Origin: Macrostomum lignano
Lineage: Eukaryota
Direction of reading: 5' to 3'
Assembly: GCA_002269645.1 (NCBI GenBank)
Contig: NIVC01002845.1
Span: 1,278 to 65,277, forward strand
DNA length: 64,000 nt
A model generated the notes under the pieces. The model made no database searches, was not told the origin of the DNA, and saw only the letters and a program-made list of their open reading frames with translations. Both the position numbers and the translations under genes were made by a program. This document shows positions 1-64,000 of the stretch, one piece after another (position 1 is the stretch's first letter; each line of letters opens with the position of its first letter).

Positions 1-1087
1 CGGATGTCCCAATTCCAGCCGAAATCAATTTGATATTTATTTATGCTTATTCGGGCAAGTCTTCATCATTTCAAGTCTTCAGCTGAAGCTGCGTCGTCCG
101 CACCGGAGTTCGTTGTCGTGGTGACGGAAGCTGCCCTTCTCCCTCGACTTTGGCCGCATTTGATCGCGTGACTGCGGCAAGCAGACGGTTGCTGTGCCAT
201 CCAGCAGTTGCCATGCTCAAGCAGTACTTGGCCGCGAGATATCCTACTCCCCAGTCTCCTTAGATTTAAAACCCTCCCGTCTTGCCGACAATTTCACAAC
301 TCCCCGCTGCCACTCGGCAGGTGAGAAAACTGCAGCATGCCTCTCCCAAAGCAGTTGTGGCAGGAATTTCCTCTCCCGCAGTCTGCACGCGGTGCCAGAA
401 AAAATGCTAAAACTCGGGGCGAGAGAACGGCGCAGGGATAAAGAGACCGGCCGCGGGTCCAGCGCCGATAAGCGCCTATCCGTTGCCATCCCAGTTGCCC
501 GTGGTTGCCAGGTTGCAGGCTCTGGCGGCTCCCGGAAGCAATTATGCCATGCCAAGGCTGCAACCGATCACCTTCCCACGCCCAGCACCCCGGGCGGTAC
601 AAGACAAGTTGACAGAACAGATCCCATCCCGGCCTGATAGATGGCTGATAAAGCCCGCTTACTCGTTGCTAAGTTGGGGACTGTGCAGATTTAAGGGGCT
701 GGCAGGGCATTCCCCCGAAACAAGGCGGAACACGAGAGTCTGAAGAGGTCCAAGCCGCATGGATTTTCATTGACATCAATATTGCTCCGTGTGTTCCAGA
801 AGTTCATTGTTTTCCATTTCTACCTTTAAAAGCATTGGGTTACCTCTGGGTTTCCGCTCTCGCCTCGGCACTGCAGGCCCTCCGAAATGCCCACTGCTGT
901 ATGGAATCATTGAACTGCATCCAACTCAGCGAGAGAGCGTGGAACTGCACCTGCACCGCCACCCACCGGAATCAAAATATCCTTGGGAGTAATGTAGGGA
1001 CATTTCTGCCTTGACCAGCGCCTGTGATTTATCTTGTTTACCTAACCTTTGCCATGGGAACCCGACCAGCACCTCCGCCTCCTCTGG

Positions 1088-1704
<617 letters not shown>

Positions 1705-4648
1705 ACACAACAGCACCACAGAGCGATCAGTATTCTCATCAGATCACGAGCTTCAGTGGGAAATAGTTTAGAAAAAGCCAGCAAAATCTGCATGACAGAG
1801 GCGGGCAGCTTCGATACAAGCCTAATTGCCAAACTGCGAAATTCGTCAGGCAGAGCAGCCTGGGCTCGCACATCACATGTGTCAGTGGCAGGCAGCCGGG
1901 GGGGGGGGGCGCAGCAGCAGTTCTTCAATGTCACTATCGCAGCTTCCGGGCTCATTAATCGCTTTTTTCTCATTATCCAAATCGGGGGATTTCAGGGCAG
2001 GCCGGGACTGCCACCGCCCTCCTTCCCAGCCTGCTGTAACCTTCTCCGCCACACCCACTCGACTTTCTGTGACCGAGGGGAGGGGGCAGCGGGGATTGTA
2101 AAGGTGTCATTAGCTTAAGGCGGAATAAGTGGAGCCGAAAGCAGTTCAAGATCGGCCCGCAGTGATTGGAAGCAGAGCTGCTGCAGATTTCTAGAAAATA
2201 ATAGGATGTTGGGAACCGGGCATGAGGAATAACAAGGTGGAACGGGCGGCTTGTGTGCAGTCATAACAGCAGATGACAGCCATGATGCCGACAAGTAGGC
2301 GGTCTTCAGCGGGAAACTCTTTCAGGGGAAGAAGTGGCTGGGATTTGGATTGAGGGGAGATTTTTACGGTGAACCGGGCAGGCGCAGGGACACGCGCGGC
2401 CGGCATCACTTGGGGTTCGGGTTGCGGGATTCTCTCAGCCTTTAATCATGATTTATCCCGCTCGCCAGCGGAGGCCACCGGCCCGGCAAAGGCGCCTTCC
2501 GTGCCAGGAGGAGGGCTGCTGCTGCTGCTGCTGGAAGCGAAAGAAATCTGCGGAACAAAAATTGAACCACGAAGATGCTGATGATGATGATGCTTATCCA
2601 GCGAGAAGGCGGGATTTCTCTCCCAATCCTCTCCAACCCCCCCCCCACGTCTTGGTCAGCTCGCGCGGCAAGACGCGCCGGGGCTCCCGTCAGGTGCCGC
2701 AGCCATCGCTAGATGGCATCAAGATCCCGCCAGCTTGATTGGCAATATAAAAAGAGCCCAGCCGCGGTGCGGGGGGGGGTCCAGTTGTAGACTGTTAGAG
2801 ACGCAATCAATTCGGAGGCCGGTGTTGCCCCAGAAATTCCGAAGCCGGCCTTCAATCTCTTTTGCTGTTTCCTTGATTTCTTCTCTAATCCGCGGGCCCG
2901 GCCATCACCGGTCACTGGGGCCTCTCGGTTCCGCGCCGGTCGTCTTGTTTTCGCTGCCAGGTTCCCAGGTCTTAATGAGGTCTCCTCGCGGCCACTACAG
3001 CACCTTGGCCACGAGTTCGCACCCCCCTACCCCCTACGCATTCCCAGATCCCGCCTGCCCGAGCGGTGGAAAAACTTGTCGGCTCCCCTTCTATTTTTCA
3101 TTCTGAGGCAGCCACTAGAAGAGAGAGAGAGGGGATAAGGCGGGAAACTTGGGGATATTTTCTTTAGGGAAAAGCTTTCGAGCCGCGCAGTCATAAATGT
3201 GCAGTTTTTCATAAGCGCCCCCCCCCCCCCACCTACTAAATAAGACTGGCACGGAGGCCGCGGTTTTTAATATCCGAGCGCGACTCCGCGGAGCGCAACC
3301 TGTTGCTGAATAATCCGGCCGGTGTCCCCCCGCCTCCCGCCCTGCCGCTACTTCAAATTAAAGATTTCGCAATTTGGCTGAACCGCCCCTGGCCTAAGGA
3401 TGAACTCCGACTTCTGCTCCTGATTGCGAGGGTTTGCCCTCCGCCTCATCTGCTGCTCCTCCTTGCCGTCCCACAGACCGAGGGGTGGCGGGGGGCATAA
3501 AAAGTCGAATGCGGAAGCATTTATCATAATATCCCCTGATTGTTATGCGGGACAGGCCTGCGGGACACCCGGCCCGTGTCTCTCTGAGTCGGGCGCCGGC
3601 TCAGTCGTAAAAAACGGCACCCGATTCCCAGAGCCAGCGCCAGGGATTGGGAGGAGGGTAGGAAGACGCCAGAATTAAGATGAGGGATTCCCAGAACTGG
3701 GGGGAGGAGGCTGGGCCGGAGGAAAATCGAACACTTTCGGTCTCTCAGCCGCAGATGGCTGGAGCACTGGCATGACATGCAGCGGCCTGCCGGCCAGTTG
3801 GATGAAAAGCCGCGATTTTTTCAGCTCCGGGTGGCGAAAGACGTGAGGCGGCATCAAGTGGAGGCTGAGCTCCATCTCAAGGTGGCCACTTAGCCGCACA
3901 GGAGGGTCTCCCGCGCCCCCTCCCGCTAAAACAATTAGCGTGAAAGGCGGGTCCTAAATCTGCTCCGTCTATGGGAGTATCGGAGGCTGATCCCAGGGAT
4001 ATTTCTCCCACTCTGGGTTCGACATGGCCGTGTCATAGCCGGGCCACCGAGCTGCTCCCAGATCCCCTTCGGGCTCCGGAGCCCCCGCCACCCCTCAGTC
4101 AGGCAAAATTATTCCCAAGAGGCTGGTGCCGGCTGAGACGGGAATTAATCCCGGCCGGCACCCTCTCCCACATCGCCCAGCCACCAAGCCTCATCAGTCA
4201 TCCGCGCGGGGGTCCGGCTGCCTCATCCTGCAGCAGCCCGCAATGCCCCGCCCGACAACAATCTGTGCGGCAGGGGAGAAGATCTCCTGACTGATGCCGC
4301 GGCTGACCTTGCGACACCGCCGGAGTCAAACATTGATACAGCGGCGGGAAAGTAGAGAGAAAAAAAGCAGAAGAAGCCGCCAGAAGATGCTGCAAGTGGC
4401 TTCATCACAAATCTCTTGGCTTAATCCTGCCCGCCCCGAACTCCGAGCTGGAGAGCGAAGGCGGTGTTTACTCAGTTCAATTATCCGGGCAAACACTGCG
4501 CCTGCTCAGCCCCTCTGCCGGCCACTCAATCGCTTGCAGACACTCGGGCTGAGCAACTGACGCTGGCAAACAGCGGGGGTGCCAGGGGATTAAGGGCCAG
4601 ATTGTCAGAATCTGTTAGTTTTTTCTCTTTCCATCCGAAAATCCGCAG

Positions 4649-7600
4649 GGCCTGCGATGCCAGAGCGCCGGCTGCGGCTGCGACCGCTTCAGCCCGGACG
4701 GCCGGCACCCGAGACAGTGCGACACCTGCCAGCACGGCTGGATCTACCACGGTGAGGCACCGCGGCCGGCTTGTGTGTCACTGAGCACTGTCATTGAGAA
4801 AGTGTGTCACTGATTGAGAAAGTGTGTCACTGATTGAGAAAGTGTGTCACTGAGCACTGTCATTGAGAAAGTGTGTCACTGATTGAGATAAAGTGTGTCA
4901 CTGATCGAGAAAGTGTGTCACTGATTGAGAGAGTGTGTCACTGATTGAGAAAGTGTGTCACTGATTGAGATAAAGTGTGTCACTGATCGAGAAAGTGTGT
5001 CACTGATTGAGAGAAAGTGTGTCACTGATTGAGAGAAAGTGTGTCACTGATTGAGAGAAGTGTGTCACTGATTGAGAGAGTGTGTCACTGATTGAGATAA
5101 AGTGTGTCACTGATCGAGAAAGTGTGTCACTGATTGAGAGAGTGTGTCACTGATTGAGAAAGTGTGTCACTGATTGAGAAAATGCGTCACTGATTGAGCC
5201 ATGACACGAATTGGTGTCAGGGACAGGTGCACCCAGTCCAGCATTTGAGCTCAGGTAACTTCAAATCAGGCAGCAATTTGCCGGAAAAAAGAATCGCAAA
5301 CCGCGGCTCTCGTCAGAAATTGGAAAAATTAGCGCAAAAAAATAGTTCAAGCTAAAGAGCGATGCAAATCGGCCGCGTTCCCGAGGAGACACCAGAATGC
5401 GATATGCGAGATGACGTTTGAAAACATGGGCAGCAGGCAGGAAAGCATTCCAGAGCTGCTTCTGCTGCTAAGAGGGGCCTCGGAGCCCCAAGCCGAGCTT
5501 CGGGATTCCAAAATTTGACAGCCAAAACCGCGGCAGCTGTCAACTTTAACAAAAGATGCCGCGCGGCCGCTGGGGGACCCTGAGACGCGGAGAGGACTTC
5601 TGTTCCCCTCCCAGACCGCAAACAAGTGGTGGCCCCCGTGGCCGCCCGTCAGTCCCGTTTGATCCGTCAACTCCCGGAAGAACGTGCGGGCAAAGTGAAG
5701 AAAAATGTCCTGCGCAGAGACGAGAAGACGCCGTCAGTGGCCGCATGTGGCGTCCCGGCGGACGAGCCCCGGACCGCAGTTGTTGGGGCGGCCACGGGGC
5801 TGGCGCGCTGCAATTAAAAAACCCAAGACGCGCAGCCGAGGGCACAAATGGCTTGGCCAGCGCCCGCCCCCCAGCTGAGATAGTTATCTACCTGACGTGT
5901 CAGGGACAAGGCCCGGACAGAACATGACACCGCCCTGTCACGGATCCCGGACTCCGGGGGCTTCGCCTCCCCTCTGCCCCATCCCCTGGCCCGTCTGTCT
6001 GGCCCAGAATGTCACTGAGGGCCGGTTGCTGCTGCAGACCATGCAGTCCCAACAGCGACCCGCATCATCAGCCCCAGCCTCCGCTTGTCAAAAAGAGGCC
6101 AGTCGCCAGCAACAAGGCTTTGCTTGTCTTCTTCTTCTGCTTCTGCTGCTTCTTCTAGAAGAAGTCAGCGGAGTTTGCTAATGTCGTTAGGGGCAATTAA
6201 CCGCGGCTCCTCCCCCGGCAGCACCACCTTGCTGAGACGCTGGAAAATATAATTAGGAGAAGTCAGGAAACCAGCGGATCGGGCAGAGAGCGAGAGAGAG
6301 AGAGAGAGAGAGAGAAGGCATTGACACCCGGATGACAGCGAATTCCTGCAATATTGCGCAGGTAGTGAAAGGAACAGTTTTGAACTCGGATGCGCTGCTG
6401 CTGCACATTCAAACTGGAAACCGAGTTTTTCGCATTCAGCCCCGGGCAGCTTGGTTGACGCGGTCCGGCCGCTCACGGGGTCAAGGCAGGCCTAGACGTA
6501 AGCAGAACGGATGAGACACCCAGGCCCGATTCGTCCCCTACCTGGGAACTCTCTGGGGACGCCGGACCCCCCCGGCTAAGTGGGTGTCCGCGCGGCGGGC
6601 CAGCCTCTTTATTCTTCGTTAGCTCGGCGAGATGCTGCTGACGGCCCGCCGGTCGTGTCGAAATGCCTCCCCAGGGACCGACCTGCTGCCGGCGGCAGGA
6701 CTGCCGGGAGAGGCAATTGTGAGGAATTCTTCAACTTGGTCGAAGTCTTGAAAGACGAAATAAGTGAGCGGAGGGGGACTTCCTGGCTCGCCTGGCAACT
6801 GGACCTGGTTTTGATAGATGCCGAGAAAACAGAGGACCAGCGTCACAGCGGGACACTTCCAAGGAGCATGACTTGGACACTTCGGTGGACTGGTGAAGGA
6901 GGGTGATCGCTGGCTATGGACACCGCCCGCTGATGCTAATCTGGGCCTGCTGGTCCCCGAGAGAGACAAAGAGGGCCAGCGTGCGTGCGAAGCCTTGCGT
7001 GTATAATGTGGCCGATCTCGCTGCGGGAGGCCTTGGTCAATCAATCAGAATCAGGTGTCCGTGCCGCCTGGAGCTACCGAACCGGTTTACCATGCTAAGT
7101 CAATAATGGGGCTTCAGATTTGCCGAATTACCACCGAATTCGATGCTCGGGCATTAGCTGCACCCAGTTGGTAGTTGGCGAAGACAATGATTGCCTGTCG
7201 AGCGGTCCGTGCTGCTCACTGAGTCTAGGGTTAGGGTTGGTCACTGAGCTAGGCTGTTAATCACTGAGCTAGGCTGTTTGTCACTGAGCTAGGCTGTTTG
7301 TCACTGAGCTAGGCTGTTGGTCACTGAGCTAGGCTGTTTGTCACTGAGCTAGGCTGTTGGTCACTGAGCTAGGCTGTTAATCACTGAGCTAGGCTGTTTG
7401 TCACTGAGCTAGGCTGTTTGTCACTGAGCTAGGCTGTTTGTCACTGAGCTAGGCTGTTGGTCACTGAGCTAGGCTGTTAATCACTGAGCTAGGCTGTTTG
7501 TCACTGAGCTAGGCTGTTTGTCACTGAGCTAGGCTGTTTGTCACTGAGCTAGGCTGTTTGTCACTGAGCTAGGCTGTTTGTCACTGAGCTAGGCTGTTAA

Positions 7601-10600
7601 TCACTGAGCTAGGCTGTTTGTCACTGAGCTAGGCTGTTGGTCACTGAGATAGGCTGTTGGTCACTGAGCTAGGCTGTTGGTCACTGAGATAGGCTGTTGG
7701 TCACTGAGCTAGGCTGTTTGTCACTGAGCTAGGCTGTTTGTCACTGAGCTAGGCTGTTGGTCACTGAGCTAGGCTGTTAATCATTGAGCTAGGCTGTTGG
7801 TCACTGAGATAGGCTGTTGGTCACTGAGCTAGGCTGTTGGTCACTGAGATAGGCTGTTGGTCTCTGAGCTAGGCTGTTAATCATTGAGCTAGGCTGTTGG
7901 TCACTGAGCTAGGCTGTTAATCATTGAGCTAGGCTGTTGGTCACTGAGCTAGGCTGTTAATCATTGAGCTAGGCTGTTGGTCACTGAGATAGGCTGTTGG
8001 TCACTGAGATAGGCTGTTGGTCACTGAGATAGGCTGTTGGTCACTGAGATAGGCTGTTGGTCACTGAGATAGGCTGTTGGTCATTGAGATAGGCTGTTGG
8101 TCACTGAGATAGGCTGTTGGTCACTGAGCTAGGCTGTTGGTCACCGACACTTCCGCAATCGGCATCCCGCAGTGCTGGACAAGCTGGGCAGCAGCGGCGA
8201 GCACCAGCAGCAGCAGCAACAGCCGGCAGCCTCGGTGGAGCTCGCCCGCCCCAGCCTCGTGTTCGACATCGCCAGCCTCGTTCTGTACGGCACCCAGGCC
8301 GCTCCAGTCCGCCTGAAGATCCTCCTGGACCGCCTGTTCTCCGTGCTGCAGCACAGCGAAGTGCTGCGCATCCTGCACGCCTTCGGCTGGCAGTACGAAG
8401 ACTACGCCAGGGGGTACATCCTGCAGGTGAGGCAGGGGGGTACATCCTGCAGGTGAGGCGGGGGGGGTACATCCTGCAGGTGAGGGGGGGGTACATCCTG
8501 CAGGTGAGGGGGGGTACATCCTGCAGGTGAGGGGGGGGGTACATCCTGCAGGTGAAGCGGAGGTCTCAGCCAATTTAGCCATCTCCTTCGGATCTATCGA
8601 TCTCACTTAGATCTATCAGTCCTTTTTACCTGAACCCTAATTTATGTCTGCCTGAACCCCTCTTTACCTGAACTCCAATGCTCCTGAACTCCAATGCACC
8701 TGAACTCCAATGCACCTGAACTCCAATGCACCTGAACTCCAATGCACCTGAACTCCAATGCACCTGAACTCCAATGCACCTGAACTCCAATGCACCTGAA
8801 CTCCAATGCACCTGAACTCCAATGCACCTGAACTCCAATGCACCTGAACTCCAATGCACCTGAACTCCAATGCACCTGAACTCCAATGCACCTGAACTCC
8901 AATGCACCTGAACTCCAATGCACCTGAACTCCAATGCACCTGAACTCCAATGCACCTGAACTCCAATGCACCTGAACTCCAATGCACCTGAACTCCAATG
9001 CACCTGAACTCCAATGCACCTGAACTCCAATGCACCTGAACTCCAATGCACCTGAACTCCAATGCACCTGAACTCCAATGCACCTGAACTCCAATGCACC
9101 TGAACCTTCAGGACAGTCGCGGCCGCGTCCTCGACGACTGGCAGATGAGCAGCCGCGAGGAGGAGCTGCTCGCCATCCAGCAGCTGCTGCGATTCGGCGA
9201 GACGCGGGTCCTGGCGCAGGCCATGCTGGCCCAGGAGGGCCGGCTGAGGCAGGAGACTGCTCACGCTGCTGCCGGCCTCATGCAGAGCCTCGCTGCCGCT
9301 GCCTCCGCCTATCTGCAGCAGCAGCAACCTCAGCAGCCTCAGCAGCACCAGCAGCACCTGCTGCACCAGCATCTTCTTCGCCAGCACCATCAGGCTCTCT
9401 GCATGCTGCCCAGTCCGAGTGAGTCGAAGCGATGCTATTCTGGCCGAAATAAATTTTTTTTCAATTCAAACTCACATATGCTACTCACATAGCTCAAGAT
9501 GGTTAGTAGTCTGTGTTAGTTACTATCTCTGACTGTCACATGGATAATCATGCAAAATCATCACTTGGATAATCACACAAAATCATCACTTGGATAATTA
9601 CACAAATAGTCACATGGATAATCACACACATAGTCACATGGATAATCACACAAATTCATCAGTTGGATAATCACACAAATAGCCACATGGATAATCACAC
9701 AAATAGCCACATGGATAATCACACAAATAGCCACATGGATAATCACACACATAGTCACATGGATAATCGCACAAATAGCCACATGGATAATCACACAAAT
9801 AGCCACATGGATAATCACACAAATAGCCACATGGATAATCACACAAATAGCCACATGGATAATCACACAAATAGCCACATGGATAATCACACACATAGTC
9901 ACATGGATAATCGCACAAATAGCCACATGGATAATCACACAAATAGCCACATGGATAATCACACACATAGTCACATGGATAATCACACATATAGCCACAT
10001 GGATAATCACACAAATAGTCACATGGATAATCACACAAATAGTCACATGGATAATCACACACATAGCCACATGGATAATCACACAAATAGTCACATGGAT
10101 AATCACACAAATAGCCACATGGATAATCACACACATAGTCACATGGATAATCACACAAAAAGCCACATGGATAATCACACAAATAGTCACATGGATAATC
10201 ACACAAATAGTCACATGGATAATCACACAAATAGTCACATGGATAATCACACACATAGTCACATGGATAATCACACAAATAGCCACATGGATAATCACAC
10301 ACATAGCCACATGGATAATCACACAAATAACCACATGAATAATCACACAAATAGCCACATGGATAATCACACAAATAGCCACATGGATAATCACACAAAT
10401 AGTCACATGGATAATCACACATATAGCCACATGGATAATCACACAAATAGTCACATGGATAATCACACAAATAGTCACATGGATAATCACACACATAGCC
10501 ACATGGATAATCACACAAATAGTCACATGGATAATCACACAAATAGCCACATGGATAATCACACACATAGTCACATGGATAATCACACAAAAAGCCACAT

Positions 10601-12789
10601 GGATAATCACACAAATAGTCACATGGATAATCACACAAATAGTCACATGGATAATCACACAAATAGTCACATGGATAATCACACACATAGTCACATGGAT
10701 AATCACACAAATAGCCACATGGATAATCACACACATAGCCACATGGATAATCACACAAATAACCACATGAATAATCACACAAATAGCCACATGAATAATC
10801 ACACAAATAACCACATGGATAATCACACAAATAGTCACATGGATAATCACACAATCACTCATCAGCACGGTGGCCACCCAAACCAATCCCGCAGCCATCA
10901 ACTCGGACGTGTCCCCGACGCCGAAGCCGAAGCGCCCAGCAACCGCCGACGTTGCCTCCGCCTCAGCGGCTGCCGCCGACGCCGTCGTGGCTGCGAAATC
11001 GCGTCGCAAGCAGCAGCGCCTCGGCTGCTCGCCGACTCCTCGGGAACTCAGCGCCGATGCCGACGAGGACGCCGAAGCTGACGCTCAGCCGGAGCAGCGA
11101 TCGGGACATTCAACAGCCGAAGCCGAAGCGGGCACCGGAGACGAGGACTGCGAAGAAAAGTGCATCAACGATCTGGAAGATGCTGAGGTCGCCGATAACG
11201 GCCAGGTGAAGCCTCCGGAGGACGCGGGCAGCGACGCTGACGGCCTGGACGAGCGCGACGACCTGCTGGATGGCGAGGACGAAGAGGGCGAGTACTTGGA
11301 CGACGGTGAGGAGGTGACTTCAGACATCAACCAAGAGGAGCTGCTGGCACCGGACTGCGGCCTGGAGGTGTCCACCACCCCCACGACTTTGCTCAGCGGC
11401 GGCGGCAGCGGCGGAGTCGCGTCCTCCAGCTCGCTGCTGCAGGGCAGCGGCGGGGGCGTCAGCGGGGGAGTCCGCGGCCGGCCCTGCCTGTCGCAGAGCA
11501 AGCGCCGGGTGCTGTGCACCGTCTGCAACAAAACCTTCTGCGACAAGGGCGCGCTGAAGATCCACTACAGCGCCGTGCACCTGAAGGAGATGCACCGCTG
11601 CACCATCGCCGGCTGCAGCATGTGGTTCAGCTCGCGCCGCAGCCGCAACCGGCACTCTGCCAACCCCAACCCGCGGCTGCACATGTCGCACCCAAACCGA
11701 AAGCTGCCCGACGGCGCCCGCATCGTTGACGACGGCAGCGGGCGCAGCCTGGCCGGCAAGGCGCCAATGCCCAGCAACATCACCAACCCGCCGCTGGTGT
11801 CGGCGCCGATCCCCTCCCGCCAGCTGGACAGCAACATCGCCAAGGAGATCTTCGAGCAGGCCATCCGGTGCGGCAGTCAGCAGCGGCAGCAGCGCCAGCA
11901 GCAGAGCCTGGCTTCCATGTCGGAGGCCTCGGACACCGAGGACGCGGAAGCGGCTCTCGCTGCCAAGCTGGTCTCCGAGGATCCGCCAGCCAGCGACCTG
12001 GACTCGGAGGATAAGCTGCAGAGCCGGGGATCGCAGCAGCACCTGCAGCTCCATCACAGCCTCCTGCAGCAGCAGCCGCCAGCCTGCGGCCTGGACTCTT
12101 CGGCCGAGCCGCAGCACCCATGCGTCATCGAGGGCTGCAACGCCATCTTCCCGTCCAAGCGGAGCCGCGACCGGCACAGCGCCAACCTCAACCTGCACCG
12201 GAAGCTGCTGTCCACCAGCGGCGGCGGCGGCGGCGGCGGCTCCTTCCAGCAGCTGCAGGGCAAGCCGCAGGCGCAGCACCAGCAGCGGCCTTTCCAGCAG
12301 CCTTCAGCGGCGGAGGCGGCATTCAGCGAGTCAGCAACCGCGCAGCTGCCGCCTCCTCCGCCGGCCTTCCTGTCCGGCTTGTTCCCCTTCGGCGGCACTG
12401 CGGCGGGGCTGCGGACGGCCGCGGTTGGAGAGCGCGGCGGAGTCGGCGGCGGCCTTACGTCGACAACGATGGCGCACCCGGGCGCGCACCCACCGCCGCC
12501 ACCGCCTCCGCCGCCGCCTCCACCGTTTTTCCCAGCGGCCGCGGCGGCTGCCGCAGCTGCCGCATATTTTCAGCGCCAGCAGCAGCAGCGCCAGCATCCG
12601 GCGTCTGCGGCTGCTGCGGCAGCTGCCGCTGTGTCTGGCGGACAGCCGCTGCTGCCGCCGCCGAGCTTCGGCTTCCCCCTGCCGTCGATGGCGGCAGCGG
12701 CGGCCGCGGCGGCGGCAGCTGCTGGGGGATTCGGCAGCGGTGTTGGCGGCGGGATGCCCGGATCGTCGGAGAGCCTCCTGTCACCGTGA
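4649..12789 (+). CDS. BNC2: Basonuclin/disconnected-family C2H2 zinc-finger transcription factor, 5'-partial. Exons 4649-4751, 8173-8426, 9112-9418, 10895-12789; alternative end 10895-12785 + 12921-12984
   Basis: Spliced translation gives basonuclin N-domain motifs [44 protein letters not shown] and [18 protein letters not shown]...[10 protein letters not shown]. Fingers: [80 protein letters not shown]. All introns are GT-AG with consistent phases (1,0,1). Start exon not located; BNC1/BNC2/disco orthology not resolved. Confidence 0.9.
4773..5198. repeat. Intronic minisatellite, ~20-22 bp unit GTGTGTCACTGATTGAGAAA
   Basis: About 20 tandem copies starting ~20 nt after the donor at 4752. Confidence 0.97.
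6292..6315. repeat. (GA)n microsatellite
   Basis: Direct reading. Confidence 0.95.
7241..8144. repeat. Intronic minisatellite, 20 bp unit TCACTGAGCTAGGCTGTTGG
   Basis: About 45 copies ending ~28 nt before the acceptor at 8172. Confidence 0.98.
8411..8556 (+). repeat. Six tandem copies of the exon end plus 5' splice site (GGTACATCCTGCAG|GTGA + G-run)
   Basis: Copies end at 8426, 8452, 8479, 8503, 8526 and 8551, each followed by GTGA. Confidence 0.95.
8666..9103. repeat. Intronic minisatellite, 16 bp unit ACCTGAACTCCAATGC
   Basis: About 27 near-perfect copies running into the acceptor ...ACCTTCAG|GAC at 9111. Confidence 0.98.
9537..10851. repeat. Intronic minisatellite, 24 bp unit CACATGGATAATCACACAAATAGC/T, with a 432-bp higher-order repeat
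   Basis: About 55 copies; diagnostic variants recur 432 bp apart (10152/10584). Confidence 0.98.
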
Positions 12790-13647
12790 GTGAGCATGCA
12801 ATTTATCATTGTGCCCACTTGCACCTGCAAGCCAATCACGAATGTATATAAGTTGATGAAGAGGCTCATTCAATAAACTCAGCATTTCTCTCCCCAACAA
12901 CCCCTTCAAATCCCCGGCAGATTTCGGCTTCCAAAGCTGCTGCCAGTCACCAACGGGCCCAAGGAGCGCGGCATGGAGACCTGACCGAATGCCTCATAAT
13001 GGAGCTTGGAACAACCGTTAAATATTATCAAACTATCGCTTAAATATTGTCTGATTGACTGTCAAATACTGAGCATTGCTTCGCTTTGTAAATGTAACAG
13101 ATTTAATTTGTACACGCGGGCAGCCACTTTTTCTCAAGCATCGCTATTAATATTCTGTAGCTCTAGGATGACCCAATCTTGCTACTTATATCAGTATTTA
13201 ATGGATTTGTAGGCCGTGTTTCTATGATGTACAGCTTATCTGTGCGGCTCTCGGCATTGCACATGTATTTCGCACTGCATCTGCATCTAAATTATGGCTA
13301 ATTATGATCAAGTTGGTCGTTAAAAGACTTGTCAAACACGGAACGCGCTACTTACGAGCGTATTGTCAGTAGTTAGAAGCAACGGCTTTGTTTTACGCTG
13401 ATTATTGTCCCTACGTCGGTTGTTTGATGTTTTGCTTTCTGCTTTATAGAACAGGCGTGCTGCTAATTGCATATGAAATAAACGAAAAATACTGTAGAGG
13501 CTCATCCAGGTTAATTGCGCAACTTCTCTGCTGATTTATGTGCGAGTTCGCTTGCTTGCTAATACAGTTACACTTGTGAAACAAACACTACATGTGTGTT
13601 AATCGTTTGAGTCGTGCTGAGTAGAGAGATATGCAACAAAAAACTCT

Positions 13648-15820
13648 GACAGGGTCTCTAGATGGACTGACAGGGTCTCTCTAGATGGACTCACAGGGTC
13701 TCTAGATGGACTGACAGGGTCTCTAGATGGACTCACAGGGTCTCTAGATAGACTGACAGGGTCTCTAGATGGGCTGACAGGGTCTCTAGATGGACTCACA
13801 GGGTCTCTAGATGGACTGACAGGGTCTCTAGATAGGCTGACAGGGTCTCTAGATGGACTGACAGGGTCTCTTAGATGGACTCACAGGGTCTCTAGATAGA
13901 CTCACAGGGTCTCTAGATGGGCTGACAGGGTCTCTAGATGGGCTGACAGGGTCTCTAGATGGACTCACAGGGTCTCTAGATGGGCTGACAGGGTCTCTAA
14001 ATGGACTCACAGGGTCTCTAGATGGGCTGACAGGGTCTCTAGATGGACTCACAGGGTCTCTAGATGGGCTGACAGGGTCTCTAGATGGACTCACAGGGTC
14101 TCTAGATGGGCTGACATGGTCTCTAGATGGACTCACAGGGTCTCTAGATTGGCTGACAGGGTCTCTAGATGGACTCACAGGGTTTCTAGATGGACTCACA
14201 GGGTCTCTAGATGGACTCACAGGGTCTCTAGATGGGCTGACAGGGTCTCTCTAGATGGACTCACAGGGTCTCTAGATGGACTGACAGGGTCTCTAGATGG
14301 ACTCACAGGGTCTCTAGATAGACTGACAGGGTCTCTAGATAGACTGACAGGGTCTCTAGATGGGCTGACAGGGTCTCTAGATAGACTCACAGGGTCTCTA
14401 GATGGACTGACAGGGTCTCTAGATGGGCTGACAGGGTCTCTAGATGGGCTGACAGGGTCTCTAGATGGACTCACAGGGTCTCTAGATGGGCTGACATGGT
14501 CTCTAGATGGACTCACAGGGTCTCTAGATTGGCTGACAGGGTCTCTAGATGGACTCACAGGGTTTCTAGATGGACTCACAGGGTCTCTAGATGGACTCAC
14601 AGGGTCTCTAGATGGACTCACAGGGTCTCTAGATGGGCTGACAGGGTCTCTAGATAGACTCACAGGGTCTCTAGATGGACTGACAGGGTCTCTAGATGGG
14701 CTGACAGGGTCTCTAGATGGACTCACAGGGTCTCTAGATGGGCTGACAGGGTCTCTAAATGGACTCACAGGGTCTCTAGATGGGCTGACAGGGTCTCTAG
14801 ATGGACTCACAGGGTCTCTAGATGGGCTGACAGGGTCTCTAGATGGACTCACAGGGTCTCTAGATGGGCTGACATGGTCTCTAGATGGACTCACAGGGTC
14901 TCTAGATTGGCTGACAGGGTCTCTAGATGGACTCACAGGGTTTCTAGATGGACTCACAGGGTCTCTAGATGGACTCACAGGGTCTCTAGATGGGCTGACA
15001 GGGTCTCTCTAGATGGACTCACAGGGTCTCTAGATGGACTGACAGGGTCTCTAGATGGACTCACAGGGTCTCTAGATAGACTGACAGGGTCTCTAGATAG
15101 ACTGACAGGGTCTCTAGATGGGCTGACAGGGTCTCTAGATAGACTCACAGGGTCTCTAGATGGACTGACAGGGTCTCTAGATGGGCTGACAGGGTCTCTA
15201 GATGGGCTGACAGGGTCTCTAGATGGACTCACAGGGTCTCTAGATGGGCTGACATGGTCTCTAGATGGACTCACAGGGTCTCTAGATTGGCTGACAGGGT
15301 CTCTAGATGGACTCACAGGGTTTCTAGATGGACTCACAGGGTCTCTAGATGGGCTGACAGGGTCTCCAGATGGACTGACAGGGTCTCTTAGATGGACTCA
15401 CAGGGTCTCTAGATGGACTCACAGGGTCTCTAGATGGACTCACAGGGGTCTCTTAGATGGACTCACAGGGTCTCTAGATGGACTCACAGGGTCTCTAGAT
15501 GGACTCACAGGGTCTCTAGATGGACTCACAGGGTCTCTAGATGGACTCACAGGGTCTCTTAGATGGACTCACAGGGTCTCTTAGATGGACTCACAGGGTC
15601 TCTTAGATGGACTCACAGGGTCTCTTAGATGGACTCACAGGGTCTCTAGATGGACTCACAGGGTCTCTAGATGGACTCACAGGGTCTCTAGATGGGCTGA
15701 CAGGGTCTCTTAGATGGACTGACAGAGTCTCTTAGATGGACTCACAGGGTCTCTTAGATGGACTTACAGGGTCTCTAGATGGACTCACAGGGTCTCTAGA
15801 TGTGCTGACAGGGTCTCCAG
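13648..15820. repeat. Minisatellite, 21 bp unit CTAGATGGACTCACAGGGTCT, with 378-380/758-bp higher-order structure
   Basis: About 100 copies; variant ACATGG at 14114, 14494, 14872, 15252. Confidence 0.98.
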
Positions 15821-16593
15821 ACTCTTCTCCTCTCAGTCTCTCCAACGCAACAAACCAGTGTTTGTCAAAGGGGCCCAGCAAATTACCGGTATCTAATTAA
15901 ATGCATTTAGATGTGCCAGCTAAGAGACCCTGTATTGTTAGAACCTAGAAGATCTACAGCCAGATTCTAGAGCAACCGTATTAATTCTTAAGGCTGACTG
16001 CAGTTATTCAGTTTACGTAAAAGCAAAATCAATAGTTGAATTTCAGTTTCATATTTTATTTAAGTTATCATAGTCTCTGCTTTGTTGGACCAATACTACG
16101 AGCTACGTTGAATAATGCTAATTTGGTGAGAGCTAAGGATGGTCACCCACCATTCTGTGGGAGCTCTGCGATACTTTGTGATAATAATAAATAATAGTCT
16201 TTGCAAAGAGGTCAGTGGCTCGAGCACGCAATGCTCGGCGAGCAGCTGGTAGTCCTAATCGTGGCCTGAGTGGGGGAAGTGAAGCATTCTGATCAGGGTC
16301 AGGAGCCCCGAACCACCTGCGATTTTTGGTCGTCATGCCCCATACTGGCTACTTTCAGTAGCTGAAACTCCCCAGCTACTAGGCCTCTCTCATTCTAAAT
16401 AACTCATGACGACACGATAGACGCTGAGATCTTTGAGTTATTAGCGATTAATTAATGTAATTAGTTTAACTAAATATTTATATGATCTTTTGTTTATTTC
16501 AGAATAAATATTGTAGCTAACTTAGCTAGAAAAGGTGTAGCGATATAACACGTATCAGATATAATAAAACGAGAACAAAAAAAAATCATAAGT

Positions 16594-16660
16594 ATACTCA
16601 GCAACAATGAAAAGTCGCCACCCTTTGCGCCACTAACGAACTTCGATCTCATCGGATCTC
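16594..16660. mobile_element. Tc1-like terminal inverted repeat remnant (TATACTCAGCAACA...AGTCGCCACCCTTTG)
   Basis: Same terminal 14-mer as the Tc1 elements at 18601/19360; the extension is shared with the copy near 32177. Confidence 0.55.
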
Positions 16661-18600
16661 CCCTTAGAGTCGTACAACTCGCATTCTATACTGCGGAGCA
16701 TGCATTGCGTAACCACCATGCTGAGCAATGGGGTTTGACACAAAAACAATGATAACATGAATTACAAGATGGTTAATTTAGAAACATTCCTTAGCTCTTT
16801 TTAATGTTGCTGAAGTACCATACGGGCTACAAAGGCTGGAGGAAGGCTTGGATAAACAGAACAAGATTAAACAAGATTAAACAAATTTAAACAAATTTAA
16901 ACAAGGTTAAACAGGACTTGAACAAGCTTAAAATAAAACAAGCTTGAACAAGATTAAACAAAATATAAAACGATTAAACAAAATAAACAAAAAAGACTTT
17001 TTAAGAACGGTAATGTCAATAATTGGCAGCGATATGACTATAACTCGATCATTTTAGAATAGTTTTTTCACTCTCTCAACAGATACAGATGACTGTCAGG
17101 AGAGTCCGTGCATACCGCAAGGAAAGCATACTCTTCATGATGCATGTGCCCTAAGCACTACCCGTCACGAAACTCCAGGTGAAAATTAGTAATTTGATTG
17201 GATTTAAATAGCAAAGATTTCTCGGAGTGTACAGTTTGAGTTATAACAAATAATTGATTTTAATGAATCACGGCAAACAGCAACGATGAAAATTAAAGGT
17301 GAAAATATATAACCACACAATTTATAAAACCGTAAATGAACCCTGTCACCACAAACCAATAGAAAACGGCGCAATGTGTCAGAGTCAGAGTCAGTGTTTT
17401 TAACCGAAAAGAATAATAGAAATTACGAGTGCCATACTGAAAGCAGACCAGTCAGATATAAACGAGATACGAGGCCAACTCCTCCGTTAGAGGAGAAAGG
17501 GGAAGAACTCCCATCACCGGAATTTCATTCCCTGAACTCCATCAGCTGAATCCCATGACCCGAATAACATCATCCAACTTTTCTCCAAATCCATCAAAAT
17601 CCTCTGAACTGAACTGAACTGAAAACCAAACTGAACACCATCAAAATTCTCTTGATGAAACTGGACTCAATCCTACTTTTCGCCGCCAAAAGGAATCAAA
17701 CTCAAAGGATTCCGTGGTTAGGGTTAGGGTTAGAGCTGCACACAGCAGCGCATTAATAGACGCCAATAAAAAATTGAACCAATTGAATCAATTGATTGCG
17801 CAACCGATTTCGCAGGCAGTCAGTATCAGTCTCGGTAAAAGTTAACAAAAAGATTGCGTAATCTAAATCATCCCTCCAATACACACCGACCGACCCCCTT
17901 CCAATGCGCAGTGACAATTAGAAATTGAACCCCCTCCCCACTGTTGGGGGTCGATCGAACGTCATTGAATCCCCAAAATAAGTACAATTTTTGCAGGAAG
18001 TTAAAAGTATGAAAATCGTTTCTTGATGCTGTGCTCTTAGTTTTCATACTTAGCAAACAACCTATATCCCCGAACTCAGCATTAAAAGATCTCTCCAACA
18101 ACAGAGAAGTCTCTTCTCTCAAAGTTCAAAATTCGAGGAACAGTTAGCATTTGAAATTTCCCAGTTTAAAGCATTGAATTTTTTTGTGTACATTCACTGC
18201 CTGCTACAGTGAGAGGCTCGCAAATAATTTATGCATTGAATTTCACTGTCCGCCAGTTAGCAAGGCTTCAAGTGTACACACGCAGCCACTTAGAACGCGA
18301 CCATCCCCCACTGGAGAAAAAATACACAGCCAAGATAGGAAAAAGTTGTGGCGCAGTCACTCAAAATTGATGCAAATTTTCAGTTCAGAGCAGAAAAAGT
18401 GGCCAAAGAAGGTTAAGAAAACAGTTTTCTGCTTTTTTAACTGACTTAACTTTTAAATTTTCAACATTAAAATAGCCTATCTGTTGCGTAGGAAAATTCT
18501 GCATTGATATATATCGTATTTGAGTTGTCAGCCGTCTAGGAGGAGATACGCGTAAAACCCGGCCGGTCGATCGATCGATCGGTGCACTCAGCTTTAGATA

Positions 18601-19072
18601 TACTCAGCAACAGTCAAAAGTTTCACCCACCAAGCGAGATGAAAATTTTCTCCCTTACTGCGACAAATTCTCACTCACAATTCAACCCTCAAGTTACGCA
18701 ACTAAGCCGCGGCGAGGAAGGGGAAGTTGACTGTATCAATAACTTGTAATAAATTTCAGTCGCACAAAATCATAAAAATTTTTAATGCAATATTCAGTTA
18801 GAATCGCGATGCTTAATAACGCGTGTGGGATCCCCTCGCACGCAGAAGTGCGCGATTCTGCGGGGCATCCCCAGGATGAGGTTGGCGCAGAAAGTCCTGG
18901 AGAAGCTGCTGCCAAGCGTTTATAATGGCATGACGCAGTACCGCAAAGATTCTCTTTTTGAATGCTGCGTTTTAGGAAGTCGCAGACATGCTCAATCGGC
19001 TTCATGTCTGGGGACTGGGAAGGCCAGCAGCGCAGAGTGCGCAGCTGTAACTGTTCTTTCAGTTGACTAGTT
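18601..19072 (-). mobile_element. Truncated Tc1/mariner deletion derivative (one TIR plus transposase C-terminal remnant)
   Basis: TA|TACTCAGCAACAGTCAAAAG end; internal sequence parallels 19360-19991 (MKPIEHVCD). Confidence 0.8.
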
Positions 19073-19359
19073 GGAGAAAGTTGTGGCGCAATCGCTAAAA
19101 TTTGATGTCAACCGGCCCAGCTACACCCAATTTAGCTGAAAGAATACACTGCACAGATAGGCCGGCTGTTGTGGCGCAATAATTGTAAATTACGCAAGAT
19201 GTTCAATTTCCCCTATTGTTATACTATTTCTGCTTTTTTAGAGATCTTAAGACGTGAAAATAAAAAATTGAAATAGCCCACTGCCATCCTCGGAAAATTT
19301 GCATGCAGTTTTCCCATATAAGTTTCAACACTGACTTGCAAGTCGTCTAGGAGGAGATA

Positions 19360-19991
19360 TACTCAGCAACAGTCAATATTTTCACCTTCCAAGCGAGATG
19401 AAAATTTTCTCACTTATTTCGAAAACTTCCCACTACTCACAATTCAACCCTCAAGTTACACAACTACTCGTAAGCCGCCGCGAGGAAGGGAGAGTTGATT
19501 GAATCAATATTAAACGTCAGTCGCAAAAAATTCATAACAATTTTTTATGCAGTATGCACTTAGAATCACGATGCTTAATACCGCGTATGGGATCCCCTCG
19601 CACGCAGAAGTGCGGCGACTCTGCAGGGCATGCCCAGGATGAGGCGGCGCAGAAAGTCCTGGGGAAGCTGCTGCCAAGCGTTTTCAATGGCATGACGCAG
19701 CTCCGCAACATTCTGTGGTGGATTCTCTTTTCGAATGCTGCGTTTTAGGAATTGTCCCAGACATGCTCGATGGGATTCATGTCTGGGAACCGGGAAAACC
19801 AGCGCAGAGTGCGCAGCTGTAGCTGCTCTTTCAGTTGACTAACAGCATCGGCTTTGTTGTGGCGGTGCGTTGTCATTCTGGACAACCCCAGGTGGCAAAA
19901 AGCTTCGCGCGTGCCGTAAGTTAAGTCACTCGCAATAAGTGAGAAAAATTCATCTCGCTTGGAGGGCGGAACTTTTGACTGTTGCTGAGTA
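19360..19991 (-). mobile_element. Non-autonomous Tc1 element, 632 bp, ~60-bp TIRs, TA target duplication
   Basis: TA|TACTCAGCAACAGTCAA ... TTGACTGTTGCTGAGTA|TA. The minus strand encodes frameshifted Tc1 motifs QNDNAP, PDMNPIEHVW and ELRHAIENAWQQLPQDFLRRLILGMPCRVAALLRARGSHTRY*. Confidence 0.92.
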
Positions 19992-20133
19992 TATGTATCA
20001 CACAAACAGACAAACAACGCACCAACTTTAGTATTTATCATAGATAGATAGACGAGAAGAGAAGAAGAAGAGAAGAGAGAAGAGAGAAAGAAGACGAAAG
20101 AATAGAAAGAGAGAAGAGAAGGTATATGAGTTA

Positions 20134-23100
20134 TCAGTTAACGTTTTTAATAGATACATGTAAATAGCTCACAGCCCATTTAAAAGCAAGTGGAGGCCCA
20201 AATATTGTCCAATAAATGGATTTTAGAAAGTCAAATCTAGTTGTCTTCCGCAGGGCTTCCTCACACAGTTGTAAAATCGTCTCCTTGTTACTCTCGAACG
20301 GGTTTTTCCCTTTGCGAGCTTCTGCGATGATCTCTGCAGACTCTTTGGCCTCCTGCAGTAGCTTAGTCCGATTTTCCCAGCCAGGACGTTTATGGGTCTC
20401 TTCCATTTTAATAAGATGGTCCACGTACTCCCCCACGCTTAACGGGTATTGGCGCAGAGCCATCTGCTCAAGTGACTGCAGGCATTGGTGAATTGTCACA
20501 ATATTGTAGGACAGCTCATCGAAAGTTTTGTCAATATCTGCTTTTATTCTTAATAAAAGACCTCTAGTCTCGCAAATTAGATCAATTCTTACTCCAAACT
20601 CTTTAGCAATTTCCTCCACAGTCACGGTTTTCACGGTTTCGCATTCTTCAAAGCAATATTCGCTGTTGCAATGCTCAGACGAAACGCAATTTTTCGAACA
20701 AACAATGCAGCAGCCGCTAGAGTCCATGACGGAGCACAAGGCGCTGTCTTTCTGACTGCATCTGTCATGACAAGTTCTTCGGCATGTCATGCAGTTCGTG
20801 GCAAACTGATCATGGGGCAGTTTAACCTCTCGAACTTCAGAGGACCTGACTTCGCATGCCATACTTTTCTCTCTGCGTAGAATGTACTTGCCACAAGAGC
20901 CAACTAGTTTGACATACTCCGCCAGATCGCTTAGCTTTTGTAGGTCTGACTGGACGCTTAACTTCAGTTTCTCCATGCAGACTTCCATCGATCTGCGATT
21001 TCTCAGAGTCTCTCGGGTGCTGAGCAATGAGACCCCATCGTGGCTGCTTTCGAGCTCGTCAAAGAGTTCTTGATAGTTGTCATTACTTTGATCCCACTCC
21101 AATTGTGTGGCTTTCAGATGAGGCTGCGAGCTCTTAGATTTTCTTCTTTTAGTTCCAGTCTTTCTACGGCTCGCTTCGGGGCCCCCAGACTCTGCATTGT
21201 TGGCGTACAACACAGCATTGTTGAATCTTATATAGGTTTCGCAAGGCACTTTGTCTGCTTTCAAGGCAGCCAGGGCCTGAGGTTCTTCGCTATCGGCGAA
21301 TGTAAAGACAGGATAAATGATGGGCTCCACGTCCTTTCCAAAAAGAGATAGTGCTTGGTCAAAGATGTACCTCTGCGTTGCGTTCAGTCGGTTTTGGGAA
21401 GCTCTCAAAACGAAACCGATTCCATGCAAAACCCCCGTCATTCCAGGAATATATTGCCCGTCTTCACCAAGTACTTTCGCTATTTTCATAATATTAATTT
21501 TATCCTGAGCCGGACCCCGAGTGTCCCCGAATCCCGGCGTGTCAATGATGGTGAGAGGGCAGTCCATTGCACTTCTGTGACTGTCCTCCGTGCCTCCTGT
21601 GTCCACAGGAAACAGTGTGTACACGGACACGTTAGCAGTCTGCGAATGAGCCTGGCCTGCAGCTGCGCTTTTATGACGACTTTCGAGCTGTCCAACTAGT
21701 TTCAGTCTGAAATTGTCATCGAACTGTACCCTGTAAAAAGCATTTGCAATCCCATTGATTAGGGTGCTCTTGCCTGTTCCTGTCTCACCAATTAGTAGCA
21801 GGAACTTCGGTGGCCCTCCGCCTGCATTCCGGTTGCCGACTTCGAAAGAGTTGGGACAGATGCAACTCTGAGAGCACTTGCATTCTGGTGATGGAATCTG
21901 CCGAACCCTTAACTGAAAAATATTCCCAGCAAAGGTTTCTCTTTTCTGAGCTGGAGTCGGATTGTCTTCGCAAAAGTTCTGCAGAACAAATTCTGAGCAG
22001 TTCAACGCAGGCTCAGTGGTAAAACTGATCTGCTCGCTGGGCTCAGATTCTCCGAGTTCTGTCACGGCAGTGACATACGCTTTGTGAGGAGTTCCCGCAT
22101 ACAGAGAGCTTACAGTAATGCTGTTGGTCTCAGTTGATTCTCTGTGATATGGTAGTAAGTCAGCCTCCCGTTGTCTAAGAACATAGACTACATATCCGTT
22201 CGATGCATTTGGTTCGGCTTTCCAAGAAAACTTGGCTGTGTTTTCATCCACTTCTGAGCACTGCAGCTCAGTTGGTGGTTTTGGCAGTTCCGTTTCAGTC
22301 CATGCAAAGTCTTTGTAACACTTTATTTGCAACTTGACAGTTTGTTGGTCATGTGGAGAGCCTTCAATAACTGCTACCGCAGCCGATCCACGATTTTGTT
22401 GAAGAAATCTCACTGCCCTGTCCAAATCTCTCCGGTAGCTGCGGTAATCTTCCGATTCGATCCAAGTTTTTCCTACTTCCTCCGCACACGTTGGCTGCGG
22501 CAAGTACTGTGGAAAATGTGATCTTGGTGCCTGGACCTCAAACAAAAGTTTGTAATCGGATCTGTTTGCGACGAATAACTCATCCTTTTCTCTTTCATTC
22601 AGAACGCGAGCACCGTTGTCTGAGAGAACACGGGCGGAATGCTGCAGCGCCATGCACTCTCTTTCTCTGTTTCTCAACCACATCAATAGCTGTTGAGGTG
22701 AGGCTCCGCATTCGTCTTTCTGACGCGAAATGAGCTCGGAAATCTCTCTACTTACATCTCCTGTTTGACGCGCCCTGGGCAAAATTGACATCAGCTGGTC
22801 TCTAAAGCGGGTCCGGTATGCCTGCACCCGATCTCTAAACGTGGCCAACACTTCGCACTGCATTCGCCACGGCGTGTCTTCAAGCTCCTTAATCTTGTCA
22901 TCGGCAGCGTTTATTATGTCGTCTAGCAGCTGGCAGTAATTTCCGGCTTCGTTCAAGCATTCTTCACTGATGCCTCTCATCAGTTTCTGATCTTTTCCTC
23001 CGATTTTGCTGAGAGGCGTGAGATACACCTGGACCGGAGAGCCGGCGTTTTCGCTCTTGAAGCTCTGCACACAACCGAAGGCCTCCCTGAGTGTGAGCGG

Positions 23101-23754
23101 AGGCGGTTCCAGCTTGAAGTCGCCATAGTAACGGCATCGAATACTCTCTGTCTCCGTGGCGTCATTCTTTGAGTGCTCTGCCTGCAGTTGACCAGAAACT
23201 TCGAAAAGGCTCTTCAGTTTAGACACCTGGCCTCTGAATGAGCCTGAAATCCCAGTCTTGCTTTCACTTTCTTGCTTCTCTCGCTCAAACACAAGAAACG
23301 CCCTGCCGCCGTACTGGATCCCGGTCACAACGTGCGTGGCTGATTCGTCATCGAGAAATTGCGGGTATTCAACTTCAGGACCCAGGTGCAGCTCCTTGAA
23401 CTCAGTCAAGGTTTTGTATGCAAATACGAGACTCTCTGAGTTGACTCGAGTCAGTTTCTCAGTGAGGTACTTTCCTGAGCCTTCCACTTCGGCGGAACCG
23501 CACAGAAAGCTGAGTTTTAAATCGGCGCTCATCTCTAGCTTTTTTGCTCTGTCGGAAAAGCTGGACTGTGATTCAATGCTGATTGCCTGACTCACATTGG
23601 GCCTGGTGACGGTCATTTCGTCGGTTGTCTTCCGAGACCAGAGCTTGGGACCCGTCAGGTATTTGCCTGTTTGAGCATCGTACAGGGTTCCGAGCGATGC
23701 AGGTCCTCCTATGTACGGGATTGACAGACTTTGATTCGCAACGTCTGTCGTCAT
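20134..23754 (-). CDS. Intronless ~1206-aa fusion: stonustoxin/verrucotoxin-like pore-forming-toxin domain, FN3, AIG1/septin-like P-loop GTPase, Cys-rich region and coiled coil
   Basis: N-terminus MTTDV...GGPASLGTLYDAQTGKYLTG and ATHVVTGIQYGGRAFLVF, CRYYGDF, PVQVYLTPL match stonustoxin-family motifs. FN3: PKPPTELQCSEVDENTAKFSW...AYVTAVTELGESEPS. GTPase: G1 GETGTGKS, G3 DTPG, G4-like FTFAD. Cys cluster CMTCRRTCHDRC...CIVCSKNC. ATG 23754 chosen by homology and the acceptor-like TTGCAG just upstream; the ORF track extends to 23844. Confidence 0.85.
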   Translation of the reverse strand: MTTDVANQSLSIPYIGGPASLGTLYDAQTGKYLTGPKLWSRKTTDEMTVTRPNVSQAISIESQSSFSDRAKKLEMSADLKLSFLCGSAEVEGSGKYLTEKLTRVNSESLVFAYKTLTEFKELHLGPEVEYPQFLDDESATHVVTGIQYGGRAFLVFEREKQESESKTGISGSFRGQVSKLKSLFEVSGQLQAEHSKNDATETESIRCRYYGDFKLEPPPLTLREAFGCVQSFKSENAGSPVQVYLTPLSKIGGKDQKLMRGISEECLNEAGNYCQLLDDIINAADDKIKELEDTPWRMQCEVLATFRDRVQAYRTRFRDQLMSILPRARQTGDVSREISELISRQKDECGASPQQLLMWLRNRERECMALQHSARVLSDNGARVLNEREKDELFVANRSDYKLLFEVQAPRSHFPQYLPQPTCAEEVGKTWIESEDYRSYRRDLDRAVRFLQQNRGSAAVAVIEGSPHDQQTVKLQIKCYKDFAWTETELPKPPTELQCSEVDENTAKFSWKAEPNASNGYVVYVLRQREADLLPYHRESTETNSITVSSLYAGTPHKAYVTAVTELGESEPSEQISFTTEPALNCSEFVLQNFCEDNPTPAQKRETFAGNIFQLRVRQIPSPECKCSQSCICPNSFEVGNRNAGGGPPKFLLLIGETGTGKSTLINGIANAFYRVQFDDNFRLKLVGQLESRHKSAAAGQAHSQTANVSVYTLFPVDTGGTEDSHRSAMDCPLTIIDTPGFGDTRGPAQDKINIMKIAKVLGEDGQYIPGMTGVLHGIGFVLRASQNRLNATQRYIFDQALSLFGKDVEPIIYPVFTFADSEEPQALAALKADKVPCETYIRFNNAVLYANNAESGGPEASRRKTGTKRRKSKSSQPHLKATQLEWDQSNDNYQELFDELESSHDGVSLLSTRETLRNRRSMEVCMEKLKLSVQSDLQKLSDLAEYVKLVGSCGKYILRREKSMACEVRSSEVREVKLPHDQFATNCMTCRRTCHDRCSQKDSALCSVMDSSGCCIVCSKNCVSSEHCNSEYCFEECETVKTVTVEEIAKEFGVRIDLICETRGLLLRIKADIDKTFDELSYNIVTIHQCLQSLEQMALRQYPLSVGEYVDHLIKMEETHKRPGWENRTKLLQEAKESAEIIAEARKGKNPFESNKETILQLCEEALRKTTRFDFLKSIYWTIFGPPLAFKWAVSYLHVSIKNVN

Positions 23755-24731
23755 TTCTCGTGATGCGAGCGCCGCTCTCTGCAATAATAATATTATGACG
23801 AGTTTTTGCTCCAAAGTACCATGCAATCTTATATCAAGGAGCACTAAAAGTTACCGTTGAATCAGGACGCAACACTTGCAAATATCATTCAAACAATTTC
23901 GCAATATGTTGTTTGATCTGTGGCGAGCAGTCCAGGTCCTATAGCTAAGAGAGGGACAGCGAGAGACGAGAAGGGAGCATTTTGAAGGTAGAGATCAGCT
24001 AATCCGCAGATTAACTAACCCGCTGCCACCAGCCCGTGCGTCCTGGCTCACCAAACCGGGACTTTCGAAATCGGGCTTCCGACTAGAGGGGGCTTTGCAC
24101 TTACTAGTGTCTTTTTGCTGTCAATCTCGACGTCATAGCCGATGATAAGGGAGGGGACTCTGCTGGGACTTGATCGCATTGGCCATGCAGGTACAGAGGG
24201 GACTTGTGCAGGGGATTCTTGCGGTGGCGAGTCCATTGCAGGGTGGCTACATGTACTAATACATTGCTAAATACGAGGGATTGTACTTTTGACCCTCAAC
24301 GCGCCAACCAGCCTCTCGTAGCGCTGATGATAGGCTAACTCGAACTTCAGAGAACGCATGATTCATTAACCCGAGCCGCTTGGCGAATCTAGAGTGCACA
24401 GAGTACATGTACATCTCTAGCGTATGATTCTGCACTATTGGCAATATTGCTAACTGATTTGATAGACTGATCGACTGAGAACTACAGTTAGTTATTCCAA
24501 GGCTACTTCAAGTCCTTATAATAAAAAAATTCGACTTTTCATTGCCTACTTTGGGACAAGACTGAATATTGCTTAATTGCGCCTTAATTTCATCCTGGCT
24601 TAGTCACCCTCCAGAGACCAGCTTCGCCCTTCCAGGCAAGCGGCTATTTTATTGCCTTTACTGTGTACTTTATGAATTTTATCCAGCACAATGGCACGCA
24701 TCTACATTGGCTGATGTGTAGCCCCTAAATG

Positions 24732-25292
24732 AGTTGACGAGGTCTCTAGATGAGCTGAGGAGGTTTCTAGATGAGTTGACGAGGTCTCTAGATGAGCTGA
24801 CGAGGTTTCTAAATGAGTTTACGAGGTCTCAAGATGAGTTGACGGGGTCTCTAGATGATTTGACGGGTCTCTAGATGAGTTGACGAGGTCTCTAGATGAG
24901 TTGACGGGGTCTCAAGATGAGTTGACGGGGTCTCTAGATGATTTGACGGGTCTCTAGATGAGTTGATGAGGTCTCTAGATGAGTTGACAGGTCTCTAGAT
25001 GAGTTGACGAGGTCTCTAGATGAGTTGGAGTCTCTAGATGAGTTGACGGGGTCTCTAGATGAGTTGACGGGTCTCTAGATGAGTTGACGGGGTCTCTAGA
25101 TGACTTGACGAGGTCTCTAGATGAGTTGGCGGTTCTCTAGATGAGTTGACGGGGTCTCTAGATGAGTTGACGAGGTCTCTAGATGAGTTGATGGGGTTTC
25201 TAGATGAGTTGACGGGGTGTCTAGATGAGCTGACGGGTCTCTAGATGAGTTGACGAGGTCTCTAGATGAGTTGACGAGGTCTCTAGATGAGA
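24732..25292. repeat. Minisatellite, 21 bp unit CTAGATGAGTTGACG(A/G)GGTCT, same family as 13648-15820
   Basis: About 27 copies; best variants match the 13.6-kb unit at 18/21 positions. Confidence 0.95.
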
Positions 25293-26920
25293 TTAGTTCC
25301 ATTAGCAGATAGGATTTGGATATTACATTAAATAGGTAAATTAAAGATGTACTTTGCAGAAATGTTAACTTACAGAGCAGCTGACTTTTTACTGACGACA
25401 CGTGCCTGTATGACTGACTTCTTTGACGGCAAAAAATAGCCAAATTTTCCAAATATCAGAACTTAGTGCTTAGTGCCACGTCCTTCCTATTCTAGCTACG
25501 CCCTGCCTTATACAAAGCCTTTAAATAAAACAGTGCATTGTCTCTGGGGGTGGTTGAGGTTCCTGGTTCTATTATTAGAATTGACGTATGTAGTTCCTAG
25601 TTTCCATGACTCATTACTCACTCATAAGGAACAAACGGCCGGGTCTGTAAACTTTAGTTCCCTGTTTTTGTTTTCAATTCATTTAAGCAGCCTTATAATT
25701 TCAGTAACCTTATACTCGTAGTAGCTGTCTGATTGAAAACAAAATGCGAAATCAGTGCCTGATTAACATTCGGTACTTTAAAATTTCTACTTGATATGCA
25801 AGAACTTTTTGCATGTACTGGGTGTGTTTCTTCACGCACTGGTTTGAATTTATGATCAGGCCCACGTCGCGTACAATAGGAGCCTGCTGAGACAATTGGA
25901 GGAAGATTTCTGTTGTAAATTTGTCATAGAAGTTGATTTATTAGTAGGTTTAAGTAAGCGGCAAGTTCGACGTATGATTTCGGAAGATGGCGAACCAAGT
26001 AGACCGCAATTTTTACAGATTTCTTTGGAATTTTTACAGATAAATATTTAAATAATGAGATTATGGATGAAGTGCATTTTTCCCAAAAGCTCCGTCATGA
26101 AAACTGCCCTGAGCGAAATTTGAGGGCTGTGTGAGCTTTCTGTGTGAACTTGTGTGTTACTCACGCGATATGATTCATGCCATAAATTTCTGATATGTGC
26201 GCTTAAAGGCTCACACAAGGCTCACATTGAGATTTTTTGTACAATAATTATGGACAAAATTACTTTGTCCATAATTATTGTGGTCAAATTTTCTTACGAA
26301 TCAATCATTATATCAATCATTAGAACTTGTAAGGCACACTCGTATAAAATTGGTGACACAATAAGACTAACAAAGTTGACAATTTTGCTCCATTCTTGGG
26401 GTTAGCCGTTATACACGAATTAGATAAGTATTTTATGAATTTATTTTGTGAACCACGACACATAATGTAACATCCTGGTACATTGAATATTAATTTAATA
26501 CATCAGATACACTCTCGAACTCTGTGTGCAAAGTTATACCCTATTAGTTCAGCGGACGGTGAATAAAAGTGCGAGAAGTACAAAACTTTTAACATCGGAC
26601 AGAGAGCTCTCAAACCAATTTTTATAGCTAAGCTTAATATACTACTTATTAATACCAGTAGTGTGAGTTAGGGTCGAGAAAAAAATGATGAAAAACCTGT
26701 GTGACACGGGCTGGACAAAACAGGTGCAGTAGGAAAGCAGAACACACCAGTTGCTAATAGGGGGTCTGCGGAACAAAATCAACGCCCAACATTGGCCAAC
26801 AAAGTACATCTGTATCTTGCAACGTCAAGAATAACTAATTTAAAATTTGGGTGCTGCTACGTACGATTACCTGGTGGCTTTAGCAACGGTGATTTACCTT
26901 GGATACGGCATCCTTGTACT

Positions 26921-27350
26921 GTTACATTATCATCCACAACAAGCACATTATCATCCACAACAAGCACATTATCATCCACAACAAGCACATTATCATCCAC
27001 AACAAGCACATTATCACCCGCAACAAGCACATTATCATCCACAACAAGCACATTATCATCCACAACAAGCACATTATCATCCACAACAAGCACATTATCA
27101 TCCACAACAAGCACATTATCATCAACAACAAGCACATTATCATCCACAACAAGCACATTATCATCCACAACAAGCACATTATCATCAACAACAAGCACAT
27201 TATCATCCACAACAAGCACATTATCATCCACAACAAGCACATTATCATCAACAACAAGCACATTATCATCCACAACAAGCACATTATCAACCACAACAAG
27301 CACATTATCATCAACAACAAGCACATTATCATCCACAACAAGCACATTAT
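26921..27350. repeat. Minisatellite, 21 bp unit ACATTATCATCCACAACAAGC
   Basis: About 20 copies; source of the STTSTLS / HYHPQQA ORFs. Confidence 0.97.
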
Positions 27351-27764
27351 ACCTGATACCTGATGCCAACGACCGGCCTCACTTCACAGGGTAATAATAT
27401 AACATAATATACAATAATATAGCATAATAGATAGGAGCAGAGATGCGATGCAAGCGCAGTAAAGAAGCAAGGGACATTGTAAAAAAAGACAATTGCACAA
27501 CAGCGATACAGAAGGGGAGGGAGGGTTCGAGATCGTGAGGCGAACAGCGATGAAATCTCTTAGCCGTGTGGGACAGACAGTGGAAAAACAGTGGAAAGGG
27601 AAAGCCAGAGTAAGGATTGCTTTATAAGCAAAGTCCGCAACTCTGCGAATATAAGATCAGTTCATTTTCAGTTTTGTGTAGACATGATTTATTCAGAAAT
27701 TCCTGTTGCCATGGCAAAGCTGTAATCACAGGGTTGGGTTGAACATATATGCGAGGGCAAGGGC

Positions 27765-28840
27765 GATTCTGAATGATCATTAGGGCGATTCTGAATGATT
27801 ATTAGGGCGATTCTGAATGATAATTAGGGCGATTCTGAATGATCATTAGGGCGATTCTGAATGATTATTAGGGCGATTCTTAATGATTATTGGGGCGATT
27901 CTGAATGATTATTAGGGCGATTCTTAATGATTATTGGGGCGATTCTGAATGATTATTAGGGCGATTCTGAATGATTATTAGGGCGATTCTGAATGATAAT
28001 TAGGGCGATTCTGAATGATAATTAGGGCGATTCTGAATGATTATTGGAGCGATTCTGAATGATTATTAGGGCGATTCTAAATTATTAGGGCGATTCTGAA
28101 TGATTATTGGGGCGATTCTGAATGATTATTAGGGCGATTCTTAATGATTATTGGAGCGATTCTGAATGATTATTGGAGCGATTCTGAATGATTATTAGGG
28201 CGATTCTTAATGATTATTGGAGCAATTCTGAATGATCATTAGGGCGATTCTTAATGATTATTGGAGCGATTCTGAATGATCATTAGGGCGATTCTTAATG
28301 ATTATTGGAGCAATTCTGAATGATCATTAGGGCGATTCTGAATGATTATTGGGGCGATTCTGAATGATTATTAGGGCGATTCTGAATGATAATTAGGGCG
28401 ATTCTGAATGATTATTGGAGCGATTCTGAATGATTATTAGGGCGATTCTAAATTATTAGGGCGATTCTGAATGATTATTGGGGCGATTCTGAATGATTAT
28501 TAGGGCGATTCTTAATGATTATTGGAGCGATTCTGAATGATTATTGGAGCGATTCTGAATGATTATTAGGGCGATTCTTAATGATTATTGGAGCAATTCT
28601 GAATGATTATTAGGGCGATTCTTAATGATTATTGGAGCGATTCTTAATGATTATTGGAGCAATTCTGAATGATTATTAGGGCGATTCTAAATTATTAGGG
28701 CGATTCTGAATGATTGTTAGGGGAATTCTGAATGATCATTAGGGCGATTATGAATAATAATTAGGGGAATTCTGAATGATCATTAGGGCGATTCTGAATG
28801 ATTATTGGGGCGATTCTGAGTGATTATTAGGGCGATTCTA
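27765..28840. repeat. Minisatellite, ~22 bp unit ATTAGGGCGATTCTGAATGATT, downstream of the poly-Q gene stop
   Basis: About 48 copies beginning ~30 nt after the minus-strand stop at 28869. Confidence 0.97.
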
Positions 28841-28868
28841 AATGAGCCAAATCGAACTCACACTTCAG

Positions 28869-31800
28869 TTACTGGGCGGGCGGCTGCGGCGGCGGAGGCG
28901 GCTGCTGTTGCTGGTTGCCGGCGGGGAACTTCGGCTGCCTCGGCTGGTAGCCGCCGCGGAACCGGGGCCCGGGACTCCGGTGGTGGAAGCCGGCGCCGAA
29001 CATGGGCGGCCTGGCGGAATGGTGGTGCGGGTGGTGCTGATGGTGCGGGTGCGGCGGGCCGCGCGGACCGAACGGCTTGGGCCAGCGCGGGTGCTGCAGC
29101 GGCAGCGGCGGCGGCCGGTGGTGCGGCTGGTGGCCGTGGAACGGCGGCCGGGCGGGAGGCGCCGAGTCGTCGTTGACGCCGCGGTAGGCGGCCTCCTGTC
29201 GGGACAGGTAGTCGTCCAGCTCGCGCTCGTCCGCGTCCGCCGGCCCGCCGCCCGCCTGGCCGCCGGCCAGAAGCTGCCGCTTGGCCGGGGTGGCCTCCGA
29301 CGCCTCGCCGTCGGCTGCGGCATCGCCTTTCCTGTCGTCGTCGTCTCTGCCGGCGGCGTCGGCCGTGCCGTTCACCCGGCGCCGCTTGACTCCCTGGCTG
29401 GCAGCGGCGGCGGCTTCAAAAGCGGCCGCGGGGTCCGGGGCGGCGGCATCGAAGCTGAGCAGGGAGTCGCAGGCGTCAGGCAGGCAGCGCAGGCAGGCAC
29501 CCGGCCGCAGGCGGTAGGCGGCCAGGGCAGCCGGAGAGTCGAGCAGTTCCCCTGAGCAGCTGCACGCGGGCCAGCGGATGAAAGCGGAAAGGAGGGGGTG
29601 GAGCCCCCGGGGCGCCAGGGGGAGCAGCAGGTGAGAGGCTGGCCAAGGTGCTGTCTTGCTTTGATTTTTATCACCGTTTCTGCTTTTTATTTTACTCTTG
29701 TTCTTTACAATTTTTCTGCTTTTCTAGTCTTGTCTGCTTCTGTTTTAGTGTGCTTTCAAACTGAATTATCTCTAGCTAACTTATCGATCACTCTCTCTCT
29801 CCTTTATTCGAAACTTTTATATTATCTTTGTATAATAAAAATGCGAGAGATAAAAATGAGAAGTTTTTTATTTAATGTCACACTAGAAATCAAGCAAGTG
29901 GCATCATTCCAGTTAGGATAGAAAAGCTAATTAATTGACTACGTTTGGCATATCATTAAACATGATCACAGAGCAGCGGTTATCTAAAACACATATCTGA
30001 CTGCCGTGCGGTACAGATTGGATTGTGAAACAAAAAATAAGTATAATAATCAAAATGCCTGCTGCCAAAAATTGGACAAAGGAGGTCCAAAAACACACAT
30101 TAGCAGTTCTAAATGTGTAATGCGCGACACACCAAAAATGTTTTAAGAAAAAAGAAAATTAAACCGGTTGGCAGCTCGCAGTGGGGGATCTGCCAGCTCC
30201 AACGGAGGGATGCCAAGCTAATAAGCTGCGAAGCACGCCTTCTGGCAGCCTGAGCTCCAGCCACCCTACTCACGCTGCCTACTCAACTCGGCTTGCTCAA
30301 TGCGAAGCATTCTATTACTGAGCAGAAGCCCAGCCCGAGAACAGCCAATCAGATTCATTTACTATCTAGTCACCTCACTCTTTGTCCGAGCCTAGCCAGT
30401 CAGAATCATTTACTATCTAGTCACCTCACTCTTTGTCCGAGCCTAGCCAGTCAGAATCATTTACTATCTAGTCACCTCACTCTTTGTCCGAGCCTAGCCA
30501 GTCAGAATCATTTACTATCTAGTCACCTCACACCTTACCCTTAGCCCGAGCCCAGCCAATCAGAATCATTTACTATCTAGTCACCTCACACCTTACCCTT
30601 AGCCCGAGCCCAGCCAATCAGAATCATTTACTATCTAGTCACCTCACCCTCAGCCCGAGCCCAGCCAATCAGAATCATTTACTATCTAGTCACCTCACTC
30701 TTTGTCCGAGCCTAGCCAGTCAGAATCATTTACTATCTAGTCACCTCACACCTTACCCTTAGCCCGAGCCCAGCCAATCAGAATCATTTACTATCTAGTC
30801 ACCTCACCCTCAGCCCGAGCCCAGCCAATCAGAATCATTTACTATCTAGTCACCTCACTCTTTGTCCGAGCCTAGCCAGTCAGAATCATTTACTATCTAG
30901 TCACCTCACACCTTACCCTTAGCCCGAGCCCAGCCAATCAGAATCATTTACTATCTAGTCACCTCACCCTCAGCCCGAGCCCAGCCAATCAGATTCAGTC
31001 TAGTCACCTCACTCTGCGTCTGAGCCTAGCCAATCAGAATCATTTACTATCTAGCCACCTCACCCTCAGCCAGAGATCAGCCAATCAGAAACATTTATTA
31101 TCCAGCAACCTCACCCTCAGCCACAGCCCAGCCACTCAGAATAATTTACTATCTAGCAACCTCACCCTCAGCCCGAGCCCAGCCAATCAGAAACATTTAT
31201 TATCCAGCAACCTCACCCTCAGCCACAGCCCAGCCAATCAGAATAATTTACTATCTAGCAACCTCACCCTCAGCCCGAGCAAAGCCAATCAAAACTAATT
31301 ACTATTAAGCCACCTCACTTTGCTCATGGGATAGCTCCATTACAATGATTGGCATTATTTATTAGCCATGACAACAAATTTTCGCAGATCACCAGAAGTT
31401 TATAAAATCAAAGCTGTTTCTCTAACTAAATCTTTTATACCAACTAGCTGAAATTTTCCAATATCTATATTAAAAATCATAAAAGTTATCACTAGTGAGG
31501 TAGCTAAAAATCAGTAGAAGGGTAAATTTGTTACTTTAGTAGTAAAAAAAGCTACTTAGTGATTTATTGATTGCAATATTAAAATATTATGGTTATATAA
31601 GTTGAGTATAGCAGTCTATTGCACAACCTTTTCTTAAACAAAGTTTAGTACTGAGTGACTATGATATACGTTAGCTTAATATTTTTTCATGAGACTTCTA
31701 GACCATCTACATCAGCCCGATAGAGTTGCACTTAAATGTCACTGGTAACACAGATGCATTATATAATAAGATTCTAAACACAACTGTAGAGTTAAAGCAC

Positions 31801-34800
31801 ACCGGTACACAGTTAATTTACACTGGCGGGTGGCAACACAAGTCAGTCATCAGCTAACTAAGCGAAGAAATATTTACTGATGGGGCAGAGTTCTCGGGTG
31901 ATTTGAGAACAGTTTTAACGCTTAGACCCAACATTTTTCAATATTTCAGTGGATTTTATCACTACTGCAGTTGTTTCGCTCTGCAAGATGATAATTATTA
32001 AAAACCATCAATTGGTCAGATTGTCAGCATGCAGTCAGCTAGTTAAGCCAGTACATAATTGGTTAGTGCAAATTTCAGCTGGCCTAGAAATTATAGTTAA
32101 CCAAAAAATCACGTGATGGGATTGGCAATGCGTGGCACTAAGACAGAAGGGACAGAGAAGGGAGTCAATTGACAGTTATACTCAGCAACATCAAAGAGTC
32201 GCCACCCTTTGCCCCAGTGAGCAGTGTTTTTCGATCAGCGTCTATCACCTGGCCAACCATATTGATATTAACAAAACGCTTGAAGAAAACTATGAAAACC
32301 GGGCGGAAGCTTCAATCCATTCAATCTTCGCCCTCCGCTCTTCCCAATCCCTCCTCACCCAGCCCCAACTCTGCGTCCCGTGGCGCAAGTTGCGTCACTC
32401 AAAGCCAAAACTGAGCTGGAATTTACTGCGCACTCTCATAGGTGGCGACTTTTTATTGTTGTTGAGTGCTAAGCCTATCCAACCAAGAATCTCAAGAACC
32501 AAGAAGCTGCAGCAGCCACTTGCCACAGAACTGCATTCGGCCATAGACAGTAAAGCCACTTGCCACAGAACTGCATTCGGCCATAGACAGTAAAGCCGAT
32601 CAAACTGTTCAAGGCTCCACTCTATGGTTAAACCCCAAGTAGAGAATTTCACCTTACCTATTGCATTAGTCCCAGTTAATTTCTAGCATAATATCGTTAA
32701 TTAGAAAGCTACACAATAAACAATACCAAGTGCCTGAGCGGGTTAAAGAACTGCTGTCTGCAGGAGTCTCTATATACAAATCCGAGTGGTGAAGTCAAGA
32801 GAGATTAACTACTAAGACAAATGAATTCAATATAAAATATCACAATTAAACCAAAAATAACAGACTAAAGATATGTATTAACTGACACTCAGTGGGTGCT
32901 GCTGTTGTGTGGTTGCGGTGGAGGTTAGGCCGAGAGAGAAGCGACTAAAAGCTTACATTCTGCTTATAAAGTCTTATTATAGTACTTTTATTCATTCATG
33001 TTCCACTGGTCTATGCAGCCTAATGGGTGATGGAAAATTTGAGACTGGGACAGAATACACAAAGCAGGCTGACTCAGCTCATAGCTAATATTATCCTCTG
33101 CACACTCAAGGTCACTCTCTAATAGAACTTGTTGTTCCTTAATTATGAATTAACTGCTCACATTTGCCAGACTGCAAAAAATGAGAAGAGTGCAAAAGAG
33201 AGAAAAGGCAGTAAACATAACGTGACCAACCAGTTTATGCAAGCGGTTATGAACAATAAATAAACACGGTACATATACATAGAGTACAAGATTATGCCTT
33301 GTTGCTTAGCAGCTGTATTTTATGTTGTTGTTGTTGTTTTAATGAGGCAGGCAAACAAATTTCGCGGGACAATTAATTTGGAAACTGAGCACAAAAACTG
33401 TCAGTCTAATTTTGAGCCACTGTATGGCCTCTGACCTACCTTTGCGCTGCGGCTATGAACCAGCTCACACACTTTCACAGCTCTCCTTTCACGATGCCTG
33501 ATAACAGCCTTGCTTAAAACTATCGAAATTAACGATTTCGGTAACAAGCCCTAAAGCAACAGTCAATAGTAAAAATTAATTCCTCAGCTATCAATCATCA
33601 TACTTAAACGAGTTGAGTGCGCTGTGACCGCACTCTCTCCGCAAATGCTTTTTGGAACCTGAAATAAAGGAGACAAATGTCAATAAAAATAGGGAGTAAA
33701 TTTGCGTTACACACTACTAATTAGCATTCCCCCTAGACTAACATTGAATCTATTCTAGTTATCAATCTCTTAGCAACGGCAATGTTTACCGTAGCAACGG
33801 GATCGATGAAACCTGGCCCAATAAATCAATGTAAAGCAATCTTAAATACGCTAAAAAACACAAATAAATGTAAAGATGTAAGCAGCAATTTGATCCCAAA
33901 TAATTGGGGATATTTTATCTTTATAAACTGCATCTGGAATAGAAAATGCTGAGTTCCCATCATAATGTAACAATGCAATTTCGTTGCTGGGCAAAATGCA
34001 GACTGAGCGGCGGCCCTGCAGGTGAGTGAAATGCAATCAATGGATTTGCAACACCGACTCGGTTGATGAGGCACACAGGAAGCCCCCCCCCCACATCCCG
34101 AAACTGGAGTCCTGCCGCCTCACCTGGTGAAAGCCACGGTGCCGTCCTCGCGGATGAGCCGGCGCCACGGTCCGCTGCACTTTTTGTCGGTGTCGCCGCC
34201 GGGGCCCGAAGTCGCTGTCGTCGGCGTCAGCGCGGCACCAGCCGTCGCAGTCGAAGCAGGAGATGCCGTCGCAGCCGCCGATGAAGCGCCATTGGCGCTG
34301 CCGTCTTTGTTGTACAGCACAGGCCGGCGGACTATGGTGCAGTTGGGATCATCTTCCTGCTGCTGCTGCTGAGCAGTCTGAGTAGTTGGCTGCTTGCCAG
34401 CCTCGGCTGCAGCTGATGCAGCAGACGCTGGCGGCGTATTGTTGGCGTTGGCAGCCGACACGGCGGCTTCAACAGACACGGCTGGAGCCATCGATGACTG
34501 TGACACCTGCTGGTGAAGCTGCTGCTGTTGCTGCTGCTGCAAAAGCAGCTGTTGGGCAGCCGCAGCCGCCTGTTGCTGCTGTTGGTGTTGCTGCTGCTGA
34601 AGCAGTTGATGCTGCTGCTGCTGCTGAAAATCTTTAGCGATATGCGGCGACCTGGCAGCGGCGGCCGCGGCCAGCAATTGCTGCTGCTGCTGCTGCTGAA
34701 GAAAATGCTGCGCGTAGGCGCTCTGAGCAGCCATCAACTGATGATGTTGAAGCAATGCGGCCTGCTGTTGTTGCTGCTGCTGCTGTTGCAGCAGAGCCAG

Positions 34801-35328
34801 CTGCTGTAACTGCTGCTGCTGCTGTTGTTGTTGCTGCTGATGTTGCTGGAACTGAGCAGCGGCAGCAGCCTGCTGAAGGTACTGCTGAAGCTGCAGTTGG
34901 CTCTGCAGCATGGCAGGATTACCGGCGGCAGCAGCGGAAGTCATGGGATACAGGGCCTGCTGGGCGGCCGCAGCGCTGACAGCTGGTATGAGCTGAGCCG
35001 CCTGGCCTCCGCCCTGTGGCAGCATTACGTACTGAGCCAGAGCCTGCTGCGGCAGCGTCGTGGCAGCGGCGGCGGCCATGCGCTGGGCTTGCAGCTGGGC
35101 CTGGACCTGCTGCGCCTGGGCGGACAGGCCAAGCTGGGCCAGCTGTGCCGGGTGCAGTGGAATCCCAGCAGCACCGGCCCCGGCAGCCAGACTGACTGGA
35201 ACTGACTGGCCCGCAGCTGGGACCGCCTGCTGTGGCTGCTGCTGCTGCTGGCTGGCAGCGGCGGCATAGAGCTGGGCCAGGTAGGCATCCAGACTGCCAG
35301 CCGCAGCACCTGGCGGCTTTGCATTCAT
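28869..35328 (-). CDS. Unidentified Gln/Ala-rich protein with a Pro/His/Gly-rich tail. Tentative exons 35328-34124, 30317-30274, 29551-28869 (~643 aa)
   Basis: The long poly-Q ORF ends at a donor (ACCAG|GTGAG, phase 2). A 44-nt exon converts phase 2 to phase 1 and joins the last exon in frame (…WRRLIREDGTVAFT-S-NRMLRIEQAELSRQ-R-ELLDSPAALAAYRLRPGACLRC…). No recognised domain; extra exons possible. Confidence 0.6.
30335..31320. repeat. Intronic minisatellite, 56-70 bp composite units with core CAGCCAATCAGAATCATTTACTATCTAGTCACCTCAC
   Basis: About 16 units with a constant core and three recurring linker variants; abuts the acceptor at 30318. Confidence 0.95.
32177..32240. mobile_element. Tc1-like TIR remnant related to 16594
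   Basis: TATACTCAGCAACATCAAAGAGTCGCCACCCTTTGC. Confidence 0.5.
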
Positions 35329-37059
35329 TACTACTTTTATTAGTACTATATGAGCGTTGCAGAGCTAATCAAAAGTCTCAGATGGTGTAACAAGGAATGT
35401 ATTTAGCTAAGAATGCACAATGTGCATAGCCCAAATTGATCAGCTGGACATGCAGTGAATTGAGATGAGTACAATTCTGAGAGTGGCAAATTAGGTTGAA
35501 TAATAAAATAAGAGAAAAAAATAGACAATAGGCTAATTTATATCTACAAATCTTTCATTTAATTTATTGTCTCTACATTTATCATATGCTTAAGTTATTC
35601 TTAATTAATTGTTCTTTCTAATATATTATTTTCTATATTGTATGTATTATGTATATTATATCTTTTAAGAGAAGGTAAAGAAATTATTTCAATAAAACAT
35701 AGAAAATATAGGATTTATTGTAAAAGGTCAATAAAAGTTCAGATGAAAATTATTGATACTAGTCATATAATTTAACATACAGATTGACAAGTGCTAGTGC
35801 TTTTGGATAAGAAAAATAAAAATAATTATATGAATTAGACATTTTTCTACTTTTTAGACAAACTTCATTTATTAACAAAATGATTTGTAAAAATCAAATG
35901 ATTTTGGTAAAAACCTATTCGAAAGGTCAATACAAATTGACTAATATTTGTTATGATCATTTACTTTATATAATGTCTAAACAAATTGATTAAAGGCCTA
36001 TATACTTTACAAGGGAATAACTTAAACAAAAAACTATATAGTAAATTAGGTTAAGTAATATGATAGACAAATTTTGTCTATTTATCATATTGTCTACTTT
36101 ATATACACATAAAATGGTTTGAAATTTACAATTTTTAACTAATCATCAAATTTAAAACATAGAAAAAAATCTCAAAATAATCAATTTTATATTTTATCTC
36201 GATATACAAAGTAAAACTAATATGTTGTTTATATGTATATTCAATAACTCTTCCTAATATATAACAAATTCATAGAAGATAAATATATTACATTTTAAAT
36301 ACAATAAAACCTATATGTATTATATATATGCCTAAATAATTAAAACATTTAAACCTAGGCCCTAAGAGATAAAGGTGTCATAAGAACTTAACAAGACACG
36401 ATTCAAGAAAAGATCCCAAAATTTTTTATCTCATTTTTGGGATTTTTTAAACTATAACCATTTCTTGTCTTAAATATTTAATTTTAATATTAGGCCCCTA
36501 GACCAAAGCAAAGGCATTTTACTATTGTAGCCAGACTAGAGTCTAAACTATGTTGCCCTAATTTAATAAATGGACAAAGTGTCAAAAGGCATTTTTAGGC
36601 TATAATATTAGACACTACTAAGTGGTATCCCCACCCTCCGGGTGTCCTATCTCCTATCCAATGGAATATCTTACGGAATACTGTATAATTGCAGTGAATT
36701 CAAAGCAAAAAGCCTTAACCAAAAGGCCCCTCTACAATGGAGTTTTGCAATGGCCCTTAACAGGTTCCGAATTGCTTGTTCAATTGTATTATACTTCTAA
36801 TCTGTCTAATACAAGATGTTAACATACTATACCAATCAACTAAATCTAAGTGGATATGGCGGCTCCCTCAGTCAGTGAAAGACTATTCATCTATACATAG
36901 CCCTTAGACGCATTGCATACTACATGCAGAAAGCTACAATTGTGCCAATGGCTATAACTCTGGCCGCTTGCTGCAGGCCAGGTGTAATGAGTAAAAAATA
37001 ATATATAAGAAAGTTTGTATGTTGGGGAGCAAAGAAAGAATGTAATTATGTAATTTAGC

Positions 37060-37562
37060 AAGCAATCCCTTAGATAGCAAGCATCCCTAGACAGTAAGCA
37101 TCCCCTAGATAGCAAGCATCCCTTAGACAGCAAGCATATCCCAGACATCAAGCATCCCCCAGATAGCAAGCATCTCCCAGACAGCAAGCATCCCCCAGAT
37201 AACAAGCATCCCCTAGACAGCAAGTATCCCCCAGACAGCAAGCATCCCCTAGATAGCAGCAAGCATCCCCCAGATAGCAAGCATCCCCTAGACAGTCAGC
37301 AAGCATCCCCCAGACAGTCAGCAAATATCCCCTAGACAGTGGGCATCTCCTAGACAGTGGGCATCTCCTAGATAGTGGGCATCCCTTAGATAGCAAGCAT
37401 CCCCCAGATAGCAGCACACATCCCCCAGACAGCAGCAAGCATCTCCCAGATAGCAAGCATCCCCTAGATAGCAAGCATCCCCCAGATAGCAGCATGCATC
37501 CCCCCAGACAGCAAGCATTCCCCTGACAGCAAGCATCCTCTAGACAGAAAGCATCCCTTAGA
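37060..37562. repeat. Degenerate minisatellite, ~17-20 bp unit AGCAAGCATCCCC(T)AGAT
   Basis: About 27 copies; source of the CLLSGG/YLGDAC ORFs. Confidence 0.93.
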
Positions 37563-39096
37563 CATTGTGGCGCACTACTTCAATACTTTCAAAGTGCATT
37601 GGCTGATACCTTTATGCAAAAAAGAATGTTTTTAGATCCTTATATTTAATTATTTATAGCTTTTAGCATCAGCTAAATAAGTTGAAGCTTAGTCTATGAC
37701 CATAGACATATTGAGCTCTCATTGCAAGAAAAATATACTAATTAGATAGGAAAATATACTACACCAATATAATTATAATTTAATTATATAACTTAATATA
37801 ATTTAATACACTAATTAGATAGGAAAAAACAGGTTTTGTATATTCAAATATTCAAAATTTGAATGTACAAATTTGAATATACAAGTATAACAAAGGTATA
37901 TTTGCTATTTTTCAGTGTAGGCTTACATTGTCATTAGCATAAACAACATAGAAAAATCATTTTGTTAATGATAGTTTTTAGTTTTATTATATAATGAGGT
38001 CTTTTTTGTATTTTTTTTAGCAATTAGCATTAGACCTGGTATATATTAAGGGGCCCAATATACAAATGTGATCTAAACTAAGGTAGATAAGCACTCATTA
38101 AATTTTGAATATCTTTGTACTATGCTGGGAAATCCTAGCATAGGCTTTCATGTTGCCTTCCAAACTGCCAAACTATAGCCTATCTTATCTATAGCATAAA
38201 TGATTAAAGCCTAAGTTAAAGCTAAGCCCAAGCAAGGCCAAGCCAAGGTAAAGAGCATGAGTTTTGTTTTATGTTTGCACTCTTTAATTAAGAATTGTCA
38301 AAATGTTGAAAAGCAAGACCCATTAGTCCTGTCTAGACCTATGCCTATCTGGCTATCTCTTAGAAGTAAAACATTTTTTGTATTTGTACTATACAGTAGG
38401 GCGTAGGCTAGGCCTACATTTTAAAATGCTATGGCCTGGGTGGGTTTAGACACATTGTATTTACATAGACATAGTGTGGCAACTTAACACGTTTAGAAAA
38501 ATTAAATTAGGAAGAAATTGCTGATTGCTGATCAATCGATCATAAAAAACCACACTGAAATGACTAAATAGACAAAAAACAAGTCCTGAATAATCATTAT
38601 GTAGTAGTAAGAGAATTTGGCTCAGGCAATTAGCCTGTTTGGCCAATATATTATAGAGCTATGTATTTGGAATTTTCGAATATAGAAGTTTATAAAGACG
38701 ATTTGACGACGATTTGCTGAGTTATTGTAAAAGATAAAGTATTTGAAAGCGCGCCAGAATTTTTACGGTATTTTTAGACGAAAAGTGACGACTAACAACT
38801 AACAACGAGTATAAATATTAATACAAAAATGAGTACAAATTACGAGGTATAGCTTTAATTGCGAGATTACTTTGGTAAGCGAGTTTGTAAAAAAAAAAAA
38901 AGATGTAGTATTTTTGAAAGCGCGTGATATTTCAAAGCGTGAAAAACGAACATAAACAATACTTCGAAAGAATTTTACTTTTAACGAATAACGACGATTT
39001 AAATATAGGAAATTAAAAAAGACAGTAAATGAATAAACAACTGAAAAGCGGATTTGTTACACTGCTGATGTATCTGATTCAGTTTGTTTAACTGTT

Positions 39097-41196
39097 TTAG
39101 CTATTCATGACTTCATATATTTTAGCTACACCAGTGAGCTCTTTTCTGACTCTTTTTTCATTAGTAGCATATCCTATCTTGTGTATTTGATTGCTATTTA
39201 AGAGGTATTGACAGAAGTATTTTTTCCTGATCTCTTCAGTTTGTGGACATTCGGTCAAGTAGTGTAGAATGTCAGAACCATTTCGCGCTCCACACATTTT
39301 ACATGGTTCTTGAGAAAAAAAGTTGGGTGTAATCTCGCATTTCAGTTTTAGGAGGGTTGTTAAGAATTTTTTGTTTCTAAATGTACATGGAAAGAAATCT
39401 GAAAGGTCGGGCCTGCAGATTTTTTTGTAGAGATAGGCGTTTTTGTAGAGTTTAATATGTTGCTGATTCTCTAGCTTTTGGCTAAGTTCTCTTTCTCTGT
39501 GTATCTTGAGGTGCTTTTTCACTAGGTATTTCTCGTTATTAAAGCTTTGGGAAAGTTTATCTTCAGTTAGTGCTTTTAGGTCTATACTTTCTAGTTTCTT
39601 TAGTACATTCATTTTCCATGGATTTTTTTGGCCGGTGTTTGAGTAGAAAATTTCTAGAGTCGTTTGGCAGAGTTTTTTGTGTCTAATCTTCAGCCAGTAG
39701 ATGAGGTAGGTTTTAGCGATTCGTTGAGAGATTGGAGTAGGCCTAAGCTCAAGTTCTGATGATACCACACTGTTGCTAGCAAATTTTGGTAGATTGAGAA
39801 GATATTTGTAGAATTTCAGCTGAATATTATCAATAGCTTTTGTATCAGACATGGTAGCCAGAGGGCCCCAGAGCTCACAACCATAAGTGATAACGGGGGT
39901 AACAAGCGCGTCAAATAGTCTGCGAATGAGTGTGATGTCTAGGGACGTATTCTTTACCCTATGGAGTAGGGAAAACATGGCTGTATATCCCTGCTTAGTT
40001 TGGTGTTCAATACATTTTTTAAAGCTGTTTTTTGGTTCAAAAATAATTCCCAGGTATTTAAATTCATTTACTTCCTCTATTTCTTGGTTGTCGTAGTATA
40101 TTTTTGTAGCAATGCTTTCTGTGTCGTTTTTTTGTCTGGTATTGCCCTGCATGAACTTTGTTTTGCTTGCGTTTACTTTCAAGTAATTTTGTTTGCAGTA
40201 ATTTTCCATAGTCGTAAATGTGTCTTGAAGTTCGTCTTTGTTTTTAGCTAGAATGGCTTGATCGTCTGCAAAGAGTAGGATGAGTGGGAAAGCAGATCTC
40301 GTAAGAGAGCGCCTAGCGCTAGAGAGTTCAAGATATTCAACAATGTCGTCAATATATAGTTCAAAAAGGATGGTAGAGAGAGGGTTGCCTTGAAGAACAC
40401 CTTTAGATATTGGGATTGGCTGGGTTTCATCATCATCATCATCATTTTTTAGAATGAAGCAGGCATTTTTATGCATGTTTTTGATAAGTTCCGTCATTTG
40501 ACCTTTAATACCCTGGTTATCCGTTTTGTGCCAAAGGGTTGGTTGATTTAAGCTATCGAAGGCTTTTTCATAGTCAACAAATCCAATAAAGAGTTCTTCT
40601 TTGTTGTAGATGGATTGGTTTATAATGTTGTAAAGATTAAAACATTGGTCGATTGTGCTGTGATTGGGCTTGAAACCGTATTGGTATTTTGATATAAGAT
40701 TGTTTGCATATGCTAGGTTTTCGAGTCTGGATTTAATAATTTGGCAAAAGAGCTTGCCAAGAATTGGTTGAATGCAGATTCCTCTGTAATTGTTGGGGTC
40801 GGCACTGCTGCCTTTGTTTTTATAAATCGGATGAAGTGTATTTGTTATCCAACTAGTTGGGAAGGTTCCTTGTTTGAGTGCTTCGTTGAAAAGTGAGCAT
40901 AGGAGGTCAGCAAGTTCGTTCTCGAGGTATTTGAGTGTTTCTACATATACTTTATCGTGCCCAGGTGCTTTGTCGGTTTTGAGCTTTTTAATATGTTTTA
41001 TAACTTCTTCTTTGGTGAATGGGGCATTGAAATCCTCTAAATCAGCCAGAATAGGGTTGTCAAGGTGAAGATTGTATGATAGTCTAATGCTGCTGTCTTG
41101 TTCAGTTACAAGATTTTGAAAGTGTATGATAAATTTTTCATCAATTGTTACTCTGTTGTTTGAGGGATTTGGTGTTTTTAATAAGATTATTTTAGA
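39097..41196 (-). mobile_element. 5'-truncated non-LTR retrotransposon (LINE) with reverse transcriptase and C-terminal Cys-His motif
   Basis: Hand translation shows one frame open from ~41196 to the stop at 39097 (~699 codons): KAPGHD, DPNNYRGI, QYGFKPNHST, FVDYEKAFDS, GVLQGNPLS, LFADD, FKYLG, CKMCG…HYLTEC. No endonuclease domain. Clade (L2/CR1/RTE-X-like) not determined. Confidence 0.93.
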
Positions 41197-42195
41197 TTAT
41201 TTTTAACTTATGGCAAATTTTGAAAACTGTCACGAATAAATGTACAATAGGTAATTTATCTAAGCTAATTTCATTTTCTTAAAATTGAACTAAGTTTAAC
41301 TTTTCCTAGATATATTTTAATGCACCAAATTTAAGATAGGAAGCCTGATAATTGACTTGTTAAATCTAGAGCGATTTTTGCAACTTTTTATTTTGAAAGG
41401 CAATTTGTCTTTTCTAAGAAAGAAGGTAAAGAAAAACGATGTGTCGATGTTTTATGATCAGTACGAGGAAATAATAGTAGGTAGGTAGCACTAACACTAA
41501 TCACTAATAGTTGCGGCGTTGCGTTAAGTAAGCCTAAGTTTTCTTTTTCATTGCTGAGATAAAACGCCTAAGTGATTAAGTAATGCTTGAGCGATTCCCA
41601 TCTCATTTAAATTCGAGAAAAAATCAATTCTAGCGTAGCTAATCGTCGTCTATAGCGGCATAGCCTAGGTGGTGCCTTAGCCATGTTGATGCCAATCCAC
41701 CATAGCTATCTGCATATCGTTATTACCTATCATAGACATAGCTAGCGCCTATGGCTATGTCATGATATTTCAGAATTTCCTATTAATGGCAGTCCTAATT
41801 CCTAAATTCATAGGTTTTGAGAATAGTTATTATTATTATTGATATTGTTCCATGTGTTCTAGTTTTAATTAGTGATACTGATAGTATGTTGATTAAATGA
41901 TTGTTGTATATAATTGTGGCCAATCTATAATGCTGAATTTTTTGTTGTAGATAGATAATTTAAGATAAATTGCATATTTACAGATTTGTAATAATACTAA
42001 ATACTTATAATATGATTTTTATATTGAACTTTATGCCATAACTTTTTGCTATAAATTATCTTCTAGATTTTTTCAAACTTTTAGTCTAAAAACAAAAGTG
42101 TAAAGTAACAAGTAAAAGTCACAAAGTAAAAGGTCAATGAGTGAGATAGGATAGGCCTAATATAGTAATCCAAAGCAAGAAAAAGGGCTATCTGG

Positions 42196-45100
42196 GGTTA
42201 CTGGTCAAGTCAATGACAACCATTTTGGTGACAAGTTTGGAAACTTTGATGACAACCTCAGTCAAATTGGTAATACTACCAAAAATTGTTCATGTAATTT
42301 AGAGATTTACTCTATATGTATTGCTTTTTTATAATTATTTTTTTGTAGTTTATTTTGTTTTTCTTCTTAAAGTCAATTGCATTGTTTGATTTTTGACTAT
42401 ATACAATATACTGAATAGTGTACTATACCTTATGCAAAGAGCTTAGCTTCTACTTGGATATCTGTTGGACATCACAGTTTAATTTACTAATTAAGTAGGC
42501 CTAATAATTTAAAGACTTATAATTTTATCTACATTTAGTTTGACTTTCTTCTTAAAAGTAATATGATCAATGATACAGTACAGTGCATTTGAGACAATTT
42601 AGTCAGTATAGTGCAGTAGTGCAGCTGTAATTACTAGAGTATACCAAATGCATTTATAGCGCAGATTGCATTCTAAGAAAAGTGATTTTTTGAGTACACT
42701 TTGCTAGTGAAGTGAGTAAATAGAATAATAAAAAACTTCTTAAACTTAAAAAAATAAAATAAAGACATGCAACAATAAAAGATTAAAGCTGCAACCTGAT
42801 TAAAAGCTAATTGATCAATTCTACACGCCATCTAATTAAAATCTAGATAGCTACAGCTAAGCTAAAAATCACTTTGGAGCAAACAGGCGCAAACAAGCCT
42901 TCAGCAGACGCAAAGCCAACTGACTGCCATTGTTGTATTCTGCCCAATATTTAAATGCTTGGCTTGCACACTACGATATGCCTGGTGTTGCTTGCGTTAC
43001 AGAGCTCCGTATGACAAAAGCTGCATCTGAAGTGGCACAAGAGACGCTTCCCTATGAAGCAGTTTAGGAAGAAAGTAAAAGTGTTGATCTCCTTATCCAG
43101 CCTTCCTATTTAGCCTGTTGTGCCAGCCTTCCAAGTCATTGTTAGTACAGATCAGCTGCCAATAAATATAGATGTCTTCTGTTCACTAGTGACTACTGTT
43201 AGCTAACCAAGTGCTGTTGACATACTGACACAGATCCAATAGTCTCTGGTTGGCAAATTGATTAGCAGAGGCTTATAGGTGAAGAAAAGCAGGTGCTATA
43301 CAGTCACTCGGCAACTATGGCAAGGACATTAATTTTCTGATGAAGCACTGTATGCCCTCGTCTTGATTGTATGATGGTTGAAGACTGATAGACTGTACTC
43401 TGGGCCATACTGCTAGCATCCAATTAAAGTTGCTGTCCCTGACACATATCTAAAGAAACTCGTGCCAGATTGCCTTCCATACAGCTTTTTTGAAATCTAG
43501 TATAAACTGCGTGGGGTTAGCTATTGGCACCAGAGACTTAATTTTATAAAGAATAGCCTTGTAGTCACGAGATCAATGCCTGGACATAATGATGCAAGCC
43601 AATGGAACCTATATGTACATATAAATATGAACAAGAATTCATTAAAACATTATTAGGATCAGGACACAAATTCACTTGCTCAATTGACCTCAACTCACCT
43701 GTTTGGCTTGTCTATTAGAGTGCAGAAATGCATGTAAAGAGTAAAGTTGAACAAAAGGGTGTCTTACAACTTGAAATATACCATCAAGATAGACATCTTT
43801 TGCACTGTGAAGAAAATCTAGCTGCTGTTCTATGGCAAAGAGAAATGTCTGCACTCTCCAACAACAATGTCGGGTTGTAAGAAGCCATCAGGAATTTCTT
43901 CATGGGCTAGTTTAAATTCCAGATCCTGTGGCTCCTCTGGACACTTCCATTCTCAAAATTGGTTCGCAACTCTAGTAAGATTTGCTGGTTTTTGAAGATT
44001 TGCAGCTCTAGATACTTTAAACTTACACAAAAGATGATCTTCTAAAATTTTGGCTGCTAATTAAAAAAAATCGCAACTGCTACACTCTTAATGTCCCAAG
44101 AAAGTTTGCGTACCTTCGCTGCATCTGATGTCAGCTCATGACAATGCCAGCTCTTTCCAAGTACAAACTCTATCAGTACAAATAAGAGTTGTATGGCATG
44201 ACACTCGGTGACTGTGCTGGGTACTTCGACAATGCTCCTTAATTCCATGCCTTTGATAAAAGCCATATGTATAGCCTTTTGATGACACTACAACTGTGCT
44301 GCTATGGCTGCTTCCTGCTTCAACGATATCGAACGTTTCTTCTGTAAACTCAAGTTCAGAAACTAAGCATGGCTTTGGATCATCAATATCAATGTCCTCT
44401 GGATCCTGTTGATCCTGGGGATTGTCACTGTGCTGTTTGTCAAAGCCTACTTCTTTGACAATGTCTTCTGGATCATGTTGAACCTGGCAATTGTCACCAT
44501 GCTGTTTGCCAAAGTCTACTTCTTGCTCGGCATGGTGCTGGTTGTCATCATGTGCAGCCTAATATATATCATAGTCATCATCCAGCTGCTGTACATGTAC
44601 ATTAGGATGGGAGCATTCTGAGCAGTGCCAAGAAAAAGTTCCTAGTTTTTTTAAGTGGAAGTATGTCCTTGCATTCATGCCTATTCCATAGACTCTGAGC
44701 TGCCAGTGGTGGCAGCCATCACAAAGTAGGCCGTGTTGAAGAAGGCAAACCTCCTTCCCACAACTCAAGCACAAATCCATGACAAGTCTAAAATAGGCAA
44801 ATAAAACAGTTTTGTCCTTTTATATTTATTGGCTGGCAATTAATTACTCACTGCACTGTATCTCTCCCTTGAGTCCCCACTTAGCAGAAAAACTTAATAG
44901 CTATTGAGTATGCATGTACACTTGTCATATGAACTAGATCAGCACTTATTTTTCATTCATTGCATAAATGCTTTGCAATTTAAATGAGATGAACAACCAG
45001 ACTAATATTCAAGTAGCCAGAAAAGCTACCTGCATAAAGACAGGGTATATTATTCAGTATAATGTATATAGTCAAAAATTGATCAATGCAATTGACTTTA

Positions 45101-45284
45101 GAAGAAAAACAAAATAAACTGCAAAAAATGACTATAAAGGAAAAGCAAGCATGTCAGCTAAAAAACGATAAAAAATGCATTTGCTCAAATAAATCTCTAA
45201 ATTACATAAACAATTTATAGCAATGTCACCGATTTGACTTAGGTTGTCATCAAAATGTCTTGTCACTGACTTGACTAGTAATCC
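42196..45284 (-). mobile_element. Decayed Mutator-like (MULE) transposon with ~100-bp TIRs, an N-terminal PHD-like finger and a transposase pseudogene
   Basis: 42196-42310 is an imperfect inverted repeat of 45190-45284 (TTACTxGTCAAGTCAxTGACAA; TTTGATGACAACCTxAGTCAAAT; TGTAATTTAGAGATTT). Minus strand: CLSCGKEV…CDGCHHWQ…WHCSEC (44780-44600); VYLDGIFQVVRHPFVQLYSLHAF…KQ, 90-nt intron 43698-43609, VPL…; LDFKKAVWKA; TNNDLEGWHNRLN. Many in-frame stops. Confidence 0.85.
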
Positions 45285-46431
45285 TATCTAGTAGTATCCT
45301 ATAGAATCATTTGTTAAATTATTATTTTTTTATTATTTCCAAAAGTATAAAACAAATGAACAAATGAATAGTTAAATATATACTAGCATTAAAATTGTTT
45401 GTTATAATCAATTGAGAACTTTAAAGCTAGCTATACCTTTGGAGGTAGCACAATCCAACTTAAGGCCACTGTTTGTCTAGCTATCTAGAAAGTAGCAGTC
45501 CAAAATCAGAAATGTAAGCAATGGCTTGGCTTGAATTCTAGTATTGTAGCTTAGTAGCTAATTTTTCAATCTCAAATATATTTCCCTTAAGGTTCCCACA
45601 TTGTCTTAGCCCCCATTTGGTTGCCTTTCTCTTTTTAGACAGAGACTAAAAAAATCTAAGGGGGGCCAAGCAAATTTTTGCCAAAAACAAAGCCACCTAT
45701 TTGCCCCCTCTCCCAGGTCCTTACCCACCAGAATCTGTCTTCCCTGTTCTAAAAAATTTCTGGTTGCGCTACTGTAGGATACATTTGATTATTGCTTAAA
45801 ATAAATTGAAAAATATTAATAAGCACAATGCTTACATAGGGGCAAAGAAAGGAATTTTGTTAGGCTAGGGTACTAAGTATAAGCTTGCAATTAGAGGCCT
45901 TAAATGCTGAACAAATAAGAGGAAGGGGATAAGCTTAATGGTTCCAAAAAGAAGTTTGGGGATTCCACTTGAGTATTTAATAGGGATGCAATTCTATTCA
46001 AGTTGTCAGGAAAGGACATGCTAAATAAGGCTCTCAAGTCAAACTCTTAAATGGAGAGTTTTCACATAATCGAAAAGATGGGTGCACTGGGTGGTGGCAA
46101 TTAAACACCAGGTATATGATGTATCACTATTAAATTATAGTGAAACAAAATATAATGGGGTGAGAGTCCTATAGTTATACCAGGGGAGGGAGACGATTTC
46201 CATTCAAGGAAAACTTGACATCATTTTATGCACAAGAAAATGGTTTACATAAAAAGGAAACTTTGGGTGGAAGTGGGAGGCTTCAGTCACTGTTGGAGGC
46301 CTCACGAGGATTCAAGGTTATTAAATATCAGTGTAAAATGTGATAATCCAGTGTGGCTGTACACCCTCAGTACACGTCTGCATGTGTGTATCCTTTTGCC
46401 CATGCAAAATAGCTTTTTGTTGGTATTTCAG

Positions 46432-51266
<4,835 letters not shown>

Positions 51267-51394
51267 GGCGCGAACCTCGGACCTTCGACTTCATGCTTGT
51301 GTTGTCTGAAAGCTGAATGGTCATTCCGTGTTCAGCTTGAAAACTGCTGTTGTCATTGTCAATCTAGACTTGTTTGGCGTCTCCGATTTTCCCT

Positions 51395-52340
51395 TAGCAG
51401 AATCGCCCTTGACAAAGCAGTTCTACGGAATCCCCTACAGAATCGCCCTTGACAGAATCACCCTTGACAGAATCGCCCTTTACAGAATCGCCCTTTACAG
51501 AATTGCCCTTTACAGAATCGCCCTTTACAGAATCGCACTTGACAGAATCGCCCTTGACAGAATCGCACTTGACAGAATCGCCCTTGACAGAATCGCCCTT
51601 GACAGAATCGCCCTTGACAGAATCGCCCTTGACAGAATCGCCCTTGACAGAATCGCCCTTGACAGAATCGCCCTTGACAGAATCGCCCTTGACAGAATCG
51701 CCCTTGACAGAATCGCCCTTGACAGAATCGCACTTGACAGAATCGCACTTGACAGAATCGCCCTTGACAGAATCGCACTTGACAGAATCGCACTTGACAG
51801 AATCGCCCTTGACAGAATCGCACTTGACTGAATCGCCCTTGACAGAATCGCACTTGACAGAATCGCACTTGACAGAATCGCCCTTGACAGAATCGCACTT
51901 GACAGAATCGCCCTTGACAGAATCGCACTTGACAGAATCGCCCTTGACAGAATCGCCCTTGACAGAATCGCCCTTGACAGAATCGCCCTTGACCGAATGG
52001 CCCTACAGAATCGCCCTTGACAGAATCGCCTTTGACCGAATCGCCCTTGACAGAATCGCCTTTGACAGAATCGCCCTACAGAATCGCCCTTGACAGCATC
52101 GCCATTTACAGAATCGCCCTTGACAGCATCGCCCTTTACAGAATCGCCGTTGACAAAGCAGTTCTACGGAATCGCCCTACAGAATCGCCCTTGACAAAGC
52201 AGCCCTACGGAATCGCCCTACAAAATCGCCTTACATAATCACCCTACGAAATCGCTTTTGACAGAATTGCCCTACAAAATCGCCTTTGACAAAATCGCCC
52301 TTGACAAAATCGCCCTTGACAGAATCGCCCTGACAGAATC
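51395..52340. repeat. Minisatellite, 15 bp unit GACAGAATCGCCCTT, downstream of the DDX41 stop
   Basis: About 55 copies with degenerate edges. Confidence 0.97.
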
Positions 52341-52846
52341 GCAATTCACATTGAAATCGCATTCACAGCCTGACGCTTACTGCCATTAAATATTGGGCAG
52401 TTGCAAATGTTGGCAAAGTGTAAGTGCATATTCTGATTTATGTAAAATATACCGAACGTGTAAATTATGTTACGCCAATAAAAGTGCAAATTAAATTGCA
52501 TCTCACTGGTCCACCCAGTACTTTGTTTTGCTCCTTTATTGCATGTACAATTCAGCGCCTGTCTTCTTGTATAGGGAGTTCCGGGGCAGCAGGGAAGCTA
52601 GAAGTTTGTCATGCCAAGTAGCCGAGCACCAATGCAGTGCAAATTGTGAAACCTAGACTAGACTGACTTAGTGTTGCTGAGTTTGATCTAATTTACTATC
52701 GGAAAGGCCAACTCAGTCAAGACAGCGAGACACAGGTTGGGTTATAATTTACGACTCAGTGTAACAATTAGTATAACAACAACTTGGAATCGAATTTGCT
52801 AAGCGAACAATTTTTTGACGCAGCTGCTCTCTCGATCGGTTCAACC

Positions 52847-54188
52847 ATGGCTGCCTTGAAGTTCTTCGATTTTGCCTTTGTTGCTATGGTGACCGGGATG
52901 CTGATTATTCTATCCGATTATTCCGCTGCTAAGGAGGCGACGTGTAAGTTTCATGTGCTAATACGATCGGTGCGACATGAGGTATCGGGACTGTGCCTTT
53001 AGTCTCGGCTGTGAGGTCTTAAGAAAGTCACTCCGCTTTGAACTCTTCAAAGCAAGCAATCACTCGTCACCCCTGCAGTCAATGCAACGCTGAATTTCCG
53101 TCCTGCCATGCCTTGAAGCACTGACGAAATTCTTTAATACCCCCGAACGTGGTGGTCCCTGACGCCTGACGACCACGACTTCTTGGAACGGGTCATGACT
53201 TAAGTGACGAATCATGTGGTTTCTCAGTATGACCCTGAAACAAAAAGACAGCAGTGGATGGCTATCGCCAGATTTACATGTAACCTCGATCAGGAAAGGC
53301 GCGCACGCCAAAGACGAAGGTTAGTGTCATGTTAATCGCTTTTTGACTCCAACGGACTTGTAGTGCCGTCACAAGTCTGTGTCTGAAGGTCAAACTGTTG
53401 GCAGTACTTCTACTCGTGCTGCTCCATTTGGCCCTACAGAATTTCCTGTAATTTGGGCTCACCTCGTCAGATTTTGGGGCTCCGCATGCTTCAATTCTTA
53501 TGTTGAATAGTCAGCCTGATGAAGCATGCAATTGCCAAACTGAACCGCCCTTTCCCAGATGAAGCCGAGATGGACATCATGGAATCCTTCGCTGTGCAGG
53601 AAGATGTCCACCACTTGCCGGATATGAATCATTTGCATCATCAGCATCATCATCATCGTCACGACGATGAAGACGATCTCGATGAGCACTTGCATCTGGA
53701 CGCTCCGGCGCCTACGGAGGCGGAGACTGCGGCGTCGACGACGCCGGCCACCGCAGCGCCCAGCGTCCCGAAATTTCGATCGCGATTCGGTGGTTTCTCC
53801 GGCACCGGCAGTTACAAGAAGAAGCTGTCGCGCAGGTTAGCCGCGACCTTTCACCTGCGAATTCACTACGCTCACGCAGGCCCCTGACTTTCTATAATCG
53901 TCAGGCAGATTGAGCCTAATTGGGGTTGGACCTCATAGATATGATCGAATCCCAGGACAACCTTCTGGCCAACTGTTGTACACACAAGCCCCCCAAATGA
54001 ATGTGGTTACCTCTGAGCTGTTCCGACCCTGTGCAAATTCCCTTCATGAGTACGGAGTAATGAATATGCTCGATCGTGAATGTGAAAACCTGACCAGCAT
54101 CAACATCCGATATCATTCCCGCAGACGCTGCCGCAAGTACAGGTTCACCGGCCGTAAACTGGTCTGCGTTTCCTACTTCAAAAACTAA
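52847..54188 (+). CDS. Secreted prepropeptide A (145 aa). Exons 52847-52943, 53559-53835, 54125-54188: signal peptide, acidic His-rich pro-region, cationic Cys-loop peptide
   Basis: MAALKFFDFAFVAMVTGMLIILSDYSAA|KEAT-Y-EAEMDIMESFAVQEDVHHLPDMNHLHHQHHHHRHDDEDDLDEHLHLDAPAPTEAETAASTTPATAAPSVPKFRSR FGGFSGTGSYKKKLSRRRCRKYRFTGRKLVCVSYFKN*. Donors GTAAGT and GTTAGC, pyrimidine-rich acceptors, phases 1 and 2, AATAAA at 54269. Confidence 0.8.
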
Positions 54189-54882
54189 ACCAACTATCAC
54201 TAGTGCAGTTGAACTTTTACGAGTATTGACAGGAGCTGCTGACTGTGTTCTGAAATGCTTCAAGCTTCAATAAATATACAACACATGTACAATTGCGTTC
54301 AAGCATATGCAGCAGTTTTTGTGTAACAATATCCTGTCCGAAATTTGTTTTGAGTGCGACCATGCAGTAATAGGACTGTAATTACAAGTCACTAACGCAA
54401 TTTTGTTAAAAAGAGACGATGTTTTTTTGCTAAAATGTATAATTTAAACCGTTTTGAGCAGATTGGCCTCATGAAAAAGCGAAACAATGAAATAACTATA
54501 AATACCCATGGGTTTCCTCTGCCTAGCAAGCGGCATCAGATAGCAGAGGAGCGCCATGGGGGCAGCAAAGCGTTCACCAAACGCTTAAAGATGGCTTGAA
54601 GAAGATAGCCTGGACTGAACAAGCCGCGGGTCGGCGTCCTTGATGTTGAGGACTCGGGGGGAAAAAGCGTTGATCAAATCATCGATTTCTGCTGGATTTT
54701 CCACGATAGCTTTCCCCATTCATCTTTACATAGAGTTTGGCTGTTTGTGACTGTTGCCATGGCAACTTCTGGATAGAAATGAATACATAAAATACCTGCG
54801 GGTCTGAGCTGAAGCCAGCGAATTTTTGGGACTGAAAGCCTCTGGGAATCTATGCTGATTAAGGACTGGAATTCACGTCGGA

Positions 54883-57800
54883 ATGTTCTGGCTAGCCGGT
54901 AAGCAAATGCTGCTGATGTGCCTAACTTGTCTGTCTTTACCTGCTGACTGCCTGCTGAGTGCCTGCTGACTGCCTGCTGACTGCCTGTTGACTGCCTGTT
55001 GACTGCCTGCTGACTGCCTGTTGAGGGTCTGCTGAGTGCCTGTTGGATGCCTGCATGCAAGGACTTCTTGCAGATGTTCTTGCCTGCATGTTGACTACCT
55101 GGGAGGGCCTGCTGAGTGCCTGCTGAGTGCCTGCTGACCTGCTGACTACCTGCTGACTGCCTGCTGAGTGCCTGCTGACTACCTTCTGAGTGCCTGCTGA
55201 CTACCTGCTGAGTGCCTGCTGACTACCTTCTGAGTGCCTGCTGACTACCTTCTGAGTGCCTGCTGACTACCTTCTGAGTGCCTGCTGACTACCTTCTGAG
55301 TGCCTGCTGACTACCTTCTGAGTGCCTGCTGACTACCTGCTGAGTGCCTGCTGAGTGCCTGCTGAGTGCCTGTTGACTGCCTGCTGACTGCCTGCTGACT
55401 GCCTGCTGAGTGCCTGCTGACTGCCTGCTGAGTGCCTGCTGAGTGCCTGCTGACTGCCTGCTGAGTGCCTGCTGACTACCTGCTGAGTGCCTGCTGAGTG
55501 CCTGCTGAGTGCCTGCTGACTGCCTGCTGAGTGCCTGCTGACTACCTGCTGAGTGCCTGCTGAGTGCCTGCTGACTGCCTGCTGAGTGCCTGCTGAGTGC
55601 CTGCTGAGTGCCTGCTGAGTGCCTGCTGACTGCCTTGGCAACGAGCTCATCAATTCACTCTGCGCTACCGCCGCCAGTGCCGCTTTTTCTTCTCCTGGCC
55701 GAGTCCGCAAGCCAGCTGCTGGCAGCGGAAGCCCCAGAGCGGCTGTTCAAACTCTCCAAGCCAGTCCAGCTGGACAACTCAAGCAGCAACGAGCTGCTCA
55801 GCTTCTCAGAGCTCAACATGTCGCGCATTTACTGCGCCCATCGCTGCAGCCAGCTGTCCGGGTGCGTCGCCGCCGTCCTCAGCGGCAACCGCAGCCTCTG
55901 CCGGGTGCTGCGGCTGCTGCAGTCGCCTGGACCGGCCGGCAGTCACGTGACCAGGCAACTGGGAGCCGAGCCTGGCGATGAGCTGTGGCTGGCAGAAGAT
56001 TTTGGAGAAAGGATTGAGCAGCTGCGAATGGCTGTCGAGCCAAGTGAGATTTTGTAAATTTTATAGACGCTCAGGTTTAAATCTCAGGTTTTATTGCGTT
56101 ACATGATAAAAAATGTAACCATTGAGAACGATTTCTGAACCTACTTCTCTGGAGTTCTGAGAGCAACGGCCAATATGCTTAATCTGAGGTTGGGGAGGAT
56201 GTGGAGAGCAGCTTGAGGGTGTGTGAGGGGGCAGAGCAGCAGCTCGATGGTCACAGCCATGAGGGCCAACCCACAAGGCACAGGGAGTGCACATGCCTTA
56301 AGATTAGAAAGTCAGGACCGCTGTACACCCTGCGTGAGTGTGTGTGTGAGCTGTGGCGCTCAGGACTTTGACTTCGTGTTGCAAATGATATGCGCTCTGT
56401 CTGTACACATTATACTACGGAACTGACGCGAGTTAATTTTCATCGTCATCATTTTCAGCTGCCTCGAGCTCGCTTTTTACGGCGGTGAACGGCTCTGAAA
56501 TCAAGTTCAATGGTGGGTAAAACGGCTCTGAAATCAAGTGCAATGATGGGTAAAACAGCTCTGAAATCAAGTGCAATGGTGGGTAAAACGGCTCTGAAAT
56601 CAAGTGCAATGGTGGGTAAAACAGCTCTGAAATCAAGTGCAATGGTGGGTAAAACGGCTCTGAAATCAAGTGCAATGGTGGGTAAAACGGCTCTGAAATC
56701 AAGTTCAATGGTGGGTAAAACAGCTCTGAAATCAAATGCAATGGTGGGTAAAACAGCTCTGAAATCAAGTGCAATGGTGGGTAAAACGGCTCTGAAATCA
56801 AGTGCAATGGTGGGTTGATGGTGATAATTTTCACTTGCAGTGAGCGGCACCGGACGGAACGGCTCTGTCCAGCAGGCCGTGGTGACCGTCGCCGGCTGCT
56901 ACCGGATCGAAGCGTTGGGCGCCAAGGGCGGCTCTTCAGGGGGCAAAGCAGCCAACAAAGGCGCCTGGATGGCCGGCAACTTCAGCCTCGCCGCGGGCAC
57001 GCACCTGTCCATTGTGGTCGGGCAGAGCGGCCAACCCGGAGTTTCCAATGGCGGTGGGGCCGGGGGCGGCGGCTCCTTCGTTTATGGCACCGGCGACGGG
57101 TTTCTGTACCTGGCTGCTGGGGGCAGCGGCGGCTCGTCTTGTCCTTTCCTTTGTAAGCTGCAGCACACATGCAGACTGCAGCACACATGCAGACTGCAGC
57201 ACACATGCAGACTGCAGCACACATGCAGACTGCAGCACACATGCAGACTGCAGCACACATGCAGACTGCAGCACACATGCAGACTGCAGCAAACATGTAG
57301 ACTGCAGCACACATGCAGACTGCAGCACACATGCAGACTGCAGCACACATGCAGACTGCAGCACACATGCAGACTACAGCTCACATGCAGACTACAGCAC
57401 ACATGCAGACTGCAGCACACATGCAGACTGCAGCACACATGCAGACTGCAGCACACATGCAGACTGCAGCACACATGCAGACTGCAGCACACATGCAGAC
57501 TGCAGCACACATGCAGACTGCAGCACACATGCAGACTGCAGCACACATGCAGACTGCAGCACACATGCAGACTGCAGCACACATGCAGACTGCAGCACGC
57601 ACGCAGACCACAACACCCAGCGTACAAATGCGATAGCTTTCTCATTGTCAGACAAGTACACACGGTACTTTGAGAGCCATCCCTCTGGAGTTGAGCCTGA
57701 GTCCTTCTGGCTCGATTTTTACACTCTGCCAAGACTCAGGCAACCATGATTGTCCCCTTCGCCCCTGCAGCCTATTCGGGACAAGCTGGAGAGAACGGCA

Positions 57801-58240
57801 CCGGCACGCACCCCGACAAGAACCCTCCGGGAGGCGTTCTCGGCCAGCCCGGGCCTTCGAACTCTGCTACCAGTGGCTACTACGGCGGCCCAGGTGCCGG
57901 CTGGCTGAGCGGCGCCAACTCGACTCGACGTGAGGACAGGTGCGGCGAGGGCGGCGGCGGCCGCGCCGAAGGATGGGTCGGCGGCCGCGGCTACGCCGGC
58001 ACCGACGGCGGCTTTGGTGGTGGCGGCGGCGGTGCCTTTGGCTTCAAAAGCAGCTGCGGTGCCGGCGGCGGAGGCGGTGGCTACAGCGGCGGAGCGGGGG
58101 CTGCGACCTACGAAAACACTGGCGGCGGCGGCGGCTCGTTCTGCGCCGGCAGTGGCTGCGTTGGCATCTCGAACGACGGGCGCAACGGCGAGGAGGGACT
58201 CGTGGCGATCCGGCAGCTGAGCACCGGGAGCTGCGCCTGA
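54883..58240 (+). CDS. Secreted PAN/Apple-like + ALK/LTK-type glycine-rich domain protein (~387 aa). Exons 54883-54898, 55678-56043, 56841-57152, 57771-58240
   Basis: Spliced signal peptide MFWLA-V-PLFLLLAESASQLLA; PAN-like SRIYCAHRCSQLSGCVAAVLSGNRSLCRVL; glycine-rich domain motifs [58 protein letters not shown]. All introns phase 1; no TM or kinase; AATAAA at 58391. Confidence 0.85.
54940..55632. repeat. Intronic 11 bp minisatellite CTGCTGAGTGC/CTGCTGACTGC
   Basis: Fills intron 54899-55677. Confidence 0.95.
56488..56815. repeat. Intronic 33 bp minisatellite GGCTCTGAAATCAAGTGCAATGGTGGGTAAAAC
   Basis: About 10 copies ending ~25 nt before the acceptor at 56840. Confidence 0.96.
57158..57600. 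repeat. Intronic 18 bp minisatellite CTGCAGCACACATGCAGA
   Basis: About 24 copies starting 5 nt after the donor GTAAG at 57153. Confidence 0.97.
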
Positions 58241-58931
58241 AGCCGCGGCTGCATGCCAGACTGCTGGCCAGACACGCGAAGATTAATGAGCATAAACCCA
58301 ACAAAGGTTATGTTAGTTAGCTTGTTTCTATCGTGCCCATTTTCATTTTTTAGGCGTTTTTTAAAGAGAAGACAACTCATAGAAAGAAAAAATAAACACC
58401 ATGTCAGCCATAATGTGAAAAATTTCTGAGATGTCAAGTCTCATGGGGGATTACTGAAATCCTGCGGCTGTTGGGGGGGGGAGATGCTGAGATGCCAAGA
58501 GTCAAGTGGAAGTTATTGGTTAGGGTTATGGTTAAGCCATGGCCTATAGAGCGGCTTTTGAAGCCAAAAGCTCACAGGGGATGCTGATGTCTTAGGCTAG
58601 ACAGCTGGCTTTCGGTGATTGATGCTTTTTTGCTTTAAACATCATTTTCCATGCATATCTCTCCATGACTCTTAGCATAGTAACAAATCTAGTGTACTAC
58701 ATGTACTAGAAGTAACTTTGAAGTAGTTATCTTCTTCAGAGAAATACACATTTCAAATTAGTTTATGTATATTTGTTATTTTAATATCTGAACAGCTAAG
58801 ATGAACGTTGTCCATATTTTATTTGAAAAATAATTTCAGTGAGAAAACCAAGATAATAAATAATTATATAAGATAATATTTATTACTTATTTTAAGATAA
58901 TAACAAACTTGTATGACAGAACCCGTCACTT

Positions 58932-59652
58932 CTAGCTGGAATACTTGGCGCAGTACAAGCCGTGCTTGCCAAACTTGTAGTGCAGGCACCTCCTGAAATC
59001 GGCACACGGCAGTTGAAATTTATATTTATATTTTGATTGCTGTGTTATAAACAAGGAGAAGGGATAATTTTGGCCCTACCTGTGCGGCCCAGAGACGAAG
59101 TGACCCTTGCGACCGGCGGCTCCAAAGCCGCGCTTGTCAATCAGGTCATCCAGCCAGTCGGGCGTGTCCTCGTCTGCAAAACCGCGGTTGAGACTTTCAA
59201 GTACATTCAATTTCGAATGCAGTTGTAGAGGAAAAAATTACTCTTGGGGCAGGGGGTCGGCAAACTGGGAGAGAAAAGAGATAGGAGAAAGGAGAGATGA
59301 GGGAAGGTGAAGAGACGAGACGAGACGAGAGGAGGAATGAAATCGATGAAGGGAGAGGAGAGCTGAGAAGAGACGCAAACTTTGAGCGGGCCGGATTGCT
59401 TTTGTGAAGGTTCATAAGGACCCCGAGGGCCGGATAGAGAGGCTTTGCGGGTCGCATGCGGCATTGAAGACCTGGAATTCGTTTCCAGGTGGAATCGTAA
59501 AAGAGGTCCTTAGCTTCAGCTTCCATTTGTTAGAGCTATCATTATGTCTCAGACTCACCGTCGGAGCTCTCGGCATCGTCGTAAGCCGGAGCAGCGAGTG
59601 TGGCTGCTACCAGCGCCAGAAGCAGCAGACCGTAGAGTGGCAGTTTGCTCAT
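58932..59652 (-). CDS. Secreted prepropeptide B (82 aa). Exons 59652-59559, 59173-59080, 58992-58932: signal peptide, acidic spacer, KR, 36-aa cationic Cys-loop peptide
   Basis: MSKLPLYGLLLLALVAATLA|APAYDDAESSD-D-EDTPDWLDDLIDKR GFGAAGRKGHFVSGPH-R-RCLHYKFGKHGLYCAKYSS*. Donors GTGAGT and GTAGGG, acceptors TTTTGCAG and ATTTCAG, phases 1 and 2, AATAAA ~47 nt after the stop (58885-58880). Absent from the ORF track because the exons are short. Confidence 0.85.
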
Positions 59653-60500
59653 TTTGTGCGGAGTGCGTTGAAATTGTTAATCTGCCTTCAGCTTATAGAG
59701 CAGGTCTGAGAAGGGCCTCGCCTCATTTCTCAGCTAGAAACTGGAAGGCTTTTATATTTTATATATTTGAGTAGGGCAGAAATTAGCCTTGCCTCAGACA
59801 CGTGAATAGAGAAGAGAGCTGCTACGGCACGTGCTTCTGAAGGAGAGGCTGCTTGTTGTCAAGCCAAGTTCTCTTCTGTGTATTCAAGCTATTCGGCGTA
59901 TTGTCAGCCTCTCTCCCTCATCACCCATAGAGCCTTCATGCATAGACAATGGCTGGCCTGTCATAAGCAATTCTGCAGGCGACCAATGTGCTCAACCGAG
60001 TTTAGAATAATTATTAAACTCACGCAGGGCCCGAACTCCATAGTCTCTGGTTGTTATTTTTTCATCTCGCTTCGATTGCGGCCCCCATCATTGTAGGGGG
60101 CTGCATCTCACCTGCAGAGTTTGCATTGAGGTGGCTGCTGCTTGAGCAGTGATCTTGTACAGAGCTATAACGATTGCTCCTTTTTTTAGCAGCAGAGTTT
60201 CGCATGAAGAAAACTGTTATGGCTCGCGATTCGTAAGTTATCGAATAGAATCAAGTAAAAGGGGCCTCCCGTCATTTTGTTGCTGAGTCATTCCCTGATT
60301 TATATGTACATTTAAATTAAAAAACGTTCTATCATATTTGTACATGTGCTTCCAATTTGAAGCTTTATGGGCAGACAAACTAAAACGCAAAAATTGATTT
60401 AAAAAGCAAATCATTCTCTGATTTATTTTTTTAAAGTTTGGCTAAAATTGAATTTGAATTTTGGCTAAAATTTCGACTTTCATAGACATCCCTCGATTGT

Positions 60501-60576
60501 TGCAAGCCGGATGCCCTCCCATGCACTTTGTCTCCTAATCCTGTGGCATAGAGCTAGGAGACCACGGTGCATCACA
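60501..60576. repeat. Left copy of a ~80-bp direct repeat bracketing the YR-like gene
   Basis: TGCAAGCCGGATGCCCTCCCATGCACTTTGTCTCCTAATCCT…GAGCTAGGAGACCACGGTGCATCACA matches 63917-63998. Confidence 0.9.
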
Positions 60577-62081
60577 GGTCCACCTTCTGCCCTACTTAAA
60601 TAAGGCGCGGCACAAACTCCTGACCTACATGTAACTGCAGGACATGCGTCCTACATGCAGTACTTAAACAGTGATGGGCACCGCTAAATTTATTTTTAGC
60701 GCCGCTAATTAGCGCTGTCGTTAACTGATAGAAGAAAAAAATTAGCGATCGCTGATAGCGGGCGCTATTTCTATTTTGAATTTAGCGCAATTAGCGCCGC
60801 TAATTTTGAAATGCGCTAATTAATAAATATATTTAATATAAACGGAGCTGTTTGCCTTGAAAAACGTCAAGGGCCATTGCTACTGGGGCCATGGCCTTCT
60901 TATACTCAAGAAGGAAGGCGAGATCATCAGAAACGGTGGTACGGCATTTCTAAACCCCCCATCACCCTGTTGATAGCCTGTCGCTTCGCATCATCGCTTA
61001 GAATATCAACTGAGTTGTTGAACGTTGAATTCTTTGATTAAATGGTTAAATGAAATGAAATTAATCAATAACTTTTTTGCCAACGAATTAAAAGTAGTTT
61101 ATAAACTTGATAAAGCCACGTTAAAGCGAGCGTTAAAGTGTCAACCCCAGCCTGTATATGGACATTCAATGTTATCCTGCCGAGTGCATTAATGTGGGCC
61201 ATAGAGAGTGCGTGAATGCGGTTGCGGCCATAGACAAAAAAGAGACTGAATACGAGCTATATTATGACTGACAGGTGGTGTATACGACAATAACAAACGA
61301 AGCAATTATATAGAAAAAGAGTAGCACAATTGCGGCAGTGTGCGTAGCATAATTCCCTATAAAGAGTATATAGATAAAGCTATGTACCTGTAGTACTTAT
61401 AAAAATGGCTGGCTGGCTGGCTGGAAGGCTAGATTGGCTATATTTTAAGGACATTGTGTTTAGCACAATTCCCAAATATTGCGCGACATACCAGCTAGAT
61501 AGATAGCAAGCAGCAAGTAAAAATTATCAATCTGCAATTGTACAGCTATTTCACTAGTTATAAATGCCATGCAACATTGAGCGCTAGAAATATTTTAATG
61601 CGCTTTGAACCCTTCAACCTGCAGCCATGTCCAACCAACCAGCCGACGAACTATAGCAGCTACTGCAAATATTAAAACCAACACTATACTACTAGTCTAA
61701 TAAACGCTAGCAAAAATGTTATAACAATGGGTGTAAGCAATAAAAAGGGATAGAACGCACAACAACGCGCGCAATATGAGGCGCAGATGCATTGTAATTA
61801 TGAGATGAAAATATTGAAAAATATTGGGGCCTACATACACATAAAGGAGAGATGAGACAGTTACATCTGACAAGAGCGACGTAAATCTTGTCTTAATTTT
61901 CTTTTGTGTCGTGTCTCCTATTTTTTCTTTTCGTCTATGATCTGGTCCCACATATTGTGACTTAAAAATTAGCCCCCATTTTGTGCCAGTTCTGGTCTGT
62001 ATACATAGAGCGTTTCAATGGGTTCAATTTTATAATAATATTTTCTATAGTTTATGTTCAAAGTTATCAATCAATTAAGTT

Positions 62082-63758
62082 CTACGACCGCTGATGTCGA
62101 GCAACAACAAACCTCGACGATCTAGATGATGGCGATGGGGACATCTGCTCGATGCAGCTGGATGCCACGATTGCTGCCTGCCGACACCGCCGCGTCTGAT
62201 CCGCATAGGTTGTCGGCTGCGAAAGCGAAAGAAACGTCGACGCTGCACCGCTTTCATCTGGCCTGTCAACAACAGTAGTAGCGAGCTGCTGATCATCGGC
62301 GGCGGCGGCGGCTTCATCCTCCGCCGAGCTAGACTTTTGTGGCAGCGGCCTTCGACGTCTACTACCGGGTGGTGGCTGCTGACGACGCTCAGATTGCTTT
62401 TGTTGTTGTTGTTGTTGTTGTTGTCTAGATACAGAACTGGCTTCAGCAGCAGCATCACCGGCGGCGGCGGCGGCACGTCCAGCCACCAAAGCAGCAATCG
62501 TCGCCTGCATATTGATCTTATTGGACAACATAGAGTCCGTGGCATAATGCCTAAACAGCATGGCCTCCGACGTCTCCATCAGGCTGGCTAGTGATCTTGT
62601 CAGCTCAGGATGACTGGCAGTCAAGATGGTCGTTTTGGAGCTGCGGAACACTGTCGGCCCTACGCCTCTGCGATTTAACAGGCGGGCAGCGTGCGATTCC
62701 ACCGCGTGGCTGTATGTGCTGACTGACATCTTGTTGCCAGTGCGCGTACAAAATACAAACGGAGATGCTGCGGCGGCAGCGGCGAATGCAGACGAAGAAG
62801 CAGCGGCTGTCAACGAATCGCGCCATGACCGCAGCAACTTAACGAATGCAGTCGACACGCAGAGGACGCTACATCCGATGGTCTTACGCTTCTTGTGACT
62901 AACCCGTCTACCCGGCAGGCTGATGGTCGAATAGTTGTTCTCCGGATTGTCCATCCGGTAGACACTGTCGGGTTGGATGTAATCCCAGCGCAGTCCAATC
63001 CATGGTCGAATGCGTTGCGGATGCTGCATAGTCGCATGCATGACCAATCCGTTGCGCTGGCTGCTGTTGCTGCTTTGCGCGAGCAGATAACGTATAGTCA
63101 GCTAGGATAATGCGCCATTCGCCATCAGTCAGCCGCTTCTTGCGCTTTTTGGCGCGATGCTCTGGTGCGTCGAGCTTGTAGCGAAAGTCGTGCGCCTGCC
63201 GCAGTGTGCGCATTCGTTTCAAAAACATGGCACACCGCTCGCTCAGCACGACAGTCAGCTCGACCGGCAGCTGCATCCAACCGCCGATTTAGTGGCGATG
63301 TTTGCCGGGATCATACTCGATGAACATTTCGATAAACTTCATGCACTTTAGCTCGTATCAGTGCCTCGGCACGGTTGCGCACAGTCCCGCTGCTCGTACT
63401 GGTGCGCGACAGCTCGGCGGCAGCCTCCGACGGCTTGGCCAGACAATACTCAAAGTCGCGCCGATGGTGAAGCTGACGCGCTCGAGAGATGTTGCCCTGC
63501 AGGTCGTCAGCGTCGACATCGACAGCGGCCGCCGCCACAGTTTCAGCAGATGCCACCGACGCAATTTTGTCAAACAGGGACACTAACAGGCGCAGCAGGG
63601 CGTCCAGCGCATCGCAGTAGCCGTCAATATTGAGATCCCGGATGCCGCGGTGGATGGGTGCCAGTAAAGATATTCTATTACCTTTAACTGGCACAATAGA
63701 CGCCTGCTGTCGCCGCAGTAAGCCGACAGCACGAGGGATGCCCGTTTGACTCGGGGAA

Positions 63759-63792
<34 letters not shown>

Positions 63793-63921
63793 GATAGCGG
63801 ATAATGCAGGCGTAGCCGCCGCCAAAGCCGAAGAGGGCGCAGGTGGGGCCGCTGACTGAGGCGCAGGTGGAGCTGCTGACTGAGGCGCAGGTGGAGCCGC
63901 TGACTGAGGCAGGTGGTGCAA
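62082..63921 (-). pseudogene. Disrupted tyrosine-recombinase-like (Crypton/phage-integrase-type) reading frame
   Basis: C-terminal segment has YR-like motifs in order: HPQR (Arg), SHKKRKT (Lys), PFVFCTRTG, PTVFR (HxxR position), LASLMETSEAMLFRHY (Tyr). Upstream coding is split by apparent frameshifts near 63355 and 63100 and an in-frame TAA at 63291-63289. Confidence 0.65.
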
Positions 63922-63998
63922 GCCGGACGCCCTCCCATGCGCTTTGTTTCCTAATCCTATAGGAGCATAGGAGCTAGGAGACCACGGTGTGCATCACA
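63917..63998. repeat. Right copy of the direct repeat; may extend past the window end
   Basis: TGCAAGCCGGACGCCCTCCCATGCGCTTTGTTTCCTAATCCT…GAGCTAGGAGACCACGGTGTGCATCACA. Confidence 0.9.
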
Positions 63999-64000
63999 TA

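What the first reader, a model, noticed from the sequence alone, without database searches (positions are those of the whole stretch)
58932..59652. Peptide gene B: compact 82-aa precursor invisible to the ORF track
Exons of 94, 94 and 61 nt assemble into a textbook precursor: TLA|AP signal cleavage, a D/E-rich spacer, a canonical KR site, then a 36-mer with 7 Arg/Lys, 4 His and one Cys pair. An AATAAA lies ~47 nt after the stop. The internal GFGAA-G-RK and RR sites allow alternative processing into a short amidated GFGAAamide plus the cyclic CLHYKFGKHGLYC peptide, which would be neuropeptide-like.
Basis: partly seen in the sequence, partly recalled or inferred. Interest (0 to 1): 0.72.

Follow-up and report, generated by a model that had tools for sequence, protein, structure and literature searches.

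The report
Orphan secreted peptide gene, Macrostomum lignano
This is a real three-exon gene of the flatworm Macrostomum lignano, already in GenBank as a "hypothetical protein"; it encodes a small secreted precursor whose acidic front half is probably cut off to release a 4 kDa basic peptide, and it has no known relatives and no tested function.

Summary
On the minus strand, exons 59652-59559, 59173-59080 and 58992-58932 (94/94/61 nt, GT..AG introns) join into an 82-aa ORF.

The ORF reads: signal peptide, acidic spacer (net -9), KR, then a basic 36-mer (net +7; 3 Arg, 4 Lys, 4 His, 2 Cys).

The product is 100% identical to GenBank PAA54900.1/PAA78047.1 (BOX15_Mlig024524g1/g2) of Macrostomum lignano. 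That annotation was built from RNA-seq, so the splice pattern has transcript support.

A diverged second copy (Mlig024363g1) keeps all splice sites and the whole 36-mer. It differs by 2 amino acids, both outside the 36-mer, and 4 silent changes (omega about 0.15).

No relative was found in 5.8 billion proteins, in an exhaustive scan of 1.84 billion representatives, in Pfam or in the PDB.

Function is untested and I found no published expression pattern. My best reading is a convertase-processed exocrine or host-defence-type cationic hairpin peptide (about 0.4). A neuropeptide precursor (GFGAA-amide plus a cyclic 18-mer) is the main rival (about 0.3), but its internal cleavage motifs are no more than chance gives (P about 0.12).

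The AATAAA at +47 is not conserved in the second copy. Overall this is an ordinary, already annotated orphan peptide gene of modest interest.

The parts
59559..59652 (-). Exon 1 (94 nt): ATG at 59652, signal peptide MSKLPLYGLLLLALVAATLA, and the start of the acidic spacer. Followed by donor GTGAGT at 59558.
   Evidence: Identical in the GenBank gene model. Donor kept in second copy L003. Only clean signal-peptide exon in the window.
59174..59558 (-). Intron 1 (385 nt, GT..AG) with a CT-rich tract. The 109- and 85-codon minus-strand ORFs listed here are spurious.
   Evidence: 11 substitutions and 16 gap columns versus L003.
59080..59173 (-). Exon 2 (94 nt): rest of the acidic spacer (DEDTPDWLDDLID), the KR46 convertase site, then GFGAAGRKGHFVSGPH and the first two bases of the Arg63 codon, which exon 3 completes.
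   Evidence: One substitution versus L003 (P36A in the spacer).
58993..59079 (-). Intron 2 (87 nt, GTAGGG..TTTCAG), AT-rich (GC 0.36).
   Evidence: 15% substituted versus L003.
58932..58992 (-). Exon 3 (61 nt including TAG): the last base of the Arg63 codon, then RCLHYKFGKHGLYCAKYSS, which carries the Cys65/Cys77 pair.
   Evidence: Two silent changes versus L003. Predicted beta-hairpin.
59653..59770 (-). Putative core promoter and 5'UTR: ATATATAAAATATAAAAG about 100-115 nt upstream of the ATG and CTATAAG about 40-46 nt upstream. The 50 nt before the ATG are identical in the second copy.
   Evidence: sequence comparison only; the transcription start was not determined.
58760..58931 (-). 3' flank with candidate poly(A) signals: AATAAA at +47 (58879-58884) and +108 (58818-58823), and ATTAAA at +146 (58780-58785). 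Only the last is shared with the second copy.

Best explanation
This is a lineage-restricted (orphan) protein-coding gene of Macrostomum lignano, Mlig024524. It makes an 82-aa prepropeptide.

Proposed mechanism:
1. The N-terminal 20-21 residues direct the product into the secretory pathway and are removed (inferred).
2. The 24-residue Asp/Glu-rich spacer (net -9 with its KR) neutralises and chaperones the basic C-terminal part until a subtilisin-like proprotein convertase cuts after Lys45-Arg46 (inferred).
3. The released product is a ~4.0 kDa peptide with pI ~10 and net charge +7, rich in Gly, His and aromatic residues.
4. Its C-terminal half (CLHYKFGKHGLYC) forms a beta-hairpin closed by a disulfide. 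One face is aromatic (L20, Y22, F24, Y30) and the other is basic (H21, K23, H27).

I think it most likely acts outside the cell as an exocrine or host-defence-type, membrane- or surface-active cationic peptide from gland or epidermal cells, not as a neuronal messenger.

Shown: gene structure, transcription (through the RNA-seq-based annotation), conservation in the second copy, and absence of relatives. Inferred: all processing steps, the disulfide, the fold, the producing cell type and the activity.
For: - **Gene is real and transcribed:**
- **Constraint:** the second copy keeps frame and splice sites. It has 0 replacement and 2 silent changes in the 36-mer, and both replacements lie in the signal peptide or spacer. 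Omega is 0.15. Exons are 2.4% substituted against 8.5% for all non-coding sequence (Fisher p = 3e-4).
- **Charge-balanced design:** propiece -9.2, 36-mer +7.1, pI 10.15. From established knowledge, this is the classic layout of defensin, frog-skin and other host-defence peptide precursors.
- **Structure:** AlphaFold2 predicts a hairpin over the Cys-pair region in both runs (pLDDT 73-82 there). In the precursor model the RR site lies inside strand 2, with Cys65 opposite Cys77.
- **Amphipathic register:**
- **Internal dibasic sites:** not above chance.
Against: - No expression site, peptide mass or activity is known. The complete supplementary table of in-situ-tested transcripts in Brand et al. 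2020 does not contain the gene, and no paper text mentions it.
- Acidic spacers and KR sites are equally typical of neuropeptide precursors.
- The G-RK and RR motifs are exactly what a neuroendocrine cell would cut.
- The two AlphaFold2 runs disagree on hairpin register and have low overall confidence (mean pLDDT 61 and 64).
- The constraint estimate rests on only six substitutions.
- Intron 1 (2.9% substituted) is no more diverged than the exons.
Confidence: 0.4

Rival explanations
1. It is a neuropeptide or peptide-hormone precursor. In neurons or neurosecretory cells, PC2-type convertases would cut at KR46, RK54 and RR64. Carboxypeptidase and amidating enzyme would then give GFGAA-NH2, GHFVSGPH and a disulfide-cyclised CLHYKFGKHGLYCAKYSS. 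One or more of these would act on a receptor.
For: - Three dibasic sites, one preceded by Gly, which is the amidation donor.
- A short precursor with an acidic spacer and a cyclic peptide at the extreme C-terminus. From my knowledge, this layout resembles somatostatin, allatostatin-C, urotensin II and MCH precursors.
- The entire post-KR region is invariant between the two copies.
- Flatworm neuropeptide precursors are often lineage-specific and invisible to homology searches, so having no hits is compatible.
Against: - The arrangement of dibasic sites and the G-dibasic motif occurs in 12% of shuffles of the 36-mer.
- RK is a rarely used site (own knowledge).
- GFGAA-amide and a 13-residue ring match no described family. 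Ring size and motif differ from somatostatin (C-x10-C, FWKT), allatostatin-C (C-x6-C), MCH (C-x8-C) and the luqin precursor motif (C-x10-C) (own knowledge).
- No Pfam hit.
- The near-exact charge compensation between the propiece and the whole 36-mer is better explained if the 36-mer is the product.
Confidence: 0.3
2. It is a secreted small protein with another role: a gland product used in adhesion or release, mucus, a rhabdite or structural matrix, or a seminal-fluid or reproductive peptide. The Gly/His/Tyr/Lys-rich basic domain would bind surfaces, metals or partner tissues rather than kill microbes or signal.
For: - Composition of the 36-mer: 7 Gly, 4 His, 3 Tyr, 3 Phe and 7 Lys/Arg.
- Orphan status and a small secreted product are typical of flatworm gland and reproductive transcripts. 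Many such untitled transcripts are reported for M. lignano prostate, antrum and pharyngeal glands in the tables seen.
Against: - The gene is not among the in-situ-tested reproductive or gland transcripts in the complete table. The larger positional tables there were truncated, so this is weak evidence.
- An acidic, convertase-removed propiece is unusual for structural or adhesive proteins (own knowledge).
Confidence: 0.22
3. It is not a functional peptide gene: a transcribed but non-functional or mis-annotated short ORF, such as transcriptional noise assembled into a model.
For: - Very short CDS.
- No homologues anywhere.
- The evidence of constraint rests on six substitutions, and the exon-versus-intron contrast alone is not significant (p = 0.12).
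Against: - The frame, start, stop and all four splice sites are intact in a copy whose flanks are 5.5% (upstream) and 14% (downstream) diverged and full of indels.
- GC3 is 0.76.
- A coherent signal/propiece/KR/basic-peptide design is unlikely in noise.
- The model passed the strict 'coregenes' filter for GenBank.
Confidence: 0.05

Closest known systems
GenBank PAA54900.1 / PAA78047.1 (BOX15_Mlig024524g1/g2) and PAA80608.1 (BOX15_Mlig024363g1), hypothetical proteins of Macrostomum lignano
   Same: The first two are 100% identical over all 82 residues, with the same 721-bp gene span. The window is contig NIVC01002845.1 positions 1278-65277. The third is the diverged second copy, with 2 amino-acid differences.
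   Different: Nothing differs for the first two: it is the same gene. None carries a function, domain or name.
Amphibian skin host-defence peptide precursors (brevinin / esculentin / ranatuerin type with a C-terminal 'Rana box')
   Same: The order of parts matches: a ~20-residue signal peptide, an Asp/Glu-rich spacer ending in KR, and a cationic mature peptide with a single C-terminal disulfide loop. Charges of the spacer and the mature peptide compensate (architecture, charges; the comparison itself rests on my knowledge).
   Different: There is no sequence similarity. The loop is C-x11-C plus a 5-residue tail rather than C-x5-C. The N-terminal half is Gly-rich and predicted disordered rather than an amphipathic helix. 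The phylum is different, so any likeness is convergent.
Single-disulfide beta-hairpin antimicrobial peptides (arenicin, thanatin, bactenecin, lactoferricin)
   Same: A cationic hairpin closed by one disulfide, with one aromatic/hydrophobic face and one basic face.
   Different: No homology. Arenicin-type peptides come from BRICHOS-domain precursors (own knowledge), which this is not. The hairpin register is uncertain and activity is untested.
C-terminal cyclic neuropeptides (somatostatin / allatostatin-C / urotensin II / MCH) and the Cys-pair tail of luqin-type precursors
   Same: A short precursor with a cyclic peptide at the extreme C-terminus, preceded by a dibasic site.
   Different: Ring size (11 residues between Cys) and ring sequence match none of them. 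There is no FWK[TY] core. No luqin-type RF/RY/RW-amide follows the signal peptide. No database similarity. The comparisons rest on my knowledge.

Membership tests
Convertase-processed secreted prepropeptide (generic class) | N-terminal signal peptide | tested here: inconclusive
   MSK + 16-residue hydrophobic core + small residues at -3/-1 (T-L-A|A). Mean Kyte-Doolittle score of the best 10/11-residue window is 2.8-2.9. GRAVY of residues 1-20 is 1.75. No dedicated predictor was available.
Convertase-processed secreted prepropeptide (generic class) | Dibasic cleavage site separating the pro-region from the product | tested here: met
   KR at residues 45-46 between the acidic spacer and the basic 36-mer, conserved in the second copy. 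Actual cleavage was not tested.
Convertase-processed secreted prepropeptide (generic class) | Transcribed and spliced as modelled | tested here: met
   An identical CDS is in the GenBank annotation of Mlig_3_7, which was built only from RNA-seq assemblies (PMC5730564). I did not see the reads themselves.
Cationic host-defence (antimicrobial) peptide | Net positive, amphipathic mature peptide with an anionic, charge-compensating propiece | tested here: met
   +7.1 against -9.2. An amphipathic hairpin is possible in the Cys19-Cys31 register.
Cationic host-defence (antimicrobial) peptide | Antimicrobial or membrane activity; expression in barrier or gland tissue or induction by infection | not testable with these tools
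   No expression or activity data were found.
Neuropeptide precursor | Peptides flanked by dibasic sites, with Gly as amide donor, beyond chance | tested here: inconclusive
   The motifs are present (KR, G-RK, RR), but 12% of shuffles of the 36-mer do as well.
Neuropeptide precursor | Similarity of the predicted peptide to a described neuropeptide family | tested here: not met
   No hit in Pfam at E<=10, in 5.8 billion proteins or in 1.84 billion representatives. Such short peptides are hard to detect, so this is a weak negative.
Neuropeptide precursor | Neuronal expression and detection of the processed peptides | not testable with these tools
   Needs in situ hybridisation and LC-MS/MS.
Frog-skin dermaseptin/brevinin precursor superfamily | Conserved signal-plus-spacer sequence shared by the family | tested here: not met
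   No similarity to any protein outside M. lignano. The resemblance is architectural only.

The most novel reading that the evidence does not exclude
The 36-mer could be a gene-encoded antimicrobial or host-defence peptide of a free-living flatworm: a new, homology-free family with a frog-skin-like precursor design that evolved convergently. The one planarian-immunity review I checked names no gene-encoded flatworm antimicrobial peptide; I did not read the later flatworm-immunity papers listed. An alternative novel reading is that it founds a new flatworm cyclic-neuropeptide family.
Probability: 0.3. Interest if true: 0.5.

Novelty: new member of a known kind. Interest (0 to 1): 0.3.

Why it matters
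The case shows that the first-stage reader can recover a correct multi-exon micro-gene from raw sequence. Biologically it is one of many small secreted orphan genes of a model flatworm.

If the product proved to be a defence peptide, it would give an entry point into flatworm humoral immunity, which is poorly known. M. lignano offers RNAi and transgenesis to follow that up.

If it proved to be a neuropeptide, it would add a lineage-specific cyclic peptide to the flatworm repertoire. Either result would be a modest advance, not a resolution of a long-standing question.

Tried and rejected
- **Paralogue in the window** ('peptide gene A' or a cluster): tblastn of the precursor and of each exon found only self-hits. 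A signal-peptide-exon scan found no second candidate; the other hits were minisatellite artefacts.
- **Homology:** word-indexed search of 5.8 billion proteins, exhaustive phmmer against 1.84 billion representatives, Pfam at E<=10 and PDB sequences at E<=10 (only a chance PHD-finger match, E=3). Nothing was found beyond the M. lignano copies.
- **Structure route:** Foldseek of the AlphaFold2 model against the PDB gave no match below E=0.19, so it is meaningless.
- **Literature:** no paper text holds the gene IDs or peptide strings. Supplements of four M. lignano papers had no hit and two papers have no held supplements. The large tables in Brand et al. 2020 were truncated, so their silence is uninformative; only the complete in-situ table is. 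Koziol et al. 2016 on flatworm neuropeptides is not held.
- **Annotation further upstream:** look-up through the 1206-aa SNTX-like ORF found no exact product on record.
- **RNA genes:** the Rfam and tRNA scans of the window were empty.
- **Rejected ideas:** luqin-type, somatostatin-type and natriuretic-type membership (ring size and motifs do not fit; memory-based leads only). The 109-codon ORF in intron 1 was also rejected as a gene.

Full report
**1. What is in the sequence.**

Read on the minus strand, positions 59652-58932 contain an ATG-initiated exon of 94 nt (59652-59559). It is followed by GTGAGT and a 385-nt intron ending TTTTGCAG.

A second exon of 94 nt follows (59173-59080). It is followed by GTAGGG and an 87-nt intron ending GATTTCAG. 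A last exon of 61 nt (58992-58932) ends in TAG.

The joined 249-nt CDS encodes MSKLPLYGLLLLALVAATLAAPAYDDAESSDDEDTPDWLDDLIDKRGFGAAGRKGHFVSGPHRRCLHYKFGKHGLYCAKYSS.

- The exons are 94/94/61 nt.
- There is a KR at residues 45-46.
- The following 36-mer has 3 Arg, 4 Lys, 4 His and two Cys 11 residues apart.
- An AATAAA starts 47 nt after the stop.

A mechanical ORF list shows only two minus-strand ORFs confined to intron 1, which are spurious. The gene is therefore hidden from an ORF track.

**2. Whose gene it is, and whether it is real.**

The product is 100% identical over its full length to GenBank PAA54900.1/PAA78047.1, 'hypothetical protein BOX15_Mlig024524g1/g2' of the free-living flatworm Macrostomum lignano.

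The gene occurs on two contigs of assembly GCA_002269645.1 with a span of exactly 721 bp. From the offsets, the window is NIVC01002845.1 positions 1278-65277.

The GenBank annotation of this assembly was produced only from RNA-seq evidence. It used StringTie/TACO genome-guided assembly plus the de novo transcriptome, with gene boundaries set from trans-splicing and poly(A) reads. It was then filtered to 'coregenes' (PMC5730564).

Internal evidence agrees:
- GC3 of the CDS is 0.76, while the introns have GC 0.49 and 0.36 and the 3' flank 0.26.
- In a scan of both strands of the window for Met-initiated signal-peptide-like segments followed by a GT[AG]AG donor, this exon is the only clean hit. 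The other hits were minisatellite translations.

**3. A second, diverged copy.**

M. lignano carries a further locus, Mlig024363g1 (PAA80608.1, contig NIVC01000573.1).

Against the window it has six substitutions in the 249-nt CDS. Two change amino acids: P5A in the signal peptide and P36A in the spacer. Four are silent. The 36-mer has no replacement and two silent changes.

All four splice sites are identical. Nei-Gojobori counting gives dN 0.011, dS 0.071 and omega 0.15.

Substitution rates versus this copy:

| Region | Substituted |
|---|---|
| Exons | 2.4% |
| Introns | 5.2% (plus 18 gap columns) |
| 600 nt upstream | 5.5% |
| 600 nt downstream | 14% |

Exons against all non-coding sequence give Fisher p = 3e-4. 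Exons against introns alone give p = 0.12. This is consistent with purifying selection but rests on few changes.

The 50 nt before the ATG are identical, and two TATA-like elements are kept (about -100 and -44).

The AT-rich ~110 nt that carries the AATAAA signals at +47 and +108 is replaced in the second copy. Only ATTAAA (+146 here, +170 there) is shared.

**4. No relatives.**

The following searches returned nothing beyond the M. lignano copies:
- A word-indexed HMMER search of 5.8 billion proteins at E<=1.
- An exhaustive phmmer pass over 1.84 billion cluster representatives at E<=0.001.
- Pfam at E<=10, for the precursor and for the 36-mer.
- PDB sequences at E<=10.

A 36-residue peptide at about 40% identity could not reach significance in databases of this size. 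'Orphan' here therefore means 'no detectable relative', not 'proven absent'. There is no paralogue in the window.

**5. Anatomy and likely processing.**

Residues 1-20/21 have a basic n-region (MSK), a 16-residue hydrophobic core and small residues at -3/-1 (T-L-A|A). They look like a signal peptide, but no predictor was available.

Residues 21-46 carry nine Asp and two Glu (net charge -9.2). The 36-mer has net charge +7.1 and pI 10.15. The precursor as a whole is thus nearly neutral.

AlphaFold2 without an alignment gives low overall confidence (mean pLDDT 61):
- It places a helix on DWLDDLIDK.
- It places a hairpin on residues 63-70/72-79, with Cys65 opposite Cys77, plus a weak third strand at 55-59.

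The 36-mer run alone (mean pLDDT 64) again gives a hairpin, with pLDDT 82 for residues 21-30. The register is shifted, however, and its first 18 residues are disordered.

A hairpin over the Cys pair is therefore the stable prediction. Its register and the third strand are not.

In the Cys-Cys register one face is L20, Y22, F24 and Y30, and the other is H21, K23, H27 and L29. That makes an amphipathic cationic hairpin. Foldseek found nothing meaningful.

**6. What it most likely does.**

Function is untested. No paper text contains the gene IDs or peptide strings.

Searchable supplements of four M. lignano papers had no hit, and two further papers had none held.

The one complete table that compiles in-situ-tested transcripts lacks the gene. 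The bigger tables in the same paper were truncated in storage.

I therefore weigh the design itself.

*Points favouring an exocrine or host-defence-type cationic peptide released whole:*
- The near-exact charge compensation between the spacer and the entire 36-mer.
- The Gly/His/aromatic-rich basic composition.
- The amphipathic single-disulfide hairpin.
- The position of RR inside a predicted strand.

From established knowledge, this is the design of frog-skin peptides, of defensin propieces and of hairpin antimicrobial peptides.

*Points favouring a neuropeptide precursor:*
- The three dibasic sites, with Gly before RK.
- The C-terminal cyclic peptide.

Shuffling the 36-mer weakens the neuropeptide case. 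It gives at least two dibasic pairs in 33% of trials, a G-dibasic motif in 22%, and both in 12%. RK is also a rarely used site (own knowledge), and neither predicted peptide resembles a described family.

My estimates are:

| Reading | Probability |
|---|---|
| Defence or exocrine cationic peptide | about 0.40 |
| Neuropeptide | about 0.30 |
| Other secreted role (adhesion, mucus, reproduction) | about 0.22 |
| No function | about 0.05 |

**7. Comparison with what is known, and novelty.**

As a gene model it is already known, as a GenBank hypothetical protein. As a peptide it belongs to the well-known class of signal / acidic propiece / KR / basic peptide precursors, but to no described family.

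It fails the one testable membership criterion (sequence similarity) both for the frog-skin superfamily and for the neuropeptide families. The likeness is one of working principle only.

The one review of planarian innate immunity that I checked names no gene-encoded flatworm antimicrobial peptide; I did not read the later flatworm-immunity papers listed. A demonstrated activity would therefore have some value.

Overall this is an ordinary orphan micro-gene. The first-stage observation is correct, its interpretation is reasonable but undecided, and it is of modest interest.

**8. Surroundings.**

The gene lies tail-to-tail with a plus-strand Gly-rich gene at 56.8-58.2 kb. That gene's first part matches the ALK/LTK glycine-rich domain, and it is interrupted by an 18-nt minisatellite.

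An annotated 130-aa gene and a DEAD-box helicase follow further down.

The window also holds an uninterrupted 1236-codon ORF combining a stonustoxin-type MACPF domain, fn3 and a P-loop GTPase. It also contains a reverse-transcriptase ORF and many minisatellites.

No tRNA or Rfam match occurs anywhere in the window. None of these features bears on the peptide gene.

Noticed in passing
window 20134-23844 (-): An uninterrupted 1236-codon ORF with Pfam hits to the stonustoxin-type MACPF/CDC domain, the stonustoxin helical domain, fn3 and a P-loop GTPase (AIG1/septin-like). This is an immune-effector-like architecture. The product read from the first ATG is not on record in the gene collection.
   Followed up: partly
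window 56840-58240 (+): Gly-rich coding segments. The first matches the ALK/LTK glycine-rich domain PF12810 (E=4e-6). They are split by an 18-nt minisatellite at 57158-57608. The gene is convergent with the peptide gene, ending about 690 nt from its stop.
   Followed up: partly
window 58806-58926 versus L003 10728-10840: The first ~110 nt after the stop codon, which carry both AATAAA signals, are an AT-rich segment replaced by unrelated sequence in the second gene copy. Collinearity resumes at ATCTTGGTTT.
   Followed up: yes
window 46800-57610: A dense series of minisatellites (periods 11, 15, 18, 21, 30-33 nt; up to 63 copies). They generate many long spurious ORFs on both strands.
   Followed up: no
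window 39097-40497 (-): A 466-codon ORF with a reverse-transcriptase domain (RVT_1), in the AT-rich 36-46 kb block. It is probably a retroelement remnant.
   Followed up: no
window ~53268-54188 (+): An annotated 130-aa gene (168 aa at the duplicate locus L001) that includes a His/Asp-rich ORF at 53519-53887 with no Pfam match.
   Followed up: no
L001 (NIVC01000709.1) versus the window: The gene and 600 nt of flank on each side are virtually identical on two contigs; only a few single-base indels differ. This reflects assembly redundancy or very recent duplication in this polyploid genome. L003 is the truly diverged copy.
   Followed up: partly
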